From an uncultured Clostridia bacterium (GTDB lineage Bacteria; Bacillota; Clostridia; TANB77; CAG-508): DNA of 64,000 bases. Below the pieces are notes generated by a model. It was not told the origin of the DNA, did not search any database, and was given only the letters and a program-made list of their open reading frames with translations. Made by a program: the position numbers and the translations under genes. The stretch lies in assembly GCA_947631745.1 (NCBI GenBank), contig CANRMM010000002.1:3364-67363 (forward strand). The letters run 5' to 3'. Positions 1-64,000 of this stretch are shown piece by piece (the stretch's first letter is position 1; every line of letters starts with the position of its first letter).

Positions 1-641
1 TCTACATCTAATTGTCCACTAACTGTTAGGTGAGCGGGTCTTCCAAAAAAGTCTTTTGAATAATCTACTTTTCCATCTTCAGTTTTTGGAACATTATCAA
101 AATCTAAAGTAGATACATTAAACATTTCTCCTGCACCTTCACAATCACTACTTGTGATTAGTGGAGTATGAACATATACAAATCCATTTTCTTGTAAATA
201 TTTGTGTATAGCATAAGATAGAACACTACGTACTCTAAATACTGCATTAAATGTATTAGTTCTAGGTCTTAGGTGTGATACTGTACGTAAATATTCGAAT
301 GTATGCCTTTTCTTTTGAAGAGGGTAACTACTATCTGCCAAATTAATAATATTTATATTAGTTGCTTTTATTTCAAATGGCTGTTTTGCATTTTCTGTTT
401 TTACCACATTACCAGTTACTTCAATTGATGAAATAATTGTTAATTTACGTATTTCTTCAAAATTATTTAAAGTATTATCAAAAACAATTTGAACATTTTT
501 GAAACAAGAGCCATCATTAATTTCAATAAAACCAAAATTTTTTGAATCTCTAAGTGTTTTTACCCAACCACTAATTGTAACCTCCTTATTAATATATTCT
601 TCTGTTTTGTTAAATAAATCTTTTACTGTAATACCTTCCAT
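1..641 (-). CDS. asnS: asparagine--tRNA ligase, N-terminal portion (rest lies beyond window start)
   Basis: Not in ORF track (open to edge). Minus-strand translation from ATG at 641: [47 protein letters not shown]...[16 protein letters not shown]...[20 protein letters not shown]-fold plus class IIb core pattern of AsnRS; SD AAGGAGG (rc) at 650-656. Confidence 0.85.
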
Positions 642-659
642 TTTTTTGACCTCCTTAAA

Positions 660-900
660 TATAAAAATGTAGCAATAAAAAAAGTCCCTGCAATTTAAAT
701 TGCAGGGACGAAATTTCCTTTCGCGGTGCCACCCGGCTTGAAAAGTAAAATACTTTTCCTCTTTATTTAGAAATGCTCTGATGTGTTGCGAGACTATGTT
801 TATCTAAAAAAGGCTTTCAGCCGGTGACCTTTTTTCTCTGTTAGTAACCTCTAATCTCTTTCCATCTTCAACGCAATAATTTTATAAATAATTTAGAACA
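660..900 (-). promoter_or_regulatory. T-box leader (tRNA-sensing riboswitch) in front of asnS
   Basis: Minus strand reads CCGGGTGGCACCGCGAAAGGAAATTTCGTCCCTGCAATTTAAATTGCAGGGACTTTTTTT: conserved T-box sequence (722-736) overlapping a 9-bp-stem terminator (684-709) plus U-run; AGAGA-containing stem I-like region about 800-890; possible AAC specifier at 798-800. Confidence 0.8.
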
Positions 901-901
901 T

Positions 902-930
902 ATTTTATAGTATTGTAACCTAAAAGTCAA
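902..930 (-). promoter_or_regulatory. sigma-A type promoter for T-box/asnS
   Basis: Minus strand TTGACT (925-930), 17 nt spacer, TAAAAT (902-907). Confidence 0.5.
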
Positions 931-1013
931 TATTTATGTTAAAAAAAATAGATTGATTATCAATTTTAAATATGATAAACTTTTTTTAGATTTTATTAAT
1001 GGGGGAAATAAAT

Positions 1014-1595
1014 ATGGCAAATTCAAAGTTAATAGTTGTAGAAGGTGCACAGGGAGCAGGAAAAACGACAGTAACAGATTATATTAGAAATACAATGAAT
1101 TATACAAATTTGTATAGATTATGTGGAACTTCAGATCCATCTGAAGCAGGAAAGAAGAAGACCACTATTATGTATAGAGATTTAATGGATTATCTTTCTA
1201 AGCTTGAGAATTGTAGTATAAATTTATTATTTGATAGAACTTTTTTTACAGAGGAAAATTATTGCCGACTAGGGTATAAGGAATATTCTTTTTCTGATGT
1301 ATATGATGAATTATTGGAGAAGTTTAGCAAATTGGATTTTAAAATATATTATGTAACACTTTATTTAGAAGATGAATCAGAATTCGAAAAAAGACTGGAT
1401 AGAAAAGGAAAAGTAGAGCTAGATTATTTAAAATTCAAGTCAGAGAATAGTATTAAACAACAACGTGAATATTTGAAAATGGCAGAAGAAATTAAGAAAA
1501 AGTACCCTCAAATTCATTGTATTAATATTGAAAATAACAGGGATTTTGAAGAAGTAAAAGAGGACATTAATAAAATTATTAATGATAAAGTTTAA
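1014..1595 (+). CDS. P-loop NTPase, (deoxy)nucleoside/nucleotide kinase-like
   Basis: Walker A VVEGAQGAGKTT near N-terminus, about 190 aa, dTMP-kinase-like size; start moved to MANSK with GGGGGAA SD. Confidence 0.55.
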   Translation: MANSKLIVVEGAQGAGKTTVTDYIRNTMNYTNLYRLCGTSDPSEAGKKKTTIMYRDLMDYLSKLENCSINLLFDRTFFTEENYCRLGYKEYSFSDVYDELLEKFSKLDFKIYYVTLYLEDESEFEKRLDRKGKVELDYLKFKSENSIKQQREYLKMAEEIKKKYPQIHCINIENNRDFEEVKEDINKIINDKV

Positions 1596-1742
1596 ATGTT
1601 TGTATATGTGAAGTAAAAAAATATTATTTAAATGAGTCTTTGAATTTGATATATGGGAATTCGGGACTTGTTTTTTTATGGAAAAATGTATATAATGATT
1701 AAATAATTTTACTAGATGAAGAAAATCAGATTGGAGGAAAAT

Positions 1743-2033
1743 ATGGCAGAAGTAAGTAAAGAAGAATTATTATATATTGCAAAGTTAGCAGACTTAAATT
1801 TGAAAGATGAAGAAATAGATAAATATTTATTACATCTTCAAGATATTTTAAATTTTGCTAATATTGTAAATAATGCGAATGTTGATGGATTAGATATTAC
1901 AATAGGTGCTAATGAGGCAAAGAATGTTTTTCGTAAAGATGAAGTAGTTGTGTTTGAAGATAATGAAGCATTACTACAAAATGCACCGGATAAAGAGAGG
2001 AATATGTTTAAAATTCCTAAGGTAATCCAATGA
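1743..2033 (+). CDS. gatC: Asp/Glu-tRNA amidotransferase subunit C
   Basis: MAEVSKEELLYIAKLADLNLKDEEIDKY... typical GatC; GGAGGAAAAT ATG; followed by gatA/gatB. Confidence 0.9.
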   Translation: MAEVSKEELLYIAKLADLNLKDEEIDKYLLHLQDILNFANIVNNANVDGLDITIGANEAKNVFRKDEVVVFEDNEALLQNAPDKERNMFKIPKVIQ

Positions 2034-2044
2034 TAGGAGGAAAT

Positions 2045-2677
2045 ATGAGGTTAGGAATTGACATCGATGATACTATTTCGGATACTTATCAAATTGTAAT
2101 GGAGTATGCGAAAAATTTTACCAAGCAATATTGCCATCGTGAGTATAATGATATTGAAAAGAGGCTTGGAAATATAGAGACACATTATTATATACAAGAG
2201 GTTTTTGAGTGGAATACTGAAGAAGAGGAAGCTTTTTTCAAACAATATTACCGAAAATTTATTGATGCAGTAAAACCAAAAGAAGATGCTCAGAAGATTT
2301 TACAAGAATTATATTGTCATCATGAAATTATTTTAATTACAGCTAGATGGGAAGATGAAAAAGACAATGGAATTAAGGAAGCAACAAAGAGGTGGCTAGA
2401 GCAATATCAAATTCCTTATAATAAATTATATTTGAATCGCCCTAAATTAGAAGTATGTAAGGAAAATAAAATTAATGTTTTTATTGATGATAGTTATGTG
2501 AATTGTAAATCTGTTCAAAGTGATGGAATTAAGACATATATGATGGATTGTAAATCTAATCAAAATATAGAAGATGACAGCATTGAGCGTGTTTATAATT
2601 GGAATGATATTTATGAGAAACTAAAAAAATATGAGGGGGAAAATGCAAATGGAAATTACTACTCTTACCGTTCATGA
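2045..2677 (+). CDS. HAD-superfamily 5'(3')-deoxyribonucleotidase-like (NT5C-type) hydrolase
   Basis: N-terminal DxDxT motif ([14 protein letters not shown]), later FIDDS motif; about 210 aa; sits between gatC and gatA, 3' end overlaps gatA start. Confidence 0.6.
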
Positions 2678-4127
2678 GTTACAAGAAAAACTAAAAAATA
2701 AAGAGCTTACGAGTTATGAAATTACAAAAGCATATACAGACAGAATTGCTGAAAAAGAAAAAGATGTACAAGCTTTTGTAACAGATTTATCAGAGGTAGC
2801 TCTAAATCAAGCAAAGGAAATAGATGATAAAAGAAAAAAAGGAGAGATTACAAATAATTTAGCAGGTATTCCAATAGGAATAAAAGATATTATTTGTACA
2901 AAAGGTGTTAGGACAACTTGTAGTTCTAGAATGCTAGAAAATTTTATAGCACCTTATGATGCAACTGTTATGGAAAAAATTAATGAAGAGCATCTTATTG
3001 ATTTGGGAAAATTAAATATGGATGAATTTGCGATGGGAGGCTCTACAGAATATTCATATTTTAAGAAGACAAGAAATCCATGGAATTTAGATAAAGTACC
3101 TGGAGGTTCATCAGGAGGTTCTGCTGCAGCAGTTGCTGCTGGTATGGTACCTTGGGCTTTAGGAACAGATACAGGAGGTTCTATTAGACAACCAGCTAGT
3201 TTTTGTGGAATTGTTGGAATGAAACCAACTTATGGTCTTGTTTCTAGGTATGGTGTTGTGGCATTTGCTTCATCACTTGATCAAGTTGGACCTATGACAA
3301 AAGATGTAACAGATTGTGCAATGCTTTTAAATATTATTGCTGGTCATGATGAAAAAGATTCTACATCTGTGGATAATGGGGATAAAGACTATACAAAATC
3401 GCTTAAAGCTGATGTTAAAGGATTAAAAATAGGAATTCCAAAAGAATATTTTGGAGAAGGAATTAATCCAGAAGTAAAAGAAAAATTACAAGAAGCAATT
3501 GAAAGATATAAGAAATTAGGTGCTGTTGTTGAAGAATGTTCTTTAAATATTGCAGATTATGCATTAGCTACTTACTATATTATTGCTTGTGCTGAGGCCA
3601 GTTCAAACTTAGGTAGATTTGATGGAATCCGTTATGGATATCGTACAGAAAATTATACTAATTTAAAAGAATTATACCGTAATTCTAGAAGTGAAGGCTT
3701 TGGTGCAGAGGTAAAAAGAAGAATTATTTTAGGAACGTATGTACTTTCATCAGGATATTATGATGCATATTACAAAAAAGCACAACAAGTAAGAACTTTA
3801 GTAATGCAAGAATTTGCAAAATGTTTTGAAAAGTATGATGTACTTTTAACACCAACATCACCAACAGTAGCATTTGATATTGGTTCAAAATCAAATAATC
3901 CATTAGAGATGTATTTGGCAGATATATGTACGGTTTCTGTTAATATAGCAGGTCTTCCTGGAATTTCAATTCCTTGTGGAGTAGATAAAGAAGGAATGCC
4001 TATTGGAATGCAATTGATTGGTAATCGTTTTAGTGAGGAAATATTAATTAGAACAGCATATACTTTTGAACAAGATTTGAAATTTAGAGATAATTATCAA
4101 CCAAAATTCAAAGGAGGTGCAAGGTAG
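2643..4127 (+). CDS. gatA: Asp/Glu-tRNA amidotransferase subunit A
   Basis: Amidase signature [14 protein letters not shown]...[16 protein letters not shown]. Confidence 0.95.
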
Positions 4128-4128
4128 T

Positions 4129-5571
4129 ATGGCAAAAGAAGATTATGAGATGGTAATAGGACTAGAAGTTCATGCAGAGCTTTCTACAAAAACGAAAATA
4201 TTTTGCTCTTGCCCTACTGAATTTGGTGGAGAGCCCAATACGCATACTTGCCCAATTTGTATGGCAATGCCAGGAACACTTCCTGTACTTAATGAAAGAG
4301 TTGTTGAATATGCTGTTAAAGCAGGCTTAGCTACTAACTGTGAAATTGCAAGAGATAGTAAGAATGATAGAAAAAATTATTTTTATCCAGACTTACCAAA
4401 ATCATATCAGATTTCGCAATTTGATAAACCACTTTGTGAGCATGGATATGTAGAAATTGAGGATGATGAAGGAAATCCTAAAAAAATTCGTCTTACAAGG
4501 ATTCATATAGAAGAAGATGCAGGAAAATTAAATCATAATGAATTTGGTGGAGGAAGTTTAGTTGACCTAAATAGGGCAGGAGTGCCTTTAATTGAGATTG
4601 TATCAGAGCCAGATTTGCGTTCATCAGGAGAAGCTGAAAGATATTTAAAGAAATTAAAGTCAATTCTAGAATATATAGAAGTTTCGGATTGTAAGATGCA
4701 AGAAGGTTCTTTGAGAGCAGATGTTAATGTTTCTGTTCGTAAAAAAGATGCAGATAAGTTTGGAACCAGAACTGAAATGAAGAATATGAATTCATTTAAG
4801 GCAATTACTAGAGCAATTGAGTATGAAGCAGATAGACAAATTGATGTGATTGAAGATGGAGGAAAAATTGACCAAGAAACTTTAAGATGGGATGATGTAT
4901 CTGGAAAGACTTTTTCTATGAGAGATAAGGAAAATGCACAAGACTATCGTTATTTTCCAGATCCAGATTTAGTAGCTATTAAACTTTCTGAAGAGTATAT
5001 TGAGAATATTAGAAAAGGATTACCAGAGTTACCAGAAAGCAGAAAGGCAAGATATATGGACGAATTTAAACTTTCAGAAAAGGATAGTAGATTGCTTACT
5101 GCATCAAAGTATTTATCAAATATGTTTGAAGAAGCGGAAAGCATTTGTAAAAATGCAAAGTCTGTTGCTAACTGGTTGTTATCTGATATTTCAAGAATTT
5201 TAAATGAAAAAGAAATGGAGCCAGAAAATATTCCATTTACAGGAAGAGACCTTGCTACAGTAGTACAATTGATAGATAAAGGAACTATTAGTTCTGCTAT
5301 TGCTAAAAAAGTAGTAGAAGAATTATTTGAAAATCCAAAAAATCCTGAAGAGATTATAAAGGAGAAAGGTTGGATTCAAATTTCTGATGAAGGTGCTATT
5401 AAAGAAGTTGTTATGAAAATATTAGAAAATAATCCTCAATCTATTGCAGATTATAAAGCTGGAAAAGATAGAGCATTAGGATTTTTAGTTGGCCAAGCTA
5501 TGAAAGAAACAAAAGGAAAAGCAAATCCTCAGATGCTAAATAAAATGTTTTTAGAGGAATTAAAAAAATAA
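4129..5571 (+). CDS. gatB: Asp/Glu-tRNA amidotransferase subunit B
   Basis: YEMVIGLEVHAELSTKTKIFC...RIHIEEDAGK... and C-terminal GatB/YqeY tail; SD AAAGGAGG. Confidence 0.95.
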   Translation: MAKEDYEMVIGLEVHAELSTKTKIFCSCPTEFGGEPNTHTCPICMAMPGTLPVLNERVVEYAVKAGLATNCEIARDSKNDRKNYFYPDLPKSYQISQFDKPLCEHGYVEIEDDEGNPKKIRLTRIHIEEDAGKLNHNEFGGGSLVDLNRAGVPLIEIVSEPDLRSSGEAERYLKKLKSILEYIEVSDCKMQEGSLRADVNVSVRKKDADKFGTRTEMKNMNSFKAITRAIEYEADRQIDVIEDGGKIDQETLRWDDVSGKTFSMRDKENAQDYRYFPDPDLVAIKLSEEYIENIRKGLPELPESRKARYMDEFKLSEKDSRLLTASKYLSNMFEEAESICKNAKSVANWLLSDISRILNEKEMEPENIPFTGRDLATVVQLIDKGTISSAIAKKVVEELFENPKNPEEIIKEKGWIQISDEGAIKEVVMKILENNPQSIADYKAGKDRALGFLVGQAMKETKGKANPQMLNKMFLEELKK

Positions 5572-5587
5572 AGATATAAAATTAGAA

Positions 5588-5630
5588 AAGCTCTTAAAAT
5601 GAAATTATTTCATTTTAAGAGCTTGCTTTT
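5588..5630 (+). terminator. rho-independent terminator after gatB
   Basis: 17-bp stem AAGCTCTTAAAATGAAA / TTTCATTTTAAGAGCTT followed by T-rich tract. Confidence 0.8.
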
Positions 5631-5650
5631 ATGTATATTTTTTCATCTGA

Positions 5651-5884
5651 TTAAAAATGAATCCGAAAGCAAATAAAAGCAACTAAGAAAAATAGACTTG
5701 TTTGAAATAAGGAAATGCCAACGAAAAATAATGAAGGAATATGTAATGATTCATAGATTGTTAAGATAAGAGTAGCGAATAAACAGAAAATAAAACTGAA
5801 ATGGATTCCAGATTTCATTAATTTAAGAATAGATGAATCTAAGGTATGTATTTCATTATAAATTTTTTGAACATTTTTCATAAT
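5651..5884 (-). CDS. hypothetical small membrane protein
   Basis: ORF with two hydrophobic segments; start set to MKNVQ with GTGAGGT SD; no recognisable family. Confidence 0.35.
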   Translation of the reverse strand: MMKNVQKIYNEIHTLDSSILKLMKSGIHFSFIFCLFATLILTIYESLHIPSLFFVGISLFQTSLFFLVAFICFRIHF

Positions 5885-6220
5885 GTACCTCACTTTATAT
5901 GGTTTACTATAATTATATGTTAACATAATATAAAAAGAAAAACAAAGTAAATTTCTGGAAATTTTATTGAAAAATAATTTATTATGTGATTTAATAATTA
6001 GGATTAAATGTAATAGATATGCTATTACAAATTTATAATAATTTTTTTAGTTTTATTCTAAAATGAGATTTCAAGATATTTAATTCAAATTAAATTTAAA
6101 TCTAAAAGCGAATCGCTTGATTATTTCAAATAATAATAAAAAATGTGAGATAGGAGGTGCTATTTTAATTAAATAGCATATTTAAAGCATTTAAAATATT
6201 AATAAAGGAGAAAAATAATA

Positions 6221-7183
6221 TTGATAGAAAATAAACAAGAAACAGGCGAAGAAAAAATGGAAAAAAGAAAATTGTTAATACCTAAAATAGATGTTGTTTT
6301 TCATTCTCTTTTTCGATCTAGTAAAGAAAAGTTAATAGGATATTTTATATCAAGTTTAATTCAAAAAAAGGTAAAGGTTATATATGTAGATAAAGATAGG
6401 CATTTGATGAGAAAATATCCAGAAGAAAAATTAGGCATTTTAGATTTACGTACAGAACTAGAAGGTGGAGTTATTTGTAATATAGAAGTACAATTGGCAA
6501 ATCCTGGGAATATTGTAGATCGAATATTATATTATTGGAGCAGAGCATTTGGTGAACAACTGAAAGAAGGAGATGAATACCAAGAATTAAATAAAACAAT
6601 AGGAATATTGATTGTAGATTTTAAATTGAAAGAAATGGAGGGAATAGAGAAATTAGGAACAAAATGGAAGATAATGGCAGAAGGAGAGGAAAATCGAATA
6701 TTGACAGAAAAGCTAGAATTAATTATACTAGAAATACCAAAAGCAAGAGAAATGGTAAAAATGGGGAAAAAAGATAAAATAGTGGAATGGCTAATGTTTT
6801 TGGATAATCCAAATAGTGTGGAGGTAACAAAAATAATGGAGGAGAACGAAGAAATAAAGGAAGCTGTGGAAGAATTAGAAGAAATTAGTCAAGACGAAGA
6901 ATTAAAAAGAGTAGCTTTTTTGAAAGAAAAATATATACGAGATGAAAAAAGTGCAAGAAGATATTATAAAGAACAAGGATTAGAAGAAGGTAGAATATTA
7001 GGAATAAAGCAAGGTGTAAAAGAAGGAATAAAAGAAGGAAAAAAAGAAGGAATAAAGGAAGGCAAAAAAATAAATACAGAGGAAATTGCAAAAAAAATGC
7101 TACAAAAAAATTTTCCAATAGAAGTGATTATGGAGATAACAAATTTAACAGAAGAAGAAGTTAAGAAGATTCAATCTAATTAA
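6221..7183 (+). CDS. Rpn-family recombination-promoting nuclease / PD-(D/E)XK putative transposase
   Basis: LIPKIDVVFHSLF...ILDLRTELEGGVICNIEVQL pattern of Rpn/YhgA (PDDEXK_2) proteins; C-terminal KEGIKEGKKEG repeats; SD AAAGGAG before TTG start (ATG 6257 alternative). Confidence 0.75.
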   Translation: MIENKQETGEEKMEKRKLLIPKIDVVFHSLFRSSKEKLIGYFISSLIQKKVKVIYVDKDRHLMRKYPEEKLGILDLRTELEGGVICNIEVQLANPGNIVDRILYYWSRAFGEQLKEGDEYQELNKTIGILIVDFKLKEMEGIEKLGTKWKIMAEGEENRILTEKLELIILEIPKAREMVKMGKKDKIVEWLMFLDNPNSVEVTKIMEENEEIKEAVEELEEISQDEELKRVAFLKEKYIRDEKSARRYYKEQGLEEGRILGIKQGVKEGIKEGKKEGIKEGKKINTEEIAKKMLQKNFPIEVIMEITNLTEEEVKKIQSN

Positions 7184-7189
7184 AAGAAA

Positions 7190-7218
7190 AAAGACAGGCT
7201 ATTTGATAGTCTGTCTTT
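7190..7218 (+). terminator. terminator hairpin after Rpn gene
   Basis: AAAGACAGGCTA / TAGTCTGTCTTT stem, 5-nt loop. Confidence 0.6.
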
Positions 7219-7256
7219 AAAAATTAAATAAAAAACTGTGCACAATTTTTTATTCC

Positions 7257-7523
7257 TTATGCATTTACTGCATTTAATTTTTTAGCTAAGTTTGATTTTT
7301 TTCTAGCAGCTGTATTTTTTACAATAACTCCTTTTGTACATGCTTGATCAATTTTTCTTGTAGCTGTTGAGAATAATTTTGTAGCTTCTTCAACATTATT
7401 GTTTGCTAGAGCTTCTTCAAATCTTTTAATTGCAGTTTTATATTCAGATTTAATCATATTATTTCTTAATGTTTTCTTCTCAATAACATTAACACGTTTG
7501 ATAGCTGATTTAATGTTTGGCAT
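7257..7523 (-). CDS. rpsT: 30S ribosomal protein S20
   Basis: [22 protein letters not shown]... canonical S20 N-terminus; SD GGGAGGTG. Confidence 0.95.
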
Positions 7524-7564
7524 ATTTAGCACCTCCCTTTATGTTCGTAAATCTAACGTATAAG

Positions 7565-7593
7565 ATTATATCATACGGTTTCTATTTTGGCAA
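7565..7593 (-). promoter_or_regulatory. sigma-A promoter of rpsT
   Basis: Minus strand TTGCCA (7588-7593), 17 nt spacer, TATAAT (7565-7570). Confidence 0.65.
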
Positions 7594-7761
7594 GAGGTTT
7601 ACAGAAAAATGCGAAGATTTATGAGAAAATAAATGAATATTGAATAAATGTGTAGTGAAGGTCTAGCTTTTTTATATAATATACTTGAAAAAAATAGAAT
7701 AAACATATATAATAGGAATACACTAAAACAAAGGAACGAAAAATTGGAAGGAGAGATTGTT

Positions 7762-8292
7762 ATGAATATAAAAATAACAAGCAAAGATTTAGTGGCTACA
7801 GAAGCAATCAAAGATTACATTGATAGAAAATCAGAAAGATTGGTAAAATATTTTGGAGATGACTTAGATGTTTATGTAACGATTAAAACAGAGGGAAGTA
7901 ATCAAGTTGCAGAAATGAGCTTAAAAGTAGAATCTACAGATTTTAGAGCAGTAACGGCTCATAGAGATTTATATGCTTCTATCGATAAAGATATGGATAT
8001 ATTAGAAGGTCAAGTAAGAAAGATGAAAACTAAGAAAGATAAGCAAAATATGACAGAGTCTATTCGTGTAAAGGAAACAGCACAACATGAGGAAACAGAG
8101 GTATCTGATGAAATTGTAAAAGTTTTATATTATGATATAAAACCTATGACACCAGAAGATGCAAAGTTAAAATTACAAGAGCAACCTCAAAATCGTTTCT
8201 TAGCATTCATTGATATAGATACAGGAAAGACAGATATTATTTATCGTTTAAAAGATAACAAAAATTATGGATTAGTAGAGCCAGAGGCATAA
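7762..8292 (+). CDS. hpf: ribosome hibernation promoting factor (long HPF)
   Basis: MNIKITSKDLVATEAIKDYIDRKSERLVKYF plus C-terminal dimerisation-type tail; start moved to ATG 7762 behind GGAAGGAGAG. Confidence 0.9.
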   Translation: MNIKITSKDLVATEAIKDYIDRKSERLVKYFGDDLDVYVTIKTEGSNQVAEMSLKVESTDFRAVTAHRDLYASIDKDMDILEGQVRKMKTKKDKQNMTESIRVKETAQHEETEVSDEIVKVLYYDIKPMTPEDAKLKLQEQPQNRFLAFIDIDTGKTDIIYRLKDNKNYGLVEPEA

Positions 8293-8306
8293 AACTGAAT
8301 ACATAA

Positions 8307-8340
8307 AAAAGACATAGTAATTTTTATTACGATGTCTTTT
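8307..8340 (+). terminator. terminator after hpf
   Basis: AAAAGACATAGTAA / TTACGATGTCTTTT hairpin with T-run. Confidence 0.7.
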
Positions 8341-8370
8341 ATTATATATAAAAAATAGGAGAGAATAAAT

Positions 8371-8706
8371 ATGGTATATCAAATGAAGCTATTAGAAAAA
8401 CCTTTTCAAGCAATAAAAGATGGAACAAAAACAATAGAATATAGGTTATATGATGAAAAAAGAAGAAAATTAAAAATTGGTGATAAAATAGAATTTTCAA
8501 AATTACCTGATTTATATGAAAAAATAACAGTGGAAATATTGGATTTTTATCATGCAAAAAATTTTAAAGAGTTATTTGAAAAATGTATGGATAGCCAATT
8601 AGAAGTTGAAGAGCATATAAAAACAATTTATAATATTTATTCAAAAGAGGAAGAAAAACAATATGGAGTGATTGGAATAAAAATTAAAGTTGATGATACT
8701 GATTAA
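8371..8706 (+). CDS. ASCH domain protein
   Basis: MKLLEKPFQAIKDGTKTIEYRLYDEKRRKLKIGDKIEF resembles ASCH (ASC-1 homology) fold proteins. Confidence 0.65.
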   Translation: MVYQMKLLEKPFQAIKDGTKTIEYRLYDEKRRKLKIGDKIEFSKLPDLYEKITVEILDFYHAKNFKELFEKCMDSQLEVEEHIKTIYNIYSKEEEKQYGVIGIKIKVDDTD

Positions 8707-8737
8707 AAAAATATAGTGAAAGAAGAGTATAACAGAA

Positions 8738-9235
8738 ATGAAAATAAATATTGTTATGGTGGAACCTGAAATACCACAAAATACAGGAAATATTGCAAGG
8801 ACGTGCGCTGCAATTGGTGCTAAATTACATTTAGTAAAACCATTAGGATTTGATATTAGTGATAAATACTTGAAAAGAGCAGGTCTTGATTATTGGGATA
8901 AACTCGAAATAGAAGAACATGATTCATTAGAAAAATTTTTGGAAAAATATAAACCAGAAGAGCATAATATGTATTATGCAACAACAAAAGGCCAACATTG
9001 TTATTCAGATGTAGATTATTCTAAAATGGATGAAGTATTTTTACTATTTGGAAAAGAAACAAAAGGATTACCAGAAGATTTACTACAAAAATATATTACA
9101 AATACAATTCGTATTCCGATGAGAGAACATTTGCGTTCACTAAATTTGTCAAATTCAGTAGCCATTGTTGTATATGAAGTTTTAAGACAAGTTGGTTTTA
9201 ATGAATTGGAACAAATTAGTAATTATTTTGAATAA
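8738..9235 (+). CDS. trmL: tRNA (cytidine/uridine-2'-O-)-methyltransferase TrmL (SpoU family)
   Basis: NIVMVEPEIPQNTGNIARTCAAIGAKLHLVKPLGF...LFGKETKGLP...SLNLSNSVAIVVYE. Confidence 0.9.
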   Translation: MKINIVMVEPEIPQNTGNIARTCAAIGAKLHLVKPLGFDISDKYLKRAGLDYWDKLEIEEHDSLEKFLEKYKPEEHNMYYATTKGQHCYSDVDYSKMDEVFLLFGKETKGLPEDLLQKYITNTIRIPMREHLRSLNLSNSVAIVVYEVLRQVGFNELEQISNYFE

Positions 9236-9282
9236 AAAAAGGAAAATAATTGCAGAATAAAATAAAAGATACTTGGCAAAAT

Positions 9283-9316
9283 AATATTGTTAATCTTACG
9301 AAAAATTAACAATATT
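9283..9316. promoter_or_regulatory. 12-bp perfect inverted repeat upstream of surface-protein/sortase operon
   Basis: AATATTGTTAAT (9283-9294), 10 nt, ATTAACAATATT (9305-9316). Confidence 0.5.
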
Positions 9317-9341
9317 AAATTTTGTGAAGGGCGGTGGAATA

Positions 9342-10457
9342 ATGCGAGAAGTTAAAAAAATCGTATTTTTTCTAATTATTATTGTTGCACTTCTATTGTT
9401 GCCAAGTATTTGTAAAGCTACTGATTATACAGTTGCAGATGAAGATACTTTGAGAAATACACTTGAAAGTGCAGTAACAGGAGATGTTATTACTTTAACA
9501 AAAGACATTGTGTTAACAAGTCCAATTACAATAACAGATAAAATTATTGAAATCAATGGTAATGGTCATAGTATTAGTGCTGATGATACATGGACTTCTG
9601 GAACGCAAGGAAATCAAAGCTTGCTTACAATTTCAACAGGTGCAAATGTTACTTTAAGAAATCTTACTTTAAGAGATAGTAAGAAATATGGTGTTCAAGC
9701 ATATGATACTGGTTATGTTATTTTAGATGGAGTAACTCTTATTGATAATAATTATGGTGGAGTTCTAGTTAATGGAGGAAATCTTGAAATTGTTGATGTT
9801 GATTTAGGAAGAAATGGAGAAGAAAATAATGTTGGAATAGAAATATCAAAAGGAGAAAGCGCACAACGTGATCCAGTTATTATTATGAATGGTAGATTAT
9901 CTTCAAGTGAATCTGAAAATGTTATTTGGATAGCTCAAAATGATAACCTTGATAAATTTACATTAGAAAATACAGAAGAAACAGAATATAAATTATTTTC
10001 TACAGGAAATCAAGTTTTAGTAGCAGATGAAAATAATCAAATTATTTATGCAAGTAATGAAAGTGAAAAACAAATTGAGATCTCACCTGATGAGAGTATA
10101 GAAAGTGTTATTGTAACAATTCATTATGGAGATGGAGTATTACAATTTGCAGTTAATAAAGGAGATAAATTATCAAGTGTAGATTTAACAGAGGTTAAAG
10201 AAGGAATAGAAGGCAAAGAATTTGTAGAATTTAGAGTTGGAACAGAAAAGGGAGAAGTATTTAAGGAAGATACAGAAATTACAGAGAGCATTGAATTAAT
10301 GGCAGTATATAAGGATATTAAAAAGGAAGAAGTAAAGAAACCAGAAGAAAAAGATGAAAGTGATAAAAATGGTATGGACAATACACAAATTGTTATTGCT
10401 TCTACTTTAGCAATTTTATCACTTGTTGGATTAGTTGAATTAAAGAAAAATAAATAG
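9342..10457 (+). CDS. secreted right-handed beta-helix (pectate-lyase-fold-like) surface protein with C-terminal TM plus basic tail
   Basis: Signal peptide; LTKDIVLTSPITI...INGNGHSISAD...LRNLTLRDS...VILDGVTLIDN repeats; C-terminus IVIASTLAILSLVGLVELKKNK. Confidence 0.55.
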   Translation: MREVKKIVFFLIIIVALLLLPSICKATDYTVADEDTLRNTLESAVTGDVITLTKDIVLTSPITITDKIIEINGNGHSISADDTWTSGTQGNQSLLTISTGANVTLRNLTLRDSKKYGVQAYDTGYVILDGVTLIDNNYGGVLVNGGNLEIVDVDLGRNGEENNVGIEISKGESAQRDPVIIMNGRLSSSESENVIWIAQNDNLDKFTLENTEETEYKLFSTGNQVLVADENNQIIYASNESEKQIEISPDESIESVIVTIHYGDGVLQFAVNKGDKLSSVDLTEVKEGIEGKEFVEFRVGTEKGEVFKEDTEITESIELMAVYKDIKKEEVKKPEEKDESDKNGMDNTQIVIASTLAILSLVGLVELKKNK

Positions 10458-10523
10458 AAGTAAAAGAAAAGCATAGGAACTTAATAAACTATGTTTTTCT
10501 TTTGTTTTACACTTGGAGGAAAT

Positions 10524-11342
10524 ATGAATAAGGGAAAAAGGATTATAATTATTTTATTGCTGTTTATCTTTTTTTGTTGTATTTCTTATCTTATTTTAGA
10601 TTTTTCAGAACTTTTTAGAGAGAATCAAGAAATGATTGGATTATTAAATTCTATAGAAATTGATGAAGAAACTAGAGAAGAAGTTAATGAAGAAATTAAT
10701 GAAGATGATATTAAAGATACTAAGCCAGAGGTAACGGAAAGGATGCTTAAAGTTCGTGAATTAAAAAAGGAAAATCAAGATGTTATTGGATGGTTAGAAA
10801 TAGAAGATACAAATATAAATTATCCTGTTATGCAAGCTAGTGAAGAAGAAGATCAGTTTTATTTAACACATAATTATAAAAGGGAAGAAAATAAGCAAGG
10901 TTCTCTTTATTTGGAAGAAGAATATGATTGGAGTATTCCATCTAACAACTTTTTAATTTTCGGGCATAATAATAGTTTAGACGGAAGTATGTTTGCAGAT
11001 TTACCAAAATATGAAGACGAAAGTTTTTATCAAGAACATCCAACAATACGATTTACAACAGTGGGTGAAGATGCTGAATATGAGATAATTTCAGCATTTC
11101 GCTCGAGATTGTATTATAAAAATGAAACAGGTGTGTTTCGCTATTATTTCTTTTATAATTGCGAGAATGAGGAAGAATACAATGAGTTTGTTAGAAATGC
11201 AAAAGATAGTTCATTGTATGATACAGGAAAGACAGCTAAATATGGAGATCAGCTAATTACACTTTCAACTTGTGCTTATCATACAGAAGACGGAAGGTTT
11301 GCAGTTGTGGCAAGAAAGCAAAATTCTACTAAATCGTCTTGA
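10524..11342 (+). CDS. srtB: class B sortase
   Basis: VIGWLEIEDTNINYPVMQ...FLIFGHNN...LITLSTCAYHTEDGRFAVVARK (His, TLxTC Cys, Arg all present); N-terminal TM. Confidence 0.85.
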   Translation: MNKGKRIIIILLLFIFFCCISYLILDFSELFRENQEMIGLLNSIEIDEETREEVNEEINEDDIKDTKPEVTERMLKVRELKKENQDVIGWLEIEDTNINYPVMQASEEEDQFYLTHNYKREENKQGSLYLEEEYDWSIPSNNFLIFGHNNSLDGSMFADLPKYEDESFYQEHPTIRFTTVGEDAEYEIISAFRSRLYYKNETGVFRYYFFYNCENEEEYNEFVRNAKDSSLYDTGKTAKYGDQLITLSTCAYHTEDGRFAVVARKQNSTKSS

Positions 11343-11389
11343 TAAAAGTTGCTTTTTCTGATATAGTGTATGTTGCAGAGGTGAAATTT

Positions 11390-12385
11390 ATGAAATCGGG
11401 TAAGCATCATCAAACGAACCAAAAGAACAAAAAAAATGATAAAAAGAAAAGTACTACTAAAAATGTGGAAACACCTAAAAGCAATGCAAAACATGCAGAA
11501 ACGGTGAAAGATAATGCTAAAGACAAAAAAATTGTTAAACAGAATGCTAATAAAGAAAGTTCTATAAAAAGAGCTAGTAGTGTAGAAATTGCTAGTGATA
11601 ATGTTGAAAATTCCATAAATAATCATCAAGATGAGAGTATAAATAAGTCAAATAGTAAAATTATAGTACGTATTATACTAATTATTCTTGTTATTTGTGC
11701 TGTTTATGTTGCTTCTTATATATGGAGTCTATATGGTGAACAAGTGGAATTGGAACATTTATTATCTAGTGTAGAAGTTAGTGAAAATGATATACAAAGG
11801 ACAGGAAAAACTGAAAGAATGTTACAACTAGAAGAAGTAAAAGAGATTAATCCAGATATTGTTGGATGGCTTGAAATTTTTGGAACAAAAATCAATTATC
11901 CTGTTATGCAAAGCAAAGAAGAAAATGATAAATTTTACTTAGATCATAATTATAAAAAGGAAGGAAATATACAAGGTTCTATTTATTTAAAAAAGGAATA
12001 TAACTGGAATATTGCATCTAATAATATGATTATCTATGGACAAAGCAATACTATAGATGGAAGCATGTTTGGGGGATTAAAAAATTACCAAAGTGAAGAG
12101 TTTTATAATTCTCATGATACATTTCGTTTTACAACGGAAGATAGTGATTTTGTATATGAGATAATTGGAGTTTTTTCATCAAAAGAATTTAACTATGAGC
12201 AATATATTAATTTAGATGGGGAAAAACAATATGATGAGTATGTGAAGAATGTAAAAGAACATTCTATGTATGACACAGGAAAAACAGCTAAGTATGGAGA
12301 AACATTAATTAGTCTTTCTACATGTTCTAATAATGCACAAGATGAAAGATTTGTTATAGTAGCAAAACAGAGAAATGAGGAATAA
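11390..12385 (+). CDS. class B sortase paralog with catalytic His replaced by Gln and a Lys-rich N-terminal extension
   Basis: IVGWLEIFGTKINYPVMQ...MIIYGQSN (Q where His is expected)...LISLSTCSNNAQDERFVIVAK; roughly 100 aa K/N-rich region before the TM. Confidence 0.8.
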   Translation: MKSGKHHQTNQKNKKNDKKKSTTKNVETPKSNAKHAETVKDNAKDKKIVKQNANKESSIKRASSVEIASDNVENSINNHQDESINKSNSKIIVRIILIILVICAVYVASYIWSLYGEQVELEHLLSSVEVSENDIQRTGKTERMLQLEEVKEINPDIVGWLEIFGTKINYPVMQSKEENDKFYLDHNYKKEGNIQGSIYLKKEYNWNIASNNMIIYGQSNTIDGSMFGGLKNYQSEEFYNSHDTFRFTTEDSDFVYEIIGVFSSKEFNYEQYINLDGEKQYDEYVKNVKEHSMYDTGKTAKYGETLISLSTCSNNAQDERFVIVAKQRNEE

Positions 12386-12387
12386 TT

Positions 12388-12756
12388 ATGAATATTTTAG
12401 GAAATGTATTATGGTTTTTATGTGGAGGATTTTTTAGTGGACTTTCTTGGCTTATATCTGGTGTATTATGGTGTATAACGATAGTAGGAATTCCTTATGG
12501 AAAACAATGTTTTAAGTTTGCTTCTATGTCTTTTGCTCCATTTGGAAAGGATATAGAATATGGAGGAAGTGTACCTTCCTTAATAGCAAATATAATATGG
12601 GTTATTTTCTTTGGAATTCCAATGGCAATAACAAATGCTACTTGGGGTTGTGTTTTATGCATAACAATAATAGGCATTCCATTTGGACTTCAATTCTTTA
12701 AAATTGCAAGGTTATCTTTGACACCATTTGGAGCACAAATTATTACTAATAAATAG
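12388..12756 (+). CDS. YccF-domain inner membrane protein
   Basis: Two repeats of ...ITIVGIPYGKQCFKFA / ITIIGIPFGLQFFKIA typical of YccF family. Confidence 0.8.
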   Translation: MNILGNVLWFLCGGFFSGLSWLISGVLWCITIVGIPYGKQCFKFASMSFAPFGKDIEYGGSVPSLIANIIWVIFFGIPMAITNATWGCVLCITIIGIPFGLQFFKIARLSLTPFGAQIITNK

Positions 12757-12811
12757 AAATAAGTACATTTTATGATATGTAATTGAATAAAAAGTAAAGA
12801 GGCATTTTTGA

Positions 12812-12852
12812 AGTGAATCTAAATTATCTGATAATTTGGATTCACTATCTTT
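12812..12852 (+). terminator. terminator after yccF-like gene
   Basis: AGTGAATCTAAATTATC / GATAATTTGGATTCACT long stem (1 mismatch) followed by ATCTTTTT. Confidence 0.7.
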
Positions 12853-13131
12853 TTAGGTGAATACACATTATACATATTTTTATGTTTGTCAAATTAATTA
12901 TAAAGTGGATTATTAGGGGCATAAAAGAGAAAAACCTAATTTAATAGGACAAGCGTAATTTTAGAATAGCAAAGTTCTTTTAGAAATGAATATAATTGTT
13001 AGAAATTGTAAATTAAACAAATAATAAAAAAAATTGTAATTTTACAAAGGAGTAAAAAATTATTTAGGAAACAATATTGTAAGAAACTGGATATTATGGT
13101 AAAATGTAAACTAATGAAAATGGAGGTAAAT

Positions 13132-14367
13132 ATGTTGGAAAAAATCCCAAATCATTTATTAGAATTAATTAAAGAAGGAGAAAAAATATCAATAGAATTT
13201 AAAGAGGCTGGTGTAGCATTACCGGAAGACTTATTTGAAACTATATGTGCATTTCTAAATAGAAATGGAGGACATATATTTTTAGGAGTAAATAACAATG
13301 GAAAAATAACAGGAGTTTCAAAAGAACATATAGAAATGATGAAAAAAGATTTTGCTAATTTATGTAATAATCCACAAAAAATAAATCCCACGGTATATTT
13401 AAAAATTGATGAATATGAAATAGATAATTTGAGAATATTACATATATATGTGCATGAAAGTTCAGATGTTCATAAAACTAAAAATAGAATCTTTGATAGA
13501 AACGAAGATGGTGACTATGATATTACTCAAAATACGACTTTAGTTGCTAATATGTATTTGAGAAAGCAAAAAACTTATACTGAAAATAAGATATATCGAT
13601 ATGTAACGATAAATGATTTGAGAAAAGACCTGATAGAGAGAGCAAGGCAAATGGCCGTAAATAGAGCAGGAAATCATATATGGGAAACAATGACAGACTT
13701 AGAAATGCTAAAAAGTGCATCCTTATATGAAATAAACTATGAAACAGGAGAAGAAGGATTTACGCTTGCAGCGATACTATTATTAGGAAAAGATGATGTT
13801 ATACAATCTGTCTTACCACATCATAAGACAGATGCAATTTTAAGAGTAGAAAATGTAGATAGATATGATGACAGAGATGATATAAGAACGAATTTAATAG
13901 AAAGTTATGATAGATTAGTTGCATTTATAAGGAAACATTTAAGTGAAAAATTCTATATTGAAAATGATCAAAGAATAAATGTTAGAGATAAAATTGCAAG
14001 AGAAATTTGTGCTAATATACTTATTCATAGAGAGTATTCTAATCCATTTCCAGCAAAATTAATAATAGACAAACATTATATTAGAACTGAGAATGCCAAT
14101 AAGCCTAAAATGATAGGATGTATAAATATTACTGATTATGTTCCTTATCCTAAAAATCCTAAAATAGCAAAGTTTTTTAAAGAAATTGGTTTAGCAGACG
14201 AGTTAGGATCTGGAGTAAGAAATGTTGCCAAATATACTAAAATATATTCAGGTGGAATACCAATATTTAAAGAAGATGATATTTTTAAAACGGAAATATT
14301 AATATCAAGTGAAAAAAATAAAGAAATAGATATAACCGGCGATAAACCGGCGATAAACCGGCGATAA
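13132..14367 (+). CDS. AlbA_2 (Schlafen-like DNA-binding) + RecG-C-like (HATPase_c_4) regulator, truncated before its C-terminal winged helix
   Basis: ISIEFKEA...LNRNGGHIFLGVNNNGKITGV (AlbA_2 pattern); PKNPKIAKFFKEIGLADELGSGVRNV (HATPase_c_4 pattern); ends inside an 11-bp tandem repeat. Confidence 0.7.
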   Translation: MLEKIPNHLLELIKEGEKISIEFKEAGVALPEDLFETICAFLNRNGGHIFLGVNNNGKITGVSKEHIEMMKKDFANLCNNPQKINPTVYLKIDEYEIDNLRILHIYVHESSDVHKTKNRIFDRNEDGDYDITQNTTLVANMYLRKQKTYTENKIYRYVTINDLRKDLIERARQMAVNRAGNHIWETMTDLEMLKSASLYEINYETGEEGFTLAAILLLGKDDVIQSVLPHHKTDAILRVENVDRYDDRDDIRTNLIESYDRLVAFIRKHLSEKFYIENDQRINVRDKIAREICANILIHREYSNPFPAKLIIDKHYIRTENANKPKMIGCINITDYVPYPKNPKIAKFFKEIGLADELGSGVRNVAKYTKIYSGGIPIFKEDDIFKTEILISSEKNKEIDITGDKPAINRR

Positions 14368-14378
14368 ACCGGCGATAA
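14335..14378 (+). repeat. tandem repeat, 4 perfect copies of ACCGGCGATAA (11 bp)
   Basis: Read directly: accggcgataa x4, G+C-rich in an A+T-rich gene; stop codon arises in copy 3. Confidence 0.95.
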
Positions 14379-14563
14379 CTGCTAAAGACAAAATTATAGA
14401 ATATGTAGTAACTAATACATATATAACAACAAGCATAGCGACAGATTTGCTAAAATTAAAGAGTAAATCATGGGTAAGAAGTATTTTGAATAAAATGGCA
14501 GAAGAAGGAATTTTAATTATAGAAGGTGCTAATAGAAATAGGAAGTATAAATTAAACAAATAG
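14357..14563 (+). pseudogene. detached out-of-frame C-terminal winged-helix segment of the preceding gene
   Basis: Other frame is open from 14357: TGDKPAITAKDKIIEYVVTNTYITTSIATDLLKLKSKSWVRSILNKMAEEGILIIEGANRNRKYKLNK*; no start codon or SD of its own. Confidence 0.65.
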
Positions 14564-14871
14564 TAATGATTCATTGGAAATATTTATGATAAATATTTAA
14601 TTGAGTATGATGAAGTAGAAGAAAAAATTATAATGACAGAAAATACAGAAAATGGTTATGTTACTAAAGAAATGGAAACAAATAATGTAACGAGTAATGA
14701 AAATACAATAGAACCATATATACCTAATAAATGAATAAGAAAAAGGTAAAAACGTAGGTAATAGATATCAAGCTGTAAAAGTTGAAGTCTATATGTAATA
14801 GGCAGAGGAGGAGTTATGATCCTGCTCTGTTTTTACATAAAAAAGCAGATATTTGAATCCGCTTTTTAAAA

Positions 14872-16377
14872 CTAAATATTATATATATCCTTTTTTGCAA
14901 AATGACGAATAGCAATACCTAACAGTGCTATCTCATATATTAAACAAATGCATACTGAAAAAGGAAGTGTTAATACATTAATATCAGGTATTCGACCAAA
15001 TAAATAGATACTAAAATCCCAATTATTTGTTATAAAGTATTTAGCGATAGGAGTAAGTGCAGAAATTTCAGACCATTGAGCGATAACAGTACTGCAAATA
15101 AAAAAGATTATTAAAGTAAGAATCATTGTCATAACAGAGTGATTATTCATAACACTCATAAATATGCAAAATGTAACAATTATAAAATACATTGGCAATT
15201 TGCATAATAACAAAAGTAGTAAATAAACAAATAAATTTAAAGTAAATACGGAATTAGAAGTATAGTTATAACCAATGTAACCAATACTATAGCTATCAAA
15301 TCCAAAGATGATTCCACCAACAATATATTGTACTAAAATCATAAACAAAGTAGTTATTATAATTGTTATTACACAAGCTAAGATTTTTGAAATTAAAATT
15401 TGACTGCGTTTATGAGGCTTGGTAAGTAAATTCTTAATTGTTCCTTTATTTTTTTCTTCTGCTATGCTAGTGCAAGCTATATAAATTGCTATTGCCACAA
15501 TTACAATATCAAAATGTTTAAATGATCTTATCAAAGAAATTCTGGCATCAACTTTATTATGAGAGAGTACAGTAATTGCACTATCTGAAATATCATAATT
15601 AATTTTATTTTCCAAGGCATATTTATTTAAAGCAACATTTAATTTACAATTTTTTATTGTTTTATTATAAATGCTATCAGATTTATTGGATTTTAGACAA
15701 GATTCTAAAAGATATTGTTTCGATCTCCAATTACTTATGTAATCATTGAAAATATCATCATTAAAAGGAATATCATATTTTAATCGATATTCATATATTT
15801 CTATTTCAATATTCAAACTTTTCTTTTCATCAGAAGTAATAGAAGGGGATTCGGTTTTTTGACGTAAATTTTTAATTTTTAATGCAACAAATTCTTTCCA
15901 ATCATCATTATTTAAAGCTTGTACATATTGTTTATATATTTTTTGGGCTTCTTCATAATCACTTTTTTGAATATTAGAATTAGGATTTATTTCATAATCA
16001 ATTATAGTAGTCAAATTAGATTTTATATCTTGATAAAAATTTGTGGGAAAATCCTGAACATCATGACTGGTATTCTCTTCACCTAAAGCATATTTTTGCC
16101 AAGAATTTTCTGAATAACTGTTATATAGTTTACCAAATTCAATAGACAATTTTTGGGAAACATAAAACTTATCATTTTTATCCATGTTTTCGAAGGCTCG
16201 CTCGAGAGCATCAATATTAAAATCCAAAGGTCTAAAAAAAATTTTATTTTGATCAGGATTAGCATAATTAAATAAAGCAATGATAATAATGATGATGAGT
16301 AGCAATAAATAAAAACTTTTTTTCTTAAAAATTTTAATCAGTTCATTTTCAATTAACTTAATCAATGTCTGTACCAC
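14872..16377 (-). CDS. ABC-2 type exporter permease with large extracytoplasmic domain
   Basis: N-terminal TM, about 270-aa soluble loop, then EEKNKGTIKNLLTKPHKRSQIL and 5 TM segments; GTG start overlaps ATPase stop. Confidence 0.75.
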   Translation of the reverse strand: MVQTLIKLIENELIKIFKKKSFYLLLLIIIIIIALFNYANPDQNKIFFRPLDFNIDALERAFENMDKNDKFYVSQKLSIEFGKLYNSYSENSWQKYALGEENTSHDVQDFPTNFYQDIKSNLTTIIDYEINPNSNIQKSDYEEAQKIYKQYVQALNNDDWKEFVALKIKNLRQKTESPSITSDEKKSLNIEIEIYEYRLKYDIPFNDDIFNDYISNWRSKQYLLESCLKSNKSDSIYNKTIKNCKLNVALNKYALENKINYDISDSAITVLSHNKVDARISLIRSFKHFDIVIVAIAIYIACTSIAEEKNKGTIKNLLTKPHKRSQILISKILACVITIIITTLFMILVQYIVGGIIFGFDSYSIGYIGYNYTSNSVFTLNLFVYLLLLLLCKLPMYFIIVTFCIFMSVMNNHSVMTMILTLIIFFICSTVIAQWSEISALTPIAKYFITNNWDFSIYLFGRIPDINVLTLPFSVCICLIYEIALLGIAIRHFAKKDIYNI

Positions 16378-17086
16378 CTACCTTCTTAATAAAAGCATCT
16401 TCTAAGGTAGAATCTTTAGATGCAATTAATTTAAAATTATCAATTGTATCATCAGCAACAAGCTTACCATTTTTTATCGCAACAATTCGATTACATACTT
16501 TATCAATTTCACTTAGATTATGACTAGAAATTAAAATTGCAATTCCATTGTCAGATAACTTTTTAATGAGTTCTCTCATTTCAATAATTCCTTCAACATC
16601 AAGACCGTTGGTAGGTTCATCTAAAATTAAAAACTCAGGATGATTTAAAATAGCTTCTGCAATGCCTAATCTTTGTTTCATTCCAAGAGAATAGGTAGAA
16701 ACTTTATCTTTAATTCTATTTTCTAAGCCAACAATTTTTACGACTTCGTTAATTCGCTCTTTTCCAATATTTTTAAAGTTATTAGCAGCAATTTTTAAAT
16801 TATCATATCCAGACAAATACATATATGAAGCAGGGCTCTCAACAATGGCACCAACTTTATCAATAGCTTTTACAAAATCTTTTTGAATATCAAATCCATT
16901 AATCAAAACAGTTCCTTCTGTTATTTTAATAAGACCTAAAATTAGTTTTATAATTGTTGTTTTACCAGCACCATTAGCACCAATCAAACCAACTACATCA
17001 CCACTATTGATAGAAAAAGAAATATTTTCTACAATTACTTTATTCTTTATTTTTTTCTTTAAATTTTCACATTTTAATACTTCCAT
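16358..17086 (-). CDS. ABC transporter ATP-binding protein
   Basis: Walker A GANGAGKTT, signature LSLGMKQR, Walker B FLILDEP; start MEVLKCENL behind AGGAGGA. Confidence 0.9.
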   Translation of the reverse strand: MEVLKCENLKKKIKNKVIVENISFSINSGDVVGLIGANGAGKTTIIKLILGLIKITEGTVLINGFDIQKDFVKAIDKVGAIVESPASYMYLSGYDNLKIAANNFKNIGKERINEVVKIVGLENRIKDKVSTYSLGMKQRLGIAEAILNHPEFLILDEPTNGLDVEGIIEMRELIKKLSDNGIAILISSHNLSEIDKVCNRIVAIKNGKLVADDTIDNFKLIASKDSTLEDAFIKKVGGTDID

Positions 17087-17096
17087 AACTTTCCTC

Positions 17097-18057
17097 CTAT
17101 GATTCATTTACAATATCTTTTTCTTTAAAGACTTTTAATATGATGACGGTAAGTAGTAAAAAAATTATGACAGAAATGATTAGCATAGAAATAATATTTC
17201 CACTTAACTCACCATATATATATTGGCTTAAATCCCAAGTATAAATACTTCCGCATATAATTTAAAAATATTTCTGTTTTTGATAATAAATATAGTCCTA
17301 AAGAAACTAATATAGAGAGAGGAGTGTTACCAGTAGTAATACCTAGCAATATAATGACTAAATTTAAAATCATAAACATACAAAGTTTAGTACCAAGTAT
17401 AGATAACATATAAAGACATAGGTTCATTGTAACGACAGTATTTGATGAAAAATCATAACGAATAGCATCTAAATTATAACTATCAAAACCAAAAAAAAGT
17501 CCACCTAATAAAAACTGAAATAGAATGATAAAAATAGTAATACCAATACATATACTAAATGAAGTTATTAATTTTGCAAAAAATATGGCGATTCGCTTAT
17601 GAGGTTTAGTAAGTAAATTTTTGATAGTTCCTTTTTGATATTCATCTGAAAAAATAGTACTAGCTACATAGAGAACAATAAAGATAATAGCAATTTCGAA
17701 AAGATTAAATACCTTCATAAGAAGAATCCTAGCATCTGCTGGAAGAGATACATTTTTATTTTCTGAATTTAAAAGAATATTATATTGGATATTATTGTCA
17801 ATTGCATATTTTTCCAAAGCAATTCTTTCAATAACAGTAGAATATTTTTCGGGCTCAGAAAAATTTTCATAATTTTCTAGATAAAAAGTATCTTGTTTAT
17901 ATGATCTTTCATATAAAGTTTGAATAGAATCCTGAGAATTAGTAATTTTTAAAAATAAATTATAGACAGAAATGAGGGCAATTGCTATGAAAAATAAGAT
18001 GTAAATATTCTTATTCTTAAATATCTTTATGATTTCATTTTTTACTAAATTTAACAT
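17097..18057 (-). pseudogene. ABC-2 permease (first gene of exporter operon), frameshifted in an (AT)5 run
   Basis: ORF 17209-18057 stops right after ATATATATAT (17214-17223); next frame continues GELSGNIISMLIISVIIFLLLTVIILKVFKEKDIVNES* to 17097, matching the C-terminal TM of the family. Confidence 0.65.
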
Positions 18058-18077
18058 TTTAATCTCCTTTTTTACAA

Positions 18078-18107
18078 ATTATAACATATAGAATATATTA
18101 GTTACAA
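18078..18107 (-). promoter_or_regulatory. putative promoter of ABC exporter operon
   Basis: Minus strand TTGTAA, 18 nt spacer, TGtTATAAT; same sequence conserved in the duplicate at 25930-25959. Confidence 0.5.
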
Positions 18108-18265
18108 TATTATAAATGGTAAAATTAGAGTAATTAATATATAGATAGAAATTTTATAATATAAACTAATTATTACATTTTTATGTTATTATTTTAAATA
18201 AATATATAAAAAAACATCTTATAAGTAGATTGGGTTTGCAAACGATATAAAAAATAGGAGGAAAA

Positions 18266-18796
18266 ATGGAAGAACTAGTAGAGAAAGCAAGAAAAGGAGA
18301 TAAAAAAGCTTTTACAGAACTTATGGTATTATATGAAAGCGATTTATATAAGATTGCAAGGTCAAGGCTGAAAGACGAAAATGATATATGTGATGCAGTG
18401 CAAGAAACAATGATTATTGCTTTTCAATCTATTAAGAAACTGAAAAATCCCAAGAGTTTTAAATCATGGATTATAAAAATTTTGATTAATCAAAGTAATA
18501 AAATTTATAGATATGAAAATAAAAGAAAAATAGTATCTTTTGAGGAAATAGAAAACGATATGATAGATGAATTTAATATTGAAGATACTGAACAAATACT
18601 AGATTTTAATTTTTTATGTAAAAATTTAAAATATGAAGACAGAATTATAATGGTGCTGTATTACATAGAAAAGTTTACAGATAAGGAAATAGGAGAAATA
18701 CTAAATTTAAAGGAAAGTACCGTAAGAACTAAAAGGTTTAGAGTTTTACAAAAGATGAAAGATAGTATAAAAGGAGGAAAGAAGATATATGAATGA
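18266..18796 (+). CDS. ECF-type sigma-70 family RNA polymerase sigma factor
   Basis: Region 2 (DAVQETMIIAFQSIKKLKNPKSFKSWIIKILINQ) and region 4 HTH (EKFTDKEIGEILNLKESTVRTKRFR). Confidence 0.85.
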   Translation: MEELVEKARKGDKKAFTELMVLYESDLYKIARSRLKDENDICDAVQETMIIAFQSIKKLKNPKSFKSWIIKILINQSNKIYRYENKRKIVSFEEIENDMIDEFNIEDTEQILDFNFLCKNLKYEDRIIMVLYYIEKFTDKEIGEILNLKESTVRTKRFRVLQKMKDSIKGGKKIYE

Positions 18797-19970
18797 GATA
18801 GAAGGAAATGAATATTATGAACTAGAACAAAGGTTATATCATGATTTGAATTTAGAAATAGAGATTCCAGATAAATTTAAAAGAATAATAAGGGAAGGGC
18901 CAAGAGAGAATAAAAAATATAGTAAATTTGCAAAAATAGTCGCAACAATTTGTGCTACGCTTTTAATAGGAGCTGGAATTGTATATGCAGGAGTTAGCAT
19001 ATACGAAAACATTTGGAAGAAACCAGAGAAGATAGAGGGATTTTATAGTGGAGAAGGAGAAAATATATATCCAATTACTGAAGAAGAAAAAAGCAGTGTT
19101 ATATCTGAATCAGATGCCAAAAAGAGAGCAGAGCAAATATTAAAACAATTTGGTTGTGAAAATGAAAAAATAAAATCGATCGAAATTGAAAATTTGGCAG
19201 TAGATTATGATTTATTATGGCATATAAGAACAGATAAAAATACAGAAATTTTAATTGATGCAAAAAATACAGATAATTTTAGGATAATGCTCGAAAACGA
19301 ATTAAGTGAGGTAGAAAAATATGAAATAACAGAAAAAGAAGCTGAAGAAATAGCAAAAAACATTTGCAGAAAATTAGGGTATAATATAGATGAATACAAT
19401 GATATAAGAATATTTCATAATGGACTTTTAGATGAGAATATTAAAATGTGGAAAATAGTTTTCTACAAAGAATATAATGAAATTGTAAATCCCTATGAAT
19501 CTATACGTATTGGTTTTATTCCTAAAACTAATAAAATTTGTTATTTCTTTGTGAGTAATAGGGAATTTGAAAACAATCCAATTGAGATAAGAGAAGAACA
19601 GGCAAAAGAAATAGTACTAAAAGAAGAAGAAAAAATAACTATGAAATATAAAGAAATAAAGAATATAGAAACTGAATTAGGCATTATTGAAACAAATGGT
19701 AATGCATATTTGAGAGTAACAGATTATAAAAAATATCGTGAACAACTTTATAAAAGCTATCCAGAAGAAGACGTTGCATTATATCGTACAGAAAGTCATA
19801 TTAGAAGAGCATGGATAGTTACTATAGAATACGATGTTTTGGAAGATACAGAAGAAAGTAATGATATTAATGAAAGGTATTATTCATATTTTGTTGATGC
19901 AACAACAGGAGAAATAATAGGTGGAGAATTATACTATCAAAACATAAAGAAGCTTTTATATGAATATTAA
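18789..19970 (+). CDS. membrane-anchored putative anti-sigma factor with PepSY-like extracytoplasmic repeats
   Basis: ATGAATGA overlap with the sigma gene; single TM (IVATICATLLIGAGIVYAGV); three repeats with PepSY-like pattern, ending YFVDATTGEIIGGE. Confidence 0.55.
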   Translation: MNEIEGNEYYELEQRLYHDLNLEIEIPDKFKRIIREGPRENKKYSKFAKIVATICATLLIGAGIVYAGVSIYENIWKKPEKIEGFYSGEGENIYPITEEEKSSVISESDAKKRAEQILKQFGCENEKIKSIEIENLAVDYDLLWHIRTDKNTEILIDAKNTDNFRIMLENELSEVEKYEITEKEAEEIAKNICRKLGYNIDEYNDIRIFHNGLLDENIKMWKIVFYKEYNEIVNPYESIRIGFIPKTNKICYFFVSNREFENNPIEIREEQAKEIVLKEEEKITMKYKEIKNIETELGIIETNGNAYLRVTDYKKYREQLYKSYPEEDVALYRTESHIRRAWIVTIEYDVLEDTEESNDINERYYSYFVDATTGEIIGGELYYQNIKKLLYEY

Positions 19971-19982
19971 TAACTGAAAGTT

Positions 19983-20010
19983 GGGGTGCCTGAAGCGGGC
20001 ACCCCATTTT
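19983..20010 (+). terminator. G+C-rich terminator
   Basis: GGGGTGCC tgaagc(g) GGCACCCC followed by ATTTTT. Confidence 0.8.
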
Positions 20011-20038
20011 TCCATAAACTAAAGTAATAGCTATTGGA

Positions 20039-20053
20039 AGAAACTAGAGGAGC
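20039..20053. repeat. left arm of perfect 15-bp inverted repeat
   Basis: AGAAACTAGAGGAGC; exact reverse complement at 20711-20725. Confidence 0.9.
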
Positions 20054-20106
20054 AAAATTAGCTTTTACTCAGAGGTTATTTATGCTTTTGATTCGAATAA
20101 ATTAAA

Positions 20107-20685
20107 TTATCTCCAAGCATCTTTCATCAAATAATACCAATAAGTAACAGTACAGGGGAGATTATCGTCATAGTTTCCATTGGCATCAGTAATACGGAAG
20201 TAAATTTGAACTTCTTGATCTCTAGTCACAGGGGCTGATCCAGTTAAAACAGTACCCGTTTTCCCTACAGAGGAAATGCCTTCACCACCAAGCAGAACAG
20301 AAGAGGTATAGGCTTTTAGAATTTGGACAGTCATTTTAACTGACTTGCTACAGCTATATTCGGCATAAATGGCAACGGAATAACCGGTAACACCGATTTT
20401 TTTAACAGGAGTTACGTTATTTCCCTCCATTGTAAACGTACCGACATTAATCCAACCAGTCACATTATTCCAGGTTTCCACTTCAGAAATAGAAGAAACC
20501 GAAGAAAGAACTGTGGAAGTGGGAAGTGTAGCAATGGCTTCTCCGTCACTGTTAAAAGTGATAGTCTGCTTTTCGCTCACAATCACCGAAGGGTTATTGG
20601 CATCGGTAGATTCTGAAGCAGAAGAGGCAGGAACTACGGAGAAACACATAATTGTCGCTAACAAGAGTGCTAAAAACCGTTTCAT
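20107..20685 (-). CDS. secreted protein of unknown family (higher G+C than surroundings)
   Basis: Start MKRFLALLLATIMCFSVVPASSASE (signal peptide) behind AAAGGAG; beta-rich, 2 Cys; codon usage visibly less A+T-biased than neighbours. Confidence 0.6.
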   Translation of the reverse strand: MKRFLALLLATIMCFSVVPASSASESTDANNPSVIVSEKQTITFNSDGEAIATLPTSTVLSSVSSISEVETWNNVTGWINVGTFTMEGNNVTPVKKIGVTGYSVAIYAEYSCSKSVKMTVQILKAYTSSVLLGGEGISSVGKTGTVLTGSAPVTRDQEVQIYFRITDANGNYDDNLPCTVTYWYYLMKDAWR

Positions 20686-20710
20686 AGTAAAAATACTCCT
20701 TTCATAGTTG

Positions 20711-20725
20711 GCTCCTCTAGTTTCT
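20711..20725. repeat. right arm of perfect 15-bp inverted repeat
   Basis: GCTCCTCTAGTTTCT = reverse complement of 20039-20053. Confidence 0.9.
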
Positions 20726-20744
20726 ATGTGCAAAGTTTGCACAT
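20726..20744. promoter_or_regulatory. 19-bp perfect palindrome (candidate operator)
   Basis: ATGTGCAAA g TTTGCACAT, directly abutting the right inverted-repeat arm, in the 5' region of the secreted-protein gene. Confidence 0.6.
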
Positions 20745-20760
20745 GCTTAATATAACATAA

Positions 20761-20767
20761 TTCGACA
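20761..20767 (-). promoter_or_regulatory. perfect Spo0A-box (TGTCGAA)
   Basis: Plus strand TTCGACA = rc of 0A-box consensus TGNCGAA; lies between the Spo0A-like gene and the secreted-protein gene. Confidence 0.5.
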
Positions 20768-20785
20768 ATATTAGATATAAAGAAA

Positions 20786-20813
20786 AATGTATCTTAATGT
20801 ATCTTGATGTATC
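20786..20813. repeat. three direct repeats with 10-bp phasing
   Basis: AATGTATCTT AATGTATCTT GATGTATC; overlaps the stop codon of the Spo0A-like gene. Confidence 0.7.
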
Positions 20814-21570
20814 AAACATAAAAGCTACGAATTATATTTTTATGAACATTTAACAGAACGATACTTATAATAGTTTTTATATTAGGTTTGTGTGGTGTTG
20901 TTAGAGAAAAATAGTTAGTTAATTTGTCTTCAGGGCAGTTATAATACATTGCTTCAGTAGCTCTAACGATATTACATTTTATATTATTACTTGTTTGATT
21001 ATATCTTTGAGCGATTGTTGGATAAACATACTTATTTAAGTTTTCTAGTAGTGCGTCACCTTGAGAAAAAATCATATATATTACATCAATTAAATATTGG
21101 GTACCTTTATGAGAGACATCATAGCTTAGGTATAAAAGTTCATCTGTAATTAAACTTTTTATGTTATGTATTTTATATTTTTCTTCCTTAATTAAAATTA
21201 GTTCATTTATTTGTGATACTATTTGCTCAGTATTTAATGTATTGGGTAATAATTTGTAAATCATCGAATTATCTTTTAACACAGGGTTACTAATTAAATC
21301 CATTTCACCGCAAGTGACAAGAATAGAATTATTATATTGATTTTGATGTTCAGAAACTAATCTGTTAAGTATTTCAATTCCATCATAGTTAGGCATTTTT
21401 AAATCCAGTAATACAATATCTATATTATTTGCAGAACTTAAAAGTTCTAAAGTTTCCTTCCCATCGACTGTAATATTAGAAACTCTTATATAATTAGAAG
21501 TTGCATTAATAGATGACATTAAACTTCTTGCATAATCAACATTATTGTTTGCTATTAATAAATTTAGCAT
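20812..21570 (-). CDS. Spo0A-like response regulator paralog (degenerate receiver + Spo0A_C DNA-binding domain)
   Basis: Receiver: LLIANNN (Asn-Asn where the acidic pair DD is expected), VLLDLKMPNYDG keeps the phospho-Asp position; C-terminal HKGTQYLIDVIYMI...YPTIAQRYNQTSNNIKCNIVRATEAMY matches the Spo0A C-terminal pattern. Confidence 0.75.
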   Translation of the reverse strand: MLNLLIANNNVDYARSLMSSINATSNYIRVSNITVDGKETLELLSSANNIDIVLLDLKMPNYDGIEILNRLVSEHQNQYNNSILVTCGEMDLISNPVLKDNSMIYKLLPNTLNTEQIVSQINELILIKEEKYKIHNIKSLITDELLYLSYDVSHKGTQYLIDVIYMIFSQGDALLENLNKYVYPTIAQRYNQTSNNIKCNIVRATEAMYYNCPEDKLTNYFSLTTPHKPNIKTIISIVLLNVHKNIIRSFYV

Positions 21571-21719
21571 AAAATCATCTCCTATATATAAGAGACATTG
21601 AGAGTATAAAATAATTTCAAAAAATGTAGTATTTTGTATTTTTTTGTCGATTTAATAAATAAAAATAATGAAACTAAAAGATGATAATATATAATCTATT
21701 ATATAGAAGGGAGAAGAAA

Positions 21720-22244
21720 ATGAAAAAATTAAAAGAAAATACTGATGAAAATGATGAAATTTGTTATATATTTGAAAAATATATGCTTGATATGTATAAA
21801 GTAGCTAAATCTCGACTATATGATGAAGAAGACGTGTATGATGCGATACAGGAAACAGGCTATAGATTATACAAAAATATGAAGAAAATTAAACAACCTG
21901 AAAAAATAAAAATATGGCTATTAAAAGTTTTAATTAATGAATGTAACAAGATATATAACAGAAAAAAGAAAGAAGTAAAATTACAAGAGAAGATTTATGA
22001 AGAAGAATTAAAGAATGTAAATAGTAATTATAGTAATGAAGAAATAGAGTTCGATTTTATAATTAAAAGTCTGAACAAAGATGACAGACTAATTTTTTCT
22101 TTATATTATGGAAATAAATTAACAATAAAGGAAATCTCAAAAATTATAGGAAAAAATGAGAACACAATAAAGACCAGAATGAAACGAGCAAAGGAATATA
22201 TTAAAGATAGGTTAGAGAAAGGAGAAGAAAAATATGAAAAATAG
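21720..22244 (+). CDS. ECF-type sigma-70 family sigma factor
   Basis: DAIQETGYRLYKNMKKIKQPEKIKIWLLKVLINE (region 2), LTIKEISKIIGKNENTIKTRMKRA (region 4). Confidence 0.8.
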   Translation: MKKLKENTDENDEICYIFEKYMLDMYKVAKSRLYDEEDVYDAIQETGYRLYKNMKKIKQPEKIKIWLLKVLINECNKIYNRKKKEVKLQEKIYEEELKNVNSNYSNEEIEFDFIIKSLNKDDRLIFSLYYGNKLTIKEISKIIGKNENTIKTRMKRAKEYIKDRLEKGEEKYEK

Positions 22245-23358
22245 TGAATTAGATATGAAATTATATAATTACTATAATAAGATAGAAATGTCTCCTAAAT
22301 TTTACACTTTGCCTAAAAGTATAGCAAAAACAAATTATTATAAAAATAATAAGACATATATTTTGAAATTATCAATAGCTTGTATGTTACTATTGATGAT
22401 ATGTACAGTAACTTTCGGAAAAAACATATATATGTCAATTCTAGAAGCTATGGCTGAAGTTCATGAGGGGGTATCAGTAGCAATTAATAATGATTACTAT
22501 GCTGAGATAGAGATGGAATATGCAAATTCGAACAAAATAAAGTTAAAAGTAAGTGAATTTATTATGGATGACTATAATTTGTTTTTAGGATTTAAAATAG
22601 AAAATAATCGTATGGAAGAAATAAGAAATATAAAGTTTCAAGATATGACTATAACAGATGAGTATAATAATCTAATATTTTGCGATGATAAAGAAGCTTA
22701 TGATAAATATTGTAAAGAAAATAATATGCGAAGTGAAAGAATAACAGAATATAGTTTAACCAATAGGGGATATGGAATAGAGCAAGTAAAACAAGATGGT
22801 AATGAATTGGAAGTGTTGTATAAATTATGCTCAGATGGATATCCAAAAAGTAAAGAATTGCATATACAAATTCATACAATAGAAGCTAAAGGAGAAAAGG
22901 GAGAAACATTGAAACTAGATGGTATATGGAAAATGAAAGTAAATGTACCAAAAGAATTTTATGAGAGAAATTATATTACTTATCAAGTAAAAGATGGTAG
23001 TGACGCTAAATATGGAATGCATATAGACAATATGGTAGTAACTGATACTCAAACTGTTGTATCATATAAAGGAAATTATAATATTGATAATATTACATTT
23101 AATAATACTGAAGAAGAAATATTAGATTTTATTGATAATAATCGTAGCTTTTATGATGAAATAAAACTAAAAAATGAAAAAGGTGAAATATTTAATACTG
23201 CTTCAATGACAGACGCATTTGGTACATATTATTCAAAGGAAAACGAACAATTTGAAGGAAGGTTACCATTTGAACTAACGAAATATGATATAACAGATAA
23301 GATATATTTGATAATTATAAAAAATGGAGAAGAAAAAGTGATAAATTTGGAGAGGTAA
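22234..23358 (+). CDS. putative anti-sigma factor (DUF4179-like, single TM)
   Basis: Overlaps the sigma gene stop; TM LKLSIACMLLLMICTVTF; extracytoplasmic beta-rich domain. Confidence 0.5.
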   Translation: MKNSELDMKLYNYYNKIEMSPKFYTLPKSIAKTNYYKNNKTYILKLSIACMLLLMICTVTFGKNIYMSILEAMAEVHEGVSVAINNDYYAEIEMEYANSNKIKLKVSEFIMDDYNLFLGFKIENNRMEEIRNIKFQDMTITDEYNNLIFCDDKEAYDKYCKENNMRSERITEYSLTNRGYGIEQVKQDGNELEVLYKLCSDGYPKSKELHIQIHTIEAKGEKGETLKLDGIWKMKVNVPKEFYERNYITYQVKDGSDAKYGMHIDNMVVTDTQTVVSYKGNYNIDNITFNNTEEEILDFIDNNRSFYDEIKLKNEKGEIFNTASMTDAFGTYYSKENEQFEGRLPFELTKYDITDKIYLIIIKNGEEKVINLER

Positions 23359-23372
23359 GAAAGGAGTAAAAT

Positions 23373-23792
23373 ATGAAAAAAATTCTCATAATTCTATGCC
23401 TTCCAGTCAGCATTGTAATTTTAGCCTTATGTATAGAAAAAATATTTTATAATTCCATAATATTAGTATTTAAATATGATTATGTTATATGGTGCAATGC
23501 AGACAAACGTAATTATATAACAGAAGAATATGGAATAACTGGAAATTATAATATTATTGCATGTGAAGTTAGTTGGGATAGAGAAAAAATGAAAGTTTAT
23601 AAAATTAAAGAATTACCGTATGGTGTAGGAGAAAGAATAGAAATATCGTCAGCTTTATGTGAGTATGTTAGAGAAAATAATAAGGTAGAAGAAGTTATAA
23701 TAAAATCTTCACTTCCATATATTATAATAGGAATAGTATTAATTATATTAATTAAGACAATGATAAAAAAATATCGTGAACAAGAAGAATAA
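23373..23792 (+). CDS. hypothetical membrane protein (N- and C-terminal TM)
   Basis: ORF with SD AAAGGAG; no recognisable family. Confidence 0.4.
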   Translation: MKKILIILCLPVSIVILALCIEKIFYNSIILVFKYDYVIWCNADKRNYITEEYGITGNYNIIACEVSWDREKMKVYKIKELPYGVGERIEISSALCEYVRENNKVEEVIIKSSLPYIIIGIVLIILIKTMIKKYREQEE

Positions 23793-23903
23793 TTGACATC
23801 AAACTGAAGTAGACCATATTTTACAATGATATACGGGAATAATTCTATAAAAGTAAAAACAACAGGAAGTATAAGTGAATCAGATTCACTTTTATAACAG
23901 AAA

Positions 23904-23934
23904 AAGGTTGCAATCCTTGAATGCAACCTTTTCT
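23904..23934. terminator. bidirectional terminator
   Basis: AAGGTTGCA / TGCAACCTT stem flanked by an A-run and a T-run. Confidence 0.7.
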
Positions 23935-24007
23935 CAACAGCTATTAAATATATAGCAGGTGTTGAACTAAACACATGAACCCATTCTTCTTTCTTTATTT
24001 TTGTTTT

Positions 24008-25177
24008 TCATTGCTTGATATATGGTTTTAAAATTGGTGTTCCTCCAATTATCTCTCCCGTTGTAGCATCTATATAATAAGCATAAAATCTATACATTAC
24101 TCCATCTTTGTCTACAATCCTATTTTTTGTTTCCCCTATATCGTACTCTATCGTAACCTTCCAAACTTTTCTTACTAAAGCCTCTGTACGAAATTCAATA
24201 TAATCTTCTGGAGGATAGTTTTGTTCTAATTGTCTTTTATACTTAGAATAATCCATACTTCTAAAATATGCATCACCATTCATTCTAACAATATCTAAAG
24301 ATGCACTTGTATTTATAATTTTATATCCAATGTCAATCTTGTTTTCATTATTTATGGCTGTTTCAATTGCTTTTTCTTTATCAATGTCTACTGGATTATT
24401 ATCATATTCAATATCATATATAGTAAATCGATATAATTCATTTATTTCTGGAATAAAACCAATATTAATTGATTCATAAGGATTCACAATTCCATCATAT
24501 GTTCTTTTAAAATCAACATACCATATATAAGAATCACTTTCCGAAAGGAGATTTGTACTTATTTTCAAATCATCATATTTTGTTGAATCATATCCATACT
24601 TTTTGCAAAGTTCTTTTGCTGTTATTTCTGCATCCTCCTTCGTAGTTCTATAGTTTTTTATATCTTTATGTAATATATTATTAAATGTTACACTTAAATA
24701 TTTTCCGTCTCCTGCATCAAATGATAAAAATATATTATTTTCTGTTTCAATGCACCATATCACGTCATAATTATCAGGATAATTTTGAAGTTCTATTGAC
24801 TTTATCTTCTCATTTTTATATCCAAATTTTTCTAATATTTTTTTTGCATTTTCTCTTGCCTGCTTTTCTGACATTATTCCTTCATATTTTTTATTTTCAC
24901 TTATGTCCGTAATATTATTTTCTTCCGAATAAAATCCGATTGTTTTCTCTGGCTCTTTCCATATCTTATTAGTTATAGCAGTTCCTGCATATACAATCCC
25001 AACTGATAATACTAAACTAATACTAGCTATTATAGCTACTTTTCGTATTGGATAACCCAATACTTTCTTTTTTTCTTTATCTGTATTTAAACTTTCTTGA
25101 ATAACAGTTTTAAATTCACTTGGAATTTCAATTTTTGAATTTAATTCACGATATAATCTTTTATCTAACTCGTCCAT
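24008..25177 (-). CDS. putative anti-sigma factor, paralog of 18789-19970
   Basis: Same architecture and many identical blocks (IWKEPEK, IVNPYESI.IGFIP, YYIDATTGEIIGG); start ATG 25177 behind AAAGGAG. Confidence 0.55.
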   Translation of the reverse strand: MDELDKRLYRELNSKIEIPSEFKTVIQESLNTDKEKKKVLGYPIRKVAIIASISLVLSVGIVYAGTAITNKIWKEPEKTIGFYSEENNITDISENKKYEGIMSEKQARENAKKILEKFGYKNEKIKSIELQNYPDNYDVIWCIETENNIFLSFDAGDGKYLSVTFNNILHKDIKNYRTTKEDAEITAKELCKKYGYDSTKYDDLKISTNLLSESDSYIWYVDFKRTYDGIVNPYESINIGFIPEINELYRFTIYDIEYDNNPVDIDKEKAIETAINNENKIDIGYKIINTSASLDIVRMNGDAYFRSMDYSKYKRQLEQNYPPEDYIEFRTEALVRKVWKVTIEYDIGETKNRIVDKDGVMYRFYAYYIDATTGEIIGGTPILKPYIKQ

Positions 25178-25713
25178 TTTCTTCACTCCTTTCTAAAATA
25201 TTTTTAATTTTTTGCTTTGCTCGTGTCCTTTTAGTCGTTACCGTAGTTTCTTTCAAGTTTAATATTTTTCCTATTTCTTTATCTGTAAATTTTTCTATAT
25301 AATATAAAATAATAATAGCTCTATCTTCATATTTTAAATTTTTACACATAAAATCAAAATCTAGTAACAAATCTATATCTTCTATATTAGTTGACTCAAT
25401 TAGTCCAGTTCTTTCTGAATCATCAAAAGGTATTATTTTATTTTGACTTTTTTGCTTGTAAATTTTATTGGTTTGATTTATCAAAATTTTAATTATCCAA
25501 GTTTTAAAATATATAACGTGTTTTAATTTTTTAATGGATTTAAAGGCTATTAAAATAGTTTCTTGTACTGCATCATATATATCTTCATTGTTATTTAATC
25601 TCATTTTTGCAACTCTATATAAATCCTTTTCTAATAATAGCATGAGAGTAGTAAAAGCTTCTTTATTGCCGCATTTTTGCTTCTGTTACTAGTTCTTCAA
25701 TATTTTCTTCCAT
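25161..25713 (-). pseudogene. ECF sigma factor paralog of 18266-18796, frameshifted in an A5 run
   Basis: ATG 25713 gives MEENIEELVTEAKMRQ*; the neighbouring frame continues KCGNKEAFTTLMLLLEKDLYRVAKMRL..., colinear with paralog KARKGDKKAFTELMVLYESDLYKIARSRL; shift at AAAAA (25674-25678). Confidence 0.7.
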
Positions 25714-25929
25714 ATTTGTTCCTTTCTAGTTTTGTTTATAAACTCAATCCATATATTAAATGTTCAGTATCCTTCTATTTTTTCATATATCTATATAATT
25801 AGATATTTTTTTATGGAAATTTCTTTCACTTTTTTTATATTTTTTTTCATATCATTTATTATTTCATATCCAAGATATAGGAATATGAGTCAATTCTTTT
25901 AATTTTTGCTGTCTTTTGATATTATAATA

Positions 25930-25959
25930 TTGTAACCAATATATTCTATATGCTATAAT
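25930..25959 (+). promoter_or_regulatory. duplicate copy of the exporter-operon promoter
   Basis: TTGTAA, 18 nt spacer, TGcTATAAT; near-identical to rc of 18078-18107. Confidence 0.5.
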
Positions 25960-26026
25960 TTTTTTACTACTTACTGTCATCATATTAAAAATCTTTAAAG
26001 AAAAAAATATTGTAAATGAATCATAG
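25958..26026 (+). pseudogene. 3'-terminal remnant of first ABC-2 permease
   Basis: ...TTTTTACTACTTACTGTCATCATATTAAAAATCTTTAAAGAAAAAAATATTGTAAATGAATCATAG aligns to the last roughly 22 codons of the 17097-18057 gene; everything upstream is deleted back to the promoter. Confidence 0.7.
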
Positions 26027-26035
26027 GAGAGATTT

Positions 26036-26158
26036 ATGGAAGTATTAAAATGTGAAAATTTAAAGAAAAAAATAAAGGATAAGGTAATTGTAGAAAATAT
26101 TTCTTTTTCTATTAATCGTGGTTTTATTAAGAAGGTAGGTGGCACAGACATTGATTAA
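26036..26158 (+). pseudogene. internally deleted ABC ATPase remnant (40 codons)
   Basis: MEVLKCENLKKKIKDKVIVENISFSINRG|FIKKVGGTDID*: the first 27 aa and last 11 aa of the 16358-17086 protein joined directly; Walker A through the D-loop is missing. Confidence 0.8.
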
Positions 26159-27665
26159 GTTAATTGAAAATGAACTAATTAAAATTTTTAAGAAAAAAAG
26201 TTTTTATTTATTGCTACTCATCATCATTATTATTATTGTTTTATTTAACCATGCTAATCCTGATCAAAATCATACTTTAGAGTTTCCTAAAACTTCAGAT
26301 ATGGCTGTTAATCTTTGGGAACAAAACTTAAAAAATAAAGCTGTAAATGATGAAAGTTATATAAATAGTGAAGGTTATATTCAAGACAAATATTCTATTG
26401 AATTTGGTAAGCTATATAACAGTTATCCAGAAAATTCTTGGCAAAGATATGCCTTAAATGATGAACGTAATAGTATATCTGTCCCATTGTTTCCCACAGA
26501 TCTTCATCAAGATATTGAACCTAATTTAAAAACAATAATTGATTATGAAATAAATCCTAATTTTAATATTCAGAAAAATGATTATGAAGAAGCAAAAAAA
26601 ATATATGAACAATATATGCAAGCTTTAAATAATGACGATTGGAAAGAATATGTTGCACTAAAAATTAAGAACTTACGTCAAAAAAGTGAAAGTTCTTCTA
26701 CTACTTCTGATGAAAAGAAAAGTTTGAATATTGAAATAGAAATATATGAATATAGATTAAAATATGATATTCCTTTTAATGATGATATTTTCAATGATTA
26801 CATAAGTAATTGGAGAGAGGAGCAGTATCTTTTAGAATCTTTTTTAAAAATGGGTACTTCTGATGAGTTTTATTATCAAACGACACAAATTTGTAAATTA
26901 AATATTGCTTTAAGTAAATATGCCTTGGAAAATAAAATTGAATATGATATTTCAGATAGTGCAATTACTGTACTCTCTCATAATAAAGTTGATGCCAGAA
27001 TTTCTTTGATAAGATTATTTAAACATTTTGATATTGTAATTGTTGCAGTAGCAATTTATATATCTTGCACTAACATAACCGAAGAAAAAAATAAAGGAAC
27101 AATTAAAAATTTACTTACCAAACCTCATAAACGTAGTAAAATTTTAATTTCAAAAATCTTAGCTTGTATAATAACAGTTATAATAACTACTTTGTTTATG
27201 ATTATTGTACAATATGTTGTTGGTGGAATCATCTTTGGATTTGATAGTTACAATATTGATTACATTGGTTATAACTATACTTCTGATTCTGTATTTACTT
27301 TGAATTTATTTGTTTATTTACTACTTTTGTTATTATGCAAATTACCAATGTATTTTATAATTGTTACATTTTGCATATTTATGAGTGTTATAAATAAGCA
27401 TTCTATTATGGCAATGATTCTTACTTTAAGCATTTTTCTAATCCGTACTGATATTGAGAGATATTCTAGATTTCCTGTATTTACTCCTATTGCTAAATAT
27501 TTTATAACAAATAATTGGGATCTTAGTATATTTTTATTTGGACGAATACCTGATTTTAATGTATTAACACTTCCTTTTTCAATATTTGTTTGTTTAATCT
27601 ATGAGATACTACTATTAATTATTGCTATTCGTCATTTTTCAAAAAGGGATATATATAATATTTAG
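26139..27665 (+). CDS. ABC-2 permease, close paralog of 14872-16377
   Basis: GTG start; 3 differences in the first 44 residues versus the paralog; same TM layout. Confidence 0.75.
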   Translation: MAQTLIKLIENELIKIFKKKSFYLLLLIIIIIIVLFNHANPDQNHTLEFPKTSDMAVNLWEQNLKNKAVNDESYINSEGYIQDKYSIEFGKLYNSYPENSWQRYALNDERNSISVPLFPTDLHQDIEPNLKTIIDYEINPNFNIQKNDYEEAKKIYEQYMQALNNDDWKEYVALKIKNLRQKSESSSTTSDEKKSLNIEIEIYEYRLKYDIPFNDDIFNDYISNWREEQYLLESFLKMGTSDEFYYQTTQICKLNIALSKYALENKIEYDISDSAITVLSHNKVDARISLIRLFKHFDIVIVAVAIYISCTNITEEKNKGTIKNLLTKPHKRSKILISKILACIITVIITTLFMIIVQYVVGGIIFGFDSYNIDYIGYNYTSDSVFTLNLFVYLLLLLLCKLPMYFIIVTFCIFMSVINKHSIMAMILTLSIFLIRTDIERYSRFPVFTPIAKYFITNNWDLSIFLFGRIPDFNVLTLPFSIFVCLIYEILLLIIAIRHFSKRDIYNI

Positions 27666-27803
27666 TTTTAAAAAGCATAATAAAAAAACTTAATAAAACA
27701 TTTTATGACCAAACTAGTTGAAAACAAATAATAAGAATGATATATTTTATAAAACAATATTAGATGGAGGAAAAGAATTTATTTTTAAATAGGAGGAATT
27801 AAA

Positions 27804-28397
27804 ATGGCAAAAGAAGATGTAGTAAAAAATGCAGAATTAGCAAAAGAAGTATGGGATGGGATAAATGATGAAGATTTTATAAGAAAATGTGCTAATTTAA
27901 AGTTTAACAAAGAAGAATTTGAAAAATTAGGAATAATGAAGGGAGATAAAGGTTTTGAGGCTCATCTACAAGCTTGGCTGATAAATGTTATTAATGATTG
28001 TGAAAATTAGTATAATAAAGAATTAAAAGAAGCATTGGGATTAAATGAAATTTATTTCATTGGATCAGAATTGATTTTTCAAGAAGATGTTGTAAAAAGA
28101 GGACAAAGAGCAGATATAGTTATACATGATGGTAATGAAACAGTTTATATTTTGGAGCTAAAAACAGGTAAAGGATATCCTAGAAAAGATGGAAAAAGTC
28201 CTTATGAACAAGTTAAAGACTATGTAGAAAAATATAGAAAAGATAAATTATATGAAAAGCTATTATTAAATTATCCTATGGCAGAAAAATTAAAGAAAAT
28301 TAAAAAATATGAAGGATTTGTTGTTAAAGGAGATAAAAATACTGAAAAAATATGTAGAGATGAAAACAAAAATATAATAATGATACCAGAAAAATAA
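27804..28397 (+). pseudogene. PD-(D/E)XK nuclease-fold (NucS/DUF91-like) gene interrupted by one in-frame TAG
   Basis: ORFs 27804-28010 and 28035-28397 are in the same frame, separated by TAG (28008-28010) plus 8 sense codons; motif GQRADIVIHDGNETVYILELKTGKG. Confidence 0.5.
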
Positions 28398-28440
28398 AAC
28401 TTTTGAATAATAGGAAAAAATATTATAAAAGGAGAAAATT

Positions 28441-28959
28441 ATGAAAGACGAGACAGTAACTTATGAACAAGTTGAGCAACGATTAAAAAATAAGCCACAA
28501 GAACAATGGACAAAAAATGATGTATTCGATAGGTATGTTGGGTATGGAAGTCTAGAAGAGATGGAAAATTCAGAAGTACAAAAGCTTTTTATAAAGTATG
28601 AATTATATGAAGAATTAGTTAACTTAGTAGATAATGTTATTACAGATAAAGAAGTTGTAGAAAAGGTGCTTAATAGCAATATATTTGAGAAAAAAGAACT
28701 TCAAAAAATAAAGGGAAAAATAAAAGAGATAAATGTTTTAGAAATAGAAGATGACAAAATTGATGAGTTAAAACAGATTTTAATTACATTTGAAAAAGAA
28801 AATGGTATAGAACAGGTACAAATAAATGATTTTTGTCTTACATCAGATATAAAGCAATATTTAGGAGATAAAGTAAAGTATGAAAATAGAATGATAACAG
28901 CTATTGTAGAAGAAAATAATGAAAAATTAAATTTAAAATGTTTTTGCTTGGAGATATAG
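28441..28959 (+). CDS. hypothetical acidic protein
   Basis: ORF with SD AAAGGAGAA; no recognisable family. Confidence 0.35.
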   Translation: MKDETVTYEQVEQRLKNKPQEQWTKNDVFDRYVGYGSLEEMENSEVQKLFIKYELYEELVNLVDNVITDKEVVEKVLNSNIFEKKELQKIKGKIKEINVLEIEDDKIDELKQILITFEKENGIEQVQINDFCLTSDIKQYLGDKVKYENRMITAIVEENNEKLNLKCFCLEI

Positions 28960-29216
28960 TTATAGAAATATCTTATCGTAAATGGCTTTTAGTAGATGTG
29001 GCAAAAATATTATCAACTAATAATGATAATGGTATTGCGGAAGCGGAAACATAAAAAAAATATGAAAAATATTTTGGAAAATTATCAGTGGATTTTACTA
29101 ATTTACCTAATCAATTCTATTATGTTGAGCCACAAATTATAGATAATATAGAAGTATTTGAAATAACAAATAAACCTTACCTAGAGATGGAAGAAAAATT
29201 TTGTGGATATAATTAA
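28938..29216 (+). pseudogene. short ORF interrupted by in-frame TAA
   Basis: MFLLGDIVIEISYRKWLLVDVAKILSTNNDNGIAEAET*KKYEKYFGKLSVDFTNLPNQFYYVEPQIIDNIEVFEITNKPYLEMEEKFCGYN*, stop at 29052-29054. Confidence 0.3.
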
Positions 29217-29232
29217 TAAAATTATATATAAT

Positions 29233-29280
29233 AAAAAGAACTCTATTTAAATATGTATACCTAAATAGAGTTCTTTTTTA
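29233..29280. terminator. bidirectional terminator
   Basis: AGAACTCTATTTA / TAAATAGAGTTCT 13-bp stem between an A-run and a T-run. Confidence 0.8.
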
Positions 29281-29358
29281 CGCCTTACAAAGATATGTTC
29301 ATAATAATATAAACATATAATTGTGATTACGCAAAATTATTATTTTAGTGGGATAGAA

Positions 29359-29559
29359 CTATTTCATGTTGTTTTCTGCTTGTTGAATCATTTTTCTAAC
29401 CATTTGTCCACCTATTCTACCAGCGTCTTTTGAAGATAAATCTCCGTTATAACCTTGTTTTAAGTTAACACCAACTTCGCTAGCTACTTCATATTTGAAT
29501 TTGTCTAGAGCTTCTCTTGCTTCTGGAACAACTTTTTGATTGCTGTTTGAGTTTGCCAT
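29359..29559 (-). CDS. small acid-soluble spore protein, alpha/beta type
   Basis: MANSNSNQKVVPEAREALDKFKYEVASEVGV...GGQMVRKMIQQAE, classic SASP motifs; SD GGAGGTG. Confidence 0.9.
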   Translation of the reverse strand: MANSNSNQKVVPEAREALDKFKYEVASEVGVNLKQGYNGDLSSKDAGRIGGQMVRKMIQQAENNMK

Positions 29560-29794
29560 ATTTTTCACCTCCTAGAATGTGATACTGATATTTCTACTTT
29601 GAAAAAACAGTTTTGCTTTTTCAATATATATCTTGCACCATATCGATTTTTTTAAACTGGAAATTTTTGAGAACATGTTGTAAAACGAGAAATAAATGAT
29701 ATAATTTAGAAATAAAAAAGAAATTTGACAAAAAATGCATAAAAAAGTCGAAAGATAAAATAATAAAAAAAGCACATTTAGAGAGGAAGAGAGT

Positions 29795-30664
29795 ATGTAT
29801 AAATTAATTGCTATTGATTTAGATGGAACTTTATTAAATTCTTATGGTCAAGTATCAATAAGAAACAAAGAGGCTTTGATGAAAGCAAAAGAATCCGGTG
29901 CGGAAATTGTGTTAGCATCTGGAAGATCAACAAATTCTGTTCGCAATATTGCAAGTGATCTTGGAATTTGTCAATATATTATTTGTGGAAATGGTTCTTT
30001 AATATATGATTTGTCAAAAGAGGAAATAATATACGATAAATTTATCGATAAAAAAAAGGCTTTACAAATTATTCAAATTTGTGAAGAAAATAGTATATAT
30101 TATAATATTTATACAGAAGATATGGTGATTGCTAAGAGTTTAAGCAATAATGTTTTATTTTATTATCAAGAAAATAGTAATAAACCAGATAGTAAAAAAA
30201 CAAAAATTAATTTAGTACAAGATATCTATAAGTATGTAGAAGAACTTGAAAATCAAAATATTTTGAAAATAACAATTAGTGATAATGATAATATCATTTT
30301 TAATGGAATTATTCGTAAATTAAGGGAAGTAAAGGATATTGATGTTTTAGATGTAGCTCATATGTCAAGGAAGATTATAAAATCAGGAACAGAAGAAGTA
30401 TTGATTGAATATTATTATACTGAGATTACAAGCCAAAATGTTGACAAATGGTATGCATTACAGTATTTGATGGATACGTTAAATATTCCTAAAGACGAAG
30501 TAATTGCAATTGGAGATAATGTAAATGATAAAATTATGATTGAGAATGCTGGAGTGGGTGTAATAATGGGAAATAGTGCACCATATATTAAGGAAATTGC
30601 AGATATGGTAGTGGCAGATAATAACCAAGATGGAGTTGCGGAGGCAATTGAACAATTAGTATAA
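29795..30664 (+). CDS. Cof-type HAD-IIB phosphatase
   Basis: LIAIDLDGTLLNS...GDNVNDKIMIENAGVGVIMGNS. Confidence 0.85.
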   Translation: MYKLIAIDLDGTLLNSYGQVSIRNKEALMKAKESGAEIVLASGRSTNSVRNIASDLGICQYIICGNGSLIYDLSKEEIIYDKFIDKKKALQIIQICEENSIYYNIYTEDMVIAKSLSNNVLFYYQENSNKPDSKKTKINLVQDIYKYVEELENQNILKITISDNDNIIFNGIIRKLREVKDIDVLDVAHMSRKIIKSGTEEVLIEYYYTEITSQNVDKWYALQYLMDTLNIPKDEVIAIGDNVNDKIMIENAGVGVIMGNSAPYIKEIADMVVADNNQDGVAEAIEQLV

Positions 30665-30686
30665 ATAAAGGAATAAAAAAATAAAA

Positions 30687-30723
30687 AAAGCACATAATGT
30701 ATTTAAAACATTATGTGCTTTTT
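30687..30723 (+). terminator. terminator
   Basis: AAAGCACATAATGT / ACATTATGTGCTTT stem followed by T-run. Confidence 0.8.
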
Positions 30724-30734
30724 AGGAGGAAAAA

Positions 30735-30944
30735 ATGAATCGTAGGAAAGGAATTCGTGCAAGAAATAGTGGAAAAGAGATTAATCAAGATGGTCAAACT
30801 GAACAAATGAAAGAAGAAATAGGGGAGATTGAGGATGCTACAAAATATGGAGAGTTTGTATCTTCATATTTTACTTGGATTTCACCAGAAATACAAAAAC
30901 AGAAGGCAAAAGAACTAGAAGATATTACAAAGGAAGAAGAATAG
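30735..30944 (+). CDS. hypothetical small acidic protein
   Basis: ORF with SD AGGAGGA; no family recognised. Confidence 0.3.
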   Translation: MNRRKGIRARNSGKEINQDGQTEQMKEEIGEIEDATKYGEFVSSYFTWISPEIQKQKAKELEDITKEEE

Positions 30945-30984
30945 ATTGTTCACATAAAATTCACAAAAGAAAACAGAAAATGTA

Positions 30985-31012
30985 TTGACAATTTTTTAAG
31001 AGTGAGTATAAT
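30985..31012 (+). promoter_or_regulatory. sigma-A promoter of ctsR operon
   Basis: TTGACA (30985-30990), 16 nt spacer, TATAAT (31007-31012). Confidence 0.7.
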
Positions 31013-31020
31013 ATAATTAT

Positions 31021-31045
31021 AGGTCAAAGAAAGTCAAAGTCAAAA
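31021..31045 (+). promoter_or_regulatory. CtsR operator (tandem GTCAAA heptads)
   Basis: AGGTCAAAGAAAGTCAAAGTCAAAA matches the CtsR box (A/G)GTCAAA-NAN-(A/G)GTCAAA, with a third heptad, just downstream of the -10. Confidence 0.8.
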
Positions 31046-31062
31046 AACAAGAGGTGATAAAA

Positions 31063-31512
31063 ATGAGAATGTCGGATATGATAGAAGAATTTATAAAGGA
31101 ACTATTTCAAGATGAAGACTACATAGAAATACAGAGGAATGAGTTGGCAGAGCAATTTAACTGTGTACCATCACAAATTAATTATGTTATTGCCACAAGG
31201 TTTAAGCCAACCCAAGGATATTATGTAGAAAGTAAAAGAGGTGGTGGAGGATATATTAGTATTCGTAAAGTCAATATTACAAAAAGTAATTATTTGATGC
31301 ATATTGTTTCTAATATAGGAGATAAAATAACAGCACAAGAAGTTGATATTTTTATTAGTAATTTTCTATCATATAAAATGATTACAGAAAAAGAGGCAAA
31401 GCTATTAAAAGTAGCTACCAGTGATAATGTTCTTACTGTTCCGACAGAAATAAAAGATGAACTAAGAGCAAGAATTTTTAAAAATATGCTAATTAATTTA
31501 GTGGAAGATTAA
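31063..31512 (+). CDS. ctsR: class III stress gene repressor CtsR
   Basis: MRMSDMIEEFIKELF...VESKRGGGGYISI; operon context. Confidence 0.9.
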   Translation: MRMSDMIEEFIKELFQDEDYIEIQRNELAEQFNCVPSQINYVIATRFKPTQGYYVESKRGGGGYISIRKVNITKSNYLMHIVSNIGDKITAQEVDIFISNFLSYKMITEKEAKLLKVATSDNVLTVPTEIKDELRARIFKNMLINLVED

Positions 31513-31543
31513 TATTTGTAAATAAAATAAAGGAGTGATTTTT

Positions 31544-32137
31544 ATGAAATGTCAAAATTGTGGAAAAAATGAGGTAAATTTTCGTTATACGCAAGTTGTA
31601 AATGGCGTAAAGAAAGAAATGCATTTATGCGATAAGTGTGCGAGAGAGTTGGGATTGGAAGGCTTAGATTTTAGCATGCCAATTAATTTTTCAAGTTTCT
31701 TCAGTGATTTCTTTAATGATACAGAGGGGTTATTACCAAGTTTTGCAAAAACAGATGTATTAAGTTGCGATAAATGTGGAACAACTTTTGAAGATTTTGT
31801 AAGCTCTGGTGAGTTTGGTTGTGGCAACTGTTATATTACATTTGCAGATAGAATTTCTCCGGTATTGAAAAATTTGCATGGTTCAAATAAACATATTGGA
31901 AGAGGATATAAAGAAAGTATTGATGAATTAGAATATAACAAATCAAATTTTGAGAAAAGTCAAAAAGAAAAACAAGGTGCAGAGGATAAAGTTGATGAGA
32001 AAGCTGAAAAAGTAGCAGAGGAGAAGAGTAAAATTGCAAAACTTAAGAGAGATTTGCAAAAGGCAATTAAAGAAGAAAGATATGAGGATGCAGCAAAAAT
32101 TAGAGATGAAATAAAAAAGCTAGAAGAAAATAAATAA
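31544..32137 (+). CDS. mcsA: McsA (zinc-finger / UVR motif protein, activator of McsB)
   Basis: MKCQNCGKNEV...CDKC...CDKCG...CGNCY Cys clusters and C-terminal UVR motif EERYEDAAKIRDEIKKLE. Confidence 0.85.
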   Translation: MKCQNCGKNEVNFRYTQVVNGVKKEMHLCDKCARELGLEGLDFSMPINFSSFFSDFFNDTEGLLPSFAKTDVLSCDKCGTTFEDFVSSGEFGCGNCYITFADRISPVLKNLHGSNKHIGRGYKESIDELEYNKSNFEKSQKEKQGAEDKVDEKAEKVAEEKSKIAKLKRDLQKAIKEERYEDAAKIRDEIKKLEENK

Positions 32138-32215
32138 GAGCAGATTAAGTTTTAGTTTTGAGTTTTAGTTAGAAGAATTAAATTATTTTGTAAAAAGAAA
32201 AAATATAACAAGGTA

Positions 32216-32267
32216 TGTCCCCAAAGTGACAAAAGTGTCACAAAAAGGAACGTCCCCAAAGTGACAA
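32216..32267 (+). repeat. interspersed structured repeat, copy 1 (in mcsA-mcsB spacer)
   Basis: TGTCCCCAAAGTGACAAAAGTGTCACAAAAAGGAACGTCCCCAAAGTGACAA; internal direct repeat GTCCCCAAAGTGACAA x2 and palindrome GTGACA-N4-TGTCAC; second copy inverted at 63535-63586. Confidence 0.85.
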
Positions 32268-32279
32268 GGAGGAGATAAA

Positions 32280-33296
32280 ATGGCAAATTGGTATTTGCAG
32301 AATGGTAGAGATTCTGATGTGGTTATTAGTTCGAGAGTGAGACTTGCGAGAAATATAGAGGATTTCCCTTTTACAACAAAGTGTACTACTGCGGATTTGA
32401 ATAAGATTTTGGATATGATAAAGGAGGTAACTCCAAGTATTGGATATGGTTTGAAGTTTATTGATTTGAAGGATATTGATGATATTACGAAAATTACCTT
32501 AATCGAGAAACATATGATTAGTCCTGATTTTGCTATGAAAAAGAATGAAAATGGTGCAATTTTAGTTAATGATGATGAAAATATTTGTATAATGATTCAT
32601 GATGAGGATCATATTAAATTGCAAGTTTTTTCTTCTGGCCAAGATTTGGAAAATTTGATGAATTTGGCAATAGAAATTGATGAAAAATTAGGAGAGTTAG
32701 TTCGCTATTCTTATAGCAATCAATTTGGATTTTTAACAGTATCTCCAACAAATGTTGGTACAGGAATGCAAGCATCTGTTATGGTTCATTTGCCAGCTCT
32801 TACACTAACAGGAAATATTAATAAAGTATTACACATCGTTAATAATTTTGGTATGAATGTACGAGGAATATATGGTGAAGGAACACAAGTACAAGGTGAT
32901 ATCTATCAAATTTCAAATAATCAGACATTAGGATTAACAGAAAAAGAAATTATTAAAAACTTAAAAACAATTACAGATAAAGTTATTGAACAAGAGAGAT
33001 TAGCAAGAAAGTATTTAACAAAAGATTCTGTTTCATTGGAAGATAGAGTTTATAGAGCATATGGAATTTTAAAATATGCTACTAAATTAACTTCTGATGA
33101 ATGTAGAAAGTTATTATCAGATGTGAAATTAGGAACTGATTTGGGTATTATCAAAGAGTTATCTGATGCGAAAGTGAGCAAGTTAAATTTATACACTAAA
33201 CCAGGAAATTTACAAAAATATTTAGGAAAGCAATTAGAGGGATATGATAGAGATATAAAGAGGACAGAAGTGATAAAACAGATTTTAGCAGAATAA
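32280..33296 (+). CDS. mcsB: protein arginine kinase McsB
   Basis: ISSRVRLARNIEDFPF...IMIHDEDHIKLQVF...PTNVGTGMQASVMVHLPAL phosphagen-kinase-type motifs. Confidence 0.9.
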   Translation: MANWYLQNGRDSDVVISSRVRLARNIEDFPFTTKCTTADLNKILDMIKEVTPSIGYGLKFIDLKDIDDITKITLIEKHMISPDFAMKKNENGAILVNDDENICIMIHDEDHIKLQVFSSGQDLENLMNLAIEIDEKLGELVRYSYSNQFGFLTVSPTNVGTGMQASVMVHLPALTLTGNINKVLHIVNNFGMNVRGIYGEGTQVQGDIYQISNNQTLGLTEKEIIKNLKTITDKVIEQERLARKYLTKDSVSLEDRVYRAYGILKYATKLTSDECRKLLSDVKLGTDLGIIKELSDAKVSKLNLYTKPGNLQKYLGKQLEGYDRDIKRTEVIKQILAE

Positions 33297-33345
33297 TGTA
33301 TGAAAATAGATTGAATTGCAAACTAATTGAGAAAGGAGACTAGAA

Positions 33346-35796
33346 ATGATATACAAATTTACAAATCGTGCTGAGAAAGCAATTGAAATTGCAAATAGTA
33401 TTGCAATGGAATTAGGTCATAATTATATTGGCACAGAGCATTTATTATATGGTTTATCAAAAGAAGGAAATGGCGTAGCTAGCAAAGTTTTAGAATCACA
33501 GGGAATTATTCCTGATAGAATTGTAGAAGAAATTGAAAATCTTATAGGTATAGGAGATACGATTAATGATTCTAGCACAATTGGCTTTACACCAAGGACA
33601 AAAAGAGTAGTAGAGAGTGCTTTTTTAGAAGCTCGTAAATTAGGTTCAGAATTTATTGGCACAGAACATTTATTAATAGGAATTATGCGTGAGGGAGACA
33701 GTGTGGCTGTTAGAATTATGATGGACTTAAATGTTAATCCTCAAAAATTATATAATGAAATTGTAAATGTAATTCGAGAAGATGAAAATGCTACTAATAG
33801 TTCTAATCAAAATAATGTAAAAAATAAGGGAAGCTTTCATCAAACACCAACTTTAAATCAGTTTGGAAATGATTTAACAAAACAGGCAACAGAAGGAAAA
33901 CTTGACCCTGTTATAGGAAGAAAGAGTGAAATTGAAAGAGTTATACAAATTCTTTCGAGGAGGACAAAAAATAATCCATGTTTAATAGGTGAACCTGGTG
34001 TTGGTAAAACTGCTGTAGTGGAAGGACTAGCAGAGAAAATTGTTGCAGAGGATGTCCCTGAAACTTTAAAGAATAAAAGAGTAGTTAGTTTAGATATTTC
34101 GAGTATGGTGGCTGGTGCTAAATATAGAGGTGACTTTGAAGAGAGAATAAAAAAATGTCTGTCTGAAGTAAAAAAAGTGGGAGATGTTATTTTATTCATT
34201 GATGAAATTCATACAATTGTTGGTGCTGGTTCAGCAGAAGGAGCAGTTGATGCGGCAAATATTTTAAAACCATTACTTGCAAGAGGAGAAGTTCAAGTTA
34301 TTGGTGCTACAACTTTAAATGAATATCGTAAATACATTGAAAAGGATGCTGCTTTAGAAAGAAGGTTTAGTCCTGTTACTGTAGGAGAACCAACGATAGA
34401 AGAAACGATAAAAATATTAGAAGGTATTCAGGATAAATATGAAGCACATCATAATGTTAAAATTACACCAGAAGCAATTAAGTCGGCTGTTAATTTATCA
34501 GTTCGATATATTAATGATAGATTTTTACCAGATAAAGCTATTGATTTAGTTGATGAAGCGGCTTCACGTGTTAAAATGAAAACATATACAATGCCGGATA
34601 GTATTAAGGAATTGGAAGAGAAAATTGCAGAGATTGATAAGGAAAAAGAAGATGCTATTCGTATGCAAGATTTTGAAAAAGCAGCGACTTTGAGAGATGA
34701 AGAAAAAGAGAAAAAGGATAAGTTAGAAAAAGAAAAGGAAAAATGGAAAAATAAAAATACGAGAAATGTTATTACATTAACAGAAGAAGATATTGCTAGT
34801 GTTATTGCAAGTTGGACAAATATACCAGCTAATAAAATTACACAGGATGAAAATGAAAAATTGAAAAATTTAGAGGAAACATTACATCAAAGAGTTATTG
34901 GACAAGATGAGGCTGTGAAGGCAGTGGCTAAGGCTATTAGAAGAGGAAGAGTAGGACTAAAGGATCCAAACAGACCAATTGGCTCATTCTTATTTTTGGG
35001 ACCTACAGGAGTAGGAAAAACAGAACTTTCAAAGGCTTTAGCAGAAAGCCTATTTGGAAATGAAAATGCAATGATAAGAGTTGATATGTCTGAATATATG
35101 GAACCACATTCAGTTTCAAAATTAATTGGTTCACCTCCAGGATATGTTGGATATGATGAAGGGGGACAATTAACGGAAAAAATTAGAAGAAAGCCATATT
35201 CTGTTATCCTTTTTGATGAAATTGAAAAAGCACATCCAGATGTTATGAATATGTTATTACAAATATTAGATGATGGAAGATTGACAGATGCTACTGGTAG
35301 AACAGTTAATTTTAAGAATACAGTTATTATTATGACTTCTAATATTGGTGCAAGGTTGATTACAGATAAAACAACTTTAGGATTTTCTGTTGGAAGTGAT
35401 TCAGATGAGTCAAGACAAAAAGAATATGAAAATACCAAAAAAGATGTTATGGCTGAATTAAAAAAGCAATTTAGACCTGAATTTATTAATCGTATAGATG
35501 AAATTATTGTATTCCATAAATTAAATCAAGAAGACATTGATAAAATTATTGATATTATGTTAAAACAAGTACAATCACGTTTAAAAGAACAAGAGATGGA
35601 TGTTGAATTTGATGATTCTGTTAAAGGATTTATTTCTAAAAAAGGAATTGATATTAATTATGGAGCACGTCCATTAAAGAGAGCTATTCAAAGTCATTTA
35701 GAAGATCGTATTGCTGAGGCTATATTAGATGGAAAAATTAAAAAGAAAAAGAAAGTAAAGGTTTCTGTCGAAAATGATGAAGTAACAATTAAATAA
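33346..35796 (+). CDS. clpC: ATP-dependent Clp protease ATP-binding subunit ClpC
   Basis: Two Clp_N repeats, two AAA+ modules (GEPGVGKTA, GPTGVGKTE), UVR motif MQDFEKAATLRDEE. Confidence 0.95.
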   Translation: MIYKFTNRAEKAIEIANSIAMELGHNYIGTEHLLYGLSKEGNGVASKVLESQGIIPDRIVEEIENLIGIGDTINDSSTIGFTPRTKRVVESAFLEARKLGSEFIGTEHLLIGIMREGDSVAVRIMMDLNVNPQKLYNEIVNVIREDENATNSSNQNNVKNKGSFHQTPTLNQFGNDLTKQATEGKLDPVIGRKSEIERVIQILSRRTKNNPCLIGEPGVGKTAVVEGLAEKIVAEDVPETLKNKRVVSLDISSMVAGAKYRGDFEERIKKCLSEVKKVGDVILFIDEIHTIVGAGSAEGAVDAANILKPLLARGEVQVIGATTLNEYRKYIEKDAALERRFSPVTVGEPTIEETIKILEGIQDKYEAHHNVKITPEAIKSAVNLSVRYINDRFLPDKAIDLVDEAASRVKMKTYTMPDSIKELEEKIAEIDKEKEDAIRMQDFEKAATLRDEEKEKKDKLEKEKEKWKNKNTRNVITLTEEDIASVIASWTNIPANKITQDENEKLKNLEETLHQRVIGQDEAVKAVAKAIRRGRVGLKDPNRPIGSFLFLGPTGVGKTELSKALAESLFGNENAMIRVDMSEYMEPHSVSKLIGSPPGYVGYDEGGQLTEKIRRKPYSVILFDEIEKAHPDVMNMLLQILDDGRLTDATGRTVNFKNTVIIMTSNIGARLITDKTTLGFSVGSDSDESRQKEYENTKKDVMAELKKQFRPEFINRIDEIIVFHKLNQEDIDKIIDIMLKQVQSRLKEQEMDVEFDDSVKGFISKKGIDINYGARPLKRAIQSHLEDRIAEAILDGKIKKKKKVKVSVENDEVTIK

Positions 35797-35827
35797 AAGT
35801 GTATATGTGTCAATATGTGATAGAAGC

Positions 35828-35856
35828 TTGAGTAAATCAACATAATGTGTTATAAT
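35828..35856 (+). promoter_or_regulatory. near-consensus extended -10 promoter in front of the G+C-rich ORF
   Basis: TTGAGT (35828-35833), 17 nt spacer, TGt TATAAT (35848-35856). Confidence 0.6.
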
Positions 35857-35900
35857 AAATATGTGTTACCCTTATATAAAAATTAAAAGGAGGTATTATC

Positions 35901-36458
35901 ATGGGTTACACTTACATTCACAAGGTCGCCAACCAGAGAAAGGACGCAGTCCGCATTACGTGCGAGGGCGACATCCCTGAGTTCCTGAAAGGGAGCATCC
36001 GGTTCCAGAATGATGCTACCTTGGTTCTCGACTGTGTCGAGGGATCTGAGCTCACGAGAGTGGGTGTGGTCGTCGGCTATGAGAAGTCTGAGCGGACGCC
36101 TAGCGGCTACAACTGCTGGGTCATCGGCAATGCTGCCACCAATCTGATGGAGATTGATGGGGTCTTTTATAAGAAGGCCACTATCCTGAAGGCGATGGCT
36201 GTTTCCGATGAGTTCCCGAAATTCCTCACTGGTGCTATCATTCGCCACAACAACGACGGTTCCTGGACTATCAAGACCGATTGGGGTGAGTCTACGGGCT
36301 TCCCTGGAAAGGCCTACTGGGTTCTGTACGGGACAAAGGCTGATGGTACTCCGGATGCCAATATCCTTACCAAGACGGAAAAGTCCTATCAGGATTATGT
36401 CGTCTGTGACGAGGATGGACAGGATATCGGGCTTCTCTGCGAAATCGATCCGACCTAA
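35901..36458 (+). CDS. orphan 185-aa protein of unknown family, compositionally foreign (G+C-rich)
   Basis: SD AAAGGAGGT 6 nt upstream of the ATG; G/C-ending codons throughout (AAG, CTG, GGC, ATC, GAC); internal duplication IPEFLKGSIRFQND / FPKFLTGAIIRHNND; no signal peptide or TM. Confidence 0.7.
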   Translation: MGYTYIHKVANQRKDAVRITCEGDIPEFLKGSIRFQNDATLVLDCVEGSELTRVGVVVGYEKSERTPSGYNCWVIGNAATNLMEIDGVFYKKATILKAMAVSDEFPKFLTGAIIRHNNDGSWTIKTDWGESTGFPGKAYWVLYGTKADGTPDANILTKTEKSYQDYVVCDEDGQDIGLLCEIDPT

Positions 36459-36511
36459 AAGTATCTCCTCAACCGATGAAGTTCCATTAGCTTCTAGGTT
36501 GTAAAAAACAC

Positions 36512-36539
36512 AAAGCTTCCACTCATTTGTGGAAGCTTT
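36512..36539. terminator. bidirectional terminator shared with convergent CDF gene
   Basis: AAAGCTTCCAC tcattt GTGGAAGCTTT, with an A-run before and T's after. Confidence 0.8.
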
Positions 36540-36564
36540 TGTGGTTGAATATGGTAAATATATT

Positions 36565-37425
36565 TTATATTGGATTTACATGTATGATTGTCTTATGGAT
36601 ATTTTCTAAATTTGTAATATCCTGTTCTAAGCTATCGGCTAACTTATGACTATCAAATGTAGTCATATTGCCATCTACATAGATTGTTAATACAATTAAG
36701 TATTGATATCCTACAGGGGTAGACGAAACCTGATCTACTTTTTGAATTTCAGGGTATTTTTTTATAATTTTCATAATAATATCTAATGTTTTTGAGTCAA
36801 TAGCAATATCCATTAAGACATTATAACTTTCCATAAAAATTTTTAAACCTGTTAAACAAATCCAAATAGAAATGCCAATTCCTACAATTCCGTCAAAATA
36901 GTAAATACCAAATAAACTTAGAATAATTGAAATTAGCGTAAATGTAGTTACAATACAGTCATTTCTATGATCTTTTTTATTAGCTTCTAATAAGATGTTG
37001 TGATATTTTTTTGATAGATGATTTGTATAGATAAATAGTGATAATTTTACAATAATTGTTATAATACATACAAATATTAAAAACCATGAAAAAGTTAATT
37101 GATGATATGTTATTAAAGAAGTTAGTGAGTCAAAAAATAGTTTAAATGAAACTAGAATCATTGCAATGCTTATAAAAAGTGAAAATAAATATTCTGCTTT
37201 CCCATGTCCAAAGTTATGAGACTCATCATCAGGCTCACTTGCGATTTTATTTCCAATGAAAGTCATTAATGATGCAAATATATCACTAGCACTGTTAGCT
37301 GCATCTGCAATCATTGCTTGACTGCTACTCATAAATCCAACGGTAGCTTTAATAGCTAGTAAAAATATATTGCCGAGGATACCTAATATCCCAGCTTTTT
37401 TTGTAACTTCAAATCGATGATCCAT
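36565..37425 (-). CDS. cation diffusion facilitator family transporter
   Basis: ILGILGNIFLLAIKATVGFMSSSQAMIADAANSASD...HGKAEY...; 6 TM plus cytoplasmic domain; start set to MDHRF behind AGGAG. Confidence 0.85.
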   Translation of the reverse strand: MDHRFEVTKKAGILGILGNIFLLAIKATVGFMSSSQAMIADAANSASDIFASLMTFIGNKIASEPDDESHNFGHGKAEYLFSLFISIAMILVSFKLFFDSLTSLITYHQLTFSWFLIFVCIITIIVKLSLFIYTNHLSKKYHNILLEANKKDHRNDCIVTTFTLISIILSLFGIYYFDGIVGIGISIWICLTGLKIFMESYNVLMDIAIDSKTLDIIMKIIKKYPEIQKVDQVSSTPVGYQYLIVLTIYVDGNMTTFDSHKLADSLEQDITNLENIHKTIIHVNPI

Positions 37426-37565
37426 ATTGAAAGTACTCCTATACAAAAATTGAGATTTATTATATCATATATATGAAATAAGGCAAGTAAAAATGAGTTT
37501 TTTATTGCACATCTTTTTTGATAATGCTATAATAAAAAAGAGGTAATATAAAGAAAGGTATTGAA

Positions 37566-37907
37566 ATGGGATTAATAGCCGTAATATATATATTGATTTT
37601 GATTGTGTTTGGATTAATTGTTTTTTCGGTTTTGCAAATTCGAATGGCTGGCATTAAAGTAAAAGATTTTTGGGGTTTTATTCAAGCTAATCAATTGTTA
37701 GATAAATTGTATACTTTTTCTAAAACATGTTCTCTTATGAGTCCACAAGAACAAATTCTTTTTTTGAGTGAAGCAGAAAAAGTGTTTGAAGCTTTTGATA
37801 AAATACCACCAATTGTTTGGGAAGAGGAATATAGAAAATATAATGAGGTTTTGGAAACTTATAAAAATATTCGAGTAGAAAGATGGCAAAAAAATTCTAT
37901 AAAGTAA
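37566..37907 (+). CDS. hypothetical membrane-anchored protein
   Basis: N-terminal TM, no recognisable family. Confidence 0.4.
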   Translation: MGLIAVIYILILIVFGLIVFSVLQIRMAGIKVKDFWGFIQANQLLDKLYTFSKTCSLMSPQEQILFLSEAEKVFEAFDKIPPIVWEEEYRKYNEVLETYKNIRVERWQKNSIK

Positions 37908-37993
37908 TAAATATAAAAAACATTGCATATAATAAAATATGCAATATTTTTTTTGGCGAATTTTGGTCTTATCAAAAATGGAAAGAGGTAAAT

Positions 37994-39133
37994 ATGAAAA
38001 TTCGATATTTTGATTATGCTGCAACAACGCCTGTAAAAGATGAAGTTATGAAAGAAATGATACCATACTTTGGAAAATGCTATGGAAATGCATCAGCTAT
38101 GTATAGTATTGGAAGAGAAGCAAAACGTGCGATAGAGAGGGCAAGATGTAGAGTAGCTGAAGCAATTGGTGCTAGCCCTCATGAAATTTATTTTACATCT
38201 TGTGGTAGTGAAAGTGATAATTTGGCAATTAAAGGAGTGGCATACGCTAACAGGGAAAAAGGAAATCATATAATTACAACTAAAATAGAACATCATGCTG
38301 TATTAAATAGTTGTAAAACGTTAGAAAAACAAGGATTTGACGTGACATATTTAGGAGTTAAACCTAATGGAATTATAGATTTAGGAGAACTTATTAATAG
38401 TATTAGAAAAGATACAATTTTAATTACGATTATGACTGCTAATAATGAAATTGGAACGATACAACCGATTGAACAAATTGGAGAAATAGCGAAAAAATAT
38501 AATGTTTTATTTCACACAGATGCTGTGCAGGCTATTGGTAATATAAAGATTGATGTGCGACAATCTAATATTGACTTACTATCTATGTCTGGACATAAAT
38601 TTTATGCTCCTAAGGGAATAGGAACATTGTATGTTAGAGAAGGAATTGCTTTTGAGAAGTTACAAGATGGAGGACATCAAGAACGTGATAAAAGGGCTGG
38701 TACAGAGAATGTATCTCAAATTGTTGGATTGGGAAAGGCAATTGAACTAGCTTATAAGAATTTTGATGAGTATAATAAAAAATTATTAAATTTTAGGAAT
38801 TTTTATTTATCGGAAATTGAAAAGAGAATTCCAGATGCAATATTGAATGGTGATAAAGAAAAAAGATTACCTGGAAATAGTAACATTTCCTTTAATGGGG
38901 TGGATGCTCAAGAATTGTTATTTAAGCTAGATGAAGTGGGAATTTGTGCATCAGCAGGGTCAGCTTGCTCAACAGGAGATACACTACCATCTCATGTATT
39001 AACTGCGGTAGGATTAAATAAAGATTTAGCAGGTAGTACCTTAAGAGTTACTTTTGGAGAAGATAATACGATGGAGGATATAGAATTTTTAATTCAAAAG
39101 TTAGAAGAATTAACATATAAGTTAAAAAAGTAA
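37994..39133 (+). CDS. nifS: cysteine desulfurase (NifS/IscS class V aminotransferase)
   Basis: YFDYAATTPV...SGHKFYAPKG (PLP Lys)...ASAGSACSTG (active-site Cys loop). Confidence 0.9.
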   Translation: MKIRYFDYAATTPVKDEVMKEMIPYFGKCYGNASAMYSIGREAKRAIERARCRVAEAIGASPHEIYFTSCGSESDNLAIKGVAYANREKGNHIITTKIEHHAVLNSCKTLEKQGFDVTYLGVKPNGIIDLGELINSIRKDTILITIMTANNEIGTIQPIEQIGEIAKKYNVLFHTDAVQAIGNIKIDVRQSNIDLLSMSGHKFYAPKGIGTLYVREGIAFEKLQDGGHQERDKRAGTENVSQIVGLGKAIELAYKNFDEYNKKLLNFRNFYLSEIEKRIPDAILNGDKEKRLPGNSNISFNGVDAQELLFKLDEVGICASAGSACSTGDTLPSHVLTAVGLNKDLAGSTLRVTFGEDNTMEDIEFLIQKLEELTYKLKK

Positions 39134-39152
39134 AATTTATAAAAAGATAATA

Positions 39153-39184
39153 AAAAATACTAGCAAGAATGCTAGTATTTTTGT
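39153..39184. terminator. bidirectional terminator
   Basis: AAAATACTAGC aagaat GCTAGTATTTT. Confidence 0.75.
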
Positions 39185-39224
39185 ATAATATATTTACCTA
39201 TAGGTTAATATTAAAATAAAATAG

Positions 39225-39437
39225 TTATGATTTTTTATCTGGTATGTATTCTAATAAATCAGAAATTTCACAATTAAATGCTTGGCAAATTCTATCTAAT
39301 TGTGATACATCAAATCGTTTACATTCTTCATAATACATTTTAGAAATGGTAGCTGGTCTTATACGCGTTGCCTCAGATAAAGCTTTTTGAGTCATTTTAT
39401 TTTTACCTAGTAAATCAGATAGTTTTATTTTAATCAT
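39225..39437 (-). CDS. XRE-family helix-turn-helix transcriptional regulator
   Basis: MIKIKLSDLLGKNKMTQKALSEATRIRPATISKMY... HTH_3 pattern; SD GGAAGG. Confidence 0.75.
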   Translation of the reverse strand: MIKIKLSDLLGKNKMTQKALSEATRIRPATISKMYYEECKRFDVSQLDRICQAFNCEISDLLEYIPDKKS

Positions 39438-39599
39438 TCTTTTCAACCTTCCTCTATCTAAGTTTTGATGTAAGTCGAAATATGTCATATTTTGTCTAAT
39501 GCTTGTATTTTAACATGGTGTGTATTAAAATTACATATTGGAAAGTAAATATAACGATAGGAGTAAGAAAAAGTCTATTAAACGTAAAGGAAAGAAAAT

Positions 39600-39857
39600 A
39601 TGAAAATAAAAAAGATGAATTTAAAAAAAGAAGAAAATAAGTATTATCAAAATGATAGAAAATGGAAAGAAGAAAATAAGAAATATTTAATAGAATTGCA
39701 AATGTTTTTTGATAAAGTAGAAGAGATTAAGGATGTAAATTTAAGACAGAGAGTTATTAATCAAATGTTACAATGTGATAAAGTTCTTACAGAGATTGCT
39801 GAAGAAAAATTTTTTTACTGTTATGAAGAAGGATATCAAAAAGCAAAGGATGAATAA
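39600..39857 (+). CDS. hypothetical protein
   Basis: ORF divergent from the XRE gene; no family recognised. Confidence 0.3.
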   Translation: MKIKKMNLKKEENKYYQNDRKWKEENKKYLIELQMFFDKVEEIKDVNLRQRVINQMLQCDKVLTEIAEEKFFYCYEEGYQKAKDE

Positions 39858-39908
39858 TTGCTGGAAATTGGTTTATACTAATAAAAAAATATTAGTGGTG
39901 TGTATAAA

Positions 39909-40253
39909 ATGAAAATTGCTTTAATTGGTATTATAGTGGGAATTGTTAGTGGGATGTTTGCATCTGGAGGAGGACTTATCCTTGTTCCAATATATACTTA
40001 TTTTATGAAATTAGAGGAAAAACAAGCAAGAGCAACATCTTTATTTTGCATTTTGCCGATGGTTATTGTTACTGCAATTTTATATGGGACAAGTAATTTT
40101 ATTAATTGGCAAATTGGAATTAAATGTGCTATAGGAGGAGTGATTGGAGGAATTATAGGTAGTAAATTACTGAATATAATACCTATTAAGTATTTGCAAC
40201 TTTTTTTTATACTATTTTTATTTTATGCAGGTATTAGCATTTTATTAAAGTAG
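39909..40253 (+). CDS. TauE/SafE-family anion exporter, half-size subunit 1
   Basis: IGIIVGIVSGMFASGGGLILVPI typical TauE repeat; only about 115 aa. Confidence 0.7.
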   Translation: MKIALIGIIVGIVSGMFASGGGLILVPIYTYFMKLEEKQARATSLFCILPMVIVTAILYGTSNFINWQIGIKCAIGGVIGGIIGSKLLNIIPIKYLQLFFILFLFYAGISILLK

Positions 40254-40267
40254 GCGAAAGGAATAGT

Positions 40268-40657
40268 ATGGAGATTATTATTGGTATTATTGCTGGTATT
40301 ATAGGAGGTTTAGGTATGGGAGGAGGTACTATATTAATTCTTCTCCTATCCTTATTTTTAGATGTAGAACAACATATTGCGCAAGCAACAAATGTTATTT
40401 TTTTTATTCCAACAGCTATTTCAGCTATTATTGTAAGTATAAAAAATAAAAATATTGATATGAAATTAGGTTTACCAATTATTGTGTGGGGATGTATAGG
40501 AGCTTTTATAGGAGCCAAAATATCAACTAAAATGAATGTACCACTTTTAAGGAAATTTTTTGGAGTATTTTTAATATTTATAGCTTTCTATCAATCATAT
40601 GAGTATATAAAAGAAAAAAGGAGACATACTAATGAAAAAAAAGAAAAAGGAGGATGA
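40268..40657 (+). CDS. TauE/SafE-family anion exporter, half-size subunit 2
   Basis: IIAGIIGGLGMGGGTILILLLSL second TauE repeat encoded as a separate ORF. Confidence 0.7.
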   Translation: MEIIIGIIAGIIGGLGMGGGTILILLLSLFLDVEQHIAQATNVIFFIPTAISAIIVSIKNKNIDMKLGLPIIVWGCIGAFIGAKISTKMNVPLLRKFFGVFLIFIAFYQSYEYIKEKRRHTNEKKEKGG

Positions 40658-40659
40658 AT

Positions 40660-40806
40660 ATGAACATGAAATTTGTAAAGGGAATGATTATAGGAGGATT
40701 AATTTCAGCAGGAGTTGCCATGATGTGTACAGAAACTATGCAACCAAGTAAAAAGAAAATGATTAGAATGGGTAAACAATTTGCAAGAAAAATGGGAATT
40801 ATGTAA
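40660..40806 (+). CDS. 48-aa small membrane protein (not in ORF track)
   Basis: MNMKFVKGMIIGGLISAGVAMMCTETMQPSKKKMIRMGKQFARKMGIM*; SD GGAGGA; start abuts the upstream stop. Confidence 0.4.
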   Translation: MNMKFVKGMIIGGLISAGVAMMCTETMQPSKKKMIRMGKQFARKMGIM

Positions 40807-40835
40807 AAAAGTCTTGTAGTTTGTTTATATAAAAA

Positions 40836-40875
40836 GACCGGTTGTGAATTAGATACTCACACCCGGCTTTTTTGT
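40836..40875. terminator. bidirectional terminator
   Basis: ACCGGTTGTGA ... TCACACCCGGC stem (1 mismatch) followed by TTTTTT. Confidence 0.7.
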
Positions 40876-40879
40876 TATA

Positions 40880-41308
40880 CTAACATGAGCAATCTGGTTT
40901 TTCAGGTTTATTTGGTTTACAATCGTTATCAGGACAGTCTATTTTTACACCTTTTAGACATTTTCCTTCATGTTCGCATTTTGTACATACCTTGCAATGT
41001 TTTACTTCATTTACCCAAATTTCAATCTCATAGAACTTATTTGCACACAAAGGTCCAAATACAAATTCTCCGTTTTTATCAGTAAAAGTATGAGAAACTG
41101 GTCTTCTTTCTTCTTTGCCACAATCTTTTACAACCTCTACTAATTTTACTACTGCATCACAAATAGGATCTTTATAACAATCTTTTACAATTCCATATAT
41201 AACAGAACGATTGTCTTCAGGAAGAGTAATTTCTAGATCAAATTGTGAGCCAGTAGCCAAAACACCATCTACATTTAAAACAGGGCATATATTTTTTTCA
41301 TATTCCAT
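40880..41308 (-). CDS. Cys-rich protein with carboxypeptidase-regulatory-like beta-sandwich (possible spore coat/surface protein)
   Basis: IYGIVKDCYKDPICDAVVKLVEV...FTDKNGEFVFGPL...YEIEIW pattern; C-terminal CKVCTKCEHEGKCLKGVKIDCPDNDCKPNKPEKPDCSC. Confidence 0.45.
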   Translation of the reverse strand: MEYEKNICPVLNVDGVLATGSQFDLEITLPEDNRSVIYGIVKDCYKDPICDAVVKLVEVVKDCGKEERRPVSHTFTDKNGEFVFGPLCANKFYEIEIWVNEVKHCKVCTKCEHEGKCLKGVKIDCPDNDCKPNKPEKPDCSC

Positions 41309-41457
41309 AATTTTATTTCTTCCTTTCTTAAGCAAACTGCTTAATATATAATATGAAACATATGAAAAAAAGTGATTTTTTTGTGGAAAAATGTATTATT
41401 ATGTTGTATAATAATGCTGTTGAGAAATTTTTTAGTGAATATAAGAAGGAGTTAGAA

Positions 41458-42567
41458 ATGAAAAATTATTATTTTACATCAGAAAGTGTAACTGAAGGAC
41501 ATCCAGATAAATTATGTGATTTCATATCAGATAGTATTTTAGATGCTTACTTAATGCAAGATGAAAATTCAAGAGTGGCAGTAGAAACTTTTGCTTCTAA
41601 GGACAAAATTACTATTGCAGGGCAGGTAACTTCAAAAGGTGAAGTGAATATTGAAAAAATCGTAAGAGAAAAGATAAAAGAAATTGGATATGATAATAGC
41701 TTATTAGACATGGATTACAGGACTTGTAAAATAGATATTAATATTACAAAGCAAAGTCCAGATATTGCCATGGGAGTTGATATAGGTGGTGCAGGAGATC
41801 AAGGTATTATGTTTGGATATGCATGTGATGAAACTCCAAATTATATGCCATATGCAATTGATTTAGCTCATAAGCTTTCTAAGAGATTGACTCAGGTACG
41901 AAGAGAAAAAATATTGACATATTTAAGACCAGATGGGAAAACACAAGTAACGGTAGAATATGAAAATGATAAGCCAAAGAGAATTGAAACTATTTTAATT
42001 TCAGCACAACATGAAGAAAATGTTAAGCTAGAGCAATTAAAGCAAGATATAAAAAAGCATGTTATTGAAGCAGTTGTGCCAAATGATATGATGGATGAAC
42101 ATACAAAAATTTATATTAACCCAACAGGAAGATTCGTAATAGGTGGACCACTTGGAGATACGGGATTGACTGGAAGAAAGATTATCGTTGATACTTATGG
42201 AGGATATAGTAGGCATGGTGGTGGTGCTTTTTCTGGAAAAGATGCTAGTAAAGTAGATCGCTCAGCCGCATATATGTTAAGGCATATTGCAAAGAATATA
42301 GTAGCAAACCATTTGGCAAAGAAGTGTGAAATTCAAGTGGCTTATGCTATTGGAATGGAAAAGCCATTAGCTGTATATATTAATACTTTTGAAACAGGAG
42401 TAAAATCTAATGAAGATTTAGTAAATTTGATTGAAGAAAAGTTTGACTTGACTCCAAATGGCATTATTAAATATTTACAATTGAAAAAACCAATTTTTGA
42501 GAAAACAACAAACTATGGACATTTTGGAAAGGAAAATTTACCTTGGGAAAAAATTATAGAGTTATAA
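41458..42567 (+). CDS. metK: S-adenosylmethionine synthase
   Basis: [16 protein letters not shown]...[12 protein letters not shown]...GGGAFSGKD. Confidence 0.95.
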
Positions 42568-42632
42568 AATAAAAGAATAAACCTTCATTTACAAGCATAT
42601 AATCATATTATCTTGTTAATGGAGGTATTTTT

Positions 42633-42827
42633 ATGTTTTTTGTTATCAATAAATCAAAGATTTATTCATATATGATAGCCCTTTCAACTGTAGTTATCTT
42701 ATTTGTAGCTGTTTCCAAAATTGATGATATGGTATCTCCAAATAATACAGTTGTAGAGACTTCTACAAATATAATAGAGCAGGAAAATTTAGTAGGAAAT
42801 TGTATTTTGAATAATATTAGTGAATAA
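42633..42827 (+). CDS. hypothetical small membrane protein
   Basis: Single TM; SD GGAGG. Confidence 0.3.
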   Translation: MFFVINKSKIYSYMIALSTVVILFVAVSKIDDMVSPNNTVVETSTNIIEQENLVGNCILNNISE

Positions 42828-42879
42828 ATTGTGAAAAACTAGGAAGAATATAAATATACATATAAATTAAAGGAGAACA

Positions 42880-43374
42880 ATGATGTCTTTTGCAGGAATT
42901 GTAACAAATCCTAAAAATGAAGGCTATGTTAAGGAGATGTTATCTGATATTTTTCCAGTAGAAAATCTTCAATTTATTTCTGATAAAAATATAAAAAACA
43001 TGCATAATATACAATTTGAAATATTATTAATTGATAAGGAAATAAAACAAAAGGAAAGTATGAAACGTGTTATATCAAATGCAGATTATGTTATTTTAAA
43101 TTCAGATCTAACACTAGAGCAGGATATATTAAATGATTTGAACTTAACGGTTATTACTTATGGATTTCATAATAAAGCTACTATAAGTGTTTCTAGTATA
43201 GAAGAAAATACTATTATTGTTTGTTTGCAAAGGATTATTAAAACAATACAGGGAAATGCAATAGAACCACAAGAAATTGAAATAATAAGACCTAGAAATA
43301 TAGAAATAAACTGTTTACTAGGAACAACAGGAATTGGATTAATATATGAAAAATGTGGATTTGATGCAGATTAA
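42880..43374 (+). CDS. hypothetical protein
   Basis: ORF with SD AAGGAGAA; no family recognised. Confidence 0.35.
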   Translation: MMSFAGIVTNPKNEGYVKEMLSDIFPVENLQFISDKNIKNMHNIQFEILLIDKEIKQKESMKRVISNADYVILNSDLTLEQDILNDLNLTVITYGFHNKATISVSSIEENTIIVCLQRIIKTIQGNAIEPQEIEIIRPRNIEINCLLGTTGIGLIYEKCGFDAD

Positions 43375-43511
43375 AAGACTATAAAATTTACAAAATTTGA
43401 AAAAAATAACATTTTATGTAGACAAAACCAAAAAAAAGTAGTATAATAGAAAATGTGTTAAATAACGAATAAACTAATACTAGGATGAATAAGATTTAAA
43501 ATAAGAAACAA

Positions 43512-44228
43512 ATGGAGGAGGAAATTAAGTTGAATACAAATTATTCAGATAATAACCACATTACATTAGTGGGAAAAGTAACAAGTGAAAAGAGGTTTAG
43601 TCATGAAATATATGGAGAAAAATTTTATATATTTGATTTGAGCATACCTCGTTTGAGCGGAAATGCAGATAACATACCAATTACAATATCAGAGAGATTA
43701 TTAACACAAACAGATTTACCAATTGATAGTAAAGTATCAATACAAGGACAGTTTAGATCATATAACTGCTATCAAGGAGAAAAAAACAGATTAATTCTTA
43801 CAGTTTTTGCTAAAGAAGTTGAATTTTTAGAAAACCAAGAAGAAGAGATACAAGTAGGAAAAGACGTTACAACAAATGAAGTAATATTAGATGGTTATAT
43901 TTGTAAGAAACCAATTTATAGGAAGACACCATTTGGTAGAGAAATAGCAGATTTATTACTAGCTGTTAATCGTTCTTATAATAAATCAGACTATATTCCA
44001 TGTATTGCTTGGGGAAGAAATGCAAAATTCTGTGAAACTGTGCCAGTAGGAGCAGAAATAAGAATTGTAGGTAGAGTACAATCAAGAGAATATGAAAAGA
44101 AATATGAAGATGGAACAGTTGAAAAAAGAGTTGCTTATGAAGTTTCAGTAGCAAGTCTTGAAATTATAGATAAAGAGTCAACTGAAAAAGAGGAAGAAAG
44201 AGTTTCAGAAAATGAGGAAGCTATATAA
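43512..44228 (+). CDS. tandem OB-fold single-stranded-DNA-binding-like protein with acidic tail
   Basis: Two SSB-like modules (ITLVGKVTSEKRF...VSIQGQFRSYN; VILDGYICKKPIYRKTP...IRIVGRVQSREYEKK) and acidic C-terminus; TTG 43530 behind GGAGGAGG is an alternative start. Confidence 0.5.
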   Translation: MEEEIKLNTNYSDNNHITLVGKVTSEKRFSHEIYGEKFYIFDLSIPRLSGNADNIPITISERLLTQTDLPIDSKVSIQGQFRSYNCYQGEKNRLILTVFAKEVEFLENQEEEIQVGKDVTTNEVILDGYICKKPIYRKTPFGREIADLLLAVNRSYNKSDYIPCIAWGRNAKFCETVPVGAEIRIVGRVQSREYEKKYEDGTVEKRVAYEVSVASLEIIDKESTEKEEERVSENEEAI

Positions 44229-44381
44229 TTAAACATATATGCTTGAAACAAAAGATGACGATTTAATATAAAAATTCCGAAATGCCAAAGTGAAAGCTTT
44301 GGTATTTTTTTGCAAAAATAAGTTATCAAAACTTATTTTATTTGGTATAATAAGAGTATTATTAAAAAGTCGAGGAGAATT

Positions 44382-45056
44382 ATGAAGAGAACAAAGTTAA
44401 GTGAAAGAGTATTGCCAAGCTATACAAAAGGAGAAGAAATTTTTAATATGACTTCTCATATTGTAGGGGCTGTTTTAGGAGTTGTAGCTATTGTACTATG
44501 TGTTATTGTAGCAGCAAGTCATGGAAATGTGTATGGAGTTGTTAGTGGTGCTATTTATGGAACTACAATGCTAATTTTATATACGATGTCTAGTATTTAT
44601 CATGGATTAAGTCCTAGATGTACTGGAAAAAAAGTATTACAAATTTTAGATCATTGCACTATTTTTTTATTAATAGCAGGTTCTTATACACCCTTTGCAC
44701 TTTGTACTTTTAGAGAATACAACGTAGCAATTGGTTGGACTTTATTTGGTATTATATGGGGAATGGCCATTCTAGGAATTGTTTTAAATGCTATTGATTT
44801 GAAAAAATATAAAAAATTTTCAATGATTTGTTATCTTCTTATGGGATGGGCAATTGTATTCCGTGTGGATTTATTTCCATTATTACTTGAAAAAGCAGGA
44901 ATTATTCTTTTAGTATTAGGAGGAATTGCCTATACTGTGGGAGCTATTTTTTATGGAGTAGGTAAAAAACATAAATATATGCATTCTATTTTTCATTTAT
45001 TTATATTATTAGGAAGTATCTTGCAGTTTTTCAGTATATTATTATATGTATTATAA
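44382..45056 (+). CDS. hemolysin III / PAQR family membrane protein
   Basis: EEIFNMTSHIVGA...SSIYHGL...LDHCTIFLLIAGSYTPF...HLFILLGS conserved His motifs, 7 TM. Confidence 0.85.
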   Translation: MKRTKLSERVLPSYTKGEEIFNMTSHIVGAVLGVVAIVLCVIVAASHGNVYGVVSGAIYGTTMLILYTMSSIYHGLSPRCTGKKVLQILDHCTIFLLIAGSYTPFALCTFREYNVAIGWTLFGIIWGMAILGIVLNAIDLKKYKKFSMICYLLMGWAIVFRVDLFPLLLEKAGIILLVLGGIAYTVGAIFYGVGKKHKYMHSIFHLFILLGSILQFFSILLYVL

Positions 45057-45193
45057 TAAAAAACAAATACTTTACTATTTTATAAAGTTGATATATAATA
45101 TATGCGAAATGTTTTTCAAACCGTCAGGCTTATACTACTTAATTAAGAGTATACTGATATATTTATTAATATAATAAAACTGAGGAGATAAAC

Positions 45194-46372
45194 ATGAGAA
45201 ACTTTAAAGATTATAGTGAGTATGACAAAAAAGAAAATTGGAAGGTAGGTTCAAAACTAGTTCATGGAGCAGCAGGAGGAGATCCTTTGACAGGTTCTGT
45301 TAGTTTTCCTATTTACCAAACAGCGACATTTAGATTTAGAGCATTAGGAGATTCATTAGGATTTGACTATACTAGATGTCAAAATCCAACTATTGAAGAA
45401 TTAGAAAGAACAATAGCAATGCTTGAGGAAGGAACAGAAGGATTTGCTTTGAGTAGTGGCATGGCAGCTGTAATGTGTGCTTTTTCAATTTTAAAACCAG
45501 GAGATCATATTATTTTATCAGATGATATTTATGGTGGAACTTATGAAATAGCACAGACTGTATTTGTTGACAACAATATTGAGAAAACTTTTGTAGATTT
45601 AAGTGATCTTAACAAATTTAAAGCAAGTATTAAGCCTAATACAAAGATGGTATTTATAGAGACACCAACAAATCCTATGATGAAAGTAGCAGATATTGCA
45701 GAAATTTCTAAAATAGCAAAGGAAAAAGGAATTGTAGTTGCGGTGGATAATACATTACTTACACCATATTATCAAAAGCCTTTGACTTTAGGAGCAGATA
45801 TTGTTGTTCATAGTGCTACAAAATATTTAGAAGGACATAATGATACAATTGCAGGATTAGTAGTTGTAAAAGATGAAAAATTAGGACAGGCAATGAGAAA
45901 TTTCTTAAAATATCAAGGAGCTTGCCTAGCACCACTTAATGCATGGCTAACATTAAGAGGAATAAAAACATTAGAAGTTAGAATGCAGAGACATAATGAA
46001 AATACAATGAAAGTAGCAAAATGGTTGAGAAATCATCCAAAAGTAAAAAAAGTATATTATATTGGTTTTGAAGATCATCCAAATTACGAAGTAACCAAAA
46101 AACAATGTACTGGTTTTGGTGGCATGCTTTCATTTGAAGTAGATAGTAAAGAAACAGCATTAAAAGTAATTGAAAAAGTAAAAATGATAGTATTTGCAGG
46201 AAGCTTAGGAGGAGTAGAAAGTTTAATTACATATCCAATGATTGTTACGCATCATGAAGTACCAGAAGATGTAAGAGAAGCATTAGGAATTAATGAAAGA
46301 TTTTTAAGATTGTCAGTTGGTATTGAAGATGCAGATGATATTATAGCAGACTTAGAGCAGGCTTTAAAATAA
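45194..46372 (+). CDS. Cys/Met-metabolism PLP enzyme (cystathionine gamma-synthase/beta-lyase family)
   Basis: YTRCQNPT...DNTLLTPYYQKPL..GADIVVHSATKYLEGHND (PLP Lys). Confidence 0.85.
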   Translation: MRNFKDYSEYDKKENWKVGSKLVHGAAGGDPLTGSVSFPIYQTATFRFRALGDSLGFDYTRCQNPTIEELERTIAMLEEGTEGFALSSGMAAVMCAFSILKPGDHIILSDDIYGGTYEIAQTVFVDNNIEKTFVDLSDLNKFKASIKPNTKMVFIETPTNPMMKVADIAEISKIAKEKGIVVAVDNTLLTPYYQKPLTLGADIVVHSATKYLEGHNDTIAGLVVVKDEKLGQAMRNFLKYQGACLAPLNAWLTLRGIKTLEVRMQRHNENTMKVAKWLRNHPKVKKVYYIGFEDHPNYEVTKKQCTGFGGMLSFEVDSKETALKVIEKVKMIVFAGSLGGVESLITYPMIVTHHEVPEDVREALGINERFLRLSVGIEDADDIIADLEQALK

Positions 46373-46384
46373 TAAAAAAGTATA

Positions 46385-46415
46385 TTGCTAAGGAATAAAA
46401 AGTTTGCCTTAGCAA
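46385..46415 (+). terminator. hairpin after PLP-enzyme gene
   Basis: TTGCTAAGG ... CCTTAGCAA 9-bp stem; weak T-tract. Confidence 0.5.
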
Positions 46416-46460
46416 TAATATTATTACTAGTAATAATTGATTTGGAAAGAGGTAATTGAT

Positions 46461-47330
46461 ATGAAAATTAAATTTACGAAAATGCAAGCTTATGGCAATG
46501 ACTATGTATATATAGATGCTATTCATCAAAAACTAGATAAATTAGATAATCTAGATGAATTAGCAAGATTTTTAAGTAATAGACATTTTGGAGTGGGGTC
46601 AGATGGAATTGTACTTATTTGCCCATCAGAAGTAGCAGACTTTCGCATGAGAATGTTTAATCCAGATGGAAGCGAAGGAGAAATGTGTGGGAATGCTTTA
46701 AGAAGTATGAGTAAATATGTATATGCTTATCATTTAACAGATAAAACTGATTTAAAAATTGAAACTTTAGGAGGAATACAAAAAGTAAAATTATTTATTG
46801 ATAATGGGGAAGTTGTTAACATTGAAGCTAATATAGGAGAACCTAAATTAAGCACAAAAGTAATCCCGGTTAATACACAGGAGAGTGAATTCATTGAACA
46901 ACCTGTTCAAATATTAGATAAAGTATTTAAAATTTCTGCACTTTCATGGGGAAATCCGCATTGCGTTATTTTTGTAGATGATGTAGAACATTTTGATGTT
47001 CAGCAATATGGAAAAGCTATAGAATATAAAACAGATTTATTCCCTAATAGAACTAATGTAACTTTTGCTCAAGTTATTAATCGTAATTATATTAAAATGA
47101 GAGAATGGGAAAGAGGAACAGGAGAAACAATGGGTTGTGGAACTGGATGTTGTAGTGCAGCTGTACTTGCTTCAGTTACAGGAAGATGTGATAGAGAAGT
47201 GACTATAGAACAAAAAGGTGGAAACTTAGAAGTAAACTGGGATGAAACAACAAATACTGTATTTATGAAAGGACCTTCTCATACTGTTTTTGAATCAGAA
47301 ATAGATGTCCCTTTTCTTTCTGAAAAATAA
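46461..47330 (+). CDS. dapF: diaminopimelate epimerase
   Basis: MKIKFTKMQAYGNDYVYID...MCGNALR...GNPHCVIF...GCGTGCCSA (both catalytic Cys). Confidence 0.9.
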   Translation: MKIKFTKMQAYGNDYVYIDAIHQKLDKLDNLDELARFLSNRHFGVGSDGIVLICPSEVADFRMRMFNPDGSEGEMCGNALRSMSKYVYAYHLTDKTDLKIETLGGIQKVKLFIDNGEVVNIEANIGEPKLSTKVIPVNTQESEFIEQPVQILDKVFKISALSWGNPHCVIFVDDVEHFDVQQYGKAIEYKTDLFPNRTNVTFAQVINRNYIKMREWERGTGETMGCGTGCCSAAVLASVTGRCDREVTIEQKGGNLEVNWDETTNTVFMKGPSHTVFESEIDVPFLSEK

Positions 47331-47335
47331 AGGAG

Positions 47336-48823
47336 ATGTCGCAGATGAAAAAATTAAAAGAAATTTTGGCTAATGTAGATTATGAGTTAATAAAAGGTAA
47401 TCTAGATATTGAGATAAATGATATTAAAGATAATTCACAAAAGGTAGTAGAAGGTGATTTATTTATTGCGCTTGTTGGAACAACAGCAGATTCTCATAAG
47501 TTTATACCAAATGCAATTCAAAGTGGAGCAAAAGCGATTGTAATTGAAAGGGATGTTACTATTGATGAAGATGTAACCGTTATAAAAGTAAAGTCTTCTA
47601 GGGCCGTTCTTGGCCCTATGTCTGCTTCGTATTTTGACTATCCAGCAGAAAAATTAACAACAGTTGGAATTACTGGTACTTGTGGAAAAACATCTACATC
47701 TTATATTATTAAAAGTATGCTTGAGGAGTTTGGGTATAAAGTTGGAATCATTGGAACGATTTGTGCAATGTTAGGAGATAAAAAGATTGAGGTACATAAT
47801 ACTACTCCAAATGCTTATGAAATACAAAAATTGTTTTATGAAATGGTACAAGCTGGATGTAAATATGCTGTTATGGAAGTATCATCACAGGGTTTAAAAA
47901 TGGACAGAGTAGCTGGAATTATGTTTGACTATGGAGTGTTTACTAATATTTCTATTGACCATATTGGTCCAAATGAGCATGAAAGTTTTGAAGAATATTT
48001 ATATTGTAAAAGTTTATTATTTAAGCAGTGTAAAATTGGTATTGTAAATAGTGACTCAGATAAATGGGAAAAGGTAACTAAAGGACATACTTGTGAAATT
48101 ATGAAATATGCTTTACAAGATGAAAAGGCAGATTTTAAAGCATCTAATATTCAATTTTTAATGGAAGATAATTTTATAGGTGTGCAATTTGACGTGTCTG
48201 GAAAAATAAATACAACTTTTAAGTTAGATATTCCAGGTAGGTTTTCAGTTTATAATGCTTTGTGTGCTATTAGTGTAGCCTATAAACTAGGAATAGATGT
48301 AGAAAGTATGAAAAAAGCATTGGAAAAAGTAAAGGTGCTTGGAAGAATGGAATTGGTAAGCTCAAATGAAAGCTACAAATTAATTATTGATTATGCTCAT
48401 AATAGAGATGAAATGGACAACCTAATGGATACAATTTCAGAATACAAACCTAAAAGATTAGTATGTATTTTTGGCGGTGGTGGAAACCGAGCAAAGTCTA
48501 GAAGATATGATATGGGAGAAGTATCTGGTAAATGGGCAGATTTAACTATCCTCACGGAGGACAACCCTCGTTTTGAAGAAATTGAATCGATTAACAATGA
48601 TATTATTGTGGGATTAAATAAATATAATGCTAAATATATCTTTATTAAAGATAGAAAAGAAGCAATAAAATATGCTATGAAAAATGCTGAACCAGGAGAT
48701 ATTATTCTTTTAATTGGAAAAGGACATGAAAATTATCAAGAAATAAAAGGTGTAAGATATCCTTGGGATGAAAGGAAAGCTGTTAAAGAGGCAGAAGAAG
48801 AAATTAAGAAAGAAGTAGGCTAA
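47336..48823 (+). CDS. murE: UDP-N-acetylmuramoyl-L-alanyl-D-glutamate--2,6-diaminopimelate ligase
   Basis: GITGTCGKTSTS, Mur ligase middle and C-terminal domains, DNPR motif (LTEDNPRFE) indicating meso-DAP specificity. Confidence 0.9.
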   Translation: MSQMKKLKEILANVDYELIKGNLDIEINDIKDNSQKVVEGDLFIALVGTTADSHKFIPNAIQSGAKAIVIERDVTIDEDVTVIKVKSSRAVLGPMSASYFDYPAEKLTTVGITGTCGKTSTSYIIKSMLEEFGYKVGIIGTICAMLGDKKIEVHNTTPNAYEIQKLFYEMVQAGCKYAVMEVSSQGLKMDRVAGIMFDYGVFTNISIDHIGPNEHESFEEYLYCKSLLFKQCKIGIVNSDSDKWEKVTKGHTCEIMKYALQDEKADFKASNIQFLMEDNFIGVQFDVSGKINTTFKLDIPGRFSVYNALCAISVAYKLGIDVESMKKALEKVKVLGRMELVSSNESYKLIIDYAHNRDEMDNLMDTISEYKPKRLVCIFGGGGNRAKSRRYDMGEVSGKWADLTILTEDNPRFEEIESINNDIIVGLNKYNAKYIFIKDRKEAIKYAMKNAEPGDIILLIGKGHENYQEIKGVRYPWDERKAVKEAEEEIKKEVG

Positions 48824-48888
48824 AAACAAAGAGTAACAATTAAAACAAGTGGATTTACTCTAAAGATAAAAAATGGTGGTGAAGAAAA

Positions 48889-50109
48889 ATGGTGATAGCA
48901 GAAAAAATTATTTTTAATTTGATTGCCTTTACATTGTTTATTATTATCTTTGCAAAAATGATTAAAAAGAATGATACAACATATGTTTATGTTTTGGGAG
49001 TGCAATTTATTGGCATTGTTCTTAATTTTTTAGAATTGATTTTTAACTGGAGTGTAAATCCATTTTTAAAAGCAATTATTTATTTGTTATCGATTGTTGT
49101 ACCGGGAATTGTTATTTATGTTGAAAAAAAGTTAAAATATGATTTGCCAGAATTAGTTTATATAGCAATGGCTCACATTAGTATTAAGTCGGGGAAAAAT
49201 GATGTGGCAAAAGATTATTTGTTTCAGTTGATGAATAAATATCCTCAAAGTTATTTAGCTCATAAGATGTTAGCGGGATTATATGAGAAAGAAGGCAAAA
49301 ATGCAAATGCTATTGATGAATATATTCGTGTAACAGAAATAAATAATAAAGATTATCAAATTAGTTATAATATTGCTAACTTATTAAACAAAGAGGGAAG
49401 AAATGATGAAGCAATTTCTGTTTTACAAGATTTAATTAAAAGAAAACCGGAGGAATATAAAATTACACAACTTTTAGGTGATATATTGTATATGCAAGAA
49501 CGTTATAAAGAAGCAATTTCTGTTTATATGAATGCTTTAAGATATAACCCTGGAAATTATGATTTATATTATAGTTTGGGAATGACCTATACTATGATAA
49601 ATGACTTTCAAAGAGCAAAGGAATTTTATGATAAAGCAGCAGAAATTAATAGCTTATTGTATAATGCAAAATTAAGTTTAGGACAAATTGCTTTGATTTA
49701 TGGAGATTTAGATGAAGCAGAACAATATTTTAATGAAAGTATAAAAGGTGAAGAGGCAGAAGCAGGGTCTTATTATTACTTATCACAAGTAGCTATGCTA
49801 AGAGGAGATAAAACAAAGGCTACTAATTATATGAATTTGGCAGTTAGCTTAGAACCTAAAATGTATGATAAAGTACAAAAGGAGCCTGTATTTCTTCCAA
49901 TTAAGCAAGAAATAAGTGAGCCTACAGAAGAAGAAAAAATGCAGAATAAACCAATTCCATTAAAACCAAAAGAAAAAAAATCAGTTAATCATTTGGCTAA
50001 AACTTGTACTTTGGTAGGTAGCTTAAATAATGATGACCTAAAGGTAATGAAGAATATAAAAGAAAAGGAAAAAGATGAAATTAGGAAAGATAGGCAAAGA
50101 GGAACTTAA
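48889..50109 (+). CDS. membrane-anchored TPR-repeat protein
   Basis: 3 N-terminal TM segments, then repeated A..Y..AL..NP..Y TPR pattern. Confidence 0.6.
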   Translation: MVIAEKIIFNLIAFTLFIIIFAKMIKKNDTTYVYVLGVQFIGIVLNFLELIFNWSVNPFLKAIIYLLSIVVPGIVIYVEKKLKYDLPELVYIAMAHISIKSGKNDVAKDYLFQLMNKYPQSYLAHKMLAGLYEKEGKNANAIDEYIRVTEINNKDYQISYNIANLLNKEGRNDEAISVLQDLIKRKPEEYKITQLLGDILYMQERYKEAISVYMNALRYNPGNYDLYYSLGMTYTMINDFQRAKEFYDKAAEINSLLYNAKLSLGQIALIYGDLDEAEQYFNESIKGEEAEAGSYYYLSQVAMLRGDKTKATNYMNLAVSLEPKMYDKVQKEPVFLPIKQEISEPTEEEKMQNKPIPLKPKEKKSVNHLAKTCTLVGSLNNDDLKVMKNIKEKEKDEIRKDRQRGT

Positions 50110-50160
50110 GTGATATAAAAAATATACTCTCATATAATTTATTATAAGGAGAGTGATATT

Positions 50161-51019
50161 GTGAAAAAAGAAATTTCAGTAATACGGTGGAGATTTACGT
50201 ATAGCAAAGTTGATAGAACTTTTAGCTAAGGATGGTCACACCGTATTTTTTTATGGACAGGAAAAGTATTTTTCAAATGTTGAGACAAATCCAAAAATTA
50301 AAAGATGTGAAACTATGAAAGAGTGTGCAATGAAGTCTAGTATTGTTATTAGTGGAATGCCACTCTCAAAAGATAATGTTACAGTTTATGCACCTTTTAG
50401 TAATAAGGAAATTCAACTGGATGAATTACAATCTTGCATTGAAAATAAATTATTTATAGCGGGAGTAATACCGGACAGCTTTTTAAAAAATGATAAAGAA
50501 ATATTAGATTTAAATTTAATTGAGTCTTTAACAATATTAAATGCTATTCCCACAGTAGAGGGAGTAATAAAAATTGCAATAGAAGAAACAGAAACCACAA
50601 TTCATGAAGCAAATGTAATGATATTAGGATATGGGAGAATTGGAAAAATTTTGTGCCACCATTTTCAAATGATGGGTGCTAACGTGTACTGCGCCGCAAG
50701 AAAAGCGACAGACTTAACATGGATTAGAGAAGCAAAATATATTCCAGTAAAATATGAAAATATTGAAGAATATTGTGAAAATGTGAACATTATAGTCAAC
50801 ACAGTACCAAGTCATGTAATTGGAGAAGACATTATGGCAAAATTATCATCTACTTGTCTTATTATAGATGTAGCATCAAAACCAGGGGGACTTGACAAAG
50901 AAATTGCGGAGAGGTATAAAATAAGAGTCATAACAGCATTAGGAATTCCAGGAAAGGTGGCTCCAAAAACAGCCGCAAAATATATAAAAGAAGTGATTCA
51001 AGAAAAATTAGAATCATAG
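50161..51019 (+). pseudogene. dpaA: dipicolinate synthase subunit A (SpoVFA/DpaA), N-terminus split by a 1-nt frameshift
   Basis: GTG 50161 (SD AAGGAGAG) gives VKKEISVI then goes out of frame; the next frame from 50186 reads GGDLRIAKLIELLAKDGH..., colinear with SpoVFA KIAVIGGDARQLEIIRKL; extra C near 50185; later ILGYGRIGK NAD site. Confidence 0.7.
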
Positions 51020-51032
51020 AAAGGAAGAAAAA

Positions 51033-51836
51033 ATGACATTATTTCAAGCAATTATTTTAGGAGCGGTTCAAGGATTAACAGAATTTTTACCAATTTCGAG
51101 TTCAGGACACTTAAATGTATTTCCATGGTTATTTGGATGGGAAAAATTATCGGAAGGAATGGATGTAGCTTTACATATAGGTACATTATTAGCATTAGTT
51201 ATATTTTTCTTTAAAGATTGGGTAAGATTATTATATGCGGGATATAGACAGGTAGTAAAAAAGAAAGATTCATCAGATGGGAGAATGTTTTGGTATTTGG
51301 TAATTGCTACTATACCAGCAGGAATTTTGAGTTTAATTTTAGATCACATTGTAAAAGCTATTATAGGAGAAAATGATGATCTTGAAATGTTAATTATTGC
51401 TTTTTTCTTAATTGTTATGGGATTGATTTTATATATAGTAGATAAAAAGGCAAAATCTACAATTACTGAGAAGAAAATTTCTTGTAAGCAAGTTGTTTTA
51501 GTAGGAATTTCACAAGCTTTAGCAGCAGGATTACCGGGTGTATCAAGATCAGGAATTACAATGACAACTGCAAGAGCGTTAAATATAAAAAGAGAAAGTG
51601 CAGCTAGATTATCTTTTTTACTATCTATGCCAATTACTTTTGCAGCGGTTATATTTGATATTCCATATTTTCAGTTTAGTTTGGAATTAATTGTTGGTAT
51701 TTTAGTAAGCTTTTTAGTGGGAATTTTTGTTATTAAATTTTTATTAAATTATTTAAAAAAAGGTGATTTTAAAATTTTTGCCATTTATCGTGTCATTTTT
51801 GGAATTATTATTATTACGTGTGCATTATTAAAATAA
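51033..51836 (+). CDS. uppP: undecaprenyl-diphosphate phosphatase
   Basis: ILGAVQGLTEFLPISSSGHL...PGVSRSGITMTTA. Confidence 0.9.
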   Translation: MTLFQAIILGAVQGLTEFLPISSSGHLNVFPWLFGWEKLSEGMDVALHIGTLLALVIFFFKDWVRLLYAGYRQVVKKKDSSDGRMFWYLVIATIPAGILSLILDHIVKAIIGENDDLEMLIIAFFLIVMGLILYIVDKKAKSTITEKKISCKQVVLVGISQALAAGLPGVSRSGITMTTARALNIKRESAARLSFLLSMPITFAAVIFDIPYFQFSLELIVGILVSFLVGIFVIKFLLNYLKKGDFKIFAIYRVIFGIIIITCALLK

Positions 51837-52057
51837 AATATTACAAAAATGTTACAATTGTATTACATTTATATTAAATATGAATATATCATATTGACTT
51901 TTAATAAAAAAAAGATAAAATAAATATGAATTTGTAAAGATTTAGAAATATTATATATAATAATGTAGATTCATAAGAAAAGGTAAAAGATTCAAGTAAT
52001 AATTTGTCGGATTTCGTCAATTATAATAATGTCTAAAAATAAACAAAGGAGAATAAA

Positions 52058-53677
52058 ATGTCGAGCTGTTTAGGATTATATATCGAAAGTAATGTAATTA
52101 AATATGCTAAAGTTACTAGAGAACGTGAAACACTAAAAGTTGAATCTTTCGGAATGAAATTTTACGAAAATCTTGACGAAACAATTAATCAAATTATTTC
52201 TGAAACATATAGCTATAAAACGCCAATTTCCGTTAATATGTCAGAAGAAATGTATAATTATTTTGACATGTTTAGTTTATTAACTAAGAACGATTTGAAA
52301 AAAGCAATTGAAACTGAATTTGAATCTTATTGTTTTGAAAAAAATATTAACAAAAATGCATTTGAGTCGAGATATGCATTGGCAAATAACTATAATGATA
52401 AAGACAAAATTAGAGTATTACATGTTTCAGCCAATAAGGCAACAATTTCGAAAATGATGCAAGTTATGAAGGAAACTAAACTTAGTACGATTACACCGAT
52501 AGGAATGTGTATCCCTAATATTGCTAATATTAAACCAAAAGAAAATATATTAATTGTTAATATGGAAGATATAACTACGGTTACTTCTGTTGTTGATCAG
52601 AAAGTATATAGTGTTGAAAAAATAAATGTTGGTGCAAATGAAGTATTAGATAGAATTGTTGCAAAGGAAAATTCATATTCAAAAGCTTATGAAATTTGTA
52701 GAAATTCTACTATTTATACAATGGAAGGCAAAGAATTGCAAGATGAAGAAAACGAATATCTAGATGATATTATGCCAATATTGTATAAAATAGTAACAAA
52801 GGTTCAAGATTATGTAAATGATTCGACTATAAAGTATGACACAATTTATATAACAGGAACTTTATCAGTTATTAATAATGTGGATCTATATTTTCAAGAA
52901 TATTTTGCCTCAGAAAAATGTGAAATATTAAAGCCATATTTTATTACAGACAATGCAAAAATAAATATAAAAGATTATATAGAAGTTAATTCTGCTATAG
53001 CTATTGCTTCACAAGGTGTAGGTTATGGAATTCAAAGCATGAATTTTAAAGAACCTGCTTTTGGAGACAGAATCCCTAATTGGATGAAGCTAGATGGTAT
53101 GGGAAATGCTGAAGGAAAAAGCAAAAAGTCTAAATTTAAAATTTCAAGTGGAGGAAGAGGCTTTGATGCTGTAGAACGATGGCTATTTCGCTCGGCAGGA
53201 GGTATTTTATCATTAGTACTTATCTATATGGCATTTTCAATATATTTAAATACTCAAATTACTAATAAAATAGCTGAAGTAGATGAAGTAAGGGAAGATA
53301 CATTAAGACAAATTCAATTAGTTAAAAATGATACTAATTCAGTTAAACAAAAAGCAAACCGTTATGTTGAATTATCAGAAAATTTAAAAAATATTAGTAA
53401 AAATATAGAAGAATCTGCTAAAACTAAAAACGTTATTCCTAATTTATTGACAAGAATTATGTCTATTATACCAAGAGAAGTTCAACTGTTGTCAATAGAA
53501 AATACTTCTGGAACTCATATCGTTATTGAGGCTCAATCAAAGACATATGAGCAATTAGGATATTTTAAAGCAAAGATTAAAGAAGACAATATTTTAAATA
53601 AAAATACAGTAATATCTTCACAAGGTGAAAAGCAAAATGAGTTTGTAAAAGTAACAATAGAGGGGGATTTGCCATGA
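52058..53677 (+). CDS. pilM: type IV pilus assembly protein, PilM-PilN fusion
   Basis: Actin-like ATPase-fold N-terminal part, TM (ILSLVLIYMAFSIYL), then PilN-like periplasmic part; locus context. Confidence 0.65.
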   Translation: MSSCLGLYIESNVIKYAKVTRERETLKVESFGMKFYENLDETINQIISETYSYKTPISVNMSEEMYNYFDMFSLLTKNDLKKAIETEFESYCFEKNINKNAFESRYALANNYNDKDKIRVLHVSANKATISKMMQVMKETKLSTITPIGMCIPNIANIKPKENILIVNMEDITTVTSVVDQKVYSVEKINVGANEVLDRIVAKENSYSKAYEICRNSTIYTMEGKELQDEENEYLDDIMPILYKIVTKVQDYVNDSTIKYDTIYITGTLSVINNVDLYFQEYFASEKCEILKPYFITDNAKINIKDYIEVNSAIAIASQGVGYGIQSMNFKEPAFGDRIPNWMKLDGMGNAEGKSKKSKFKISSGGRGFDAVERWLFRSAGGILSLVLIYMAFSIYLNTQITNKIAEVDEVREDTLRQIQLVKNDTNSVKQKANRYVELSENLKNISKNIEESAKTKNVIPNLLTRIMSIIPREVQLLSIENTSGTHIVIEAQSKTYEQLGYFKAKIKEDNILNKNTVISSQGEKQNEFVKVTIEGDLP

Positions 53678-54462
53678 AAAAAATTTTAAGCTCGGTGTTC
53701 ATTTTATTGCTACTTATACTAGCGTATTTCATAATTTTTAAAGGAATTTCATTTGGTGAATTCAATATTTTAAGTGTTGGACAAATATCGGATGCAAATA
53801 CAACATTAACAAATAAAATAGATGAAACTAATTCTTTGTTAAAAAAAGATTTTGTATCTGAAAAAAATTCATTATCTTCTGCAGTATCTGACTTGCTACA
53901 GAAAAAACAAGAATATTTTAATTTGGCAAAAATTAGTACAACTGGAGAACTAAAAAAGGCAAATACACAAGAAACTTATTTGATTGAATATTTATGGACA
54001 AGAGTAGGAAGACATGCAACAGGAAGAGGTGTAAATATTAAAATGGATGTAATGTCCGCAGATGCAGGAGATAGGGAAGTAAAGAACTTATCATTTAATG
54101 TACAAGGACAATATCCAGCTATTATAGAATTTTTATATGCTATTGAAGGAGACAGTGAATTAAATTTTAGAATTAGTAGTTTCAAAATATTGCCAAATGG
54201 ATCAAATTCAACTTTAGTAGCAACTTTCTATGTAAATGGAGTTCGTATTAAGAATGAGACTGTTACTACATCAACATCGCGTAATTCATCAGTAACAAGT
54301 TCTCCAAGTACTATAGACAGAAATACAGGAACTCAAAGTACAAATAATTCTTCTAATAGTGAGTCTATTGGAGATACTACTAGTAGTCCAAGTAGCGATG
54401 TTACTAGCAGTCTAAGTGATGATGCTATTAGCAGTCCAAGTATTGATGCTACATCAGAATAG
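53674..54462 (+). CDS. PilO-like pilus assembly protein with Ser/Thr-rich tail
   Basis: N-terminal TM plus coiled coil plus small domain; translationally coupled (ATGA) to pilMN; tail SSPSSDVTSSLSDDAISSPSIDATSE. Confidence 0.45.
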   Translation: MKKILSSVFILLLLILAYFIIFKGISFGEFNILSVGQISDANTTLTNKIDETNSLLKKDFVSEKNSLSSAVSDLLQKKQEYFNLAKISTTGELKKANTQETYLIEYLWTRVGRHATGRGVNIKMDVMSADAGDREVKNLSFNVQGQYPAIIEFLYAIEGDSELNFRISSFKILPNGSNSTLVATFYVNGVRIKNETVTTSTSRNSSVTSSPSTIDRNTGTQSTNNSSNSESIGDTTSSPSSDVTSSLSDDAISSPSIDATSE

Positions 54463-54476
54463 AATTGGAGGTAAAT

Positions 54477-54917
54477 ATGGTAAAATCAGTCATTAAAGAA
54501 ATCATTATAACGTTATTACTATGCGTAGCTATTGTGTTGATTTTAGGAATATTATTTTATGACTATATTCCAACAAATAAAGTTGTACCAGCAAAAGAAG
54601 CATATACAACTCCAAATAATGTTAGAGAAGAAATTGAAGAACAAATTACAGAAATACAAAAAACAGAAATTTCTTATGAAATTACTGGTTCAGATTTGAA
54701 TATTTATAAACAAAGTAATAGTTATGTACAAGGAAAGGAAAATCCATTTGCATTAGTAAGTGACCAAGCAAATAATGTAAATACTAATGCAGTTGGTAAT
54801 CCAAGTACAGGTAATCCAAATACAAACAGTACTGGCAATGGAAATACTGGTACTGGAAATAGTTCAGGAAATACAAATAATAATTCAACAGGTACATTTT
54901 TCAACGATGTAAAATAA
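54477..54917 (+). CDS. membrane-anchored pilus-locus protein with Asn/Gly/Thr-rich tail
   Basis: TM IIITLLLCVAIVLILGILFY; low-complexity GNPSTGNPNTNSTGNGNTGTGNSSGNTNNNSTG. Confidence 0.4.
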   Translation: MVKSVIKEIIITLLLCVAIVLILGILFYDYIPTNKVVPAKEAYTTPNNVREEIEEQITEIQKTEISYEITGSDLNIYKQSNSYVQGKENPFALVSDQANNVNTNAVGNPSTGNPNTNSTGNGNTGTGNSSGNTNNNSTGTFFNDVK

Positions 54918-54977
54918 ATTAGGTTATATTTATAATTTTATATAGATATACAAAAAAAATATAAGGAGGAATTTTTT

Positions 54978-55193
54978 ATGTTAAAGAATCAAAAAGGTAT
55001 TACATTAGTAGCTTTAGTAGTAACAATTGTTATTTTAATTATCTTAGCTACAATCAGTATTGCTGTTGTATTCCAAGGAGGATTAATTGACAGAGCTAAT
55101 CAAGCCGCTGATTTCCAAGCAAATGCTGATCAAGAGTTAAATGAATTATCTGACTCAATGTTAAATTTCTTAGACGATAAGATACCTGACTAA
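54978..55193 (+). CDS. pilA: very short type IV pilin-like protein (71 aa precursor)
   Basis: Class III signal MLKNQKG|ITLVALVVTIVILIILATISIAVVF, then only about 38 aa of acidic tail; strong SD AAGGAGGA. Confidence 0.7.
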   Translation: MLKNQKGITLVALVVTIVILIILATISIAVVFQGGLIDRANQAADFQANADQELNELSDSMLNFLDDKIPD

Positions 55194-55342
55194 AATTAAT
55201 TATTAGTGTCAGTAATGAGTAGAAATATTAATTTTAAACGGTTTAAAATTAGTTTAAACTAAATATGAGGTTATCTAAGACTAAAATTATTTTGTGATAA
55301 TTGTATTTAGGTAACCTCTATTTTTATAAAAGAGGAGAGAGT

Positions 55343-56158
55343 ATGGACTATATATTATACTTATTAATTTTTTGCATTGGAACTGTGTTTGGTAGTTTTT
55401 TTACACTTGCTGTTTATCGTATTCCGTTAAGACAAGATATTACGCATACACGTTCATATTGCCCTCATTGTAATCATAAATTATCATTTTGGGATATGAT
55501 TCCGATATTTAGTTATGTTTTCCTAGGGGGAAAGTGTAGATATTGTAAAGAAAAAATAAGACCTCGTTATTTATTGCTTGAAGTTTTTTCAGGAATTGTA
55601 TTTGTCTTGTTTGCTCTTTCTGTTAAATTAAGTATTTTTTCATTTAATACTTCAGTACTTATGTATGTAGGAATTGGAATATTATATATTACAACTTTAT
55701 TTATTATAGCAGGAATTGATAAAGAAAAGTTTAAAGTTGAAAAGCCAGTCTTATTGTTTGGCTTTATTTGTGTTACAGCATATATGATTTATCTATATAT
55801 AGTAGAGGGAAATCCTAGTATGTATAGATATGTTATATATTTGATTATAGCTTGTATTTTAACTATACTAGATACAGTATATTTAAGGAAGAAATTAAAA
55901 AATAGTTATGTAATTGATATTTTATTATTATCTATTCTTATGATTATTTTTAGCTATGAATTGGTATATATTTGTACTGTTATTGTTACACTAATAGCAA
56001 TTGCGCTACAATTAATTTTACATAAATTAGACAATATTAAAAGTAAATGTATAAAAGTTGATAAAACAAATAATAGCGAAATACCAATTGCTTTTTATAT
56101 GTGTGTAGCTAATATTTTGATTATGATAGCAAGTAATATGTATATTTTTTATCTATAA
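55343..56158 (+). CDS. pilD: prepilin peptidase (A24 family), divergent
   Basis: N-terminal Cys pairs CPHCNHKL...CRYCKEKI, first Asp in IAGIDKEKF, C-terminal EIPIAFYMCVA; second motif reads YVID instead of GxGD. Confidence 0.75.
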   Translation: MDYILYLLIFCIGTVFGSFFTLAVYRIPLRQDITHTRSYCPHCNHKLSFWDMIPIFSYVFLGGKCRYCKEKIRPRYLLLEVFSGIVFVLFALSVKLSIFSFNTSVLMYVGIGILYITTLFIIAGIDKEKFKVEKPVLLFGFICVTAYMIYLYIVEGNPSMYRYVIYLIIACILTILDTVYLRKKLKNSYVIDILLLSILMIIFSYELVYICTVIVTLIAIALQLILHKLDNIKSKCIKVDKTNNSEIPIAFYMCVANILIMIASNMYIFYL

Positions 56159-56176
56159 TGGAACATAGGTGATGAA

Positions 56177-56602
56177 ATGAAGAAAAAAAAATTGATTAAA
56201 TTGAATATAAAATCAGAAAAAGGTTTTACAATGCAAGACTTAATTGCTGCTATTCTTATTTTTGCGGTTTTTACAGTAGCAATTATGAATTTATTGAATG
56301 TAAATTACCAAATGAATTATAAGATTAGAATGACAGAAAACGCAACTAGTTATGCTATTCAGATTATGGAAGATATTGATAAAATTGCTTATGAAGATGT
56401 AAATAGTTCATTAACTAGTACGTATTATAAAGAAAAGTTTAATATTCCAGCTGGATATAGTGTTAAATTAGATATAACAGAAGTTACTTTGGGAATGCCT
56501 AAATATGATATTGTAAAGCGTGTAAGGTTAACAGTTTTATATACTTTGTACGATGATACGGAGCAAGTTGTAATTGATAGATATAAAATAAGGGAGTTGT
56601 AA
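56177..56602 (+). CDS. minor pilin-like protein
   Basis: KSEKG|FTMQDLIAAILIFAVFTVAI prepilin-type N-terminus (Asp at +5). Confidence 0.55.
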   Translation: MKKKKLIKLNIKSEKGFTMQDLIAAILIFAVFTVAIMNLLNVNYQMNYKIRMTENATSYAIQIMEDIDKIAYEDVNSSLTSTYYKEKFNIPAGYSVKLDITEVTLGMPKYDIVKRVRLTVLYTLYDDTEQVVIDRYKIREL

Positions 56603-56605
56603 AAT

Positions 56606-57058
56606 ATGAAAACGCAGAAAGGTGTAACTTTAATTAGTTTAATTTTATATATAGCTGTTTTTATGATTATTATAGCAGTTATGACAACAATTTCAGATTA
56701 TTTTTATGAAAATGTAGCAGAAATTAAAGAACCTTTAAAGTATCCGGCAGAATTTAATAAATTCAATATGTTTTTTATTAATGATGTTAAGAAAAATAAA
56801 TCAGCAGTTACAAATGAAAATGGGACAGCTATCCGTTTTGATGATGGTGTAACTTATACTTATTCTGATGGGAAAATTTATAGAAATGATGTAGAGATTG
56901 CTAAAAATGTGAAAGATGCTAGATTTTATATGGTTGATTCATATTATGTAGGAGATGTTGAGAAAGAGATTGTGAATGTTCAAATTTTATTTTTGAATGA
57001 TCCACGTACTCAAGAAGAAATACAAGCTGGAATTGATTATATATTAAAATATTGGTAA
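56606..57058 (+). CDS. minor pilin-like protein
   Basis: MKTQKG|VTLISLILYIAVFMIIIAV prepilin-type N-terminus (Ser at +5). Confidence 0.55.
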   Translation: MKTQKGVTLISLILYIAVFMIIIAVMTTISDYFYENVAEIKEPLKYPAEFNKFNMFFINDVKKNKSAVTNENGTAIRFDDGVTYTYSDGKIYRNDVEIAKNVKDARFYMVDSYYVGDVEKEIVNVQILFLNDPRTQEEIQAGIDYILKYW

Positions 57059-57145
57059 ATAAATGTAAATTCATTATATATCTATTTTTTAAGAAAAATA
57101 TATAGTATAATTAAAATCAGATAAACAAAAGAAAGGAGTCATGTT

Positions 57146-58768
57146 ATGGATAGAAGACAACCTTTAGGTATTGAATTAGTAAAAAGAGGTATTGTAACAG
57201 AGAGTGATATTGAAAAAGCTTTAGATTATCAAAAAGCAGAACCAAGAAAGAAGATAGGAGATATATTAAATATATTAAGGTTGGCTGACCCATATATTTT
57301 GATTAATGCTATTGGAGAAATTCTAGGAGAAAAAGCAATTTATCTAAGAGAGGCTGACATTAGAATTAATGTATTAGACTATATTTCTCTTGATATAGCA
57401 AAACAATCAAGAGCAATTCCTTTTGAAGAGGAAAACGGAAGGATTAAGGTTTGTTTTGCTGATACTTCTAATAGACGTTCTGTTGAAACAATAAGATTAC
57501 TATTACTTAATAAAGGTTTAGTAATGGATAAATATATTACCTTTGAAACAAATATTGATACAATTTTAAATTCTTTAGAAGGTAGTTCAGAAAATATAAG
57601 TCTTACCTCAGATGTTTCTGGATTTTTGGATAGTGTTATTAAATCTGCTATGGAAAAGCGTGCAAGTGATATTCATATTGAGCCTATGCAAATGGGATTA
57701 AGGGTGAGGTACAGAATAGATGGACAATTAATGACAGCAGTTCAAATTGGAAATGATAAGCAAGCACAAATAATAGGAAGATTAAAGGCAATTTCGAATA
57801 TGCATCAGGAAAAACAAGAGTCACAAGATGGTAGAATTATTTTGTATCCAGATTATAATATCCGTGTATCTTCACAAAAAAATATTTATGGAGAGAAATT
57901 TGTTCTAAGATTGTTGAAAAAAGATGCAGATGTTAGAGGAATATTTGATTTAGGATTTCCAGAAGATGATCAACTTGTAAAAGATGCATTTAATAAGAAG
58001 AATAGTATCACTGTTATTGCAGCTCCAACAGGAGAAGGTAAAACTACTACATTATATAGTATTATTGATTTCTTAAATAAGAATGAAATTAATATTACTA
58101 CTATCGAAGACCCTGTTGAAATTCGTATTAATGGACTAAATCAAATAGAAATAGATAATGTAAAAACAACTTTTGCTAATTCTTTAAGGACAGTTTTAAG
58201 ACAAGATCCAGACATTATTTTAGTAGGAGAAATTAGAGACACAGAAACAGCCGAGATTGCAATGCAAGCAGGTCAAACAGGTCATTATGTTTTATCTACA
58301 ATACATACAATAGATGCTATTGAAGTTATTACAAGATTAAGAAAAATGGGTATTTCGAATTATGATATTTCAAGTACTTTAGCAACAACTGTATCACAGA
58401 GACTTGTAAGAAGATTGTGCCCTAATTGTGCTAAGGAAAGACCATTTACAGAACGAGAAATTAAAATTATGACTGAGATTGGAAAAAAATCTGGTGTAGA
58501 ATTTGATTTTAAAGGTAAAACAACTTTTGATGCAGTAGGATGCAAAAAATGTAATAATACAGGATATTATGGCAGAATTGGTATATTTGAAGTACTTGTT
58601 ATTAATGAAGACATTAAAGAACTTATCGTAAAAGGTGCTTCTCCATTAGAAATTAAAAAGGTAGCATTAAAATCGGGATATTTACCTTTAATAATAGATG
58701 GTGTTCATAAAGTATTAAGTGGAGTTACAAATTTAAATGAGCTTAATAATAAATTAGCATTGTATTAA
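57146..58768 (+). CDS. pilB: type IV pilus assembly ATPase PilB (GspE family)
   Basis: T2SSE_N-like N-domain, Walker A APTGEGKTTT, Asp/His boxes, tetra-Cys CPNC...CKKC. Confidence 0.9.
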   Translation: MDRRQPLGIELVKRGIVTESDIEKALDYQKAEPRKKIGDILNILRLADPYILINAIGEILGEKAIYLREADIRINVLDYISLDIAKQSRAIPFEEENGRIKVCFADTSNRRSVETIRLLLLNKGLVMDKYITFETNIDTILNSLEGSSENISLTSDVSGFLDSVIKSAMEKRASDIHIEPMQMGLRVRYRIDGQLMTAVQIGNDKQAQIIGRLKAISNMHQEKQESQDGRIILYPDYNIRVSSQKNIYGEKFVLRLLKKDADVRGIFDLGFPEDDQLVKDAFNKKNSITVIAAPTGEGKTTTLYSIIDFLNKNEINITTIEDPVEIRINGLNQIEIDNVKTTFANSLRTVLRQDPDIILVGEIRDTETAEIAMQAGQTGHYVLSTIHTIDAIEVITRLRKMGISNYDISSTLATTVSQRLVRRLCPNCAKERPFTEREIKIMTEIGKKSGVEFDFKGKTTFDAVGCKKCNNTGYYGRIGIFEVLVINEDIKELIVKGASPLEIKKVALKSGYLPLIIDGVHKVLSGVTNLNELNNKLALY

Positions 58769-58792
58769 AATATTAAACAGGGGGATAAACAA

Positions 58793-59905
58793 ATGATAGA
58801 TATGGATAAAGTTTTAACAACAGCACAAGAAAGGGATGCTTCAGATATACATTTGATTTGCGGAATTAAGCCTACATTAAGAATTCGAAGACAACTAATT
58901 GATTGTCCTGATACAGAAGTATTAACAGAAGATGATATGGCAGATATTTATGATTATTTTGTAAGGGGAAATATTGATAAAGATAATGTATTTAAGACAA
59001 CAAAGAAATTAGACAGTTCTTTTGTATATGGAAAACTTCGTTTAAGGGTTAATATCTCTCTTTCAAATGAAATTCCTATTTTTACATTAAGATTAATAAA
59101 AGATACATTACCAAAGTATGAAGATTTAGGTGTTCCAGATGTTGTTAGAAGAACTACATATCAACCACAAGGGTTAATTCTGGTAACAGGAAAAACAAAT
59201 TCAGGAAAAACAACGACGTTAAATGCTTTAATTAATGAAATTAATGAAACACAAAATAAAAAGATTTTAACATTAGAAAAACCAGTTGAGTATAAACATG
59301 TTTGTAAAAAATCTATTATAGTACAAAAAGAAATTGGACCTGGAGGAGATTCTTTAACTTATAGTGATGGTGTTAAGAACTGTCTAAGAGAAGACTGTGA
59401 TATTCTTGTAGTAGGAGAGATAAGAGATAGGGAAACTATGGAAGCTGCTATTGAAACAGCAGAATCTGGCCACTTAGTTATTGGAACTCTACATACTAAG
59501 TCTTGTGCAGAAACAATTGATAGAATGGTTAATTTTTATGATATTAGAGATCAACAGCAAGTTAAGTATTTAATAGCATCTCTTTTAAAATTAGTTATTT
59601 CGCAAAGATTATTGCCAGCTAGGGATGGTTCATTAGTATTAGTTCCTGAAGTTATGGTTGTAGACAATATTATTTCAGGTATTATTCGTAAAGAAAAAAT
59701 TAGTGTTGCTGAAATAGAAGATGCTATTCAAAGTAATAGTGAAAAAGGAAGTATTAGTTTAATTAATTCAATTGCTCAATTATTTGTAGATGATATTATT
59801 ACATTAGATCAAGCGAAGGCTCAGATAGAGGAGAAAAATATAGAAATATTGAATAGAACAATAATGCAATTAAAAATAAAAAGGGATAGAAAAACAACAT
59901 TATAA
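58793..59905 (+). CDS. pilT: twitching-motility retraction ATPase PilT
   Basis: ASDIHL..., GKTNSGKTTT, VGEIRDRETMEAAIETAESGHLVIGTLHT; about 370 aa. Confidence 0.9.
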   Translation: MIDMDKVLTTAQERDASDIHLICGIKPTLRIRRQLIDCPDTEVLTEDDMADIYDYFVRGNIDKDNVFKTTKKLDSSFVYGKLRLRVNISLSNEIPIFTLRLIKDTLPKYEDLGVPDVVRRTTYQPQGLILVTGKTNSGKTTTLNALINEINETQNKKILTLEKPVEYKHVCKKSIIVQKEIGPGGDSLTYSDGVKNCLREDCDILVVGEIRDRETMEAAIETAESGHLVIGTLHTKSCAETIDRMVNFYDIRDQQQVKYLIASLLKLVISQRLLPARDGSLVLVPEVMVVDNIISGIIRKEKISVAEIEDAIQSNSEKGSISLINSIAQLFVDDIITLDQAKAQIEEKNIEILNRTIMQLKIKRDRKTTL

Positions 59906-59928
59906 TGATATAATGAAGAAGGGAGGAA

Positions 59929-61296
59929 ATGATGCCAGAGTATATTTATCGTGCAGTAACACCGAAAGGACAAGTTGTAAAAAATAGAGTAGAAGAAGCA
60001 AGTAGAAACACTTTAATTAAAAAATTGAAAAATAATGACTTATTACCAATTAGCATTGTTCAAGTAGGGTTAATGAATAAAAAAATAGGCGGAAAGCCTA
60101 ATAAAAGAAATATGCTAGATATTAGTGAGATTATGACACAGGCGGAATCATCTAGTATTTTACAAGGTAAAGCTTCAATGAAACCAACTTTAAAAGAAAA
60201 AGTTAGTTTAGCTTTATCAAAAGATGAAAAAATAACAATTCAAGATGTTATTATTTTTACACAGAATTTTTATTTATTGAAAAAAGCAAATTTTAATAAT
60301 ATTCATGCATTAAGTACAATTATAGATAGTACAGAGAATTTATCTTTAAGAGGTGTATTACAGGATATTCTAGCCGGAGTTGAAGGTGGAGAATATATGT
60401 ATGTCACAATGGAATACTATTCAAATATATTTCCGTACATATATATTAATATGATAAAGGTAGGAGAGTTATCTGGTAACTTAACACAGTCATTGGAGCA
60501 AGCTGTAAAATATCTAGAAACTTCTTCAACAACACAAAGAACTTTAAGAGGAATTATAATTCCTAATGCACTTCAACTTGTATTAATTTTAGGATTGTTA
60601 ATATTTGGTGTTGCATATATTATTCCTTTAATACAAGATGCGTTTGCCCAATCGGGTACAACAGCACAATTACCTGGTATTACACTGTGGTTTGTTGATT
60701 TTTGTAATATGATAATGGCTAATTGGTATTTGCCTTTTATAGTCATTGTAGGTATTATAGCGTTAATTATTGCGTATGTTAATACACCTAAAGGAAAATA
60801 TCAGTTCCATTATTTTAAATATACAATGCCTGTTTTTGGAAAGTTAATTTTTGCAATGGACTTTTCAAGACTAATGAAGGCTATGTTATTAAATTTACAA
60901 AATGGTATGAGAATTCAAGATTCTCTTGAAGTAGGTAAATCAGTTATAAAAAACTATGTTATGCTTTCTATTATAGAGACTGCTATTAATAATATTTTAA
61001 TAGGTGCCTCTTGGATAGAACCATTTGAAAGATCTGGACTATGTTCATCAATGCAAACAGAAATGCTTAAAATAGGTATGCAAACAGACTTACCAGAAAT
61101 GATGGAAAAATTAGTAGAATATATGGATATTGAAATTAATAACCAAATGCAAAGAGTAATGAAAGTATTACCACAGATTGTTTACTCTATCGTTGGAGTA
61201 TTCTTAATCTTCTTAGTATTAGTTATTATTGTACCTTGTGTTCAATTATATATGGGTGATTGGATCTTTGATGCAGTTGATTTACCACCACTATAA
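59929..61296 (+). CDS. pilC: type IV pilus platform protein PilC (GspF family)
   Basis: YIYRAVTPKGQVVKNRVEE start, two GspF-like repeats, 3 TM. Confidence 0.8.
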   Translation: MMPEYIYRAVTPKGQVVKNRVEEASRNTLIKKLKNNDLLPISIVQVGLMNKKIGGKPNKRNMLDISEIMTQAESSSILQGKASMKPTLKEKVSLALSKDEKITIQDVIIFTQNFYLLKKANFNNIHALSTIIDSTENLSLRGVLQDILAGVEGGEYMYVTMEYYSNIFPYIYINMIKVGELSGNLTQSLEQAVKYLETSSTTQRTLRGIIIPNALQLVLILGLLIFGVAYIIPLIQDAFAQSGTTAQLPGITLWFVDFCNMIMANWYLPFIVIVGIIALIIAYVNTPKGKYQFHYFKYTMPVFGKLIFAMDFSRLMKAMLLNLQNGMRIQDSLEVGKSVIKNYVMLSIIETAINNILIGASWIEPFERSGLCSSMQTEMLKIGMQTDLPEMMEKLVEYMDIEINNQMQRVMKVLPQIVYSIVGVFLIFLVLVIIVPCVQLYMGDWIFDAVDLPPL

Positions 61297-61313
61297 AAGA
61301 AAAATAAAACTAG

Positions 61314-61346
61314 AAATGCAAGTAATTAATTACTTGCATTTTTGTT
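61314..61346 (+). terminator. terminator of pilus operon
   Basis: AAATGCAAGTAATT / AATTACTTGCATTT perfect palindrome followed by TTTGTTTG. Confidence 0.8.
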
Positions 61347-61391
61347 TGTTTTGAATTATTATAGATGAAGAAATAAAAAAATAGGTGAAAA

Positions 61392-62291
61392 ATGATGAAA
61401 GTAGGAATTGATATAGGTGGAAGCCATATAGCTGTAGGTTTAGTAGATGATAATGGAAAAATTATTGAAAAAGTAGAAGAAGACATTAAGCTACAAGATA
61501 ATATGGAGAAATATATTGTGGATTATGTGGATATAGCATTACAAAAATTTAGTAAAACTGCAGATATTTCATATATTGGAATTGCAGGTCCAGGAAATCC
61601 TAAAGGATGTATTATTTCACATCTAGTTAATTTAGGAATTGAACAGATTGATTTCAAGGCTATTCAAGAAAAATATAATATACAAATAGAATCTTTAAAT
61701 GATGGAAAAGCATCAGCATTAGCAGAAAAACAATATGGAGCTATGAAGGAATTTCAGGATGCAGTATTTTTATGCTTAGGAACTGGTATAGGTGGAGCAG
61801 TTATTCTTAATAATGCCTTGTTACAAGCAAATCGAAATCCAGGATTTGAATTAGGTCATATGATTATTCAAAAAGATGGAATCCAATGTAATTGTGGTAA
61901 AAAAGGGTGTTTTGAAACTTATTGTTCAATGAAACGATTTAAAGTTAATTTAGTTGATACATTAAAAAGACTTGGAATAGATGCTTCTGTCAAAGATGCT
62001 TCTGGTTTGGTTAGATTATTGAAAGAAAATCTTGATAAAGAGCCAGTAAGTCAATTAGTAAATTGTTATATAGATGATTTAATAATAGGGTTGTCTAATA
62101 TTATTGATATTTTTGAACCGCAAGGAATTGTTTTAGGCGGAAGTTTTGTATATTTCAAAGATGTCTTATATCAAAAATTAATGAATGAAATGGAAAAGAG
62201 AAAATATGTATTTAATAAAGATTCTTTACCGAAGATAAAGCTTGCAGAGTTTCAAAATGATGCTGGCATAATTGGTGCTACGTTATTGTAA
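61392..62291 (+). CDS. glcK: ROK-family glucokinase
   Basis: VGIDIGGSHIAVGLV..., LGTGIGGA, Zn motif GHMII...CNCGKKGCFETYCS. Confidence 0.85.
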   Translation: MMKVGIDIGGSHIAVGLVDDNGKIIEKVEEDIKLQDNMEKYIVDYVDIALQKFSKTADISYIGIAGPGNPKGCIISHLVNLGIEQIDFKAIQEKYNIQIESLNDGKASALAEKQYGAMKEFQDAVFLCLGTGIGGAVILNNALLQANRNPGFELGHMIIQKDGIQCNCGKKGCFETYCSMKRFKVNLVDTLKRLGIDASVKDASGLVRLLKENLDKEPVSQLVNCYIDDLIIGLSNIIDIFEPQGIVLGGSFVYFKDVLYQKLMNEMEKRKYVFNKDSLPKIKLAEFQNDAGIIGATLL

Positions 62292-62317
62292 AAAATGGAA
62301 AATAGAAGGGATTTTAA

Positions 62318-63313
62318 ATGAAAAAAATTATAATAGTATTGCTTAGTATTATCGTTTTGATATGTGCGGTAATGGGTATATACTATGTTTTTCAGTTGCA
62401 AAAAAATGTAGATACTATGGCAGAGGTTATACAAGAAGAAAATGATGAACCGCCTGTAATTATTTTAAAAGGAGATAAGGATATTACTTTAAATGAAGGG
62501 GAATCTTATAAAGAACAAGGATATTCTGCTACAGACGATAGAGATGGAAGCCTTGTAAAAAATGTTAAGGTAGAAAAGAAAAATGTGACAGATACACAAT
62601 ATAATTTAGTATATACAGTAGCGGATTCTTCTGGAAATATTGCTAAAGAAGAAAGACATGTTAAATTTCATAAGAAAAAGAAAAATAAAGGAGTAATCTA
62701 TTTAACTTTTGATGATGGTCCATCTAGTAATACTAATAATATATTAGATATTTTAAAAGAGGAGAAAGTAAAAGCAACATTTTTCTTATTAAATTACGAG
62801 AAAAGCCAAGAAAATCTTGTACAAAGAGAATTTAAAGAAGGTCATGCGTTAGGAATTCATGGATATTCTCATGATTATGGTAAAATCTATAAATCTGTTG
62901 ATGCTTATATGGAGAATTTAGATAAATTGCAAAAGAAAATTTATCAAACGACTGGAAAAAAAGTTACTATTACTAGATTCCCTGGAGGTAGTTCTAATAC
63001 AATTAGTGATTTTAATCCTGGAATCATGTCCAAACTTTGTAAGGAAATTGGAAAAAAAGGATATAAATATTGTGATTGGAATGTGGATTCAGAAGATGCA
63101 GGAGGAGCAAGAAATTCTGATGAAATTTATAAAAATGTTATTAAAGATTTAAGAAAAGATAGAAACAATGTTGTATTGATGCATGACGCTTCAGATAAAA
63201 TAAATACTGTAAAAGCTTTGAGAAAAATTATTAAGTATGGAAAGGAGCATGGATATACTTTTGATATACTTACTCCAGAAACAGAGATGGTACATCACGG
63301 AATTGCGAATTAA
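62318..63313 (+). CDS. polysaccharide deacetylase (NodB domain) with N-terminal TM and Ig-like (DUF5011-type) domain
   Basis: PVIILKGDKDITLNEGESYKEQGYSATDDRDGSL...; NodB motifs LTFDDGPS, HGYSH, VVLMHD. Confidence 0.85.
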   Translation: MKKIIIVLLSIIVLICAVMGIYYVFQLQKNVDTMAEVIQEENDEPPVIILKGDKDITLNEGESYKEQGYSATDDRDGSLVKNVKVEKKNVTDTQYNLVYTVADSSGNIAKEERHVKFHKKKKNKGVIYLTFDDGPSSNTNNILDILKEEKVKATFFLLNYEKSQENLVQREFKEGHALGIHGYSHDYGKIYKSVDAYMENLDKLQKKIYQTTGKKVTITRFPGGSSNTISDFNPGIMSKLCKEIGKKGYKYCDWNVDSEDAGGARNSDEIYKNVIKDLRKDRNNVVLMHDASDKINTVKALRKIIKYGKEHGYTFDILTPETEMVHHGIAN

Positions 63314-63328
63314 ATAAAAATTTTAATA

Positions 63329-63357
63329 TTGACAAAATGTAATATTATTGGTATAAA
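63329..63357 (+). promoter_or_regulatory. near-consensus extended -10 promoter
   Basis: TTGACA (63329-63334), 17 nt spacer, TGg TATAAA (63349-63357). Confidence 0.6.
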
Positions 63358-63390
63358 ATAAGTTAAACAAAAGAAGGAGAAAAATATAAG

Positions 63391-63447
63391 ATGATAAAAG
63401 CTGAAACCGTTGCGAGAGTACACACACACACACACACACACAAGTAA
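63391..63447 (+). CDS. 18-codon leader-like ORF containing the (CA)11 run
   Basis: SD AAGGAGA; MIKAETVARVHTHTHTHK*; not in ORF track (too short). Confidence 0.3.
   Translation: MIKAETVARVHTHTHTHK
63421..63442 (+). repeat. (CA)11 dinucleotide microsatellite
   Basis: cacacacacacacacacacaca read directly. Confidence 0.95.
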
Positions 63448-63500
63448 CTTTATAGAAACAAAAAAGGACAATAGAGCCCTTTATTTAATATGTTCAATGG

Positions 63501-63521
63501 CAGACTATTTTTGGTAGTCTG
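63501..63521 (+). terminator. short hairpin (weak terminator/attenuator candidate)
   Basis: CAGACTA tttttgg TAGTCTG followed by TCATTTT. Confidence 0.4.
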
Positions 63522-63534
63522 TCATTTTGTCACT

Positions 63535-63586
63535 TTGTCACTTTGGGGACGTTCTTTAAAGTGACACTTTTGTCACTTGAGGGACA
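63535..63586 (-). repeat. interspersed structured repeat, copy 2 (inverted relative to copy 1)
   Basis: rc reads TGTCCCTCAAGTGACAAAAGTGTCACTTTAAAGAACGTCCCCAAAGTGACAA; by hand alignment 46 of 52 positions match 32216-32267. Confidence 0.85.
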
Positions 63587-63655
63587 GACTTAAAGAAAAA
63601 GACTTGAATAGGTTGTACTTAGAAAACTAGAAATGTAAAGGAGGAAAGAAAACAG

Positions 63656-64000
63656 ATGAAAAAAGAAAAAATAAGAGAAAGACTAAGACAGTGCAAAGGA
63701 ATAACATTAATTGCATTAGTAGTAACAATAGTGGTATTAATTATTTTGGCGGTGATAAGTATTAATTCAATATTTGGAGAGAATGGATTGATAACAAGTA
63801 CACAGAAAGCAGAAGTAGAGCATACTCATGCAACAGTATGGGAATATATGGAGATGTCATACTCAGACTACTGGGCAGGGAAAGTAGCAGGAGAAAAGAA
63901 AGATTTAATAGAATATTTACAAAAAAGCTACATAATAGGAGAGAATATAGGAGAAGAGAAATACAAAATAAATGTAGAAAAACTAGTAGGAAGAAAAATG
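63656..64000 (+). CDS. pilin-like protein with prepilin-type N-terminus (5' part; continues past window end)
   Basis: SD AAAGGAGGAAAG; MKKEKIRERLRQCKG|ITLIALVVTIVVLIILAVISINSIF..., same Glu5-less motif as 54978 pilin; frame open to the window end. Confidence 0.6.
   Translation, partial: MKKEKIRERLRQCKGITLIALVVTIVVLIILAVISINSIFGENGLITSTQKAEVEHTHATVWEYMEMSYSDYWAGKVAGEKKDLIEYLQKSYIIGENIGEEKYKINVEKLVGRKM

Follow-up and report, generated by a model that had tools for sequence, protein, structure and literature searches.

Between clpC and a convergent CDF transporter gene of an uncultured Clostridia bacterium lies a single G+C-rich gene, and this compositional island is real and not an artefact. 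The explanation that we consider best, and to which we give about an even chance, is that this orphan gene has spread horizontally and that an active process, which probably operates on the mRNA, maintains its synonymous G+C. It would be an accessory gene that stands alone and belongs to a small, hitherto unnamed family of proteins of about 185 amino acids. Horizontal transfer would have taken the family into gut bacteria with reduced genomes (A+T-rich uncultured Clostridia, Candidatus Saccharibacteria and Gastranaerophilales), in at least one case aboard a large-serine-recombinase element.

An atypical G+C content is usually taken to mean recent horizontal transfer, with amelioration serving as a clock. 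The gene appears to break this clock; it is G+C-rich while the adjoining clpC is saturated at synonymous sites, and it behaves in this way in dozens of A+T-rich genomes unrelated to one another, with no donor in sight. If this is true, compositional detectors of horizontal transfer may label old residents as new arrivals. If selection maintains the composition, the gene would provide an unusually clean natural system for measuring selection on synonymous sites and mRNA folding under extreme mutational bias; the same system could separate such selection from GC-biased conversion.

The compositional island and its locus

G+C content was examined across the window, which is the whole 64-kb stretch of DNA analysed (overall G+C 0.279). 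In 200-nt windows it is 0.485-0.555 inside the gene and 0.245-0.29 in the flanks, and the bin 36001-36500 (0.514) is the sole 500-nt bin above 0.37 across the 64 kb. The coding sequence (CDS) has a G+C content of 0.527 and a third-position G+C content (GC3) of 0.656; the latter is 21 SD above the host ORFs (mean 0.160, sd 0.024, range 0.10-0.21; n=34 long ORFs). An abrupt switch to about half G+C at the ATG at 35901 had been reported in a preliminary description of this DNA, and is borne out by the 200-nt windows, the 500-nt bins and GC3.

The G/C-ending codons mentioned there are equally evident. Third positions of the CDS are A.06, C.37, G.29 and T.28, against A.41, C.05, G.11 and T.42 expected for the same protein under host codon usage. 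Among the codons of the gene are CTC, CTG, TCC and CGG, whose share of their respective codon families is about 0-1% in the host; it favours AAG, GAG and CAG where the host favours the A-ending counterparts. Log-odds shifts relative to the host, derived from the codon table, are about 3.2 for NNR codons and about 2.5 for NNY codons. Because the two shifts are similar, the apparent avoidance of A at wobble positions was not accepted as a strand-specific signal.

Such codon usage might itself be what is selected, if rare and poorly decoded codons throttle translation or make it conditional, so that a harmful protein is kept low or tied to tRNA states. Both the codons listed above and the confinement of the enrichment to the CDS fit this explanation. 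However, it leaves the excess mRNA folding of the family (see below) without a cause, some copies (L088, L028) are host-like in their codons, and the strong consensus promoter and Shine-Dalgarno (SD) sequence argue against a need for low expression; we consider it highly unlikely. The 64-kb window contains no tRNA genes.

Table 1. Positions of the inserted gene, its signals and overlapping frames within the window
Feature	Positions	Strand	Basis
Inserted cassette (promoter, leader, CDS and ~17-nt tail), ~680 nt	35797..36475	+	Comparison with the empty clpC-terminator junction of the nearest relative
Predicted sigma-70-type promoter TTGAGT-17-TGtTATAAT, extended -10	35828..35856	+	10/12 consensus plus TG
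A+T-rich 5' leader; SD AAAGGAGGT at 35886-35894, 6 nt from ATG	35857..35900	+	Read from sequence
CDS, predicted 185-aa all-beta protein, uncharacterised family	35901..36458	+	ORF, homologues, dN/dS, pLDDT
Short 3' tail of the insert, moderately G+C-rich	36459..36475	+	Missing from the empty site in L041
Bidirectional terminator hairpin, 11-bp stem, native to clpC and the convergent CDF gene	36512..36539	.	Outside the insert
Antisense shadow ORF, by-product of codon usage	35883..36248	-	Opens when TTA, CTA, TCA are avoided
Out-of-frame shadow ORF, by-product of G+C richness	36208..36504	+	ORF listing; no supporting evidence

The features of the locus are collected in Table 1. The promoter and SD of the preliminary description stand as sequence signals, and the 185-aa frame exists in the ORF listing. 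In the nearest relative (L041/L042) the site is empty; the clpC stop is followed by 84 nt and then by the CDF gene. This spacer aligns to position 36476 onward (gatgaagtt...taggttgtaaaaaa...hairpin), and native sequence restarts about 17 nt past the stop of the gene, near 36476. The site is also empty in L045. Judged by this alignment, promoter and gene were inserted together between clpC and its terminator, as a piece of about 680 nt.

The terminator is indeed an 11-bp hairpin shared with the CDF gene, as first described. It belongs to the native site and lies outside the insert, because it is found in the empty sites of L041/L042; it is also present 3' of the gene in L040. The gene has no attC-like repeat of its own on its 3' side, where the native terminator is the sole hairpin. 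An integron-type gene cassette was ruled out, since the gene has its own promoter and the downstream hairpin is native to the empty site. The reported lack of an accompanying recombinase was also upheld, with no recombinase domain found within about 6 kb of the gene. For this reason, and because the insert is so short, cargo of a large serine recombinase was set aside for this locus.

Two long shadow ORFs overlap the gene, as had been noticed. They were said to occur nowhere else in the window, which is incorrect; two minus-strand ORFs lie within clpC itself, one of 183 aa (34887-35438) and one of 113 aa (33858-34199). A second DNA or RNA function that dictates the composition, in the form of an overlapping antisense gene or an embedded structured RNA, is extremely unlikely. 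It would fit the unusual stability of the family mRNAs and the codon-aligned antisense frame, which is stop-free over the full CDS here and in L039, L012, L020, L026 and L033. The frame is closed in L028 (36 codons), L001, L011 and others, however, being cut to 36-119 codons in these three. An antisense gene was rejected because the frame is not conserved and because avoiding TTA, CTA and TCA is enough to open it. RNAalifold found no shared structure (-8.4 kcal/mol over 588 columns, with a double change in only 3 of 27 pairs) and Rfam gave no match above noise at the locus; an embedded structured RNA or riboswitch was rejected on these grounds, and this explanation as a whole is largely refuted.

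The protein family and its distribution

Sequence comparison establishes a real gene under strong purifying selection. There are 214 homologues at 60-85% identity, and a dN/dS of 0.06-0.12 indicates that the 185-aa frame is strongly constrained. The product is predicted to be a cytoplasmic, two-lobed all-beta protein, with pLDDT values of 92.5 and 96.5 for the structure models (AF2: pLDDT 96.5, pTM 0.77).

The product had been assigned to no nameable family, and searches of Pfam, NCBIfam, PHROGs, PADLOC, PDB and BFVD agree with this. Pfam, PHROGs, NCBIfam, PADLOC and PDB (by sequence and with two profiles) yielded no significant match, and this was also true of distant or long members of the family. 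The best Pfam match is DUF7043 (13.6 bits, cut-off 27) and the best NCBIfam match has an E-value of 0.032 (12 bits, cut-off 805). The match to phrog_18435 (E 8e-4) covers 44 residues only and is missing in distant members; PADLOC gave no match at all. A papain-like cysteine protease (Cwp84-like) was rejected, as the match of 45-54 residues at E 0.014 falls to 0.76 with the family profile and is not recovered by fold search. A literature search found no description of the protein family or of a persistent-G+C phenomenon.

A Foldseek E-value of 1e-3 or lower, or a TM score of at least 0.5, was taken as a fold match. The best matches have E 0.076-0.087 and TM no higher than 0.19 against PDB (two models), and E 0.019 and TM 0.27 against BFVD; the modelled fold would have no relative among the structures in either collection. 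Weak half-length matches in BFVD do resemble small phage beta-domains, including 'PGDYG protein', in that pieces of 70-100 residues superpose (rmsd 4-5 Å, probability 0.7-0.9). Unlike such domains, the family has no Pfam or PHROGs profile match, and all of these E-values are above 0.01. Neither DNA nor protein searches matched anything in INPHARED phages, PLSDB plasmids or IMG/VR; there is consequently no evidence in these collections for a phage or plasmid reservoir.

An internal duplication had been taken to suggest two tandem homologous domains. Profile-profile comparison does not support this; hhalign of the two halves aligns only a 10-residue (D/E)xPxFLxG motif, with a probability of 6%. 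In the models, the secondary-structure pattern is similar between the N- and C-terminal lobes. The fold is compact, very confidently modelled and without a solved relative, and it is found in Clostridia, Saccharibacteria and Melainabacteria-like gut lineages; these properties clearly recommend it for structural and functional studies of uncultured gut bacteria.

The gene was found at about 94 loci in at least 32 chromosomal contexts when 185,579 species genomes, metagenome contigs and a collection of 15 billion proteins were scanned. The hosts belong to three phyla (uncultured Clostridia, Saccharibacteria and Gastranaerophilales), and the family has clearly crossed phylum boundaries by horizontal spread. 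Copies of different clades differ by 25-35% at the nucleotide level. There is no recurrent neighbour or operon partner across the 32 contexts. Upstream gaps of at least 100 nt in family loci, together with the spread over at least 32 synteny groups, point to an autonomous gene. Remote superfamily members such as P0303 have Arg/Ala/Gly-rich sequences.

What the protein does can be guessed at with little assurance. The best guess, which is at the very most a speculative one, is a self-sufficient protective or binding protein that is immunity- or resistance-like, because of the accessory and autonomous nature of the gene, its horizontal spread and its very strong constraint. Ross and co-workers reportedly described in 2019 an acquired interbacterial defence system, with orphan immunity genes on recombinase-associated elements in gut bacteria. 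As a functional analogy only, the gene resembles orphan immunity or resistance genes in being small and autonomous, in having its own promoter, in lying sometimes beside a recombinase and in being patchy among relatives. Unlike them, it has no toxin partner, forms no arrays and has no sequence or fold similarity to known examples; PADLOC and Pfam do not recognise it.

Age of the insertion and persistence of G+C richness

In 7 contigs, which come from at least 3 samples, an identical copy of the gene occupies this clpC/CDF junction. An assembly chimera or an engineered insert had been proposed; the abrupt switch at the ATG beside consensus expression signals would fit a chimera or a codon-optimised insert. 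These contigs and the diverged orthologues at the same site refute a chimera; an engineered insert is refuted by natural homologues, over 200 of them in gut metagenomes from around the world, that are under purifying selection (dN/dS about 0.1). Neither has any practical chance of being right.

Two of the diverged orthologues, L039 (82% aa identity) and L040 (78%), lie directly 3' of clpC. Position and sequence of the promoter are kept in both (TTGAAA/TTGCAA-17-TGgTAGAAT/TGgTAAAAT), and their 5' leaders are homologous by alignment to the one at this locus, where G+C remains at 0.20-0.30 until the ATG. GC3 at the same-site copies (this locus, L039 and L040) is 0.66-0.71 for the gene and 0.14-0.21 for clpC. 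Relatives with the same gene and composition at the same site would be ordinary for a well-known housekeeping family, as the preliminary description pointed out. Such relatives exist, yet the gene belongs to no known housekeeping family, which makes the finding stranger rather than ordinary.

Among the same-site copies, dS is 0.64-1.81 for the gene and 0.89-1.28 for the adjoining clpC tail, the latter resting on 81-162 codons and being near saturation. This locus, L039, L040 and L041 fall into one clade of the clpC-tail tree. Neutral decay simulated over those branches results in a GC3 of 0.26-0.53, even when it starts at 0.7-1.0; a GC3 of at least 0.66 was retained in none of 2000 neutral simulations. 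A parsimony polarity test of S>W against W>S changes (97:88) was discarded, since simulated neutral decay itself yields an apparent W>S excess at these divergences.

The insertion appears not to be recent, because three lineages share site and promoter while synonymous divergence in clpC is saturated; the G+C richness appears to outlast the passive decay of a foreign gene. The earlier interpretation was a very recent horizontal acquisition behind a host-type promoter. Its single foreign gene, host-type promoter and insertion hold, whereas 'very recent' is not supported, in view of the saturated clpC dS and the undecayed GC3. Overall, that description was confirmed in part in its observations and supported in part in its interpretation.

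Composition across the family shows how general this pattern is. The gene has a higher GC3 than its neighbours in each of 28 species genomes, and likewise in 34 further metagenome loci (excess 0.01-0.71, median 0.35). No G+C-rich home genome is found among the approximately 94 loci, where flank G+C is at most 0.44 and neighbour GC3 at most 0.48. In one lineage, gene GC3 is 0.89-0.90 in a host with GC3 0.19. The continuum also reaches host-like values (0.13 in L088, 0.26-0.28 in L028/L030), and copies with shared synteny span 0.27-0.62. At L102 the gene lies within a large-serine-recombinase element that splits a Zip gene and carries a Resolvase/Recombinase/Zn_ribbon_recom protein; GC3 is 0.40 for the gene and 0.14-0.18 for the other cargo genes and the recombinase.

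These data bear on passive amelioration, in which the gene would have been imported repeatedly from unsampled G+C-rich donors, with copies now at different stages of decay and this one fairly young. The continuum from 0.90 to 0.13 is what such a history could leave, the nearest relative's site is empty, and the recombinase of L102 would provide a vehicle; distant members of the P0303 type suggest G+C-richer hosts of remote relatives. However, none of the loci has G+C-rich flanks, and a GC3 of 0.66-0.71 at the shared site compares with 0.53 or less under neutrality despite saturated clpC dS. The enrichment ends at the CDS borders in many independent contexts, where imported DNA should bring donor flanks, and within the L102 element this gene alone is enriched. 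Passive amelioration is, on balance, unlikely.

In the model of Lawrence and Ochman, atypical acquired genes or 'genomic islets' are said to ameliorate towards the host. The gene is like such islets in being single and foreign, with atypical G+C and codons, in being absent from the nearest relative's site, in occurring across phyla and in being recombinase-borne at one locus. Unlike in ameliorating islets, its atypicality persists through saturated synonymous divergence, stops at the limits of the CDS and is seen in at least 32 contexts, with no matching donor known; the lineage at GC3 0.9 is richer than any known host.

Candidate forces on synonymous sites

Folding of the mRNA was compared with synonymous-codon permutations. 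The mean MFE z is -2.81 for 20 family members and -0.57 for 40 host-gene controls (Mann-Whitney p = 1e-6, which is optimistic because the family members are phylogenetically related). The mRNA of this locus has a z of -0.45, with no extra folding relative to its permutations. According to analyses of the Katz and Burge type, native bacterial mRNAs reportedly fold better than codon-shuffled versions. The family agrees with selection for mRNA structure in that its mRNAs are 2-5 SD more stable than synonymous permutations and have an A+T-rich open start region. It differs from the usual case in the size of the effect (mean z -2.8, against -0.6 in neighbours), in the coupling to a three- to five-fold rise in GC3 and in the lack of effect in this copy.

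Biased repair could raise G+C in a different way. Frequent homologous exchange with G/C-biased heteroduplex repair would lift it without any selection on the mRNA; Lassalle and co-workers are said to have proposed GC-biased gene conversion in 2015 for recombining bacterial genes. The NNR and NNY shifts are about equal, as a uniform strong-over-weak bias at synonymous sites predicts, the gene is mobile and exchanged between lineages, and its 3' flank is mildly enriched. The 5' border, however, is sharp and coincides with the start codon. Across the family, G+C is 0.22-0.28 before the ATG, promoter and leader included, 0.37 in the first 30 nt and about 0.5 in the body; past the stop it stays elevated for 60-90 nt and then fades. 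In addition, a divergence of 25-35% between clades should limit homologous exchange, and excess folding over permutations of the same composition is not predicted. The magnitude of the shift, from a GC3 of 0.16 to 0.66-0.90, to our knowledge far exceeds anything reported for bacterial GC-biased gene conversion. We regard this mechanism as decidedly unlikely.

We infer that the composition is upheld by selection and not by biased repair, and that this selection acts on the mRNA. Under the maintained-composition explanation, the gene with its own promoter and SD would have been inserted between the clpC stop and the clpC/CDF terminator in an ancestor of the host lineage; it would use that terminator and would have been inherited at the site since. 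Its G+C-rich synonymous sites would then be a trait of the gene, held far above the host mutational equilibrium, and not a fading donor signature. The force would act on the coding part of the transcript, and would most likely be synonymous-site selection for a stable, highly base-paired mRNA body that follows an open, A+T-rich initiation region.

A bolder form, which we put at somewhat short of an even chance, is that the gene has its own compositional set-point. It would be driven to high G+C (up to 0.9) wherever it landed, including genomes with a GC3 of 0.10-0.20, and in the CDS only; gene-specific mRNA selection or biased repair/retro-processing could be responsible. The new all-beta fold, kept at 60-85% identity across three phyla, would then imply an important cellular target. 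The G+C pattern confined to the CDS is repeated in the L015 sequence.

The G+C-rich gene and its protein family

Between about 35900 and 36500, G+C content in 200-nt windows is 0.485-0.555, up from 0.245-0.29, and it drops again beyond. Among the 128 500-nt bins of the window, only 36001-36500 (0.514) exceeds 0.37. The ORF within this region has a G+C content of 0.527 and a third-codon-position G+C (GC3) of 0.656; the whole window has a G+C content of 0.279. In the window, 34 long host ORFs have a GC3 of 0.160±0.024 (range 0.10-0.21), which places the gene 21 SD outside. At third codon positions the gene has A.06, C.37, G.29, T.28; the same protein written with host codon usage would have A.41, C.05, G.11, T.42. 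Windowed G+C, GC3 and codon usage thus bear out the G+C-rich island of the preliminary description, which was essentially right as an observation; the promoter, hairpin and Shine-Dalgarno (SD) spacing it listed are also present. Two of its details are not retained. Long shadow ORFs are not unique to the island, as A+T-rich clpC also holds two (probably chance frames); the proposed internal duplication is reduced by hhalign of the two halves to a shared 10-residue motif (probability 6%). The second-highest G+C region of the window, 20001-21000 (0.37 and 0.33 in 500-nt bins), has a reversed GC skew.

Features of the gene, its site and related loci (window numbering unless a locus, L, is named)
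Feature	Coordinates	Strand	Detail
Insert	~35797-36475		promoter, leader, CDS and ~17-nt tail; compared with the empty L041/L042 junction
Promoter	35828-35856	+	TTGAGT-17-TATAAT, TG before -10; consensus scan
SD of gene leader	upstream of ATG 35901	+	6-nt spacing; read directly from sequence
G+C-rich ORF	35901-36458	+	185 aa
Hairpin	36512-36539		11-bp stem; consensus scan
Direct repeat TAAAAGT	35794-35800, 36456-36462		7 nt, at clpC stop and gene stop; 662 nt apart
Antisense ORFs in clpC	34887-35438, 33858-34199	-	183 aa, 113 aa
L043 and L044, other genes	5935-7479		406 aa, 99 aa; A+T-rich; no Pfam match
L045, palindrome	5859-5979		near-perfect, ~45 bp per arm
L015, direct repeat	4868-4876, 5550-5558		9 nt, GCATGCCAC
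L102, element	~3560-9140		~5.5 kb
L102, large serine recombinase	7521-9077
L102, promoter-like repeat	4850, 6350		31 nt
L102, family gene	5001-5786		C-terminal extension
L103, family gene	5001-5798		C-terminal extension
L027, family gene	1646-2218		C-terminal extension
L035, family gene copy	5001-5535		apparent frameshift

A 5.8-billion-cluster protein collection contains 214 homologues of the translated product; identity is 61-85% for the best 120, which nearly all have a length near 185 aa and are named 'hypothetical protein' at most. The family is small: a profile searched exhaustively against 1.84 billion representatives yields only 154 clusters. Pairwise dN/dS is 0.06-0.12. Seven contigs from at least 3 samples encode the identical protein at this clpC/CDF junction, which excludes an assembly chimera; an engineered insert is excluded by the diverged natural homologues, which number more than 200. 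Both had been offered as explanations in the preliminary description.

Family searches used the query protein, a 27-member alignment, a 43-member alignment reaching down to 22% identity, and long distant members. The product has no significant match in Pfam, NCBIfam, PHROGs, PADLOC or PDB sequences; a Cwp84-like stretch became weaker once the profile was used and is taken as a chance motif. AlphaFold2 predicts a two-lobed, almost purely beta protein (pLDDT 92.5 with 27 sequences; 96.5 and pTM 0.77 with 43). Foldseek returns no match at E <= 1e-3 in PDB with either model, or in BFVD; half-length pieces only show a weak resemblance to small uncharacterised phage beta-domains. The gene was not found in INPHARED phages, PLSDB plasmids or IMG/VR.

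Several variants of the protein occur. One sub-family (L102, L103, L027 and protein P0261) is longer at the C-terminus by about 30 aa (…LD.IW.SG….I.SP.G..V.V...GAKI..) and, by annotation, has putative N-terminal extensions. Distant members P0310, P0384, P0380, P0367, P0335 and P0325 are 313-402 aa long and end in the two-lobed core; the motif VSNPSAL(E/D)DWRGW(T/N)Y is common to several of them and lies in an N-terminal region that has no match in Pfam, PHROG or cultured phages. The L035 copy (78% identity in its best segment), a possible pseudogene, has an apparent frameshift near the 3' end, and stop codons interrupt the expected frame.

Insertion at the clpC/CDF junction

Relatives of the locus were found through orthologues of the adjacent CDF transporter, and share the gene order from ctsR-mcsA-mcsB-clpC to nifS and metK. 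In the nearest relative (L041/L042; CDF 85% and ClpC 93% identical), 84 nt separate the clpC stop from the CDF gene. This spacer aligns to the window starting at 36476 and contains the same hairpin, which identifies that hairpin as the native clpC/CDF terminator. The clpC-to-CDF spacer, singled out for comparison in the preliminary description, is likewise empty in L045 and is filled in lineages L039 and L040. The spacer of L045 is a long palindrome, standing where the window and L041 have the short terminator hairpin. L043 and L044 hold two other genes at the junction, which is thus a recurrent insertion spot in this lineage.

The two closest relatives of the gene, in L039 (82%) and L040 (78%), also lie directly after a clpC. 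Homology to the promoter and leader of the window extends in both from the -35 box up to and including the SD, with 65 invariant columns; L040 also has the same sequence as the window downstream of the gene. By the ClpC C-terminus, the window, L039, L040 and L041 share a clade (85-91% identity), with L043 and L045 apart (65-79%). Among the three occupied lineages, the gene has a dS of 0.64-1.81 and the clpC tail next to it 0.89-1.28; the cassette has thus co-diverged with its host and is not recent. The preliminary interpretation of a recent horizontal acquisition is thus half right: the empty site and the cross-phylum family show a foreign gene, but one that is neither recent, chimeric nor engineered. 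L041 has either lost the cassette or branched just before its gain.

The insert is bracketed by the repeat TAAAAGT, which is not conserved in L039 or L040. It may be due to chance, or be a trace of microhomology-mediated insertion or deletion.

Composition across the family and its persistence

The gene is richer in G+C than its flanks in all 28 species-representative genomes (21 uncultured Clostridia/Clostridium MAGs, 6 Saccharibacteria including Nanosyncoccaceae, and 1 Gastranaerophilales), by +0.05 to +0.32. Gene GC3 is 0.26-0.89 in A+T-rich hosts (neighbours 0.10-0.21) and 0.48-0.63 in Saccharibacteria (neighbours 0.38-0.48). In 41 further distinct metagenome copies the GC3 excess is 0.01-0.71 (median 0.35) and never negative. 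G+C-rich flanks were seen at none of the family loci examined, and a donor is thus not apparent. Midpoint rooting places the base of the gene tree at a Saccharibacteria-like GC3 of about 0.6; the 0.88-0.90 of the L015/L050/L093 lineage, in a host of GC3 0.19, cannot come by decay from such a value.

The enrichment is confined to the CDS. As far as the ATG, G+C stays at 0.22-0.28; it reaches 0.37 over the initial 30 nt and about 0.5 further into the gene, and declines over the 60-90 nt that follow the stop. The most G+C-rich copy, that of L015 (GC3 0.89), has a CDS of 62% G+C between a promoter and leader that are A+T-rich and a terminator of host type; a 9-nt direct repeat flanks promoter and gene. 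In the L102 element, the family gene has a GC3 of 0.40, and the other cargo genes and the recombinase 0.14-0.18. The effect is therefore specific to the gene, not region- or element-wide. The L102 element splits a Zip transporter gene at the HDxPEG motif, carries the family gene among its cargo, and contains a repeated promoter-like sequence.

The 94 loci fall into at least 32 synteny groups, and each neighbour family is limited to 3 groups at most. The gap upstream of the gene is nearly always 100 nt or longer, and neighbours lie in either orientation. The family gene stands alone as an autonomous unit and brings its own promoter, as in the window, L015 (TTGCGT-17-TGaTATAAT) and L102 (TTGACA...TGTTATAAT).

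A donor signature decaying under host mutation bias should mostly be gone over branches with such divergence. With a host equilibrium GC3 of 0.16 and 70% of synonymous changes assumed to be S<->W (from flank counts), modelled neutral decay over these branches leaves 19-43% of the starting GC3 excess. From a start of 0.7-1.0 it predicts a GC3 of 0.26-0.53; 0.66 or more was kept in none of 2000 simulations. The observed values in the three occupied lineages are 0.66, 0.71 and 0.68, with 0.14-0.21 in the adjacent clpC. Parsimony polarises 97 synonymous changes as S>W and 88 as W>S; this count was discarded, since simulated neutral decay also yields an apparent W>S excess at these divergences. Among about 17 near-identical genomes, in an alignment that is not fully collinear, the gene gives 14:7 or 9:12 depending on polarisation; about 16:5 is expected from flank rates.

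Possible causes of the composition and role of the gene

Relative to host usage, the log-odds shift is about 3.2 for A-to-G choices and about 2.5 for T-to-C; this similarity speaks for a strong-over-weak force that is roughly uniform, and against strand-specific avoidance of A. Folding was compared with permutations preserving protein and codon counts, and with 40 neighbouring host-gene segments. The mean z is -2.81 for 20 family mRNAs and -0.57 for the host segments (Mann-Whitney p = 1e-6, the members not being independent), and the excess includes A+T-adapted copies such as L028. We favour selection on mRNA stability as what keeps the G+C: it would act on the gene so that an open, A+T-rich start region is followed by an mRNA body that is base-paired and generically stable. 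This is held loosely, because the window's own mRNA has no excess folding (z -0.45), the members are kin, and other forces are possible; GC-biased conversion could contribute, as could selection for rare codons. There is no common RNA structure (RNAalifold -8.4 kcal/mol over 588 columns, double changes in 3 of 27 pairs), and the locus has no Rfam match.

As the gene is accessory, horizontally spread, self-sufficient and very strongly constrained across phyla, its product might serve in protection or binding, directed at a conserved target in the manner of immunity or resistance proteins; at best this is a doubtful guess. A single horizontally acquired gene is a known kind of object. What is unusual is an unnamed family with an unmatched predicted fold, common to three phyla of reduced-genome gut bacteria, and a G+C-rich, CDS-confined synonymous composition that appears to be maintained rather than decaying. 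Neither the family nor the maintained composition is described in the literature searched.

The full-length antisense frame was considered as a gene and rejected. It opens with the avoidance of TTA, CTA and TCA, is closed in several copies, and is a by-product.
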